Assembly: GCA_964016885.1 (NCBI GenBank)
Contig: OZ024753.1
Location: forward strand, 31,682,001-31,746,000
Length of the DNA: 64,000 nt
Reading direction: 5' to 3'
From: Eledone cirrhosa
Taxonomy: Eukaryota
A program made the position numbers and the translations under genes. Numbering within the stretch: the stretch's first letter is position 1; every line of letters begins with the position of its first letter. The notes under the pieces were generated by a model, which saw only the letters and a program-made list of their open reading frames with translations, made no database searches and was not told where the DNA came from. Positions 1-64,000 of the stretch are shown here, one piece after another.

Positions 1-393
1 TATACATTTTTTGGGGACACCCTGAATATATAAAGCCAAACACACGCATATCGGTGAGGAACGTACATACATATATATAAATGTGTATGTGTGTGTGTGT
101 TCCTCGCCGATATGCGTGTGATTGGGTTCATAGTTTGGTTACCTTTAGACTCAAAAGAATGCAATGTCTCAGAAGGTGCTTTACTATAACAGAATACGCT
201 ATCTTAAATTTGATAATGTAAATATAATAATGTTACTGTGAAGTAGATAAACTCATTTGTGAAATTGATTTAGTTCAACCTTGCAATAATGATGTTTAGT
301 ACTTGTGTATATAATAGCAGCGTAATGTGACTATGTCAATGGCATTGAAAACAAGGAAGGAAATAGAGAAAAGGAACGTGTAAATGGTACTAA

Positions 394-396
<3 letters not shown>

Positions 397-446
<50 letters not shown>

Positions 447-1092
447 GTATGTATATGCATGTATATATATGCGTATGTATATATATGCGTAGGTATGCAT
501 GTATATATATATGCGTAGGTATGCATGTATATATATATGCATGTGTATATATGCGTAGGTATATGCATGCATATATATGCGTATGTATATGCATGTATAT
601 ATATATATATACGTATGTATATGCATGTATATTTATATGTATATGCATGTATATTTATATGTGTGTATGCATGTATATACGTAAGTGTATGCATGTATGT
701 ATATATATATATACGTATGTGTATGCATGTATATATATACGTAAGTGTATGCATGTATATATATATGTATATGTTAGTGTATGCATGTATATATATATAC
801 GTAAGTGTATGCATATATATATGCGTATGTATATGCATATATATGCGTAGGTATAAGCATGTATATATAAATATGCGTAGGTATATGCATGTATATATAT
901 GTATATAAGTGTATGCATGTATATATATATATATACGTATGTGTATGCATGTATATATACGAATGTGTATGCATGTATATATACGAATGTGTATGCATGT
1001 ATATATACGTATGTGTATGCATGTATATATACGTATGTGTATGCATGTATATATACGTATGTGTATGCATGTATATATACGTAAGTGTATGC

Positions 1093-1128
<36 letters not shown>

Positions 1129-1227
1129 GTATGTCTATGCATGTATATATATATATGTGTATGTCTATACATCTATATTTATATATGCGTATGTCTATGC
1201 ATGTACATATATATGCGTATATACGTG

Positions 1228-1282
<55 letters not shown>
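397..1282. repeat. (TA)n-derived minisatellite (~22-bp unit tacgtatgtgtatgcatgtata) between (TA)n tracts
   Basis: Directly visible. Confidence 0.9.
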
Positions 1283-1290
<8 letters not shown>

Positions 1291-1553
1291 ATACTCATGT
1301 GTGTGTAGGGGGTATTTATCAGTAAAACCATCACAGATTCCTCCAAATGAATTATGGATGTCATAAACAGATCAGAGAAGTTCAAATTGCATAGATGATA
1401 CGTTAGGTGTTGTAATATTTATGTGTTATGTAAGATTATCGATCACCTAAATGAAATAATCACATTTGTAATTGAAACTGAGACGTGAATTCCATTTCCT
1501 CAGAAATAACCACTGCAACGTTATTAGGTTTGGGAATCGCGAGTAGAAATATA

Positions 1554-2198
1554 GAGCATTTGTCATTTGATTGGTTCAACTTTATATTTCTACTCGCGAT
1601 TCCCAAATCTGTTGATTCCATATAGAGGACGAGCATTTGTCATTTGATTGGTTCAACTTTATATTTCTACTCTCGATTCCCAAATTTGTTGATTCCATAT
1701 AGAGGACGAGCATTTGTCATTTGATTGGTTCAACTTTATATTTCTACTCTCGATTCCCAAATTTGTTGATTCCATATAGAGGACGAGCATTTGTCATTTG
1801 ATTGGTTCAACTTTATATTTCTACTCGCGATTCCCAAATCTGTTGATTCCATATAGAGGACGAGCATTTGTCATTTGATTGGTTCAACTTTATATTTCTA
1901 CTCGCGATTCCCAAATCTGTTGATTCCATATAGAGGACGAGCATTTGTCATTTGATTGGTTCAACTTTATATTTCTACTCGCGATTCCCAAATCTGTTGA
2001 TTCCATATAGAGGACGAGCATTTGTCATTTGATTGGTTCAACTTTATATTTCTACTCGCAATTCCCAAATCTGTTGATTCCATATAGAGGACGAGCATTT
2101 GTCATTTGATTGGTTCAACTTTATATTTCTACTCGCGATTCCCAAATCTGTTGATTCCATATAGAGGACGAGCATTTGTCATTTGATTGGTTCAACTT
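1554..2198. repeat. 77-bp tandem repeat, 8 full copies plus a partial copy
   Basis: Units start at 1554, 1631, 1708 ... 2170 and are nearly identical. Confidence 0.95.
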
Positions 2199-2255
2199 GT
2201 CCTCTATATGGAATCAACAGATTCACTGTTTATTAAATTTGCTTATAATTCCTAT

Positions 2256-2291
<36 letters not shown>

Positions 2292-2446
2292 GTCCTGTAA
2301 CTCCTGATAGCCGTGGGGGCGCTGTATTGACATAAGGAGTTTCTTGGGTATTTTAAGCCTGACGGAGCCCATCCCTCTCCAGCCTGAGTACAGCAGATTT
2401 CTACTAGAGAGAGATGGAAAGTGAGAGAGAGGAAATGAGAAAGAGA

Positions 2447-2482
<36 letters not shown>

Positions 2483-3202
2483 ATATTTGGGGAGGGTCAT
2501 ATTTGCGTAATATTGCCAGAATTAATAACAGAACACACTCACTGTTTGGTTGGTTTTCGCTTCTCGCTGTCTTTTATATATATATATCTGCGATCTAACT
2601 TACTCGGTCCTCAATGTTGCCATTGACTGACCGGCGGTCAAAAATAATACAGATACAATATAGACAAACACATATATATATAGTTTACATAAATCTTTCG
2701 TTGCACATCTGCAACATCGTGAGTGGTGTTATATTCATTGTTCCTCCTGTTGTGTTGTATGTCTACGCCATTTTTTTTGTTCAGTCTGTCTATATATTTA
2801 TTTATTTATTTATTTGCTTGTTTGTTTATCTTATTTTATTTTGTCTTCTTTGCGCATGCGTTTGCGTGTGTGTATAGTGTTATGTGTGATGTGTGATTAG
2901 TGTGTATAGTGTTGTGTCTGCTGGGTGACTAGTGTGTGTTTATGTGCTTGTGTATGTATTTATTTATCTTATTTTATTTAATTTAATTTACTTATTTATT
3001 TATACTTCTCTTAGGTCAGTGTTGTTTGTTTGGGTGTTGTTGTTGTTCCACTCATTCTTTCTGTTTAGCTTTGTTCTTCTAATTTCTATTTCACTGGCCT
3101 CTCTGATTTGCCTATCTGCTGGGTCATTCCTATGTTTAGATATTATTCTAATTTCTATGTTGTCTATGTTACCGTCATGATGTTGTCTAGCATGTTCGTA
3201 TA

Positions 3203-3238
<36 letters not shown>

Positions 3239-3242
3239 TATA

Positions 3243-3280
<38 letters not shown>

Positions 3281-3545
3281 GGAAAAAATGAAACGAAATT
3301 TCATTTCTCACTCTTAGTACGGCTGTTACTTAAATATAAGGCTTAATTCGGGATGTTTGTTTACAAACACACCGAGCATTATAATAAATGTTCGGTAAAT
3401 CCATACGTACATATATATGTGTGCATATATGTATATATATATATACATACTACTATACGTCTGTATACATATATGTATGTATATATGTATATATATATAC
3501 ATACTACTATACGTCTGTATACATATATGTATGTACGTATACATA

Positions 3546-3600
<55 letters not shown>

Positions 3601-5382
3601 TTACTCTTTTACATGTTCCAGCCATCATGCTGAGGCCATACTGTTAAATATCCATTGCTTGTATAATGGTCTGGGGTATATGCTATTTAAAGGTAATGTG
3701 TAGGGCGTTAGTAAGTATTGACTTTAGTCATCACTACAGGGTGTGACAACTCAGCCTTGCACACGTTTGAGGCCCAGCTAACATCGACTGACAACATCTG
3801 GAATGGGTGTCCTTCATTTCGAAATTTTTCGAGTGATATCTGGTTCATGTTTAGAAAGGAGAGGAATATGGTGTGCTAGGGTTCCGACGTTACCTTTATT
3901 AATCAAAATTGCTATAGAAGTGATAAGTTCCCCGATGCTTCATAGAGAATGGAAAGGAGTGGTGTTAAGATATGGTATTTGTGTATGTGATAATTGGACG
4001 TAGGAGATGAGGAAAGTATTCCTTTCATATCATGAGGATGCACATTTCTTCATAAAGAACCCCATGACGAGTTTCTGGACTGCAATATATTTTTGAAACT
4101 GACTCCTACCTAATGACTGAACGCAGCCCTTGTTACCCCGCGCCAAGATGATGTGGTATGATGTTTTATTTAAATCTGACCAGAATGCAGTTTGTTGTGG
4201 TTTTATTCGAACCAGTCACCAAATTGATACTTTCTCAGGCCCGAAAAGACTAGACTTTTTTAAAGTCAGCCTTTACTCTCCTCATCCTAATTACATCGCT
4301 GGCTTTTGAGAGGTTTCTTGGGAGCTAAGAGTTCCCCATTGCTCCATCTCCTGTAAGAGCTTTCCACATTTGGGTCCGGGGTTACTTGTTCGTTCGTCAG
4401 GAGACCACTAATATCGCAACTTTTCATTATATTTGAGGGCCGTATCACTATCTGCCACTTGCACCCCATTCTCTGGCAGAATAGCTCTTCCAAGAAGGGT
4501 TTATGGCATTTATAATAATTCTATTCTATTCTTAGATATATATATATATACTGTTGCTAGACGACTTCATTTCAAAAGAGCTGAGTTGTTAGTATCTACG
4601 CTTCTCGTAGAAAATTCAAAATCTTGAAAAATTACAAAAATATTGCAAGTGAAATTTTTCACAGAACGAAAATCAATTAAATTATATTTATCCTCATACA
4701 TTTGTTTTACTATCCAGATATAGCCGTTTAAACTTCAAACAGTATATTTGACGATTATTTACCGTGAGTGATGGTCGGCTGGTATCTTTAGTTATACTGA
4801 TACTATCTAGACTTCATGTCGGCCTCTCAGATCAAATGAGATTATAATTATACCACGCAATTAGAACTCATTGCGTGTTTTCAACCTAAATATCTGGGGA
4901 CGGCTGTCTTATTATTATTTTTTATTTATTTTTCTTATTCTGGCTAAGAGGTTATTTACAATTCACCATCTTTTTTTTTTTTTTTACAAAATGCTATTAA
5001 TTTTGTATCTAATTATAAAATCAAAGAAATCCACAAAGATTTCTCCAGTAAAAATATGAAAAAGATTTTATGATGATTTTTGCCTATGAATTCAATCGGT
5101 GTTTTTCGGTTTTGTTCTCTTCTTCAAACGAATATTAAATTAAACCAATGAGATGAAAATTACAGATTTATGAAAATGCCTGTGAATATTCTAATTATAC
5201 ATCCTGCAAAGTAACCTCTCCCTCATTTAGACTAATGCTTTGCAAAATTAGACTTAATGAAAGTCTTAACTAAACAATAATATTTATTGCCAGTACATAA
5301 CCAATTCTTTTACGGAAGGAATAAGGAATATTCGGTTGCTTTACTTAACTTTAATAGAGCTATGTTTATTGAATATATTAAT

Positions 5383-5560
5383 TATCATCACCATTTAACG
5401 TCTATTTTCCATATGTGCATGGGTTAGACAGGCTGTCACGTTATGAGACTAGGCAGGTCAGGTGAGCAAGTCTTTCTCATTGCTAACCGATTGGGATTGG
5501 ATTTCTACGGCTTGAGGCCCTTCCTAGCAGTATCTACTACAATGTGTAATAGGATTTGTT
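5383..5560 (-). mobile_element. Old RTE-related 3' end or RTE-partner SINE remnant
   Basis: atcatcaccatttaacgtctattttccatatgtgcatgggttagacagg resembles the RTE 3' end at 17890-17940. Confidence 0.5.
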
Positions 5561-6839
5561 TTTTCATGGCATCTCCATCGCCACATTGCAGTGTTGACTG
5601 GATGTTTTTTTGTTTCGTTCATATGTACTCCCACCTTACAGGGTGAATTGTATGCTGTCTGTTGTGGCAACCATTCGACTATCTTATAAGGTTCAGTGTT
5701 TTTTGTTTTTCGTGAACCAGTAGGATTACCTTACATATGCAGATATATAGGGATAAGCAAATAGGTGGAGATGGAGAAGACAGATATCGCCGTTGAGAGA
5801 GGACGCATTGTAGAACATTTTGAAAATTTAACCACACCCTTCACCGTCACTATCGTCTTTTTTTCTTCTTTTTTCTTGGTTTAACATTTGTGTTCAAAGA
5901 ATTCTGTATGAAAGGTTTAGAACTTATCTGTAGCATTGAACGTTGATCCAGTCCACTAAGCTGGGAAAAAGTGAGTTGAAACTGTGATTCAAAGCGGTAG
6001 TCCTATCTTTGAATCTCCTTCAAACTTACATTTGTAATTCGCATGTCTGTAGAATACCCAGTCACTTCCATGTTAATTAATCGAACTAGATGTTCCATTG
6101 GCAGGACCGAAAAAGTATAGCACACACAAACACAAATACGCACACGCACACACACACGCACACGCGCACATATATGTGTCTATGTGTGTATATATGTATA
6201 GTGGTAAGAAGCTCTCGGGAGAGCTGGACAGTTGAAGGTCTTCGGAGAAGATATCCCACATGCTCTCAAGCAAGTGTTTCGATTTACACATATGAATGAA
6301 TGAATGTATGTGTGTGTGTGTGTGTGTGTGTGTGAGTGTGTGTACATATACATACATATACATACATATAAGTATGTGTGTGTGTGTGAGTGTGTATATA
6401 TATATATATATATATTGAAGGTGTCTATATAATTGTGTGTGTTGGTGTGTGTAGATTTATGGCGTATGCATTCCTGATGTTGCCAAAAAAGATTTAGTTG
6501 TCAGAAGTCCAGATCTCCAGAATGCGAACGCCAAGTTGAGTTATTGATATTGTGTGAGGGAGGTTGGCTGAGTGTGGGTAGTAAGACAGGAAACGTCATA
6601 GAGATATGATTGAAGTGTTGGCTTTCGTTCTATGTGAAACAAAGTCATTGATGTCACCTCTAACATAAACTGTGTATCACATTAGCAAATGGAAGGGCTG
6701 AGATAAAGCAACCTTCGTATGATTTACTCATGGGATATGTATTGTATACAAACTATTCTGACAGATTTCTGAGGCTTCTATGTACACACACATACGTTAA
6801 ACACATATATATATATACTCACTCATAATTAGCGTATGC

Positions 6840-6952
<113 letters not shown>

Positions 6953-7166
6953 GAAAGTGTGGTATGATACCAGGTGGACCATAACGAGCCAGAGTAATCG
7001 ATACTTAGGGTATTATGTATATGATTCAATATACGACCCCAGTATTATATTATAGTATATTATATATATATATATTAAAATAACAGATTAAAGTTTAAGG
7101 AAAGGATCGCTGCTTTCACCCTTATGTATGTATGTATATATATATATATATAGAGAGAGAGAGATT

Positions 7167-7780
7167 TTGAGTTTATGTTGGTTGTATACCAACACCTCAG
7201 TATGCAGGCTGGAGCACTCGACGAAGTGCGCAGGTTGGTTTGGTTACTCCGGAGTAGTGTAAAATAAAGTTAAATAAAAGTCAAATGATTAAAATTTAGC
7301 TTCGTTTATTACTGCTATATATATTTCAGTGACAGCCATCTTTGGCTGTGACCTCTTCAGGCAGTTTGAATTAGTATGGTATAGACAAGTACATATGTTA
7401 TTTAGGTGTATGATATTGTCAATACTCTGATATGCCCAGTTCCTTGTTGGGTTGTTAATTCACTGGGGAACTGGAGTCATATGAATTCAAACAAACGAAT
7501 TTTCGTGTCACAGGTCCCCTTCTCCTCTCATTGGTCAGTTATTAGAACATTCCTCATTCTAAGTGTTGTTATCCAGTTCCCCAGTGAATTAACAACCCAA
7601 CAAGGAACTGGGCATATCAGAGTATTGACAATATCATACACCTAAATAACATATGTACTTGTCTATACCATACTAATTCAAACTGCCTGAAGAGGTCACA
7701 GCCAAAGATGGCTGTCACTGAAATATATATAGCAGTAATAAACGAAACTAAATTTTAATCATTTGACTTTTATTTAACTT

Positions 7781-7787
<7 letters not shown>
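7167..7787 (-). mobile_element. Fold-back PLE-like element, family G
   Basis: About 215-bp near-perfect inverted arms (7261-7475 / 7572-7787), ~95-bp spacer, ~95-bp unpaired tail 7167-7260, flanked by microsatellite. Homologous to 46881-47279. Confidence 0.8.
7682..7736 (+). ncRNA. Minimal type I hammerhead ribozyme (mirror copy 7311-7365, -)
   Basis: actgc-CTGAAGA-ggtcacagccaaagatggctgtcact-GAAA-tatata-TA-gcagt. Stems I and II pair and stem III is palindromic. AATAAA follows. Confidence 0.85.
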
Positions 7788-7834
<47 letters not shown>

Positions 7835-8620
7835 GTTTGAAGGTTCACCACTGGATAGAGCTGGTCAATTCCGTTTGGTCAATCGTAATGTAATAATATG
7901 GAGAGAACTCAACGTAAAGCAGTTCAATATCACCGGATTCATACGGAACCCGGTCATTGAAATGATCATAGTATAATAAACCTTTCAAGGATTTACACAA
8001 GTCCAGCCTCCTGTTATTTTATTATATTATATATATATATATATATCACTAGTTGTATCATTATCCGTCCTTGTACCTAGCTTACCATTAAATATATCTC
8101 CAGAATGAATCTATAACAGTATTTCGGTTCATCTTTCAATGATGCCATTTAAATATATTAGTTTTCTGCGGATTTATAATCATTATTTCTTCCCCTTTTT
8201 ATCTATTTATATTTCACGTATTTATCGAGTTATGTAACTTGCAGACTTTCTGCCCGTATTTCTATTTCAACTGTCGTCTAGCCGTCTATCTAGATAGACA
8301 TCTCAATAAATTTCAAAAGCTGCGACATTGCTAAGTAATTATTATATTGATGGCATTAGTTTAATTTCAGAGACGTTTTGAGAAATATCAGATATTAGAC
8401 GGAAGATGAAAGTTACTTTAAACCTACGAGATGTTATAAATAGGACCAATACGATGATATTTCTCCTCCTATTATTTCATTATTGAATACATCTGATCAG
8501 ACTAAGAGGGACCGAGATTACATGAGCACACACCGTTTCTTTTGATCAAATCAATTAAAAGAAACTAAAAACTAATTTTCATATTGATACATTATATATC
8601 TTACTACATAATATTATTTT

Positions 8621-8812
8621 AGGGCGGTGGATTGGCAGTATCAGTAGAGAGTCGGACGCCATACTTTGCAGCAAAGAGTTACGGCCCTTTATGGTCTGAT
8701 TTCAAATCCCGCCAAGGTTAACTTTACCTTTCATCCTTACGGGGTCGATAAAATAAAGTACCAGTAATACACTGGATAATTGCTGGCCTTGTGCCAAAAG
8801 TAGAAACAATTA
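8621..8812 (+). mobile_element. tRNA-derived SINE, family 1 (Meta/MESC-like core)
   Basis: A-box-like ggattggcagt, B-box-like (g)ttcaaatccc, core cctttcatccttacggggtcgataaaataaagtaccag. More than 15 copies in the window. Confidence 0.85.
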
Positions 8813-10830
8813 TTTTAAGTATATATAAGGATGAAAGGCAAAGTTAACCTCGAAGGGATTTGAACTGTACGGTCATATTTACTGAGATCCAGAAAGTAGA
8901 ATTAGACCGAGTGTGTGTTATTCCATTGTATTTCATCAGTCGTTCGAGGTTGCTTCACAATGAGAAGAAATATGTTTACATATTTCACATCGATTCCTCT
9001 GTCTCCAGGCTTTTTTTTTTCATTTTCTCTTATCATTGCCTCACTCATCAACACCATCCATTATTCAGTTGCACATTTCTTCACTAATATATTTCTATAT
9101 AACATATCGATTTATTGGTCTTCGATACTCTACTTTCATTTTGAATAGTTTATTAACTATATCGACGATCAATGAACTATTTACAAATCTATGCCATACC
9201 ACGTTTGTATGACGACATGTATTATTCTCGTTATTAACCTAACTACAAATTGCCTGCCATTTAATATACTTCTTACTTCTTGCTGAGAAAATAATTAAAC
9301 AAATATATATTCCTCTGTTCTTTACGTTTCCTACCTTTCATTATCATCTGCCAATGGAATGTTTTACACCAACAATAACCGTATATTTCCCTAACATTTT
9401 GACATCAGGAAGAAATTAGATTTATGTTTCCTATCACTATCATTTATTCATGACAAGTGTTTGGTCTCTTTTTCCGAGACAGCAATTTCAGTCAATTTCG
9501 TGTACTTTTGCCGTTGCTTGACATCTTACTGCTAGAGAAAGCTACTTGAAACTCATTTTCAGGCCTGCTTCTAATTGCAATTCTATTTCCACATATTGGA
9601 GGCCATCATTATTCACTTGCAAATGATAATGGGAAGAAGCCATAAACAAATGCATTGTGAATTCAGCCAGGCTTTCGTTTGGAGTGGAGTCGAAGAATTT
9701 CAGAGCGTCTAATATGCAAGATGAATTGCATATCTCTAGTTTTATTTCTCTGCAAAATGATTATATATAACTGTTTTACTTTTTTTTTTCATTTCTGCCC
9801 CTGAAGTTCAGTTGCTAATAGATTTTTGCTGAAATTAGGATAAAAAGAACGACGCTGAATTGGCTGGCAGCAGAGAATTGTCAGAGTTGTTAAAATGTAC
9901 GACAAAACATCTCGTGGGGTCTGTTTCGGCTCTCTGCGTTCTGAGTTCAAATCTTGCAATGGCATAGTCTACTTATATTTTATACTTTCTTAATCGATAA
10001 AATAAAACTCTTGTCCACGACTATGAATTGGCCGAATAGTTAGAGCATAGGGTGAGATGGTTTATAGGGTGTTTTCATTTTTGCTCTTGGTGTTCTAATT
10101 TCTGGTTTACTTCGATGGTAGACTTAATCCGCGGCCAGGTTTAATAACATCGTTTGTCCCTTGGTTGCTTTATTCGGAGTATATTCTGTTGCAAGCTTTC
10201 AGGTCATTTCGCTAGTAATGAAAGCGGTTAGTATATCTAACTAGGAAAAGTTTATGCCATTATAGTATGAAGTTACTGTTGTTGTTTCGTCGCAGATGAA
10301 ACCTAGTTATGCAATTCTATAATCAAAGGATTTCCAGATATAAACATCTCACCTTTTTAGGCATAGTGTACCTAGAATTATATTGTTCAACGCCACCTTA
10401 TTTTGGCTTTTTTTCTAAGATTGTAAGCTGTAATATTTAATAAATATTTTGTCTGCTATTTTTAGTAAATCTAGCAAACAAGTAAACGATCCCTCAGAAC
10501 ACCTGCCAATCAGCCGGATATGACGTAATGGGAAACGAATGAGTTCCGTTAGAGCAGTTTTCCTTCGATATGCGTCAATAAAATATTCAGTAACATTTCC
10601 TTAAGAAAATTGTGATTGAAGACAACCATTGCTATTTCTATAAACATTAAGATTTCTCACTGTTCAAAAAGCACGCTTGCTTCCTTATTTGTTTGGGTGA
10701 TACAGTGAATACTTAAAATGTTATGAAAACTGAATCTTGTATAAATGCCATATAGCATCATAATAAAATGATTAACTGTAATATATTAATGTTATTAATG
10801 CTGCTTTCTTTGTTATTATTAATATTTCAG

Positions 10831-10908
10831 GGATCAATTGTGGCTTTGAAAAGAATCAACAAAACCAATATCACAATTAATAGACAATTGAAACTTGACA
10901 TAAAGAGG
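10831..10908 (+). CDS. Internal exon (phase 0-0) of a receptor-type guanylyl cyclase (natriuretic peptide receptor-like), kinase-homology domain
   Basis: Pyrimidine-rich acceptor ...aatatttcag| and donor |gtaagt. 78 nt = GSIVALKRINKTNITINRQLKLDIKR, resembling the NPR-type exon [26 protein letters not shown] (recalled from memory). No neighbouring exon found. Confidence 0.85.
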
Positions 10909-11015
10909 GTAAGTGTTTCAGTTATTTTTAATCAATAGATAAATACAAATTAATACACAAGCTCTCCCTCATTCTTCATGGAGAGATGATGTAAAATAAT
11001 GATGATCATGATAGC

Positions 11016-11076
<61 letters not shown>

Positions 11077-11281
11077 GGTGGTCCAATAGTTACACAGGGG
11101 TTTTAGCTTTTGTTAACTTCCTGAATTGTACGGATTGATGTATGGAATTTTGATACAACTTAAAGGATATAATGGAAATTATTTTGCACTCGTCGAACCT
11201 TGTTACACCTCTACATTACTTATGACAAATTACATCTTTCAAATAGCGGCCATGCGACCCCCGTGTGACTTGGAGGCACTC

Positions 11282-11314
<33 letters not shown>

Positions 11315-11798
11315 GCACACATACATATGAGTGTGTATGTGTATTATATGTTTGTATGCATTTGTATGTATATCCAGTCGTGAGATCAACTACTACGTTT
11401 TCACTGAATATGCGAGTGAAGTGATTCAGTATTCCACAGGCAGATCTAGCTTTGATGTTCTTCCACAAGTCTGGTCAGCTATCGAGTCCAGAGTCGGGCC
11501 CGATCTGTACCGATCGTACCTTGAGTCGGTGGATTGCGAAACGCGTCCCGCGTGTGAGTAAATATATTGATGTTATATTGATACTTTGTTCCTGTTCCTT
11601 ATTACTAACACCCTGATTCTTATTGATACCGATAACAGATCCATATATCAGCATTGACTACTCAGACTGGTAAACCAACAGTAACGTAACATTACTCATA
11701 ATACATTAATATATATATATATATATATATAGATAGATAGATAGATATAGATATAATAGGTAAATATACACGGGTGTGTATGATTGTGTATAGAAGAT

Positions 11799-12181
11799 TA
11801 TATTAATAAGAGGAATTCCAACTTTGTCTGATTTACTCGTTTTATTTACAATCCTTTAAAATATATAATGGTATTATAATGAAATAGTATGATAGAATAT
11901 TAAATTCTAAGTGTTAATTGAACAAGTACTTTCATGCTTTCGCAATCTTCAGGTTCATAATATGTGGTGACAGTCGAGTTTGCAATTTTCCACAGTTGAA
12001 AATTGCAAACTCGACTGTCACCACATATTATGAACCTGAAGATTGCGAAAGCATGAAAGTACTTGTTCAATTAACACTTAGAATTTAATATTCTATCATA
12101 CTATTTCATTATAATACCATTATATATTTTAAAGGATTGTAAATAAAACGAGTAAATCAGACAAAGTTGGAATTCCTCTTA

Positions 12182-12189
<8 letters not shown>
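11799..12189. mobile_element. Fold-back element with ~190-bp arms and a 7-nt loop
   Basis: Essentially perfect palindrome centred on cacagtt (11991-11997), abutting (TA)n. Confidence 0.85.
12031..12069 (+). ncRNA. Very short hammerhead ribozyme (mirror copy 11919-11957, -)
   Basis: tgaac-CTGAAGA-ttgcgaaagcat-GAAA-gtac-TT-gttca. Stem II is tgc/gca closed by a GAAA tetraloop; stem III is the palindrome gtac. Confidence 0.75.
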
Positions 12190-12228
<39 letters not shown>

Positions 12229-12231
<3 letters not shown>

Positions 12232-12642
12232 AAAGTTCTATTTAAATTGTTGGGATACAACAAGCAAATATTTTTATAACTGATATAAAGCACTCGACAA
12301 GTATTTGGAGTAAATATACGATATTAACAAATGGAAACTATATTTATAAAACCATATCTATTTTATTATACATATTTCAAGGATACCATGTTAAATTATG
12401 GTATGCTTTCATCAGACAAAATACAATATATACCAGTTTTATAAATAAATATTGATCCCTGTTGTCTTCCAAAAGTAACGGTTGCATTTTGAAAGGGTAT
12501 GTCAATATTTATTTATAAAACTGGTATATATTGTATTTTGTCTGATGAAGGCATACCATTATTTAACATGGTATCCTTGAAATATGTATAATAAAATAGA
12601 TATGGTTTTATAAATATAGTTTCCATTTGTTAATATCGTATA
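12229..12642 (-). mobile_element. Fold-back PLE-like element, family H, copy 1
   Basis: Arms 12315-12455 / 12502-12642, unpaired tail 12229-12314, (TA)n on both sides. Homologous to 18453-18832. Confidence 0.8.
12534..12598 (+). ncRNA. Minimal hammerhead ribozyme (mirror copy in the left arm)
   Basis: tattttgt-CTGATGA-aggcataccattatttaacatggtatcctt-GAAA-tatgta-TA-ataaaata. Confidence 0.8.
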
Positions 12643-12660
12643 TATATATATATATATATA

Positions 12661-12827
12661 AAACGAAGGAAGTGTGGTAAGGAACCAGGTGGACCATAAC
12701 GTACCAGAGTACTCGATACTTTGGGTAGTAGAGTGGGTAATAGGAAAAGGTTCAATCCATTTCGACGTAGAAGAAATAGCCGTCGAAACAGCTTGAGCTC
12801 TACCGTCGGGGTCCTGAACCTTTTCCT
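12661..12827 (-). mobile_element. Family F element, diverged (other fragments at 6951-7015, 13590-13660, 16875-16925, 45794-45853)
   Basis: Shares ggtaaggaaccaggtggaccataacg and gccgtcgaaac..cttgagctc..ccgtcggggtc. Short inverted ends taggaaaaggttca/tgaaccttttccta. Confidence 0.7.
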
Positions 12828-12938
12828 ATATATATATATATAATGATGTATTCATAAACGTATATGTGCATATATATAATTATATATAAACACACGCATA
12901 TATATATATATATAATCATATATAATGTGTGTGTGTGT

Positions 12939-12977
<39 letters not shown>

Positions 12978-13426
12978 GAGTGAACATTAGCTAGCAATAT
13001 AATAAAAATAGAATGCTGCGACTATTAAATTCAATCTATTTAATCTCATTTTCCTCTTTATTTTAATGATATAATAATGAATATATCACTATTATAGTTT
13101 TCAAATGAATGATTTATTTTCTATTATGTGTCCAGACCTGGTGAAGAGATGGACTCCCCTAGGTTTAATGTGTTCAAGACACGCACGCTGTATATCACAA
13201 CGACTCCATCATACAATTTATTTCTGATATTAGGCCCAGATCTTGTTATGATTACGCAGGGAATCGAACTCAAGACTTTGACTGTTCAAGGTCATGAGTT
13301 CGAGTGCCTTAACTAGAAAGCCACGCGCCTTCATATCTATAAATCTACAACATAACATATATGCATGGAGTTTCTAAGGTGCGAAGACCGGAAACCGAGA
13401 AGGAAGAAATTCTTACCCTTTAAAAC

Positions 13427-13514
<88 letters not shown>

Positions 13515-13552
13515 AACACACACACACACACCAACACACACACACACACACA

Positions 13553-13588
<36 letters not shown>

Positions 13589-14115
13589 GCTGGGTTAGTT
13601 CGGATCTAGCTGTCGTAACGGCTGAAGCTCACCCGTCGGCTCCCGACTCTTTTCCTATATATATATAATTTGTTCAATGGATGCCACTAAAATCAACTAG
13701 CCATTCGCTGCACATTCTGATATAAATGGTCTTCTAATTTTCTCATATTGATTGTGGAGCAGTCCTAAAATTCAAGTCTGAGGGTTCTTTTATACAACTG
13801 AACTTTCTCACTTGAAATTTTGGCCTTTTCTATCAACATGCATCACATGTCCAGGTTCGATTCCTTCGTTTGTTAGGTATATTTCTGTACTTTTACTTTC
13901 ACTGTATTATTCAATGATTTTACATTAATCGGTTTCTCGGCAAAGAAACAATGTTTTCTTCCATCTTTATATAGGAATTGTTGTATATCTTATCATTAAA
14001 TGTCGGCAATAAATGCATTATTAGTATTCTTATTTCAATTCATTTTGTTATTTTCACAGGTTTCAGGCATGTATAGTAACCCCACTCCCTCTATATATAT
14101 ATACATATATATAAT

Positions 14116-14330
14116 GTGAAGGCGTGTGCCTGACTAGTAAGAGAATTAGAATCGCAATTGTGAATTTGTGTGTTCGAAACCGGGCGATGCGTTATGTCCT
14201 TCAGCAAGACACTTTATTTCATGTTGCTCCTTCTACCTGGAGTTGCGACCGATAGAGAATATTAGCAATTGGAAAGACCAACGGAAACATTGTTTCCTCA
14301 GTCCGATATGACGAAAGTCGATCGACTGTC
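14116..14330 (+). mobile_element. tRNA-derived SINE, family 2 (CORE-like)
   Basis: gtgaaggcg head, gttcga B box, CORE-like tgtccttcagcaagacactt, ends at (TA)n. Confidence 0.8.
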
Positions 14331-14538
14331 GATATATATATATATATATATATATCTACAGTCGATCGACTTATATAAAAGAAAATTTCGCTCTACATGG
14401 CTGAATACAATAAATGTAATCTGAGTTTTTCGAATATTAATGATAACATTCGATTGGTTTGCAATTTTGCAAACAAGCCTCAATTTTATAGCCATGTCAG
14501 TGGAATGAACACTTCATTCTTGGTCTTGTGTTGGCATG

Positions 14539-14592
<54 letters not shown>

Positions 14593-14728
14593 GGAGGTGA
14601 GTTTTATTGTAGTACAGTAAAGCAATGCAGATATCGGAATATCGGATAAGTAGCACTCTACTGTTTGTAGGACTGGAGTTGAAATGCGCATAATAAAATA
14701 CATGGAACTCTTTTAACCATCTTTTGAT

Positions 14729-14775
<47 letters not shown>

Positions 14776-14814
14776 CATCTATATATATATATACAGTATC
14801 TATATATGTATGTC

Positions 14815-14849
<35 letters not shown>

Positions 14850-15020
14850 ATTTATATATGTCTATATGTGTATGTATGTATATATATATATGTGTGTGTA
14901 TATATATATATATCTGTGTGTGTATATATATATATATCTGTGTGTGTGTGTGTGTATTTATATATGTCTATATGTGTATGTATGTATATATATATATGTG
15001 TGTGTATATATATATATATC

Positions 15021-15074
<54 letters not shown>

Positions 15075-15154
15075 AATAATCAAATATATTTTATGAGATC
15101 ATTATTTTTAATATAGACATGTAACCGAGTTAATTGTAGTTCATACTTAATAAC

Positions 15155-15450
15155 TGTTTCTACTTTAGGCACAAGGCCAGCAATTACCCAGTGCATTACT
15201 GGTACTTTATTTTATCGACCCCGTAAGGATGAAAGGCAAAGTCAACCTCGGCGGGATTTGAACTCAGATCGTAAAGGGACGTAACTATGCTGAAAGCATG
15301 GCGTCCGACCCTCTACCGATACTGCCAATCCACCGCGTAAGGATGAAAGGCAAAGTCAACCTCGGCGGGATTTGAACTCAGATCGTAAAGGGACGTAACT
15401 ATGCTGAAAGCATGGCGTCCGACCCTCTACCGATACTGCCAATCCACCGC
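15155..15450 (-). mobile_element. SINE family 1 with a duplicated 114-bp head and a target-site duplication
   Basis: 15223-15336 = 15337-15450. TSD atacttaataac at 15143-15154 and 15451-15462. Confidence 0.9.
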
Positions 15451-16099
15451 ATACTTAATAACAATACTTTACAAGGAAATATTACCCTGCTTCTTCAAAT
15501 CATAAAATAGAGGCCAGCCTACTTCATCTAACTATTGATGTGGCATTGTGTAAATTGTTTAACCAGAAGAGATTTCTTCGTAACATCACTCAGAAGAAAT
15601 ACAACACACGCCACCATTTCATTACATGTTATCTTCTCTCGTAAATACACACATTTAATCATCTATCAAAACATGAAAAAATACTTTACCTTTGGGGTTT
15701 TTTACCTTCATATACATTTTGGAAAATTACAATAATTATTACACTTGCACACTAGCAATTCAACACATTTCTTCATATAGAGATAGATTGTGTATTTTAA
15801 GATATAGAGTTTCCTCGTATAAAAATAAATGCTGTATTTTAAGACGGAAAAATATATAGCGATAATTATTCATGTATTGTATTATCTATTGTAAATATTC
15901 TCAAGTTGTTATCATATTCACATCATCTCATGGTAACACTACTGTATTTTATATAGTCACCACAACACAATATACATATAAAAGGGCATTTTGGTTAGCT
16001 TATGAACAATTTTCCTCTCTTCTTCCACAAACTCACACACGCAAACATATATACATATATACATACATACATACATACATACATACATACATACATACA

Positions 16100-16129
<30 letters not shown>

Positions 16130-16132
<3 letters not shown>

Positions 16133-16323
16133 TGTTATACTTTGGGAGGGTCATGTTGCCAATAAGAAACACACGCACCAGTTGCTTTCACTTCAGTTTA
16201 TTATATATTTATAAATTTACAAATTTATAAATTTCTGGTTGGTTGGTTGGTTCCACAACCAGATAGTTGTTTATATATAGTCATAGTCCTTTCGTCACAC
16301 ACTCTGTGACCTCTTCAGAAACG

Positions 16324-16325
<2 letters not shown>
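16130..16325 (-). mobile_element. Microsatellite-embedded element, family I (related copies 2477-2570 and 41282-41425)
   Basis: Shared end attgttayactttgggagggtcatgttgccaataagaaacacacgcaccag. Minus strand 16268-16322 has CTGAAGA-g-gtcaca..tgtgac-GAAA (hammerhead-like, irregular stem III). The 41282 copy has a 34-bp fold-back. Confidence 0.6.
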
Positions 16326-16371
<46 letters not shown>

Positions 16372-16375
<4 letters not shown>

Positions 16376-16860
16376 TAAAATAACAGTGTAAAGTTTAAGC
16401 AAAGAATCGCTGTTTTCACCCTTAACGGGATCTTCTGAGACTAACATAGTCAATCTGTAAACGCAGAAGTGGATATTTCAAAAAAACGTTGCAACCGGAG
16501 GAAGACAGGAAGACGATACTTTGGTTCATGGTGACGTTCGCTGGCAAAGAACGGGAAAAAACGAATAATACGTCATTAATAGGAGCGGTGAAAAACAATT
16601 ACGCGCAAAGACAGAACCACGTTTATGGTATAAAAGAGGTCGTAGACTAATGTTCTCTTAGGTGGTGCATAGAGACGTTCTCTGGCAATGAACGAAAAAA
16701 CGAAGATAATACGTCATATGTGGAGCGTGGAGAACAATAGCACGCAAAGACAAAACCACGTAAATGGTATAGCAGAAGTCTCTACGGTTCTTATATATTT
16801 GATATATATTTATCCTTATCGAGCCCTCTTTGGATTTTAGTCTTCAAATTTATTATTATT
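16372..16860. mobile_element. (TA)n-embedded element with a diverged ~140-bp internal tandem duplication
   Basis: The end attaaaataacag..aaagtttaag..aaag.atcgctg.tttcaccctta recurs at 7074-7124. Repeat units begin gacgttc at ~16533 and ~16674. Confidence 0.55.
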
Positions 16861-16921
16861 ACTATATATATATAACAAAGAGCCGGGTCCCAACGACTGA
16901 ACTCTTGCCATTTCAACAGCT

Positions 16922-16958
<37 letters not shown>

Positions 16959-17068
16959 ATGTGTGTGTGTGTGTGTATGGGGAAGCCAGTATAGGCTCCG
17001 CTAAAAGAAATCACTTCTGAACGATAAGCCTAGGAAACTTGAAAGATTATTTGAAGATCTAACTACCC

Positions 17069-17108
<40 letters not shown>

Positions 17109-17875
17109 AGTGTGTGTTCAGGAGTGTATATTTTGTGTTTGTTTAGAGTTTTGTTTCTGTATATGGCCCTTAACTTAGCATTTCGACAAAAATATATTGA
17201 TAAAAATAAATACCAGACTTGAAAAAATAATTATTGAGGTATATATATCGACAAATATTTCGTGTAAATCTGTAAATGAATATGATGGATAAGTTTGAAA
17301 TTATCCTCTCTTGCTATCTCACTCTCTCACTCCTTCTTTCTATCTCTCTCTTATTTTCTTTTTCTCTCTCTCTCTTTCTTTCTTTCTCAACATTCAGAAT
17401 ACGAATTGAAAAACATAAATAAGGATCAGATATAATATCAACTATTTTATACTCACCTGTTTTTTCATGTGACAATTGTCATTAGCAGAACAAGAAAAAG
17501 AAGCAATCGTTCATTTGATTTTTAAAATTTTTCTTGGTATTTAATGATTTTTGTTTGTTTTTTTGTTTTTGTTTTAATTTTATTTTTGTTTGTTTGTTTT
17601 CTGTTTTCTATTAGAATATTGTAGACAGTTTAAATCGGATTTCAATCTCAAACCTGTAATTGTCACTTCCTAATAATCGTCGTAAAAATACAAATTAGTG
17701 TTTTAACAGCGCACATGTGAATTATCGTTTCAGATTTCCTAAAAGCTTCGTAAAAAAAAAAGTGAACAGGATATAACTATATGTATGTGTACGTATGTGT
17801 TTTATGTGTATATGAATTTGTATACGTGTATGCCTGTGTATGTATATGTGTATACAGTCGGTTTCTTCCAGAGAT

Positions 17876-18431
17876 ATCATCATCATCATCATCATCATCA
17901 TTTTACGTCCGCTTTTCCCTGCTTGCAAGGGTTGGACGGGTCTTATTCAGCATCTCTCCACTTGTCACAGTCCTTCATCATCTCTTCGGCGAGTTTCAGC
18001 GATCTGAGGTCTGCTTTCACCACCTCCACCCATGTTTTACGTGGTTTACCTCTACTGCGTCTTCCTTCTACTGGGATTTCTTGGCACTTCTTTGCCCAGC
18101 GGTCATCGTCCATGCGCATCACATGTCCATACCATCTCAGCCTTCTCTCCTGCACACTACAACTTATCCCTCTTATACCCAGTTTCTTTCTCAACTCGTC
18201 TATGCTTGGTCGTTCACGTACATTGACATTGCACATCCAACGGAGCATACTTGCTTCATTTCTCTCCAGCCGTCGCATATCTTCATCAGTTGCTGCCCAT
18301 GTCTCACTACCATGCAGCATCGCGCATCTCACACAAGCATCATATAACCGTCCTTTCGTACGCAGAGAGAAACCCTTCTTTGTCAACAGAGGAAGCAGCT
18401 CCCTAAACTTCTTCCAACCCGTCCTTATTCT
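17876..18431 (-). mobile_element. RTE-clade LINE, 5'-truncated 3' fragment
   Basis: ORF 17943-18431 has RLYDACVRCAMLHGSETW, RRLRWYGHVMRM and GRRSRGKPRKTW, typical of the RTE RT C-terminus. Short 3' UTR and (GAT)n tail at 17876-17900. Confidence 0.92.
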
Positions 18432-18452
18432 ATATATATATATATATATATA

Positions 18453-18827
18453 TGCGGAGGTTATATTTAATTTGTTGGGATTCAACAAGCTTAAACATTT
18501 TTATAACTGATATAAAGCACTCAACATATTAGTGGATTAAATACACAATATATTAATAAATGGAAACTTTATTTATAAAACCATATTTATTTTATTATAC
18601 ATATTTCAAGGCCAACCAAGGCAAATTATGGGGCGCTTTCATCAGTTAAAATACAGATTTGTTTTATAAATAAATATTGACATGCCCAGAAAAAAGACAA
18701 TATTTATTTATAAAACAAATCTGTATTTTATCTGATGAAAGCGCACCATATTTTGCCTTGGTTGCCCTTGAAATATGTATAATAAAATAAATATTGTTTT
18801 ATAAATATAGTTTCCATTTATTAATAT

Positions 18828-18832
<5 letters not shown>
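18453..18832 (-). mobile_element. Fold-back PLE-like element, family H, copy 2
   Basis: Arms ~18543-18680 / 18698-18832, same tail as 12229-12314, (TA)n on both sides. Confidence 0.8.
18724..18789 (+). ncRNA. Minimal hammerhead ribozyme
   Basis: tattttat-CTGATGA-aagcgcaccatattttgccttggttgccctt-GAAA-tatgta-TA-ataaaata. The core is identical to 12534-12598 while stem II has diverged. Confidence 0.75.
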
Positions 18833-18901
<69 letters not shown>

Positions 18902-19123
18902 GTGTGTGAGTTCGGTACTGGGTTGGTACTTTGTTTATCAACCGCGAAAAGATAATAGGCAAAGATGACTTCGACAGAACAAATAGCGAGCCGTTTTTAA
19001 TCTGACGCCCGAAGAAATCTACCTACTCACAGCCATTAGATGTGATGGTATAAGTGTGTGTATATCTACATATGTATGACTGTGTGATCATATGAATGTA
19101 TGTGTATGTATGTTTGATGAAAA

Positions 19124-19184
<61 letters not shown>

Positions 19185-19185
<1 letters not shown>

Positions 19186-19899
19186 GCTGGGTGTATATGT
19201 GCATATGTATGTTTATGTGCAAATATGCCATTTGTGCAGGCATTTGTCTATATATGTATGTGTGTGTTTATGCGTATATATATATATGTATATATATTTG
19301 TGTGTGTGTGTTGTGTGTGGCTGTGTGTATATGTGCATATGTATGTTTGTGTGCAAATATGCCATTTGTGCAGGCATGTGTCTATATATGTATGTGTGTG
19401 TTTATGCGCATATATATATATGTATATATATTTGTGTGTGGCTGTGTGTATATGTGCATATGTATGTTTGTGTGTAAATATGCCATTTGTGCAGGCATTT
19501 GTCTATGTAAGTATGTGTGTGTTTATGCGCATATGTATATATATATATATATGTGTGTGTGTTTGTGGCCTTGTGTGTGTGTGTTGATGGTTGTGTGTGT
19601 TGGTGGCTGTGTGTATATGTGCATATGTATGTTTATGTGCAAATATGCCATTTGTGCAGGCATTTGTCTATATATGTATGTGTGTGTTTATGCGCATATG
19701 TATATATATGTGTGTGTGTGTGTGTATGTGTGGCTGTGTGTTTATGCGCATATGTATATATATATATGTATATATATTTGTGTGTGTGTGTGTGTGTGTT
19801 GGTGGCTGTGTGTATATGTGCATATGTATGTTTATGTGCAAATATGCCATTTGTGCAGGCATTTGTCTATATATGTATGTGTGTGTTTATGCGCATATG

Positions 19900-19932
<33 letters not shown>

Positions 19933-20056
19933 TTGTGTGTGTGTGTGGCTGTGTGTATATGTGCATATGTATGTTTATGTGCAAATATGCCATTTGTGCA
20001 GGCATTTGTCTATGTATGTGTGTGTTTATGCGCATATGTATATATATGTATATATA

Positions 20057-20094
<38 letters not shown>

Positions 20095-20240
20095 TGTGTG
20101 TGTGTTGGTGGCTGTGTGTATATGTGCATATGTATGTTTATGTCTAAATATGCCATTTCTTCAGGTATTTGTCTATGTATGTATGTGTGTGTTTATGCGC
20201 ATATGTATATAAATATATGTATGTATATATATTTGTGTGT
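19185..20240. repeat. Minisatellite, ~7 units of 120-200 bp with a conserved core tgcaaatatgccatttgtgcaggcatttgtc
   Basis: Units at about 19185, 19319, 19440, 19605, 19804, 19947, 20110, with variable TA/TG spacers. Confidence 0.9.
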
Positions 20241-20275
20241 GTGTGTGTGTGTGTACATGTGCACGTGTCTCTCTC

Positions 20276-20319
<44 letters not shown>

Positions 20320-23300
20320 TTTGTGTGTGCATGTATGCGTATTTGTCTGTGTGAGTTTCTTTTATAAACAAACGATTTCAACTGTCAAGTGTGTCTATCA
20401 GAAGATATAAAATGTCTTCGACTAGCAATAAACGTCGACAAAGAAGATCTACATTAACTTAAATGGAATTATTTCTGTCAAATTTCCCCACCGTTTTCCA
20501 TTTTTCATTCGCAGCTAAGTTGTAGATTTATAAAGATGCGTCTTGCACTAAATTTTAAATCATGTCAGTTTACAATGAACCCGTATTTTATGCAGGATTA
20601 TTTGGTACGGTTTCGAACATACGCTGTATGAAAAATTATTTTTGATTAATTCCCATGAGGCTGTAAATCTCTTAACCCCCTTATCCACACAAAACCGTAT
20701 CAGTTAATATAAGTGATAAACTTCTAACCCCTAACTTCTCCTGAGATGTTTTCAACCTCCAGAGAACCTAAATGTATGCTTCCTCCAAAATATCTCTGTA
20801 GATATACACTTTTATATGAGGGCTTTGAACGCAAGATGTTTTTATTTGTTGCTTGTTTGTTGTATTTTAATAACGCCATAACGTTGACGAATCAGTTTAC
20901 CGTGTAAGATGCGGGTCCACTATATTTTGTTTTGCATCAATTTGCATTTTTAAATGTAAATCTAAATTTCAAAGTAATGTTTGATGGGTAGCAGTTAAAA
21001 ATCTATGCAGGGATTTGTTATCGAATGACACCAGGGAAAGAATAGAGAGAGAGATACTATTGTTGTTTCTTTCGTTATTGTTATTTAACACCAGGTAAGC
21101 CTTGATCGAACTGACCTATGATCAAGTATGTTCCATCCTCGATCATAGTTGTCTATATTAGGTCCAGCGTGTATTTCTATTTTTATTTTAATGGTTAGGC
21201 TAAGATTTGAATAAAATTTACCTGTTATTTTTCGCATATCAAACAACCATATATTGGGTTCTTTGTTCTATTGTTCAATCCGGGGAATTTTTTTCTTTCT
21301 GAATAATTGTTTCTAATATTGACACAAGGCTAGCAATTTTTGAGGAAGGGTAGATATTCGATTATATTGAACCAATACTTGCCTGCTACTTTACCGTGTC
21401 GACCTTGGAAGAACTTAAAGGTCAGTAGCTAAATGCCGCAAAACATTTTGTCCAACTATCTACAGATGCTGTCAATTCTACTACTCTTGTTCTGAATAAT
21501 ACTTGTTGTCGCTGAAAATCTTGAAACAGTTTCGACATTAATAACTCTTAAAACGCTGAATGAAATTTAGATCGATTAAAATATTATGCAAGAATGGATA
21601 CCCCGTGAAGCGTAATTCTCTCCCTCTTGAATTATGCAAAAATTTCTAACATGATTTTCATGTTATTTGAAGATGTTGATGTCAGCGAATGTTGGGATGG
21701 TATATATAACACATTTCTAAGTCCTCAAAGTACGAGAAATTTTGAAGTATTCTTTAGATGATAGGAGCTATAATATTTATTGAAATTTAATTAGTGTAGA
21801 AATGTTTGTATAATGCTTTTTACAACATTTTATGTACTTTCACGAGTTCTAAAAATATTTGAATAATATAAAGATATTTATAGTGTTTAGTTTTGTCGAG
21901 ATTCTTTATTGCTATCCTTTTAGTGTCAACATTTAACTTTTATCCTCCTCTAATACAAACAAAACAAACAATCTATCAAATAAAGAAAATAACAACTCCT
22001 ATGCTTATTCATTCGATTATAAAAACGCCTGCTTCCTTTGAAACCTGAATTCCAAGCGAAATCAGCAGCAATTGTTGCTACATCGTTTAGAAAATTGCAT
22101 AGAATACGATGCAAATTTCGGGTAAATAAATAGATGTGATAATTTCCGTTCCCATTTGAAATAGGTATTAATAAGTGCTAATGTTTTATGGAAATGAAGC
22201 TTGTAATAAAATATCACTAGTGGTGTCAGAATCATTAGAGGTCCGGAGCTAATGCTTGAATCATTTAGTTACAACGTTGGTCAACTTTTCCTTTCATCCT
22301 TCCAGGGCCGATAAAATAAAGTACCAATGAAGTACTGGGGGTCGATATAAATTGACTTTTTCCTCGCCTTTCCTCCTAAAATATTATGGTTGTATCTGAA
22401 TTAAAAACTATTAATAATCCTATATAACTGAAACTCATCGTCAAAACCGACACGTGACATTTATTTGTGGAGTGTCAGAGAATTTCTGTGTTAATGTTTA
22501 ATTCAGTGAAAAACACCCCCACTGGCCTGTATCGAGTGAATATATAATCAAACCGGCTTCCTTATATAACAGTTAAAACCTTAGAGAAATATTGAGAAAA
22601 TACAAGTGACACACAGGACAGTTTTTAAGAAATCATTGTGTCAGTGAAGGCGCGTGGTTTGATAGTTAGAACGTTGGGCTTGCAATCGTGAGATTGTGTA
22701 TTTGATTCCTGTATCGAGTGATGCGTTGTATCCTTGTACAAGACACTTTATTTCATGTCCCTCAAGTTTGCTCATACAGTTACCATCTTCAAATTCCTCT
22801 CACAAGGTTTAATTAATCCATATTTGAAATTTGCGAAACGAATTCGATCTCTCGTACTTTCGAAGCGTTTTTTTTTAACTGCACAGTGATGCTTGTGTCC
22901 ACGAAAGCTCACTTTAAATCAATGCATCTAAACATAAACATTCACTAGATAAGACATTTTGTTTTATGCTTTTCAATGTTTGAATCCGTCCACATTGCGA
23001 CTTCTCTCAGGTGATTCTACAAGTGCACAATACATTTAAGATTCGCGTCATGTTTATAGGTTTTCAGCTAACCTAATCTACTCAAACCTCTTCTGTATTT
23101 CGAAACTAAATCAAGTGTACTTATCTAAAGAAAATCACTGACCCAAACATATGTATATAATGCCAAACTTAGATTTTCTTTTTTGTAGCTATTTATTTTT
23201 TTTTTTTGCCTTTTTAATGGGAGCTGCGTAAAGAAGTTGCTTGACAATTAAGCTATGCATGATTAGTAGTAAATGTAGCAGTATTTATCGCCAACTGTTG

Positions 23301-23628
23301 TACGCATCGAATCAGTGGTGCTGCTTTTAGAAATTTTCTTTTTCTTTTCAGCATCTCTTCTATTGTTTATATTTCCCTCCTCGCTCTTCCTGAAAATCAA
23401 TTATTCATTTTTATGGAAGAGTAGGAAAAATGTCCGTACACCAAGCAGCTTGCTTCTAATAATAATGGCGTGATTTTTGTTTGCCTCGCAATCGAATATA
23501 CTTATTTAAATATCGAAGAACTTGGTTTACACAAGAATATTCACTCCTGCAGCTATTTGTATTTAATGTGTAACAAAGCAGATTTCTCTGTGACGATATA
23601 TTGAATCTTCGAGACAAACATACCTCCG

Positions 23629-23666
<38 letters not shown>

Positions 23667-24107
23667 ATTATTTATCAGCAGTGTACAGTGCAACATACTA
23701 AAGCTGTGTGATATGTCATCAAATTTTTTTTTAACAGCTGATAGTAAAGAATTACTGCAGTTTCCAAACAACAGACATTGACTGCGTGGTTTCTTTTAAT
23801 GTCAGAGTCCACATTGAGGCCTCTGGTCCCCGGGCTGCCGTTTCTGTCTTCCGAATCTAAACAAGAGCATCACGCCTGCAGATGAAGCCTCACGTAGTGG
23901 AGTGGCTGATGCATCCAAAAAGATGACCCACTCAGCTTATCACTTTAAAGTCACTAACTGACACACCCCAGCCATTGGTTCCCGTATGCGGTGGCTCGTC
24001 TAAATTTACTAAAATAATATTTGTTCTTTAAAGCATGCTGAATTTGTTCAAGCCCCAATCAAGTACTCCTTAAGCATCCTTACTACCTCCTATCATTATA
24101 TATGACG

Positions 24108-24250
24108 TATAGAGTTACGGCCCTTGCCATTCCGAGTTCAAATCCCGCCAAGGTTAACTTTGCCTTTCATCCTCACGGGGTCGATAAAATAAAGTACCAG
24201 TAATGCACTGGGTAATTGCTGTCCTTGTGCCCAACGTAGAAACAATTATT
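24108..24250 (+). mobile_element. SINE family 1, 5'-truncated
   Basis: Same core and 3' end as 8621-8812. Confidence 0.85.
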
Positions 24251-26083
24251 TATGTTGCGTCCACTTCCATTCCCGCATGTCCCGCAATAAAAGTTATACT
24301 CATTCTTTCTTAACGCTGGCCAATATATATATATGTGTGTTCAGGTTTCCATGGCCGTCTTTACGTTTACTGCTTGTTTATGACTTGTAACCTAGTGCTT
24401 AGACAAAAAAGATTTGGATAAAATATATACCAAACATGAAATGAGTAGTGGAGTAAATATGACCAACGAAACTTCCTTTATGGCTGTGCCTCATCATGGC
24501 CGCAATCTAATGATTAAAGCTAGTACTGAAGCTAATACTAAACCAATACCGAAGTTCAATTCTGGTGCCAGTATCGCCTTTTGAAAAGGTAACAACAAGC
24601 AGAATGGTGTGATTAGATCTAACAAACGAAGATTATCATTATAAACAGTGAAACCGTTGTGCTTTTGGAAAAAGAGAAATAAATATATTTACTCTGATAT
24701 GATATCTTCTCGGGTAGATTGGGTTTGAAATCTATCTGATAGCTTATAAGAGATTATGTTCTTCACTCATATGACAGTTAGCTATCTCTAGGGGTATATT
24801 CTACAGAAAATGTCCGTCTCCATTATGTTACTGTAGTCTGATGTATATATCAAAATATGACATACCTGGATACATACTTAGACAGGAACGTATTCCCAAT
24901 ATCATGTTATCTATAATTATATATATAAATATTTGATATGACTATATAAATGTTTGTGTGCTTGCAGAATAACTTGCACACTAAGAAACACATATACATT
25001 TATAAATATTTCGCAGTGAGAATTATCTCCCTTGGTTTCTTAAGGACGAACAGCCTTCGATCTCCGTTTGTATAAGGCAAGGTGTTTTTGTCTCTTCTTT
25101 CCTTCGATATCATCCAAGGGAAAGGCATCAGTGCCGTCACAACTCATTTCTTGAGTGAAACCGGAGCAACGTGAAATAAAGGACACAACACATCCCCTCG
25201 TCCTAAAATTGAACTCACAGCCTCACGATTATGAATCCAACTATCTAACCACTAAGCCATGTGCTTTCACCTGTATGTATGTGTGTATGTATGTGTGTAT
25301 ATATATATATATATATAATATTGTCTATGTGTGTGTGTAAAACTAAGAAAGATAAGAAAAAGTATAGATTTTATGATAGATTAACAGTAAATCGATATTT
25401 ACCAAGCATAACATTGATAGTTTTATACGCTAAAGTTCTTATTTTCTTTTATCTTACTTTGTGTTTCCATAAACTATTATCGTTTTTAGCTTTGCTAAAC
25501 ATAGAAATTTATTTACAATTACCTTTGAGCTGTTTACTTTAATTTTGGAAGCGAAATCTAGCATTGGGGACTGACCGAAAGACAGTGAGTCTGTGGAATA
25601 TGGTTATATTTAATTTATAATAGTAATATTAATTATGGGTAAATTCTGTGAAAATTACCGCTGGAACATTAACTATAAATTATGTATTTCTGGACGCAAG
25701 TTTGGCACCAATAGCTTCTCAGCTTCTCTTCTTGGAAGTTGCCCTGTTATCGTCCATAAAGTTAATCAGATTATATATATATTTATCAAACTGATTGTCC
25801 CTATCGCTAAAGGTTAAGCATTAATTAATTTGTAAAATTCAGAAACACTATACGATGACCCGAGAAAGGAATTGACCCCTTACAATTCTAAGAATTATTC
25901 TGTATAAATTACGTTGCATATAAATAGCATATGCCCTATAAGTTATTAAGGGAATTGTTCTTTTATTAATTTACACATTCTACTGATTTGAAGCAAGGTC
26001 ACCACCTTCCAGGAATGTTATAGATCCTATTGTTCTCAGTAAGTATTTCAGTCTCGTATGTTATCTTATTGATTTATTTATTA

Positions 26084-26720
26084 CTAGCAGTAAAGCCCGG
26101 CGTTGCTCGGGGTTGCTCAGTAGCTGTGTTAAAGTTACAATGTTAAGTTTCTTTTTTGGCTTAAAGTCTTTCTGCACGACTGTCTGTCTGCACGCCTAAC
26201 GAAATTTACAGATACATATATTTTAAATAAACTTATATAATTTTTGCTTTTTTTTTACGAAATATTTGCTTGTTTTACGTAGTCTTTAAATAGACTTGTT
26301 TTCAAGTAAAAATATTGTTTTAAAAGGCTTTTAAATGGAAATGAAGCAAAACGGAAGCTTAGTGTTCGAACTGATGAATTTTGCAGGTCAAAATTTTGCT
26401 GGCTCGACAACTGTTCGTGTATTGTGTTAATGTCATTTTAAACGCTGAGAAAGCCAGCGTAATTTTTTTTTATTTTTGCACGCAGAAAATGTAAACAGAA
26501 CAAAGGGAAATAACTCGTCATTTACGCTCAAAAATCGATACATTAGATTCGATTTCGTCACATAGGGTGGGTCAATTTGAAATATTCTTTTTCCGATGTC
26601 TTCGCTAGGGCTCAATGTACAAGTATAGCAATTTCGGTGCAATTCCATCAGAGATTCTAAGAGGAGATGTGTGCCAAAAATCGATAGAGAGACAGACAAC
26701 CACAGCTTTATATATATAGA
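26084..26720 (-). mobile_element. Non-autonomous Helitron
   Basis: Minus strand starts a|TCTATATATATAAAG and ends with hairpin CCCGAGCAACGCCGGG, then CTAG|t. This gives the canonical 5'-TC, 3'-CTAG and A|T target. Confidence 0.8.
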
Positions 26721-27031
26721 TTTGAGGGCAGGGTATTGTCAGAGCCGTTAGAACGTTGGATAGAATATTTTGCGGTATTTGTTTCGGCTCTGTGCGCTCT
26801 CAGTTCAAACCCCTCCAAGCTCAATATTGCCTTTCATCCATTTTGAGTTGATAAAATAAGTACCTGTTCTGTACGAAGGGAGATTCTTTCTCTCTCTCTC
26901 TCTCTCTTTCTCTCTTGCTCCTTTTCTCTCTCTCTCTCTATTTCTCTCTTGCTCCTTTTCTCTCTTGCTCCTTTTCTCTCTTGCTCCTTTTCTCTCTCGC
27001 TCCTTTTCTCTCTCTCTCTCTTTCTCTCTTG

Positions 27032-27080
<49 letters not shown>

Positions 27081-30000
27081 CCCTCTCTCCTTTTTCTTTT
27101 TTTTCTTTACATATCTTTCTCAGTAAGAAATCGGCTGTGTTGCGACATGGTGAGACACTGGCTACTTTCCTTTCGTCGGTGACGTCATGTTATAGTGCTG
27201 GTCACCTCATGCTGCTCTCAACGATATAATGAAGCAAGACAGCGGCGCTGGACCGAAGGGATGGTAAAAGGCCAGGCCGCATGACAATCTTCCCGTTCCG
27301 GGAGATAGGTCCCTCATCTGGAATGCTATATTCAATGAGACATTCTCCAGTGGTAACCTGTTGCGACCTGCCACAAGCCCAGGCTCTGCTTCCCTCACGG
27401 CCGAAGAGGGGAAAACTGTCCAAGTATTGGCCGCCCTCTTTCGAGATTTCTGGCGTTCTTGGCCCCCGGAACACACCCCTGCTCACTGCTATCAGAGCGG
27501 AATTGGCTGCCATCAGGTGCGAGTTCCGCACATTGCCGTCTTCCGGGGCAATGTACTATCCATTCTGTCGACCAGGACCAAGAGGCGAAGGCGAAGCTAG
27601 TTGGAGGTGAAAGATACTCGTTCGGACATACACACATACACAAAATAGATAAGTGTGAAATTTATTAGACTGGATCAATTATTGAATTTCTAACTAATTT
27701 ATCACGTCGCTGTTTCTATCCTATTTGCATAATTATGCTATAATTCATTCAGTTCTTTATAAGGAATAATTGAAGGTTCTTGACAACAAATTTCATTTGG
27801 GAACGAAATTATGTATATTGAAAAAAAACTTCTGGGGGTTGGCACGATTTGAATTTTCTTCTATATAAATTGAAACACGCTATGAAATATAATTACGTAT
27901 ATGAACGTATTTACAATACATCAGATATCCACACTTACTCATGGTGCACATATAATGATGCCTTTTTTTTTGTTTGAGGGTATAAAATCAAGACGTGATT
28001 TGTGATAAAAAAAAAAAAGTAGATACGAATTTATTCCTTTTGTCTACTCATAAATTGTGTAATTGTGCATCATCTTCGAGAATATCATCCTACGCAGAAG
28101 TATTTTTTAAAAATCTATAATTTTGGTCAGTTTTATGTGCAAACAGGGAAGTGACGCAGAGGCTTAACTGCGTGTAAATTCTATCAAAATAATGGGTTAA
28201 TCTTGGCAGATTAACAAATGTATTATTCACACATATTGAGGAATGCAATAGGGATACAAATTTGAAAAAAAATATAAAACAATATTCTGGCTACTTTGCA
28301 TATTTCAGATTTCAGTATATAATGAACTAATTTGAATATTTAATTAATTATTGAAGTAGTTTTTGTTTTAAACTGACGTAGCTTGGCACAAGTATTCTGC
28401 ATACCAAGTTTGATGGATGGGCTACTTGAGATAATTGGTGGATGTATATTAATTAGCTGACCTTTTACGGAGGAAGTGTGTGTTGAAAACTTCATTTTCA
28501 AATGTCTGTTGTAGAAATACGCTATAAATTATATGTATAGAAACCTCAGAGAGGTGAAATGCCACGAAGCATTCTATCTGACGTTGTAACTTCTCTGCCA
28601 ATTCACCGCTTTTGCGTCACATTGTTTGTAAATTTGGAATGTATGTTAGCTTAAAACAGACTGGCCAACCTCTAAAAACCTAAACGGGAAGTACCATGAA
28701 AAGAAATGCCCCTAAACGAGGAGAAATGAGGCAAATTGAGGAGATTATACATAATGAAAGCTATACTGATTTTCATAAAAGAATACATCTCTCACCCACC
28801 TCAAAGTGGGTGGGAGATCTTCTCGTAGGACGGGGAGAGTTAACAGGTCTGTTAAAATCATGTCTCACACATGATGCTATCCACTCTTTCCGTCTCTAGT
28901 AGCTTATATGCCCAACATGTTCCTCTATTTTTTATTAACCAAAGCAGTTACATTTACATACATTCAAATTTCATAATTTTCTCATCGCTTTTAAAGTATA
29001 TTGATTGCATTTTTAATATATGTATATACCCGTAACACTTGGTGACATTCTTGGACATTTTCCTCCCCAGGTCTGAACACAGTCGATTTCTTTTAGAGGA
29101 GTAGGAATGAGAGAGTGAGAAAGAGATATAGAGGAAGAATCTACCCCAGTACTAGAATGGTACATTTTTTTTATCGACCTCTAAAGGATGAAAGGCAGAG
29201 TTGACTAATGTGGGATTTTGAATTCAGAGAGCAGAGGGCCGAAAGAAATATCGTAAAGCATTCTATCCAAAGTTTTAACGACTCTACAAATGGCCGCCTT
29301 GTATATTTGCTAACAGAAACATAATCTTCGCGTGTCTATAATATCAGACTTTCTACCTTGGACTCTATTGTTATGGAAATTCTACAATGGTTTCAATTCA
29401 AGCAAGATACCTCGACCCTCCTTACATGAAATGTATAGAGCAAATGAGGAGCCTTTACATTATTGCTTGATTTGCTAGACATAGCAGCCTAATTTCCCTC
29501 ATATCTCTTCCTACCAAACTAACGAAGGAGCATCCTTGTTTGTGAACCTCTTTACTTGAAATATATAGAGGAGCCAAGCCAATGCTTGACATCCCTTGAA
29601 ATAGTAGCTGAATTCCTCTTATGCGATAACCTACCGACAAAACGAGGGAGCAGCTGTGTGGTTAATCATCTTCATTTAGCTAGACGTTTATCATCACTTA
29701 GCTAAATATATAGAGGAGGCGACAATTGAGCCTCTACATAATTGCTTGACTTTCTTAGACATAACAGCTAAATCTCCCTCATATCCTACGCTACCTTGCC
29801 AACTAGGTAGTTTATATGTGATTACTTAATCAGCTAGATATTGCCTCCATTTTTTTCTTCGACAGTTGTTAGCAATTGTTGATTTTATTTTTGTTTTCTT
29901 TCTCTAGCTTGGGGGAAATTTTGAATTCAATTAGAATTTATATGCATGGGTCTTTCAGTATATCACCACTCACCTTAATTATATAACATTTTTGTCATTA

Positions 30001-32253
30001 AGCAATTTGCCTTCCCTTCGCAAGACTTTTGTAATGAAGCAACTAGTAGAAATCAATGTACACTGATTGGAAAAGGCTTCAGTAGATTAATTTTTATTCA
30101 ACATTTCTGGAGCTGACACTTTGCTTGCTAAAAAATATCAAATTTCCCCCCCAAGCATAAAAATTCAATTTTATGGAAATTTAATTAATTTCTATTTCTT
30201 GTAAATTATTTTATCTTTCTTTGACAGTTACTAATAATTGCCACTAAGGTTCCGTTTTATTTCTTCAACTAAGAGGCATATTTCAGTTCATTATGGATTA
30301 TTTCATATCTAGAATTACGTTATCAAATTTATATTTCGATTTTTTTTTTACATATTAAGGCGTGGATTTAGTAAAATACGGCTGCTCTTTCTAGCAGATC
30401 GAGCAACAGTGTACTGGTTCCCTCGTTGAAATCAAAGTTTCGGTCGTCATACCTGTCTCTAACTTTACACCAACATAACGTATTTCTGTATCAATGTAGC
30501 TGATACCTAACTGTGAATAAAATCTGTTTGATATGATGTTTCTTAAGAAATGAGATCTTATCAACGATATATTGTTGATGTATTATGATTTGTCAACGTA
30601 ATTATCACCATAACGTTACATAAAAGATTTGCATCGCCGTTATCTGTAAGGAAATGTATGCATTTGCTGCTTCATAAACCTTTTACTTATATGTTGCACT
30701 TAATTGGCAATTAAACCTAAAATCCTGTGAAATTCAATTATTTTATTTATAATGAATCTTATTACCAATTATGATGTTGATTTCCCATTGTTAATTTCTA
30801 TGTGGATCTTGAGGTATGTATAGAAAATAAGACAACGGGGAAGGCTACAGCTAATGGTGTTTCGAGAACAAAGTGTGAGATAAATATTCTACAGCTAAAC
30901 AATGTGATCGCTGTGAAGAGTGGAGATTAAGTTGGTATGTTGTTGGACTGTCAATCGTTGTAATGACAATGACTTGTCCCTGACACTGTGTGAATGCACA
31001 AAGGCTTAATCTTTAGGTTCTTCAGCTCTCGATGGTAAGGTTGTAAATTCTATTCTTGGCAGCGGATTGTGTCCTTCAGCGAGACACTTTAATTCAGATT
31101 GCTCCAGTCCTCGTTGTAGTGAAAATATATTGTCATTGACACTGTGTGAAGGCACATGACTTAATGGTTAGGACATTCGGCTCACGATCTTAAGGTTATG
31201 AGTTCGATTTCTGGTGATGTTACCCCATTCCACACATTTGGTATAAAAATGAGTTGTCCTTGTAACTCAAAGTTACGAGCCTTGACGCACACAGTGTCAC
31301 ACAGAATCTCCCTGAGAACTTCTTGAAGTGTACGTGTATTTGTGGAATCTCAACTATTTATACGTTAATATCATGAGCAGGCAATTTCATTGTTTGCTCA
31401 ACTAGAACATTCGTAGACGGAAGCGACAGAATTTCATCAACTAACACTGCGCTCTGTGTATAGCAAGGAGACTATTGGTCGTCTCTGCCCCACCGATTGC
31501 AAGTAGATGCCATGAAACCTCTGGTCACAGTCCTAATAAAAGTTAGAACTGTATAACTGCTTTCAGCTGATATTTGGAAACATAGATTAAGAAGCGTTCT
31601 TACATAAAAGTATGGTGGAGTGCATTTAGATAAATATAAACACTTTAAAAGCAAACACCTTTGGTGATATGGATGGTTTCAGGTGTTTGGATCATAACTT
31701 GAGAAAGGCTCATAGATAAAACTATGATATAACGCTTTCACGCGAATACAAATATTTTAAAACGAAGATATTTGTATTATAAGAATTGAAGTAGTTTCAG
31801 CCTGTTAGCCATCAGAGGGGTTAAAGATGATTTTTATGTCAACAAAATACTACGATAACACGAGACATATAAAACGAATCACTTTTGAATAAAATAATAG
31901 ATTTAAGATAGGAAGAAGTGTGGTATTTATGGATGCACTAAACACATTTGTTGCAGTAGATTTCCTAAAGTATTTTTTTTTAAATAAATAGAATAAATTA
32001 AAAAGTATGATAGAGGAAATTTATACATATATGTGTGTATGTATATATATATGTGTGTGTATATGTGTATGTATATATAGGTGTGTGTATATATATATAT
32101 ATGAATGTGTGTGTGTATGTATATATGTGTGTGTGTGTGTGTGTGTGTATGTATATATATGTGTGTGTACATGTATGTATATATATATGTGTGTGTGTGT
32201 ATATATATATGTGTAGGTGTATATATATATATGTGTGTGTGTGTATATATATA

Positions 32254-32336
<83 letters not shown>

Positions 32337-32705
32337 GTGCGATAGCATTATGGTTTCTCATTTTCTTTTTAATTAATTTAGTTCATTGTCTATTAATAAA
32401 ACGTAGCTTTATCGTATTCATATTGCTGACAAGACAGTTTTTCAGAATCTTTTGCCTTCTAAACTAATTACTAACTTTCTATATCTTTAGAAAGTTTCTA
32501 TTTAAAGAAAATCGAATTTTAAAAGCCATTTATCACAAATTCTTATAAATTTCTTTTGACATACTACTGATGCATTTATGGTAGATATCGCTGTCGAGCA
32601 TGCAAGCATATTGTTCATAAGTATGTATGTAAGTGTGTCTGAGTACGTGTGTGTGTGTTTTTTTTTATAAATAATATATATATTATATAAATGTGCATGT
32701 GTATA

Positions 32706-32748
<43 letters not shown>

Positions 32749-33628
32749 CGTGTGTCTGTATGCCCGAAGGCATGTACTTTAGTTTTTTTGCAGTGTTCGG
32801 CTCGCAACCGTAAGGCTGAGTTCGATTACCTGTAGCACGGTGTCTCCTAGAACGTGATACATTATTTTAGATCGGTCCAGTCGATTCGGTTGGGAAAAGA
32901 TGAAATCTAGAGGGCATAACCTGTTTTAAAAACGCCCTTCAGCTGCATCATTTATTCCCAGGCTAACATTTGAAACGTTTTAGTATATATTTTGACCCAA
33001 ATGTTGTTATTGAAACAGAGAACTTGTTCAACATACTTTGAACCCAGCTCCTTAACCACACCCTAACTGAACTTGATATCACTAGCAAGCACATTTAGAT
33101 AGAATCAACACCAAAATACTAAGCGATTTAAGGTTAACATTTTGAAGTAATGGGACCGAAGGAATAAATCGATTTAAAAACATTTATAACATACATAGTC
33201 ATACATTTCACTCAATTTGCCGTGATCGATAACTTTGCGTCCATAGATGAAAGCATCTCTGTTAAAAGTGTTTGTATTCGTCAAACATCATTCTACCATA
33301 ACAAAAAATATATAAACGTTTCACAATACAATGGAAGATCTGCTTTTGCTACTAAGTGACCTCAGCGGACAACAATATTTTACTAGTCGAACGAAGGAAA
33401 TCGGACATGAGTAGGACTGTATATATATATGTGTGTGTGTGTGTGGGTATGTGTATATATATATAGAGAGAGAGAGCTTTTATTGAGATATCTCAGCATT
33501 TTGGTAATTGTAGTTATTACAACTATGTATATATTTGTGTAAGTATGTATATATATATACACACACACACCACACACCACACTCACACACACACATATAT
33601 ATATATATATATACACACACCCACACAC

Positions 33629-33663
<35 letters not shown>

Positions 33664-33667
33664 CAAA

Positions 33668-33804
33668 TGCATAACTGAATTGAAATATCAGTTCATGAAA
33701 TACAGAAGTTTAAGAGAGGTAACAAGTAAAATAGTTTAAAATAGTTTAACCTAAAGGCGGTGTATAAAAGATATGAGATTAATATCCAAGGTGTTAACAT
33801 ACTG

Positions 33805-33838
<34 letters not shown>

Positions 33839-33988
33839 ACGCACGCTCGCGCGCGCGCATAACTGAATTGAAATATCAGTTCATGAAATACAGAAGTTTA
33901 AGAGAGGTAACAAGTAAAATAGTTTAACCTAAAGGCGATGTATAAAAGATATGAGATCAATATCCAAGGTGTTAACATACTGACACAT
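33668..33988. repeat. Direct duplication of ~130 bp separated by a (CA)n/(CG)n tract
   Basis: gcataactgaattgaaatatcag...gttaacatactgacaca occurs twice. Confidence 0.9.
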
Positions 33989-36696
33989 CATTTAACATCA
34001 TGAGCTCCTTGGGTTTAATCCCACTGTATAGCACTAAGTGCAAGTGTGTTTGTCATAGCCTCAAGTTGATTCATACATTGTAAAACAAATTGAATAGACG
34101 AAAATTGTGTGAATTGGACTACTGATGTAATTCAAAGGTCCAGCTTTGTCATACGTTGAGACATTCTGGTTGGCCTTGTGAATTACCTTGGAGTACACCT
34201 GTCTGTTAATTTACCTAGAATTAATTCTCTTCGTCGAAAGAGGCGGAATTTATATCCATGTCCTGCTATGAATCTATGTTTCTTTCTGTTCTACCGTTAT
34301 TTTTGTTGTTGTTACTGTTGTTTGCCACAAATACACGCGTTAGGGTGGGGTGTATTTTTTCAAAAATTACTCGACTAAAAATATTGAGGCAGGGATGGCA
34401 CTTTTACAGATATTAAGATTCCAAATGTTTAAACCTCAACTCATTACTCTGAGGTGAATGACAAAAGTTCGTCAAGGCATTGTTGTAACCATTTATATAT
34501 TTGGCACGGTAGTCATTTGTATTGTTATTCGTATATTGAGTTCAGATGAATACGGATTCTTCACAAGAGGGGTGCTAATAGCCTCCTCAATAATGTAAAC
34601 AAACATACTTCATAGTTATTTTCAAACACAAAAACATCCAATCAAATGACACTGGTGTCACGCAGACATCTTCAAAACGGAGACTACAATTAAGAACCAC
34701 CAACGAATCTTAAAACTGTTTACGCTTGAATAGTAGATGACAATATAAACCCCAACAACGACAGTATTCTTGTGAAGATTAACGCCGCCGGGCATCATTA
34801 GCATTATGTCCAGTGCAATTTGCCAGACGAAGAGGAAGGAGATTCTCCACCCACATCTTTGTCAAGATAAATTACTCTTTTGTGCCAACACTCATTCAAT
34901 GATTGTAATTCAATTCCGTGTCTTTAATGAAACGAAGCCACGAAATGTTAGTTTGTTTGCTTTGTTTCGTGTTTGTGTTGTGTGTTTTGGTTTTCCTATA
35001 TTGTGTATCAACACAATTTATCACTCCGACTGTCTTTACTATAGAGAGGAGCAGGAAGAGGAAAAGACGAATATAAATGACCACAGTATTGACATACAGC
35101 ATTGAAGATAAAATTAATATTTCGCGCTGAAGAAATATTTCGAAGAGCAACATTTAAACAGATTTTCTTTCTCGGTTTTCTATTTATAGATTTAGATATT
35201 TTCCTACATATTTCCCTTTTAATGTTTTGTTTCTTTTGTTGATGTTTTTATTTTTTAATTTTACCCATTTTGTTTAAATTTTGTGCACATTTTATGAATA
35301 TCTCATCTGAAGTTCGGCCATTTAGAACGCTTTTCCATTTCAATGTAATATTATAGCATTGCTCATCTGTAGCAAGATATTTAGTGTCGCATAAGAAGTG
35401 TTCTGTAAACAACTTCAGAAAGCAACTATGTGTTGTCTCTATAGTTTTCAGCCTTCAGATATAATATATTCACATTTCGCTCTACAGTAATTCTACTTGT
35501 TGGAATTGGGTTTTGTCTTTTCTTTACACATTTGTTTTGTTTTGTTGTTTTTGTGAGGGGGGGGGGGGTTCTAGTCACAGTGAAATCTTCTTTAATTAGA
35601 CTCTGTAAAACTTTGGATTATGATATATTTCTCAAGTTCTCGATGTTCTGATATTTGTTTCTTGCCATCTCCTTTACAAATCCAAAACTGCTATTTCATA
35701 TCAACTGTGAAGAACTCTTAACAACACTTGCTATTATGAAGATTAGACGAAATCAAAGAAAACATAAATATGAAAATAACAAGCCAAAGAGTCCCTTATA
35801 GCGAAATAAATTTTGAAGGAGAACATATAATGATGTTTTGGAAATATTGCCAAAATTATAATTCTTAAGATTTCAGTTATTCTTAGTCTTGGCACTAAAT
35901 GGTGAAATAAAAAAAATTATAAAATGGAAGCGTTTATCAGTTCTGAAAGGTAAATAACATGTAGCTGGTTCTTGGTACGCTTATCAAATAGAATTAGATG
36001 GCAATTTATGCTTTTAAGTTAAACATTTCTAAGCCCTTCGTGTAATCCTAAAAGACATCAGTAATTCTATAGTAAGTGGAGGCACAAATATAGGAAACTA
36101 CTTGCTAGTTCTTACAAACACACACATTTAGGTATGCACACACATGAAAGTATATATTTATATATATACACTCAAACATATATATATATATATGAGCCAA
36201 CTTAGACAGCTTCATATGCAAATGATATTAATCACCTCATTTACACAGACGATAAAACTATATACTCTCACCTGTTTTCAAAGTCCCGCAGTTCCAAGAG
36301 TGGGAGGGATCGTCGGATGAGAACCAGTTCAGTTCGAAATGCATCGGCGATTGTCCCCCTTGTTTGTGCTGGACACCGCCAGGTGGCGATAGCTGCCGGT
36401 GTTTCTACATAGCTACGGCTTTCGAAATCTTTATTTATGAACATAACGTATTTCTTTAGAAATACAAAATTCCAATACACTCATATATATATGATGTATT
36501 TTACATTGTAAACATGCAGAATCTCATGGTGCGTGGGCGTGTGTGGTGTGGTATAGTATAATAATTATTATAATAATTATATATATATATATATGTATAT
36601 GTATAAATGAGCGTGCATGTCTGTACGTGAATACACGCACACACACACACTCACATATTTATATATGTATATGTATATATATACATATATACACAC

Positions 36697-36727
<31 letters not shown>

Positions 36728-39385
36728 TATATATATATACACATATATGTGTTTATATATACACATATATATATATCTATATACACACATATATATATAT
36801 ATACACATATATATATATGTATGTGTGTGTATATATATATACCCATATATATATATATATATACACACATATATATATATATATATATACCCATATATAT
36901 ATATATATATGTATACATATATATATATGTACACATATATATATATATATATATACATATATACACACACATATATATAATATGAGAGTGTGTGTTTGTG
37001 TGTATCTATTTATGTACAAATATGTATGTTTATTTATACATATTTATATATATATATAATTATTATATTATACTATACTATATACGCCCACGTACTATGA
37101 GATTCAGCATGTTTATAATGTAAAATACATCATGTCGCTTGAAAAATATATTAATATTGCCAAAATAAGCTATTTTCCTACAGCTACTTATATTCACTTA
37201 GAAAGTAAGTCAAGCAGAGAAACACTGCGACTTTCAGCAGTGATATACTTGGCAAATATGAAATAACTCTTGAATACATTCGAAAAACGTTGTCTATGGA
37301 TACAACTTTAAAACAGGTTGGAAGAGGATTCTTCTTACTCTCTGTTATTTATACTATAACGTAATCTGAAAAATGTTCAGCAAATTTTCTTTGATCTAAA
37401 GAAGATAAGACATTCCTATACCAGTTTATATATATATATATATGTATGTATATATATATATATATGCATATATATTTATATATGTGTTAATGGGTTTACG
37501 TTATATGTTGTCAGACCAAAAATACCCAGTAACATCAAGATACATTACTGATTATGAAAGTCGTATTCATTGCATTATAATTACTTCAACACAATAGATC
37601 TGGTTTCAAATCATGATTTGGAGATTGTATTTGAGCAGAATTTAAATATGACATTCCAGCAGAGACAGGGATAAAATACGAAAGTCCATAAAACCTTGCA
37701 AAGGTCTATAACAATACTAATCAATTTTGAAAGCACTTCTAGTTTCGATATGATTGGTTTCCTTGGAGAATTACATTGTCTGACATTTCAGATGCAGATA
37801 TTTTAATGTATTTCATCTCGCTTTGAAGTAAGAAATGAAAAGAATTTCTAAATGTTTCTTATTTTCCTTCTATATCTCATTATAAATCTCCTTGAACTTT
37901 TCTTAATGCCTCGTAGATTTGTTGTCCGACAAATGGAGATCGATAAATTTAGAGTCAGACAGGAAAACCTAAGGCAGTGCTCCATCATCGCCACAGTCAA
38001 ACGAAAGAATAAACGTAAAGCAGCTAATTCCGATATGGTCTCCATAAAACATTCTAAAAGTTAAAACATGGCGGTGGTATATGTAAAATTAGTTTCAATA
38101 AGTCAATATAGTTAATATAGTTTATTAATTATTTACATTAATGTATTTTCTTAATGTCATAAAAGTTATAATATATTAAATTCGTGTAATAATTGTATTT
38201 GAATAGTGCATTAATCTAATAATTGTATAATATATTACATTAGCGTAATTCTATGTATATAAATATTTATATAAATATTGTTTTAACAGAGAAATCAGCA
38301 GTTAAATAACAAATATTTCATTTGTCGAGAATTTAAACGAGATTTCCATTCAATCTAATGATATATTAGTTAATATTTTTTTAATATTCCATACAATTTA
38401 AATACATTATTTTCGTTTTCTACCAAATATGTGTGTATGTGCGCGTATTTTTTTCCTTTTTGTGTGTGTATGAATATAGATATACATGTGTATACATATA
38501 GGTAGGTAGGTTTATGGATTTAAATGACATTAAGGGAAGGTGTAGTGTAGAGGAGAGAAAATGAATCTACATAGGTTCAATATGTGTACAAATGACAATC
38601 AAAATTTGAGCCTGTGGCTTGAATCGACATATTGTTTATTATAAGGGGACTCAACTTGCTGTCCCAAATCATTGGGTCTGTTTCAAGTGTTTTAAGACAA
38701 TACCACATTAACTCTGTGTCTAATTACTAATTACCTACGTTATAAGATATGAAAATAAACAGCCGACACCGTACATATTAATTTTATCTACAGCAGTAAC
38801 TAATTCTCACATCAGTCTCGTTCTCGTTAGGTATTAATTTCTAAACTTGAACAATGCCGCCTACCACCTTTCTTTTTCATTAGTGAGTGTTCTCATCAGT
38901 GAGTCGCCTTCCTACTGATGGGTTCCCTCCACTTGTCAATCAAACTATAACCCCGCCCCCGATGAGATAAATGTGAACCAAATTAAATGAAACAGATATG
39001 TTTCTATATTTGCTATCGAACCGGTAAAAGCTTCACCGTAGGACAGAAGATCCTTAGAGTATATATATATATACAGTTATATAACATGTATCGTTACCTT
39101 GTAAGCCACCTCGTTGGTAGTGCAGTTTCGAGCATTAAGGTGGTACTGTAAAAGATATAACATATATGTGTTTGACTTAGTGTGTGTATGTATTCCCCAT
39201 ATTCACGAGTTGACTCTGCCCTTGTGATTGAAATTAGATCAACAGAAACTATATGAAAGCCTAAATGGATTGTATTGAAATCTTGTCGCACATTTTGTCA
39301 CATTGATCCGCTAATAACTCGAGGTGATCGATCGTGAAACGCCAGTCACCCATGAACAAACATAATGATGCTATACTGATACCTC

Positions 39386-39428
<43 letters not shown>

Positions 39429-39513
39429 TATATATATAATATATATAAAGAATAATATATATAAAGAATGAATAATAACAGGTAGACATCATAAAAAGGT
39501 AATTTATTCCGTG

Positions 39514-39625
39514 TGCTTACAAATGTTTCCACGGTGGTACTACAGCCTAGTTATGGTATGTGCAAATTTACAACTATTTGCAGAACTCAAATATCCAATG
39601 CTGTGACCACTTTATCCTCAGAGCA
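39514..39625 (-). ncRNA. Type I hammerhead ribozyme with long stem II
   Basis: Minus strand reads tgct-CTGAGGA-(~85 nt with gtggt/accac and acagc/gctgt pairing)-GAAA-catttg-TA-agca. Confidence 0.65.
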
Positions 39626-40120
39626 GACTGGTTTAAATGTACAATGTAAATACCCTTAAGTGGGGTTGTTGGAGAAGATAGAGTAGAAAAGGGAGAGAGA
39701 AAAGTAGGGGAGAGGGAGAGAGAGAGAAAGATATGCAGGGGTTGGAGAGATAGGAGAGAGTGGTTTGTAGATATCTTAATCAAAAGTTATGGTAGGGGTT
39801 TATTATACTGGTTACTTTTGGAGAGATGCGTTGATAGTTAAGGTCGGAATTATTTATTGCCCCAGAGGGCAGGTTCATAGATGTGGAGAGGAAGGTAGGC
39901 CAAAGGCGAGAGAGAGAGAGAGTGTGTGTAATGGATGTAGAGAGAGAGATAGAGAGGGGACAGACGAAGCCTATGTGGTGAGTGAACTCTGGGTTCGTAG
40001 TAGTAATCTGAGAATTGCACTGAGTTACCATTTATAGTGATAAGCAGTGTATTGTCTTGTAGTGTGGGGGAAGAGAAGGTGGTTAGCTAGAAAGCGATGT
40101 TATAGTTACGGGTTCGAATG

Positions 40121-40264
40121 TTAAGTTATTTTATAGTAAGAGAATTTAGCTTTTAGTTTGTGGTTGCAGTATAATGATCGTTCGATTCTATCGTTAAGTA
40201 GTTTGTTTTTGGATTTTAATATGTAAAAGAGTTCAAGGTTACATAACCTGCAGTACTTCAATCC
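40121..40264 (-). pseudogene. C-terminal fragment of a Penelope-like element ORF (GIY-YIG endonuclease tail)
   Basis: Manual translation GLKYCRLCNLELFYILKSKNKLLNDRIERSLYCNHKLKAKFSYYKIT* fits the CxxC..E...LLNxRxE...CxH motif at the end of some PLE ORFs. Not in the ORF track. Confidence 0.75.
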
Positions 40265-40393
40265 ATGGATTGAAGTACTGCAGGTTATGTAACCTTACGG
40301 GGGTCGATAAAATAAAGTACCAGTAATACACTGAGATAATTGCTGGCCTTGTCCCAAAACTAGAAACAATTATATATACATATATATGCGTGT

Positions 40394-40617
40394 GTGAAGG
40401 CGCGTGACCGAGTGGTTAGAGAATTGGATTTGCAATCGAAAGGTTGTGAGTTCGAATCCAGGGACCGGGCGATGCGTTATGTCCTTGAGCAAGACACTTT
40501 ATTTCACGTTGTTCCTTCTACCTAGAATTGCGACCGATAGATAGTATTAGCAATTGGAAAGACCAACGGAAACATTGTTTCCTCGGTCCGATTTGAGGAA
40601 AGTCGATCGACTGTCGA
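40394..40617 (+). mobile_element. SINE family 2
   Basis: Highly similar to the 14116 and 47812 copies. Confidence 0.85.
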
Positions 40618-40665
40618 TATATATATACATATATACATATGTATATATACATGTATATATATATA

Positions 40666-40761
40666 TACATGTGTCCCCCACAAATGTTTACGCTTCAAAA
40701 ACATTCTAAAATATATTGCCTGTACAGATCATCAAAGTGTGCATGCATTTATGGGGTATAG

Positions 40762-40766
<5 letters not shown>
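40666..40766. mobile_element. Degenerate Tc1/mariner-type MITE (related ends at 1-27, 11092-11110, 43850-43910)
   Basis: TA-CAGGGTG(T/G)-type termini next to (TA)n. 43850-43907 is similar to the reverse complement of the right half of this copy. Confidence 0.5.
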
Positions 40767-40804
<38 letters not shown>

Positions 40805-40909
40805 TTGTGTACACATATATCTTATACATTATAAGTTTATAAAATAAAGTACCATTAATGCACTGGATAATTGCTGGCCTTGTGTCTAAAGTAGAAACAA
40901 TTATAAGTC

Positions 40910-40915
<6 letters not shown>

Positions 40916-40941
<26 letters not shown>

Positions 40942-41148
40942 TCACTCACTCACACACTCACTCACTCACTCACTCACTCACTCACTCACTCACTCACTCA
41001 CTCACTCACTCACTCACTCACTCACTCACTCACTCACTCACTCACTCACTCACTCACTCAATCACTCACTCACTCACTCACTCACTCACTCACTCACTCA
41101 CTCACTCACTCACTCACTCACTCACTCACTCACTCACTCACTCACTCA

Positions 41149-41214
<66 letters not shown>

Positions 41215-41282
41215 TACATACATACATACACACATACATACATACATACATACATACATACATACATACATACATACATACA
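40916..41282. repeat. Compound microsatellite (CA)n-(CACT)n-(CA)n-(CATA)n
   Basis: Directly visible. Confidence 0.95.
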
Positions 41283-41422
41283 TTGTTACACTTTGGGAGG
41301 GTCATGTTGCCAATAAGAAACACACGCACCAGTATTGGCAACATGACCCTCCCAAAGTGTAACAATATCGGTTTCAACACACGATTTCAGATAAAGAATC
41401 TTGCTAAACAAATTCAGAAACG

Positions 41423-41472
<50 letters not shown>

Positions 41473-41819
41473 AAGAAATCCAGCAGTTGTAACGTTTCAT
41501 TTACAGATAATTTTAATTTTCTGACAGACAATGCAAACATATATTCTTCATTGAATGATTCCTTCATTGCTGACTACGTATGATTTTTTTTTTTTAATTT
41601 CACCGCAACAGCAAACTAAGTGAATTACTGTTGAAATAATGAATTATAGATGATATAGCATACAATATCATCATAGATAGCATCGTACGTAGATGGCCCC
41701 TTTCATAATTAACACAGTAATTACATATGTATCTGTAGTTCAATGACATCTGAGGTAATTATATTGCCAGCTAAATGATGACGAATCGAATGGAAGATTA
41801 TAACACAACTAATATGATT

Positions 41820-42560
41820 ATCACCTTAACCATCACCACCACCACCACTAGCGACATCACCACCACCAATACCATTACCACTAGCCACATCACCACCACT
41901 ACCACCACCACCACTAGCGACATCACCACCACCAATATCATTACCACTAGCGACACCACCACCACTACCACCACCACCACCACTAGCGACATCACCACCA
42001 CCAATACCATTACCACTAGCCACATCACCACCAACACCACCACCACCACTAGCAACGACATCACCACCATCAACACCATCACATCCACCACCACCACTAT
42101 CACCATCACCACTATCACCATTACCACCAGCACTAGCGACGGCATCACCACCACCATCAACACCATCACATCCACCACCACCACTATCACCATTACCACC
42201 AGCACTAGCGACATCACCACCACCACACCACTACTACCACCACCACTAGCAGTATCAACATCGTCACTAACACCATCACCACCAATACCAGCAACATCAA
42301 CACCACCACCACCACCAGCAACACCAACACCATCACCACTACCATCATCACCTCCAGCACCACGAGCAACATCAACACCACCACCACCACCAACGCCATC
42401 ACCACACCACCACCACCACCAGCAACACCAACACCATCACCACTACCATCATCACCTCCAGCACCACGAGCAACATCAACAACCATCACCACCGCCAACA
42501 ACAACTACGGCATCTTAACGAACACTACAGTCTTAATCCCCCCCCCCACACCACTACCAG
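41820..42560. repeat. (ACC)n-rich cryptic trinucleotide repeat with higher-order units
   Basis: Recurring cactagcgacatcaccaccacc units. Confidence 0.85.
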
Positions 42561-42606
42561 CGGAAACAACCGCCGCATTACTATGACAACCCAACCATCA
42601 TTGTCA

Positions 42607-42788
42607 ATTGGCAGTATCGGTAGAGGGTCGGACGCCATGCTTTGACGCATTGAGTTACGGCCCTTGCTATTCTGAGTTCAAATCCCGCCCAGGTTAACTT
42701 TGCCTTTCATCCTTACGGTGTCGATAACATAAAGTACCAGTAATACACTGGTTAATTTGCTGGCCTTGTGCCAAAAATATAAACAATT
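42607..42788 (+). mobile_element. SINE family 1
   Basis: Same consensus. Forms an inverted pair with 43003-43173. Confidence 0.85.
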
Positions 42789-43002
42789 ATCACCATTAAC
42801 ACTAGCATCATCAACATCAGAGCAAACGCTAAGGCAATCATTAGCATTACCCACCCCCCTCCACACACACACACCACCTCACCAACAACAACAACAATCA
42901 CTATTACGACTACCACCTCCATCATTAAAACCAACACTACTACCATCGCCTCCAACTCTAATACTTTCTCAATCTCTACCACACCACCACCGTAGAGGAG
43001 CA

Positions 43003-43173
43003 AGGGGATAATCGTCTCTATCGACCCCGTATTTGTCTGGTACTTTATTTTATCGAACCCGGTAAGGATGAAAGGCTTAGTTAACCTCGGCGAGATTTGA
43101 ACTCGGAAAGGAAGGGCCGTAACTATATACTGCACAGCAAGGTGCCCGCTTCTCTACCGATTCTTCCAATCCA
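43003..43173 (-). mobile_element. SINE family 1
   Basis: Reverse complement of the consensus core and head. Confidence 0.8.
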
Positions 43174-43668
43174 ACAAAATATAATAACTCCGAAATAAGA
43201 TTGGCAACAGCAATGTCAAGAGAAAATATAATTAAGAATAATTAGCAATAATTATATATGAATCCGTTGCCATATTTAATTAACAGCAATTTGGAAAAAA
43301 TAACATAAAAATATTTAAATCCTAACTTAATTATTTCGAATGGATTAACTTCTAAATTAGTAATTATTTAATTAATGTTAGAATCAGAAATATCTATCGC
43401 CCTCTCTTTTTGTCATATATAAACACAAACTTTTAACATAAACAATTAGTATATTCATGACGTGGAAATTTAAAAATCATAAGCCACACCCCCACCCCGA
43501 GATGTAAGCATGTCTGGGGGGTTAAAGAGTTCGATTCGCACCCATGTGTTCTCAGGTTCAAATTAAATGTGTGCTATTTTCGTCACATGTCTTTTTATCT
43601 ATAACCTCGAATTGACAATTGCCATGTGAGTGAAATTTAGTAGACGGTTGGAAACTGCAGAAGCACGT

Positions 43669-43707
<39 letters not shown>

Positions 43708-43776
43708 CAGAACATATATACGACGAGCTACTGCAGTTTCCTTCCGTCTACTAAATTTCACTCACATATATAAAAC

Positions 43777-43854
<78 letters not shown>

Positions 43855-44714
43855 GGTGTGCCCTAAAAATATATACACAATTTGATTACCTGTACAGGCA
43901 ATATTTATCAGAAGGATGTTGAGGTGCGTGTACGAAGCTGTGCCCGCTTACGTCTGTTTCTCTGCTGATCTCTCATAATTAGTCGTTTTACAAAACGAGA
44001 TCGAAACAGCAAGTACCAGACTTTGAAAAGTAAGTATTGGGATCGATATTATCCATTAAAATCAATTTACAGCGCTGCTTCGGCATGGCCGCAATCTAAT
44101 GACTGAAACAAGGAACAGAACAAAATATTATATAGTATAACTTAAGATTTGTATGACATGAGTTAAACCGAAACATAAGAACATAAAAGAAAATACAATA
44201 ACAGCAACGAAACCACCAATAGCAACAACACCAAACGTTAATGAGAACCAGGCTATTCTCAGTAGAGCTGTGTTGGTTTTTATTTCGGTAGTATCTTTAT
44301 CTTAACAAAATTGTGTGTAATCATATCTATGGCTTCTTTAGAAATTTAATTAGATAAATAGAAGAGAAATTTAAGATGTAATAACATGGCTGTTTTTAGA
44401 TTCGCAGAGAATACAAAGTGAGAAGGTAAAATTCATAATTAGAAAAATTAATATGGCGATAAACTACTGCCACCCCACCCACCCTGACAAAAAAAAGATA
44501 AACATATACAAAGGCAAAACTTGTATTGAACAAGTGTCATTGACGCCAGAGTATCAACCGCATCAATAAAACTAACATTTCTGCATCCTCTGGTTTAGAC
44601 GATGAACATTCAATGTTTGTATGTAGTAAGACGAATTATATCTATATAGCACGTTTTCTATCGAATGAATAGAAGCAAACACGCTAATACACACACGTAT
44701 ACCATATATACTCC

Positions 44715-44766
<52 letters not shown>

Positions 44767-44772
44767 GTGTGC

Positions 44773-44805
<33 letters not shown>

Positions 44806-44810
<5 letters not shown>

Positions 44811-45008
44811 TTATAGAAGGAGCTTCTACAGGACTAGTACTGTTTCATTCAGATGAAATCTTCAGGAAGGGCTTCCTGAAGATTTCATCTGAATGAAACA
44901 GTACTAGTCCTGTAGAAGCTCCTTCTATAAAATAAAAAATGTTACTCTGCCATGTATTGAGTACCTTACTTACTGTGGTTATCCCCGACTCAACCCGGGA
45001 CCTACGTA
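44806..45008 (+). mobile_element. Minimal fold-back element: 64-bp arms plus ~70-bp tail, in (TA)n
   Basis: Perfect palindrome 44806-44935 with a 2-nt centre, then a unique tail. Confidence 0.85.
44871..44919 (+). ncRNA. Type I hammerhead ribozyme (mirror copy on - strand)
   Basis: gcttc-CTGAAGA-tttcatctgaat-GAAA-cag tactagtc ctg-TA-gaagc. Stems I and III pair; stem II is ttca/tgaa. Confidence 0.8.
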
Positions 45009-45009
45009 A

Positions 45010-45045
<36 letters not shown>

Positions 45046-45052
45046 ATGTATA

Positions 45053-45105
<53 letters not shown>

Positions 45106-45178
45106 ATATGTGTGTATATAGATATATGTGTGTATATATGTATATATATATATGTGTGTGTATATATGTGTATATAGA

Positions 45179-45223
<45 letters not shown>

Positions 45224-45851
45224 GTTTATGTATTTGTGCGTGGCTTTTGAAACGAAGTCAGGGAAAATGGAGTCTGTAGTGTTACTTGTTTTGCTTCACT
45301 TCAACTCTAATTTCCAACCTTGCCAACGCTGTGTATCCCGATTATGGAATTTCAAAGCGAAATACTTAGAATTTACTGTTTGGAAGATAATAACTTTCCT
45401 GCGATATCTAGTAAACATATTTCTGTGTACGAACAGAAAATTGTACGTTAATATCCATAGTAACTGACTTAGCCTAGTGAATGTTAAAAGGAAATGAAAT
45501 ATAGTTTCTCATAATAGATTATCTCCTATATTTCGAATACGAAGGAAAGATATATCTTCGGATTGATAAGATATCTTATATCAGCGCGTTTTCTGAAATA
45601 CCTTTTTCTAAAATTAAGCATTTCATTTTATTAAAAATAGTGGATAAGTCTCATAAATCTGATATGAAACGTTTGGCAACTCTCAACTCTCATATATATT
45701 AGATATTATTTACCCTCTTGCTACCAAACCACCTGAAACAAGTCCTTGTTCTATGGTACAATACTGTTTGTTATATCTATCTAAAACATTTCTAAGTATT
45801 GAGTACTTTGGTGCGTTATGGTCCACCTGGTTCCTTACCACATTTCCTCCG

Positions 45852-45889
<38 letters not shown>

Positions 45890-45920
45890 CTCTATCCTGA
45901 TATATATATATATATATATA

Positions 45921-46632
45921 TCAGGATAGAGCTAGATTTAAAATTGTTAGACCATTACTCAACAGAGTACTCCTTGCATGGGATAGTAGAGTATGGTTAT
46001 ATTATAAAAAATCGGGGCCCGAACATTCTTGCAGCGTTCTCCTTATCAGGCGTGTTTTTGAAACTAAGTTTCTTACATAAAATTATTATAGAAATCTCAG
46101 ACAAATGGGAAAACTCGGCGTATGGAAGCTGTTAGAATAGCAAAATACCGTCAAAGCGGCGTTGGGTAAAATATTACCTCGAATGACAGAGTTCAGCGGC
46201 TCGATGTGAGTTGACTCAAAGGAAGGAAGAGAAGATAGGAAGGAGGAAATAGAATGGATGAGAGCGAACAGGTCACAAGCATTAAAATATGCTCTTCAGA
46301 TCTCAACATCCTGCAGTTTCGAGTCAACTCACATCGAGCCGCTGATCTCTATCCTTCGAGGTAATATTTTACCCAACGCCGCTTCGACGGTATTTTGTTG
46401 TTCTAACAGCTTCCATAAGCCGTGTTTTCCCATTTTTCTGAGATTTCTATAATAATTTTATGTAAGAAACTTAGTTTCAAAAACACGCCTATTAAGGAGA
46501 ACGCTGCTTATATAGTAGGCTTTAAGAATGTTCGGGCCCCGATTTTTTATAATATAACCATACTCTACTATCCATGCAAGGAGTACTCTGTTGAGTAATG
46601 GTCTAACAATTTTAAATCTAGCTCTATCCTGA
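45921..46632. mobile_element. Fold-back element with ~300-bp diverged arms
   Basis: 45921-46219 is the imperfect reverse complement of ~46317-46632. (TA)n on both sides. No intact hammerhead core seen. Confidence 0.75.
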
Positions 46633-46649
46633 TATATATATATATATAT

Positions 46650-46848
46650 AACGGAGGAAATGTGGTAAGGAACCAGGTGGACCATAACGTACCAAAGTAC
46701 TCAATACTTACGGTAGTAGAGTGGGTAATAGGAACGAGTAGGACCCCGACGGCTGAGCTCAAGCCGTTTCGACGGCTAATTCTGGACTAATTCAGTCCAG
46801 AATTAGCCGTCGAAACGGCTTGAGCTCAGCCGTCGGGGTCCTACTCGT

Positions 46849-46853
<5 letters not shown>
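46650..46853 (-). mobile_element. Fold-back element, family F
   Basis: Tail 46650-46728 and hairpin 46729-46853 (5-nt loop). Nearly identical to 57069-57256 but with a different fold-back point. Confidence 0.8.
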
Positions 46854-47778
<925 letters not shown>

Positions 47779-47811
47779 CTCACTCAGTGATATATATATA
47801 TATATCACTCA

Positions 47812-48028
47812 GTGAAGGCGTGTGGCTGAGTGGTTAGAGAATTGGATTCGCAATCGGAAGGTTGTGAGTTCGATTCCTGGAGCAGGTGATGCGTTATGTC
47901 CTTGAGCAAGACACTTTATTTCACGTTGCTCCTTCTACCTGGAGTTGCGACCGATAGATAGTATTAGCAATTGGAAAGACCAATGGAAACATTGTTTCCT
48001 CGGTCCGATTTGACGAAAGTCGATCGAT
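47812..48028 (+). mobile_element. SINE family 2 (older copies near 13190-13333 -, 22644 +, 25155-25270 -, 30990 +, 31146 +, 32765 +)
   Basis: tggctgagtggttag A box, gagttcgattcc B box, CORE-like tgtccttgagcaagacactt. Confidence 0.85.
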
Positions 48029-48029
48029 T

Positions 48030-48099
<70 letters not shown>

Positions 48100-48613
48100 T
48101 AACGGAATAGGGGGGAGGCGAGGATGACGATGAGAGGAAGAAGTAGAAGTGACACTATATATATATATATATATATAAATAGTCATTTCTACTTCTCCTC
48201 TCCTCATCATCCCTCCCCCTCTCCCTACCTATCCCGCTACTAATAACAAGCCTCTCTAAATTTCTCATTATTTTTGAAGACCATAGTCTCTGACGTTCGT
48301 TTGGAATATGATAACAAAATGAGGATCTCGAATTAACCCTTCCAAACTATCTCGTACATTATAGTGCAAAATCTCAGCCAAAATTCCATTCATCAAAAGA
48401 ATAATCAAGGAAACTAACTTGGTCTTTAAGACTTAAAAATATATACAGTAAAATGTATGTGTGTGTGTATATATATATATATTTAATTAGTAAGTAAATA
48501 AGTTATATTGTATTCTTTACTTCCTAATTAAATAGCTCTGTATTAACGTAGAGCACTGTTTTTCCCTTTGCTTTTTCTTCGGAAATATTTAACGCATAAA
48601 ACATATATATGTA

Positions 48614-48662
<49 letters not shown>

Positions 48663-48775
48663 AGGCGGGGGCGCATCGAAAGAGGAAAATAATAGGATTC
48701 TTCTGGTCTGTGGGTTGTATGAGAGAGGATGAACTGTGCATTAAATAGAAATCAAAAAGAGTGCGAGAGAAGCTT

Positions 48776-48854
<79 letters not shown>

Positions 48855-51322
48855 GTATCATTGTTGATTTTATATTATGTTAATTGTTAATTTAAACTCC
48901 ATCTTTTGAAAAGCAATTCTTAATTTCTTGAGAATAAAAAAACTATTCTTAAGTGATACTCATCCACTATGATTAAATGGACGTCTATCCTTTCTTAAGT
49001 TACAATTAATGAATTTATCTTAAATTGATTTCGGTGAAAGCCTATCAATGTCAACCTTTAAGTCACACCGTTTTCAACAGTTAAATTAGATGAATGCTGG
49101 CCAACTCAACCCCCGATATCGTCCTGACTGATTAAGGCAAATTTCTAGAATTTGATAGAAGCTATTTTGCAGGATTTGTGCTGTATTGATTCAGATAGAG
49201 AAATATTTTCTAGTTTATGTAATGTTATATTTACCTTTTGCCTTTTAATAGAATTTCCATTGAAAATTTGGTCTTCCTAACATCATCGATTTCGTATTTC
49301 AAATGTTCGTGTGTTTTACCCAAATCTAATATAGTCTTCCGATATCTGAGAGGAACTTTCTTTAAATGCTATTCTATATTGATTTCTTCATTTCCACTTT
49401 AAACATTTTAGAATTACTGTACATACATACTAATTGAATCTAGTAATGCAATTGTTATAGTTCTGTCAAACATTATCATTCTTTTATATTTAAGCGGTTG
49501 TTGTTGCTAGTGGTAATGTTATTTAAACTCCAGGCAGCCTTGAGTAAACCGACATATGATTAAAAGCGTAGAAGCTACGATCATTGCGCATTTGTTCTGA
49601 CGTATAGTGTATCCAAGGCTACACTAGTCAAGATAGACATGTGCCTCATCTTTTACGATGATACTGTGATAAAATTATGTTTCGCTGCTATTTTTAACTG
49701 ATTTGATTAAAAGTTTCTAATTAAGACAAAGACCCAGCATTTTGGAGGTGTAGAAAATCGAAGCGCAGTACTTAAATGGTTCTTTATTTTATCGGCCCTA
49801 GAAAATCGACCCCAGTACTTAAATGGTTCTTTATTTTATCGGCCCAAGAAAGGTGAAAGGCAAAATTGACCTAGGCGAGATGTGAACTCAGAATGTAGAA
49901 AATCGCTCTGATAAGAATGAACTACAAACACATTCAACTATCGTTCATTACAAACATAAAATATGTGATTAAACTTATACTAAATTTCAAAAGAATTTCT
50001 CCACATCAGAAAACAATTATTCATATGATTCTGTGAATGGAAGGGTATTATATAGCAATGCATTGTATTTCTTATAAAATTTATAATATAACTGAAATAC
50101 AGAGCATTCTAATTTGTATCGAGCAAACAGATAATTCATTGGATTCTGTATATCTGATAACCTTTTATAAGGATGATATGCTGTGTGAATAGATTTGAAG
50201 TGAACGTAAACTGGTGCAAAACATACATTTGTGTAAAGTTGTGCAATAAAATAACTATTGATTTTGTTAATACTGTTAAGTAGAATTTCTCCAATTAAAA
50301 CCGTCTAATGAGGATTTCAATCACATGGTCGTAAAGAAGGTTTCAAAGCGTTGCCAAATATCACAAGAATCCGGAAGCGACGCATCTGTTATTAATTCAG
50401 TCATTGTATCACGTTTTATTGCTAGCTAACATTTCTTAGAGCTAGAAATAAATTGTTCAAAATAAATTCATTTTCTCACTATTGTCTTCAGAAAATATAA
50501 CTAAATCAATGATATTCAATTGTTTCTTCAATAAACCCCCACTCAGTACGTGTATTGTCACACATTCCCTCACATAATCAGAGACCGACGTGTTTGTGGA
50601 TGTGTGTATATATATATATATATATTGTGTGTGTGTTTGTATGTGTGATAGAAAATATTTTCCAAAGTAAAAGTAACTTTTAAGATATAACAACTTATTC
50701 AATTTTTTTTATCTATATTCTGCTAATGCATTTCTCTAATTTACAATAAAATTCTCTTCTTTTCAATATGTAAAGTTATTTTATACCACGTCATTTGTTT
50801 GGTGCTGCAATCAACAGAAATAAACCTTTTTTCATTGTTAATAGATATTTTTTGTTATATCTGTTCCTATTCAATTATGTACAAGATTTTTCAATTGATT
50901 TTTATGTCTTTGGCTTCTTTATAAATAATGTTTCAATTATGAAAGAAAAGCCGGTAAGCAATAGCATAAGAGTTCCTGACTGGTGCAGCACCGGTTTCAG
51001 AGGTCTTGTGAAGGCTATAGACACTATCTCCTCTTTCAAAACCCACCAAGCAAACACAAAGCTCTCCGTGGTTCGTTCTCAGCCTCTTGCATGCTGCAGT
51101 TATTGGAAATATTGGTGAATATGGTGTCCCAATTCAACGAAGGAACAAGATGTACGGCCATAGGTCAATCTGGCAGGATGACTACCATCTCTGTATCATC
51201 CTCAGTCCAGTGGTTTCCAAGCCAGCTTGGAAGTAATCCCCCAGATACATATGCGAAGGACGTCTTCGTCGTTTTCTTTTCCCCCTCCTCCTCTTTCTTA
51301 TTCTTCTTATTATTGTTATTAT

Positions 51323-51543
51323 AGGGCGGTAGATTGGCAATATCGGTAGAACGTCGGACCATATGGTTTATCGCATAGGGTTACGCCCCTTTACGATCTG
51401 AGTTCAAATCCCACCGGGGTTAGCTTTGCCTTTCATCCTTATGGGGTCGATAAAATAAAGCACCAGTAATGCACTGGGGGTCGATTTAATCGACTTTCCC
51501 CTCCCCCAAAATTGCTGGCCTTGTGCCTAAGGTAGAAACAATT
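51323..51543 (+). mobile_element. SINE family 1, long variant
   Basis: Consensus plus ggggtcgatttaatcgactttcccctcccccaaa. The same variant occurs at 62920. Confidence 0.85.
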
Positions 51544-51544
51544 A

Positions 51545-51850
51545 TTGTCATTATTATTTGACCACTTATTCCTGTGAGCGTAGTATCTTCAGATATGCCC
51601 TCTTGTGGGTGCCATTGGAAATGACCGCCTCCCACATGGTCTGGTTGGATCCCGAGACAAAACAATATTGGGAATGTTATCCAACCATCTTGCTTGGAGT
51701 CTACCCTCCCGTCTATTGCGGTGGACCGTTGTTTATTTATATTTTTCATTTCATCGTTTCATGTTCGGCCATCTCCCGGCACTGAAACAGCATGGCAGCC
51801 TATTGAGTCCTTTTAGAACGATCCTTTGGCGACATCGACACCTCAACGTT
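51545..51850 (-). pseudogene. Possible highly degenerate RTE-type C-terminal fragment
   Basis: Minus-strand frame ...RNRREGRLQARWLDNI resembles GRPxxRWLDNI, with an (AAT)n-like tail. Contains stop codons. Confidence 0.3.
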
Positions 51851-52067
51851 CGATCTACACTCAAACCTATATGAAGAACCACAGCGGCTCTCGGGGTGCT
51901 GACAAGTATTTATTCGAGTTCCCTGTGTTTCGAAGTAATGGGCAAATAAATATCAATCGTTGACAGTAAAGTATCGGATTAAACGTGAAATCTTCGTCTC
52001 TTTTTATATTAATAAGAATGATGACAGAGAGATATGTATCTAATATAATACTCAAATAGCTAATAAT

Positions 52068-52170
52068 TGTTTCTACCTTTGGCACAAGGCCAGTAATAAC
52101 CAGTACATTGCTGGTACTTTATTTTATCGACCCCGTAAGGATGAAAGGCAAAGTTAACGTAGGCGGGATT
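52068..52170 (-). mobile_element. SINE family 1, 5'-truncated, with a 16-bp TSD
   Basis: TSD tcaaatagctaataat at 52052-52067 and 52171-52186. Confidence 0.85.
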
Positions 52171-52820
52171 TCAAATAGCTAATAATGTGGTTATATTGGA
52201 AACATAAAATGAAGTTGTGATATAACGTTTTCCTTCTTAGAATCATAGAAATATTTAAGATGTGGAAACAATACATGAATAATAAATAAACAAAGAGAAA
52301 AATAAAATATGTATGTGACATCTTAGTTTATTATATCTGCCAGCTTCTTACATTAGGGATCATTGTCTCCCAGCTTGTGAGTTTTAATAAGAAATGGTCA
52401 GCTCATAAACAAGCACACCGTACACCAGGTGTGCTATGTTGATACATAGTTTTACAGAAATTTATTATATAATTAAATGGAACATTTTTAAGAATGAATT
52501 GTTCTCCTTAGAAACATAGAATGATTTAATATAGTGGAAACAAGACCAACGATAATAAAATATTTTATTGATTATTCAGTAATATTTGCCACTGTTAAGA
52601 AAATATCGGTACATATGTGTGTGTGTGTAAAAGGTAAACAGAAATAACAAAACAAACGACACAGTACATGCAAGAAATATATTTGTTTAACGCTTGAAAG
52701 AGAAGGAAGAGTCTTAAGGTTTCGGACACTAGTTCTTCACCAGGAGATAGAAGATAATAGAAAGTATATATATATATATATATAGTTAAAAGAATAGAGG
52801 TGTAACACACAAGTTATTAT

Positions 52821-53294
52821 ATATTGGTAAACGGAATAGAAAATGCTGACAAATTGTTCACAGTTGAAAAATGGTTTAATTAGGAATAAAAGAGTATTAG
52901 TGATTGTATGGGTTAGTATTCAGTTGTGGTTTTAAGTTTTTAAGTTTTTACCGGTTGCGCATTTCTAAATGCTTTTCATAAATAATTTTGAGATAGAGTG
53001 TCCGTGCTGTTTGCTCTGATCTGATTAGTTTTGGGAATTCTACCTGTTTTTATGTTAAAAAAGTGGCTCCAGCGTTATTTTTGTGTTGCAAAAATTCTTG
53101 TGGTCAAAACAATTTTGATTGGTCGGTAGAGGTCATGTGAATGTAAAAAGTTGATTTTGCGCCAAGACTGTTTTTATGTTAAAAAAGTGGCTCCAGCAAA
53201 AATTCTTGGTCAAAACAACTTTGATTGGTCGGTAGAGGTCATGTGAATAAAAAAATTGGTTTTGCGCCAAGATTGAGAAATGACTCTTTCACAA

Positions 53295-53331
<37 letters not shown>

Positions 53332-54050
53332 GCGTGGTAGTAGTAGTAGTAGTAGTAGTAAGGTGTTCGATGCTGCGACAATGGCCAGCAGCGATGTGTG
53401 TCAAATGGCTATTAAGATAAGTGTGTGTGTGTGTGTGTATAGCAGAGTGATTCGTGGTGGTAGGGATGGTCAGTAAGAATGTGTCTGAAAGCAATGGGGG
53501 GTATTTTAGCATGTCAAAAGATAAGTGTGTGTGTATGTGTGTGTGTGTATAGCAGAGTAATTTGTGGTGGCAGGGATGGTCAGTAAGAATGTGTCTGAAA
53601 GCAATGGGGGGTATTTTAGCATGTCAAAATATATTTTTCAGCTTTTGTCTTATACGGAGAAGTGCGTGTGTGTGCCACCCAGCGCACAAGGAATCTTACT
53701 TCATTAACAAATACGGACCCCGTCTAAACACTTCTCCCTAAGACGAACCCACAACATACACACGTCAACATACATACCTACATCAGCACACATCTCTACC
53801 CACATATAAACACAATGACACACGTAAACACACATGCTCTATGGTGCAATACAAAGAAATATATATGCATATATATGTATGTATATATGTATATATATAT
53901 GTAGTGAATATATGTATGTGTATATATATATAGTGAATATCATTTCACACCTTTTATTGTTAAGATTTTTGATGTTCTATTAAGAGAACCGATTTTACTG
54001 AAAAAATCGAATAATGTACACCATTTTACCAGGGGGAAAAAAATACTGGT

Positions 54051-54089
<39 letters not shown>

Positions 54090-54265
54090 CACAAACACAT
54101 ACACACGCGTACATCAACATACAAAGAGACTTATATACACACACACACACACGCACTTCTCCGTATAAGACAAAAGCTGAAAAATATCTTTTGACATGCT
54201 AAAATACCCCCCATTGCTTTCAGACACATTCTTACTGACCATCCCTGCCACCACAAATTACTCTG

Positions 54266-54321
<56 letters not shown>

Positions 54322-54493
54322 ATCTTTTGACATGCTAAAATACCCCCCATTGCTTTCAGACACATTCTTACTGACCATCCCTACCACCACGAATCACTCT
54401 GCTATACACACACACACACACACACTTATCTTAATAGCCATTTGACACACATCGCTGCTGGCCATTGTCGCAGCATCGAACACCTTACTACTA

Positions 54494-54539
<46 letters not shown>

Positions 54540-55016
54540 ACACATATTTGTTGTGAAAGAGTCATTTCTCAATCTTGGCGCAAAACCAATTTTTTATTCA
54601 CATGACCTCTACCGACCAATCAAAATTGTTTTGACCAAGAATTTTTGCTGGAGCTACTTTTTTAACATAAAAACAGTCTTGGCGCAAAATCAACTTTTTA
54701 CATTCACATGACCTCTACCGACCAATCAAAATTGTTTTGACCACAAGAATTTTTGCAACACAAAAATAACGCTGGAGCCACTTTTTTAACATAAAAACAG
54801 GTAGAATTCCCAAAACTAATCAGATCAGAGCAAACAGCACGGACACTCTATCTCAAAATTATTTATGAAAAGCATTTAGAAATGCGCAACCGGTAAAAAC
54901 TTAAAAACTTAAAACCACAACTGAATACTAACCCATACAATCACTAATACTCTTTTATTCCTAATTAAACCATTTTTCAACTGTGAACAATTTGTCAGCA
55001 TTTTCTATTCCGTTTA

Positions 55017-55022
<6 letters not shown>
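52821..55022. repeat. Large inverted repeat: ~850-bp arms, ~470-bp spacer
   Basis: 52821-53674 is the reverse complement of ~54144-55022, including shared internal tandem duplications. The arms differ mainly in microsatellite length. Confidence 0.92.
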
Positions 55023-55067
<45 letters not shown>

Positions 55068-55683
55068 AGAGAGAGAGAGATGTAATTCATTGGGTATATT
55101 TACAGTCTACAAGTTTTTGTAGCTAAGATTTTCTGAAACGTCATGTTCCTTCTTCAGCCGGTCACCTTTGCGAACTTAACTAAAGAAAGGACTCGGGTGA
55201 TTTCGGAAGGTTATAAATAAAAAAAATAGATTCTATATTAGTTTTATATCTAACTAACAATTACATATCTGAAACATGCTAATATGAGAAGATTCTAGAT
55301 TCACTTAGAAAGAAACAGTTACTACGTACTAGTTGAAGTTGTATCTACGGATATTTCAGGCTCAATACCAGACTTACATATAATTTAAGTAGGCTGTGGT
55401 GCAGGGCCTCATAATCCAATGGGGCCCGTCCTGCTTTAAATATGTATTAAAATATAGTCATGGAAATATATACATTTTGTAAAAAAAAAAATTGAATATA
55501 ATTATTACATACATTTCATTTTCTTTGTGTATTATCTCCGAGCTAGAGGTCGGAATTGAGTAATGCTGACGTTTCCACGTCTTTCTATGTATAGGCTTAT
55601 ATTTATTTTCTATGAAGTCTGTTTAGTGTTGTTTGACGTTCCAAATGTTAATTCGGCTCCAAACATGATTAAACAGAATCATT

Positions 55684-56089
<406 letters not shown>

Positions 56090-57068
56090 GGAAAGAAAAC
56101 TGTGACAACACTTGAACAGTAATCACCGTTGCTATTTCACTATGTATGTGCAACACCGCGACAGTTGATTGGTGCGTTGTATTGTTTCAAAATAGCGTCC
56201 ATTTTGTAACATGTTATCAATGCCATGATGGAGCAATACTATCTAACTCACAGCATGATTGAAGGACCTAAACATGTCAGAAGATCTATTAAAAAAGGAA
56301 GTTAATTTCACCAGAGAAAAAAATGTTTAGTAATAGTTACAAATGCACTTTCTCTGACACCTTTTTTCTCTTTAAGTTTCTTACATTTCAAGTTGTTTTG
56401 CCTTTTTATCTGTATTTTATTGTTTAATTTTTCATATTGCTTTTGTTGGCTCTCCCTCTCTCTCTCTCCCTCTCTCTATTTCTCTATCGCTATATCTCTA
56501 TCTCTCTCTAAATCTTTTTTCTCGCTCTCTCCCACTCTCCCTCTCTCCCACTCTCCCTCTCTCCCACTCTCCCTCTCACTCTCTCTCTCAATCAATCACT
56601 CTTTCCCTCTCACCTTTTTCACCTCTCTCTCCCTTTCTCCTCTCTCCGTCTCTGTGTGTATATATATATATATATATATACAGGTGTGTATGCGTGTACA
56701 GTATATATATTCACACAAATGTACACACACACACACACACACAGATTTCTCAAATTTCATTTCGTGTGTCATTTTTATCTGTATTGGTTTTATTGTTTTA
56801 ACTTTTTATAATGCTTTATTTGTTTTAATCTGTTGCTGTATTTTTATCATCTCGTTTATATTCTTCTACCACTTGCCATACTTTCGCTATCTTCTACTTA
56901 ATCTTGTTTTTCTTTACCCTCTTATATACACTGTCTCACACTTCCTCACTATAACTCTTTCTGTGTTTATATATATATATATAACATATATTTGTGTGTA
57001 TGTATATATATATATATATAATGCTTGTGAGAGAGAAATAACCTTATATATATATATATATATATATA

Positions 57069-57253
57069 TAGGAACCAGTAAGACCCCGACAGCTGAGCTC
57101 AAGCCGTTTCGACGGCTAATTCGAATTAGCCGTCGAAACGGCTTGAGCTCAGCTGTCGGGGTCTTACTGGTTCCTATTACCCACTCTACTACCTCAAGTA
57201 TTGAGTACTTTGGTGCGTTATGGTCCACCTGGTTCCTTACCACATTTCCTTCG

Positions 57254-57256
<3 letters not shown>
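57069..57256 (+). mobile_element. Fold-back element, family F (108-bp perfect palindrome plus tail)
   Basis: Palindrome 57069-57176 containing a hammerhead 3' half (GAAA-cggcttgagctcagctg-TC-ggggtc). Tail ...ggtccacctggttccttaccacatttcc. (TA)n on both sides. Confidence 0.8.
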
Positions 57257-57307
<51 letters not shown>

Positions 57308-57367
57308 CATACATACATACATACACACATATGCATAGATACAGACACAAGCAGACACACACACACA

Positions 57368-57430
<63 letters not shown>

Positions 57431-58264
57431 TGTGTGTCTATATATATATATAGTGTGTGTGTCTATATATATATATATGTGTGTGTGTGTATATATATAT
57501 ATATTGTGTGTGTCTATATATATATGTGTGTATATATGTGTGTGTGTGTATATATATATATATATTGTGTGTGTCTATATATATATGTGTGTATATATCT
57601 CTGTGTCTGTATCTATCTCTGTTTGTGTCTGTATGTATGTATATATATATATATGTGTGTGTGTGTATATATAAGGTTATTTCTCTCTCACAAGCACCAT
57701 GCCTGCCAGTGTACCAGTATATTTGGCAGTCAAAACGAAACAAAAATACACATTTATATATATATAAAGAAAACAAAACAAAATCTCAACGTATGACATG
57801 TATACACACATATTTCACCCCAAAACTTTGCAATAACCATAGATATTTATTCTAGTTTGCTGTCCAACAACAATAATACGTCTCTTTATAAATTCCGCGA
57901 TGTAAGAAATAAAAATATAAAAATAAATCTGAACTTATCAGACATCTAATAAACATTTTCTGCGGAGCACATTTGATAAAACTTCTTCTCACATTCATTT
58001 CCGGACACCATCTTTCACACCATTTTTTATTTTTTATATTTTCTTATATATTTATTAATTCTGCTTAGCTTTACTTCATGTATATACTGATAATGGTGCT
58101 GTTGCTGGTGTTGGTTGTGTTGGAGGTGTGTGTGTGTGTGGGGGTTACGTCTTGAGTACATGTACCTTTGGAATTACACCTTAATTCACAAGTTGGACGT
58201 TCAAACAACAGGATTTTCTTCGTTGAAACTTACGAAGGATCCATTATTATCATGTATGTATATA

Positions 58265-58453
58265 AGGGCGGTGGATTGGTAGTATCGGTAGAGAGTCGGA
58301 CGCCATGCTGTCCAGCATAGTTACGTCCCTTTACGATCTGAGTTCAAATCCCGCCGAGGTTGACTTTGCCTTTCATCCTTACGGGGTCGCTAAAATAAAG
58401 TACCAGTAAGACACTGGGTAATTGCTGGCCTTGTGCCTAAAGTAGAAACAATT
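58265..58453 (+). mobile_element. SINE family 1, full length
   Basis: Consensus match. Flanking direct repeat attattatcatgtatgta..taagggc. Confidence 0.9.
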
Positions 58454-59047
58454 ATTATCATGTATGTATAAGGGCCATACCAACCACTTGCTTTTCATGT
58501 CTGTCGTCTTTGAGACCTCTGATGTCCTCGGTTCCTGGACTGCCGTTTTTCTCCCCAAAATCGGAAGGAATGAATACCTCCTGCAACAAGAATTTCTGTG
58601 AAGTAGAATGACTGATACCGTGGGTGTCGCTGACTCTTTTTGCGACAATACTTTCACCATCTTGTTCTTGGTGTCCAAATAAAATATATTGTCTAGCCAA
58701 AGGTGTCGAGTTTGCACCCTCCAATCCCTTTTCTCGTTATTTTTTTCTGATTTCCTCTTTATTATCTTAATCAGTACCAGTAATGTACTGGATAATTGCT
58801 GGCCTTGTGCCAAAAGTAGAAACAATTATTTTAATCATTTTTACAAGTATTTTCATCATAGTATATCCACATGTATTCTGACATGCGGTTCTCTCTGCTT
58901 TGCAGTAATCCTTCTGACTCTCTTGAGCTCGAATCCTGTCCAGGTCAACATTGTCTTTCATCGTTTCGTTGTCGATAAAAAAAAAATTACCTGTACAGTT
59001 CTGGGTCGTTTCTTTCTCTATGTCTCTTCTCTATATTTCTTTCTCAC

Positions 59048-59107
<60 letters not shown>

Positions 59108-59445
59108 CTGGTAGAAATCAGCTGTGTTCATACCTGGAAAGGGGATGGGCTCCGACACATCGCACATCATGATCGTGGCGCCAAACCAACTCCATCAGAA
59201 GGTGCCGACCCGTACACATACATAGTTATCTAACCACCTATCCCCTTATACCTAAATTACTCTATGTACATATCAACTATATCGATTTTTTTTTTTTGTA
59301 AACTGCTGTCAATGTTCTACTATTCGACTCTCTCTCTCTTGGTCCTCTCCTCTCGTTCCCTCTCTCGCTCTCATAATGCTCTCTTTCACTTTCTCCTCCT
59401 CTCTCTTCTTTGTGTATCCTTCGATCCCTCATCTCCTCTCTTTTA

Positions 59446-59493
<48 letters not shown>

Positions 59494-61346
59494 TCTCCTC
59501 TTATCTCTCTTTCCCCCTTTCTGTTAGCCTTCTTATACCTCTCTCCCTCTGTTAGCCTTATTGTATCTCTATCACCCTCCTTCCTCTCTCTACCCTCCTT
59601 CACCTCCTTACTCTCCCCCTCCCTCTCTCTACCCTCCTCCACCTCCCTACTCTCCCTCCTCCTTCTCTATCTATCTCTATATAGCCCCTTACTATATCTT
59701 TATCACTCTATTTCTCTCCTGTATGTCAGTAATAACAAATTTCCCATAACCATTCAGATCTCTTGCTATTTTATCAAATATAATTCATATAATAAAATCA
59801 GTGACATCGTTTTTTGACAACACATGCGCGCACGTGTGTGTGTGTGTGTGATAATTTGTGTATGAGTGTGCACGTAAATAAGCTTGCAAATGGAGATTTT
59901 TACCTAACTCCTTAAATTTTTTTCTGTATCTTTTCTCTTTAATATCTGGAGCGCTGTTTTCTAAAAATATATTCATGTCTCTAACTAATTAGTTTTACTA
60001 CCACCACCATCACTCTACACAAACAAACAAAAAACAATATTCCATAAAAACATATAAAACATATATAATAAATACCATACAAAAAAAAATGAGATTCATT
60101 TATTCTCAATGGGTTGAATATCTTATGTTATATTTCAAAGATTTTTATTGTATTCTTTGTCAAAAAAAAATCAATAATTATGACACATATTTCCTGGTAG
60201 AAGACACCCTCCATCGCCACTTACCCATCTATCCTTCAACATTTCCTACTTCAATATATTCCTTCCTCGGGATCGTCGACTTTTAATGTGGATCAGTAAT
60301 GTGTTGGTGTATTGCATAATCTATTAGATAACTTTTCAGATTTTTTTTTCACAATTTCTTTCAAATGTCCTTACACTCGAGAAATTATTCGAGCTTGAAG
60401 CATCTTATGGCCATCGGTATCTTATTTTCTTTTTGTGTGTTGTTTGTACATATATATGTAGTTCACTGGGTTTTGTTCTGTTGGTTGTTTGTGTATTTGT
60501 TTCGTTCTTATGAGCAATGTATTAAAGAATTGTTTTATTATAAGATATATTTTATTGCATGCTATGCCGTGGGGAATATTCCAAACACATGCCATATAAT
60601 GTTTTTGTGGTGTGTTTGTGTGTTTATGCACATATATATATATGTAAATACATATACCCACATATATATATATATGTATGTATATGTGTTTATGTTTGAG
60701 TGTGTGTTTATGCATATATATATTGTGTGTGTGTGTGTGAAATAGAATTATATTTATGCATGCATATATATATATATATTGTGTGTGTGTGAAATAATAT
60801 TAAACTCCGTCCTCTTCGACGATGAGTATTCGAATTGTTCGATCAATGGAGAACCTGCCGATGAAATTGTGTAGTTTCTATATAATATTATTCGGCAGTT
60901 ACTGCCACCCCATTTTATAATTGGCATGGAACACACACATAACCAATACAAACCTTAAGTTCAGCCAGCGACCTGAACGCCTTTCAAACCTGATCCGGTA
61001 CACAAACACGCACCAATTCTAACCCTACGATCAACCACCAGAACTGAAACTCAGCCGAGGCCCTGTAATTACCATCAATCAGCCCGAAACCTTTACCTAC
61101 TTAACGAACCAACAAGCCCGAGTAGGAAAGAGCGAATCCATAAGGCCAGTCAATAAATATTCACATGAATACGACCGCAAGCCTCAGGAAACAACTGATC
61201 ATAAACACTACAGATACGAGCAATTAAATACGAGCTGAAACAATAAACATTTTCGTAATAAAGCACGTTATCTTAACACCAACACAGAACAAACGAAACT
61301 ACTGAGCAACAACTGCCATTTGATAGTTAGAAATATATATATATAT

Positions 61347-61390
<44 letters not shown>

Positions 61391-61391
<1 letters not shown>

Positions 61392-61873
61392 GGGGTAACA
61401 GATTATTGTTATAGGTAGTCCACTTAAGTGTCGTCCAGTTATGGTACTCCGGGTAGTGGATGATATCAACGCTTGGCTAAGTTTGACTCAACAAGACGTT
61501 TCCATAGTGATGTTGCGAGTACGCTGTAATTCCTATGTTGTAAACACTTGGAGTAATGATAAATCAGGAAAGAAGAGTGACACGGTTTGCGATACAAAAA
61601 AGGTTTTTAATCTCATTGCTGACAATTGTTTCTCTGAACTGGTAGGTCTAGAGATCGCTACCCGCTTGTTTTCACGTTATTCGATCACCAATACAAAGTT
61701 ATAACCAGTCAATTCATCCGATGAATTGACTGCTTATAACTTTGTATTGGTGATCGAATAACGTGAAAACAAGCGGGTAGCGATCTCTAGACCTACCAGT
61801 TCAGAGAAACAATTGTCAGCATTGAGATTAAAAACCTTTTTTGTATAGCAAACCGTGTCACTATTCTTTCCTG

Positions 61874-61879
<6 letters not shown>
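61391..61879 (-). mobile_element. Fold-back element with ~160-bp arms and a ~170-bp tail
   Basis: Palindrome 61559-61879 centred at 61719, (TA)n on both sides. The arm reads cCGATGA...GAAA-caattg-TC-agcatt, a hammerhead truncated at its 5' core. Confidence 0.8.
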
Positions 61880-61930
<51 letters not shown>

Positions 61931-62919
61931 TACACCACACCACACACCACACACACTCACTTTTATTTAGAAAAAAAAATGGAGAGTGAAGTCAGATGAA
62001 TGTACGTAGTGTAGAATTCAGTTATGCTGTTTGAAATATTTTATTCCTATGTATCTTAAATCACAACAAAAACAATAACAGCAGCAACAAAACAGCTAGT
62101 AACCATTGTCAAATATTTTTCACTTCGCAGATACACTACTTAAAGTATATTTTATGGGAATTAAAACACTGTTCGTGACGAGAAACAAGAAGTATTATAA
62201 AAATAGTCGTATTGATTGCTTCTGACTAAAGTATGAAGACTTATTGTTTTAGGGAGAAATACATATTTGCGAGTAATGGGTAAATTTAATGTCAGTGTAA
62301 TTCTTTCGAGCATTAAACATCGAAGGAGTGTGGTATTGGAATGTTACTAACTGTGTATCGAAAACATGTTTTGAATTCATTATTGCCAAAAGCTTACATC
62401 TTTACATCGAATGTAAAATATTTCTGATATTAGAAGGAAATAAAAATCTGATTTACTTCGCTGATTATGAAAAAATAAATTTGCACGAGCATATAGAAGA
62501 ATGTTGCGAATGCTGCCGTTTGTATACTTTTCATTCATATATGTTGACGTAAAACAACTTAAATAAATTAACGACAACTCTGTTTGTGTTTCTTCTCGCC
62601 GGCTATTTTTCTATTGTTAACCGGTAACTCTCACCAGAAATCTCGCTAGAAATTTGTGCAAAATTATGATTCATCGGTTAGGCACTAAAGATTCATATTG
62701 TGCAACATGAGGAATGACGTGACACACATAATTTTATCGGGCTTTACCAAAAGTGAAAAGAAAGAACACTAAGAGAGTGGGTAAAGATACATTGCTGTAC
62801 ATATTCCTGCTTCTTTTTTTTCTGTGCTCAAATCCTGCTGAGGTGAATTTTGCTTCCAAACCCTAGATCTTCCATCGTAGAAATTCAAATTACCACCTAG
62901 CAAATATTATTATAGGCTG

Positions 62920-63140
62920 AGGGTGGTGGATTGATAGTATCGGTAGAGGGCCGGGTGCCATGCTTTGCAGCATAGAGTTACGGCCCTTAATGATCTGAGT
63001 TCAAATTCCGCCGAGGTTAACTTTTCCTTTTATCCTTACGGGGTCGATAAAATAAAGTACCAGTCACGCACTGGTGTCGATTTAATTGACTTTCGCCTCC
63101 CCCAAAAATGGTGGCCTTGTGCCTATATAAAAAAAAACAT
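62920..63140 (+). mobile_element. SINE family 1, long variant (older or partial copies near 8825, 9860, 21305, 22215, 26728, 29140, 40293, 40840, 49720, 58773, 58900, 63150)
   Basis: Consensus match. Imperfect TSD attattrtaggctgag. Confidence 0.85.
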
Positions 63141-63898
63141 TATTGTAGGCTGAGAATTGGCGAAGGCACTAGAACATCAAATAGAATGTTTCATGGCATT
63201 CAGTCTTGATTTCTGCGCTCTGAGTTCAAATCCAATTGAGATCAGCATTACCTTTCATCTTTTCGATGTTGATGAAAGAAGTACCAATCTAGTACTGAGG
63301 TAGATTCTTCCTCTGTATCTCTTCCTCACTTCCTCTCTCTCAGTCTGTCTCTGCCTCTCTCCCACTTTGAGATAAATCATCTGCTTTGAGGCCTCGAGAG
63401 AGATGGGCTCCGTTAAGTATACAATGCCCACAACACGCCACTATGACTCCAAAGGAATTACAGATCCATACAAACAAACATTATTTTAATGAAGACTAAA
63501 AAATAAGTATTGATCATGGATGGGGGGGGGGGGGTATACTGGAGAAGCACCGTATTTGATTATGAATAATTACTTAAAGTTAAAACTGAACGCAACGCTA
63601 CATTACAGATCAATAGCCAGTCACATTTAATATTCTATTTCAAAATCAATTAATTTTATGCAATTTTCAGAAAATAGTAAAGACCCCATTTTTCTGTGTG
63701 AATATATTCCTGTGTGAATATATTCCTGTGTGAATGTGCGTTAGTGTGTATGTGCATGTTTATGTATGTCTGAGCTTGTGCTTGTCTTTGTATGTGTGTG
63801 TGTGCATGTGTTTGCATGTAATTGCGTGTGTCTGCCATTGTACGGATGCCATTATGTATCATTGTACACATATCTGTGTGTGTATATTTATTTATCTT

Positions 63899-63943
<45 letters not shown>

Positions 63944-64000
63944 GTTTCGTTGTATCATTATCTTAATCCATATATCTCAGCGTGCATGTTTGTGTGTGTA

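Follow-up and report, generated by a model that had tools for sequence, protein, structure and literature searches.

A 5'-truncated Penelope-like element of the Hydra clade with a loop-free hairpin in Eledone cirrhosa, and the probable origin of the hairpin by priming from both target strands

The window analysed here, a 64-kb stretch of the Eledone cirrhosa genome, contains a 5'-truncated copy, the 3' 0.8 kb, of a young Penelope-like element of 3.18 kb. Read on the minus strand, the insert begins with a 31-bp inverted arm, continues with 47 codons, a stop codon and a 3' UTR of ~660 nt that includes a hammerhead-like motif, and ends in (TA)n. Comparison with other copies of the family showed that the main arm (39458..40265, minus strand) extends from position 2372 of this Hydra-clade element to the end designated A and carries no tail. 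Its coding part (40121..40264, minus strand), identified by comparison with the ORF of locus L062, corresponds to residues 729–775 of a 775-aa protein containing RT and GIY-YIG folds; the frame itself (40124–40264) is terminated by TAA at 40121–40123 and contains the motifs CxxC, LLNxRxE and CxH. The 3' UTR, or pseudo-LTR (39458..40120, minus strand), was delimited by comparison with intact copies, and the type I hammerhead-like motif within it (39514..39625, minus strand) by core search, constrained folding and comparison with family copies. AATAAA (39503..39508, minus strand) lies immediately 3' of this motif. A role as the poly(A) signal determining where the element stops was considered and rejected, given that the element continues for ~45 nt and its copies are devoid of a poly(A) tail. 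The 3' junction is formed by a (TA)n target run (approximately 39388..39457, without strand), accompanied by a short stretch in which the final bases of the element are partly repeated. No second copy of the element was detected within the 64-kb window. A preliminary description of this DNA had reported the 47-aa C-terminus with its three motifs, the hammerhead followed by AATAAA and the (TA)n junction, as well as a perfect 62-bp hairpin exactly at the 5' truncation that is joined through shared CCTT bases to the 3' half of a SINE; all of these features were recovered, the hammerhead as its two core halves.

The hairpin is a perfect palindrome (40235..40296, without strand) composed of two 31-bp arms, 40235–40265 and 40266–40296, with no loop between them. 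The longest zero-loop arms found in 20 mononucleotide shuffles of the window measured 7–12 bp. The centre of the palindrome, between 40265 and 40266, is the exact point at which homology to the intact copies ends (element position 2372), and the inverted arm (40266..40296, plus strand) repeats element positions 2372–2402 of those copies. The last four bases of this arm, CCTT (40293..40296, plus strand), are at the same time the first bases of the 3' half of a high-copy SINE-like repeat (40293..40372, plus strand). We infer the SINE label from the high copy number and from the presence, in other copies, of a B-box-like motif. Among the seven other window copies retrieved by motif search, six read ...TCATCCTT or ...TTATCCTT at the CCTT site and one has CCTC, so that the four bases are native to the SINE as well as to the hairpin arm. 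At least four shared bases are expected in ~1.4% of random joins (simulated on the element's own composition). Microhomology-mediated joining, as had been suggested for this junction, is likely. The 5' half of the SINE is kept in all seven other window copies and is missing from the copy adjoining the insert. Its absence on both sides of the insert makes a deletion of target DNA likely; no empty site was found, the duplicate of the region described below being filled too.

In order to place the insert, we searched the 3.0-Gb genome with the 47-aa peptide, which yielded at least 150 scored matches at 98–100% identity among at least 29,485 candidates. The 149 matches outside the window were grouped into 134 loci and, together with 24 of 30 loci from a DNA search (the remaining six being duplicates), gave 158 other loci; these are the best-scoring matches, mostly from contigs C1–C4, rather than a random sample. 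At eight of ten loci that were read we found complete ORFs, nine in total, all with the same start methionine and ~775 residues. The repeat unit of the full-length element is 3,176 bp, and partial tandems (pLTRs), inverted 5'-truncated copies and a tail restricted to one side are all present in the family. Two fixed 3' ends recur, A and, ~140 nt further on, B. The peptide of the insert is identical to the L062 ORF in 46 of 47 residues, with five synonymous and one non-synonymous codon differences, and the window copy shares 89% identity with L062 (the youngest reference), 96.5% with L018 and 97%, over 431 bp, with its best genome matches. The family is young and has many intact copies elsewhere in the genome. 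The window copy itself is ordinary debris: as it retains only 47 codons, it is a dead fragment unable to supply any protein. At one locus, L033:637-9470, two identical intact ORFs lie within a near-perfect palindrome of 8.7 kb whose outer ends are A and B. A sister family of the same clade is represented by L276:15-690, with 53% identity in the C-terminal third of the protein and 66–73% DNA identity over parts.

The 775-aa ORF carries the motif YRDD and is matched by 666 proteins at E-values of 1e-10 or better, the best 120 of which are 33–42% identical to it. A structure model of the full-length protein was built from an alignment with 96 of the matching proteins (pLDDT 88.9), and in a Foldseek search with this predicted model the top nine rows were telomerase RTs (best E-value 2e-9). 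The last 142 residues, folded alone as a model of the endonuclease (pLDDT 92.8), gave no Foldseek match at E 0.001. In structural comparison this model was closest to I-TevI (Z 9.3, rmsd 2.7, 89 residues aligned), and the three rows that follow, with Z-scores of 5.5–7.5, include T4 EndoII (Z 7.5) and the GIY-YIG domain of UvrC (Z 6.5). In sequence-based comparisons neither the ORF nor the 47-aa peptide scored above the Pfam cut-off, searches of the PDB by sequence and by profile returned no RT or GIY-YIG match for the ORF, and the Pfam GIY-YIG cut-off was passed by one of 15 relatives (P0056). Judging by the predicted models, the ORF encodes a single Penelope-like protein with a telomerase-like RT fold followed by a C-terminal GIY-YIG fold. 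The link between the insert and a Penelope-like ORF that had been proposed therefore holds, the peptide matches in the genome leading to ORFs with both of these predicted folds and the intact copies encoding the 775-aa protein.

The same description had pointed to Neptune, Naiad and others as possible positions within the Penelope-like elements; the assignment to Penelope-like elements stands, and the clade is a different one. The Hydra clade is characterized by RWK and DKT motifs, a CxCX5C linker, loss of the CCHH finger, CxxC and CxH motifs around the conserved E and N, and insertion into (TA)n (PMC8557442, in the parts available to us). In the 775-aa protein RWK is found at residue 37 and DKT, changed from DKG, at residue 115; they are present in 71 and 87 of the 96 aligned proteins, respectively. 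The CxCX5C linker, at residue 635, is shared by 95 of the 96, and the residues C, C, E, N and C of the CxxC and CxH motifs around E and N are invariant in 76 aligned proteins. Neither the CX2-5CxxC linker nor a conserved cysteine pair between the two GIY-YIG strands, as expected for a CCHH finger, was found in the query. Membership in Neptune, Nematis or Naiad was accordingly rejected, as the linker and the finger (and, for Naiad, an N-terminal EN) are not those of the present protein. On its motifs and (TA)n insertion the family is a new member of the known Hydra clade, with which, as far as the accessible text of PMC8557442 goes, it also shares the single RT and GIY-YIG ORF, inverted 5'-truncated copies and a tail at one end only. 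A published Hydra family, Hydra-1_Obim of Octopus bimaculoides, measures 2,507 bp and has a short-stem hammerhead (Craig et al. 2021, PMC8557442, in the portion consulted). The N-terminal half of the present protein is visibly homologous to it when compared by eye, but the two are clearly different families, the present one being 3.18 kb rather than 2.5 kb long, with many young intact copies. Its tail of ~140 nt likewise exceeds the 30–40 bp described for Penelope-like elements in the available sections of the same paper.

The core halves of the hammerhead-like motif, CUGAGGA (39615–39621) and GAAAC...GUA (39518–39529), are located on the minus strand and would be connected into a 4-bp stem I, an extended stem II of 85 nt, GAAA and a 2-bp stem III, with predicted cleavage after 39518. 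Both halves, together with stems I and III, are preserved in 77 of the 84 distinct copies compared. In the window copy a C close to the foot of stem II is replaced by A, subfamily changes affect N7, the base after A9 and the loops, and no compensatory pair changes were seen in the family copies. In three copies the 85-nt spacer could form an elongated stem II capped by a hairpin (z −2.2, −1.5 and −1.9 relative to mononucleotide shuffles), and the constrained hammerhead fold cost 1.9, 3.9 and 4.3 kcal/mol above the minimum. The unconstrained fold of the 151-nt ribozyme region was no better than that of shuffles (z 0.32), and a local Rfam search gave no hammerhead match in the region; across the window the best 150 of 289 Rfam rows were microRNA-like matches to microsatellites. 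Where stem III is minimal, Penelope-like hammerheads show weak cleavage, for the most part in the dimeric form (PMC4209133, as far as available). The present motif is an unusual predicted ribozyme, its 85-nt spacer differing from the short stem II of the Hydra rows in File S2 of PMC8557442, in the part of that file at hand.

To find out how general the head-to-head arrangement is, we analysed the 158 other loci. No inversion is present in 58 of them, 11 of which are cut by the locus edge, and the remaining 100 hold 101 head-to-head junctions. At 68 of these both outer ends are fixed, at 23 one is internal, at four both are internal, and six are cut by the edge. Among the 68 insertions with two fixed ends, 66 combine A with B, and A/A and B/B occur once each (binomial p 8e-18 against one half), with (TA)n flanking 59 of the 66 A ends and 64 of the 66 B ends. 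In 23 of the 66 A+B insertions the shorter arm contains sequence that is absent from the longer arm, so that these shorter arms can be neither copies of the first cDNA nor cDNA fold-backs; 43 of the 66 are also compatible with fold-back. The second arm of the window copy is internal, which places this copy in the minority. Simple cases of this kind form 17 rows (including two duplicates, L051/L052 and L205 counted twice), in 12 of which the second arm starts upstream of the 5' end of the main arm and in 16 of which it ends in flanking DNA other than TA; 12 of the rows need an RNA template and five permit snap-back. The arms overlap by at least one base at 73 of the 101 BLAST junctions, compared with 44% expected for exact random joins, the observed figure being an upper one because BLAST overlap tolerates mismatches. 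A comparison of arm with arm at 22 loci, two of which matched wrong segments, found a locus's own arms to be best or near-best partners in some cases and not in others, and is weakly suggestive of one shared template.

The near-exclusive pairing of A with B points to both target strands priming on one RNA, and we consider it likely that the hairpin of the window copy, too, goes back to reverse transcription of a single element RNA primed from the two cut strands of the target. For the family as a whole, the endonuclease would nick the two strands within or close to (TA)n, one of the resulting 3'-OH ends would start synthesis at A and the other at B, and the two cDNAs would stop early and be joined head to head, often through 1–5 shared bases. 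In the window copy the first strand would have started at A within the TA run, and a target end lying within the SINE, annealed through CCTT to an internal site of the RNA, would have served as the second primer. If both cDNAs were extended to one and the same base, which was probably the 5' terminus of a broken RNA, a loop-free palindrome would result; the target DNA from the TA run to the middle of the SINE would have been lost. Exactly symmetric centres occur at two of the 101 junctions (L033 and L076; permutation p 0.056), and the run-off of two cDNAs at an RNA end thus rests on few cases within the family. It is favoured by a short family that has a nearly fixed 5' end and near-perfect centres in 14 of 30 copies; the corresponding numbers for two other short families are 3/25 and 0/25.

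For the window hairpin taken alone, priming by both target strands and snap-back of a single cDNA predict the same sequence. According to the latter explanation, which we regard as possible though clearly less probable, the first-strand cDNA stopped at 2372, folded, copied 31 nt of itself and was joined to the other target end through CCTT. The two arms are identical and start at the same base, as snap-back would have it; L033, with its palindrome of 8.7 kb, and L076 share this symmetry, and the 4-bp overlap is explained equally well by either process. The hairpin, however, has no loop, and the intact relatives, which read ...GGAG ahead of the truncation point, offer no self-complementarity from which a hairpin could be started. 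Snap-back is, moreover, unable to produce the 23 A+B insertions with sequence exclusive to the shorter arm or the 12 internal-arm rows that need an RNA template, and by itself does not predict near-constant A and B at opposite ends. Simple fold-back is therefore not the general mechanism of the family. An improbable alternative places self-priming on an antisense template before integration, which is how palindromes at inverted junctions of rotifer Penelope elements are interpreted in the accessible part of PMC3846280. Head-to-head copies could indeed be transcribed both ways, but most junctions of the present family are non-palindromic and have arms that start at unrelated positions, and the fixed sense-strand ends A and B fit the priming on sense RNA observed in vitro (PMC11167929, as far as available).

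We also considered whether the hairpin might have been created during assembly or be the scar of a later repair event, in either case independently of retrotransposition. Among the contigs and reads placed on 40000–40362, a region swamped by other copies, none listed spans the inverted arm at 40273–40285, though contigs assembled from short reads are expected to be broken at palindromes anyway; nor was an empty site seen. Loose ends in four read runs nevertheless agree with the CCTT junction between hairpin and SINE, and an inverted duplicate of the region (L166), ~97% identical to it and situated at a distance of 0.4 Mb, carries the same insert and the same junction. That duplicate differs from the window by substitutions and repeat lengths, and the identity of the junction argues against an assembly artefact. 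One arm is internal at 23 other family junctions as well, and an origin of either kind is very improbable. The duplicate, which comprises much of the window, lies at about 32.09–32.14 Mb of contig C13 (L111, L141, L166, L171 and L298) and represents either a segmental duplication or an uncollapsed haplotype.

Several elements of priming by both target strands have precedents. One-sided tails, palindromes at junctions and microhomology have already been published for Penelope elements (PMC8557442 and PMC3846280, in the parts available). Like the present family, the Penelope elements of Adineta vaga (Arkhipova et al. 2013, PMC3846280) display head-to-head pLTRs, palindromic inverted junctions, microhomology at the 5' junction and an optional tail on one inverted pLTR; antisense self-priming is proposed there and, in the text at our disposal, arms with unrelated starts are not accounted for. 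With a purified Penelope protein of Anolis, both strands were cut and extended and synthesis began at two RNA sites bounding the tail; the strands did not differ as to the start site in vitro, which counts against the reading given here (PMC11167929, accessible portion). This element, Poseidon PAc (Frangieh et al. 2024, PMC11167929), thus resembles the present family in its two fixed RT start sites on either side of the tail, its AT-rich targets and the cutting and extension of both strands, for which a dimer was predicted. It belongs to another clade, however, and in the available part of that report the two sites are not paired with the two ends of an insertion, whereas in the present family 66 of 68 insertions combine the two.

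During L1 twin priming the second target nick primes internally on the RNA, generating a 5' inversion with microhomology. Twelve of the 17 internal-arm rows resemble this process, from which the present family differs in that the second strand is mostly started at a fixed site and that one stretch of sequence is often present in both arms. Within the literature searched, mostly of the non-subscription kind, we found no relevant report of twin priming in Penelope elements. A more far-reaching model, in which Hydra-type proteins perform obligate twin priming as a dimer at two fixed sites of one RNA, loop-free palindromes arise by run-off and the hammerhead of the family is active with its 85-nt stem II, seems to us evenly balanced between being right and wrong. 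Penelope integration is still unsolved, and the family offers intact ORFs, two base-exact ends and more than 100 readable insertions. The A+B pairing is a sharp prediction for an in vitro assay; were the model true, the intact ORFs would provide a direct test of how Penelope-like elements make inverted, tailed insertions.

Short head-to-head elements between (TA)n runs are found elsewhere in the window, at 7185–7790, 12228–12646, 18455–18839, 44806–45010, 46880–47280 and 61390–61880; most of these six have hammerhead cores and all have a one-sided tail. A further fold-back family with a one-sided tail (46650–46852, 57066–57256 and 12660–12830) showed no hammerhead core in a scan and no genome matches; the genome search with 57123–57252, from the element at 57068–57252, likewise returned nothing. 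The insert had been put forward as the source of the machinery that mobilises the short elements. At the level of class this is upheld, the machinery being of the Hydra type, but it is not supported for this particular family: three of five short families run upstream into their own, different Hydra ORFs, which are 35–47% identical at the amino acid level. In L145/L229 and L155/L230 the 7260–7787 element leads into a Hydra ORF that is complete in length but frameshifted, with 47% identity in the RT; the 61400–61880 element continues in L317 into the end of a Hydra ORF, with L307 as a bridge; and the 44806–45008 element continues in L292 into the end of another ORF, its upstream sequence being common to L277, L280 and L286. 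The ORF of L276 was rejected as a partner of the 44.8-kb element, as it ends in its own TA run. For the 12230–12646 element a Hydra ORF was found 1.6 kb upstream at one of five loci, making such a link possible. The short ribozyme fold-backs of the window are therefore mostly the 3' ends of several different Hydra families and not a separate kind of element.

It is unlikely that the protein of the insert's family additionally mobilises these short fold-backs in trans. The layout is the same, with (TA)n flanks, head-to-head arms and a one-sided tail; the tails of several families open with a similar ACTC...GAGT-type motif, those of the insert's family and of the 7.3-kb element both, by eye, with ACTCCGGA; and the partner ORFs of the short elements that were read all carry stops or frameshifts, while the insert's family has intact ORFs. 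Against this, a comparison of ten short window elements with the insert's family at the DNA level gave no match better than E 0.17, the elements at 7260–7787, 44806–45008 and 61400–61880 have upstream Hydra ORFs of their own, and no cross-mobilisation between families is reported in the available part of a rotifer study (PMC3846280).

Located a few bases beyond end A, the ACTC...GAGT-type hairpin motif opens the tails in several families that are unrelated to one another; in the insert's family (L062:1781-1800) its form is imperfect, and this form recurs in every one of the 25 tail variants listed. L167 is a nested palindrome of 6 kb, in which other inverted elements lie between inverted arms of the 44.8-kb family. 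The window also contains a tandem array (1529–2223) whose units measure ~78 bp and which is bounded by inverted arms of 25 bp, and other long inverted repeats at 11799–12189, 36491–37133, 45793–46710, 52818–55026 and 41282–41366, which reach up to 885 bp at 95% identity.
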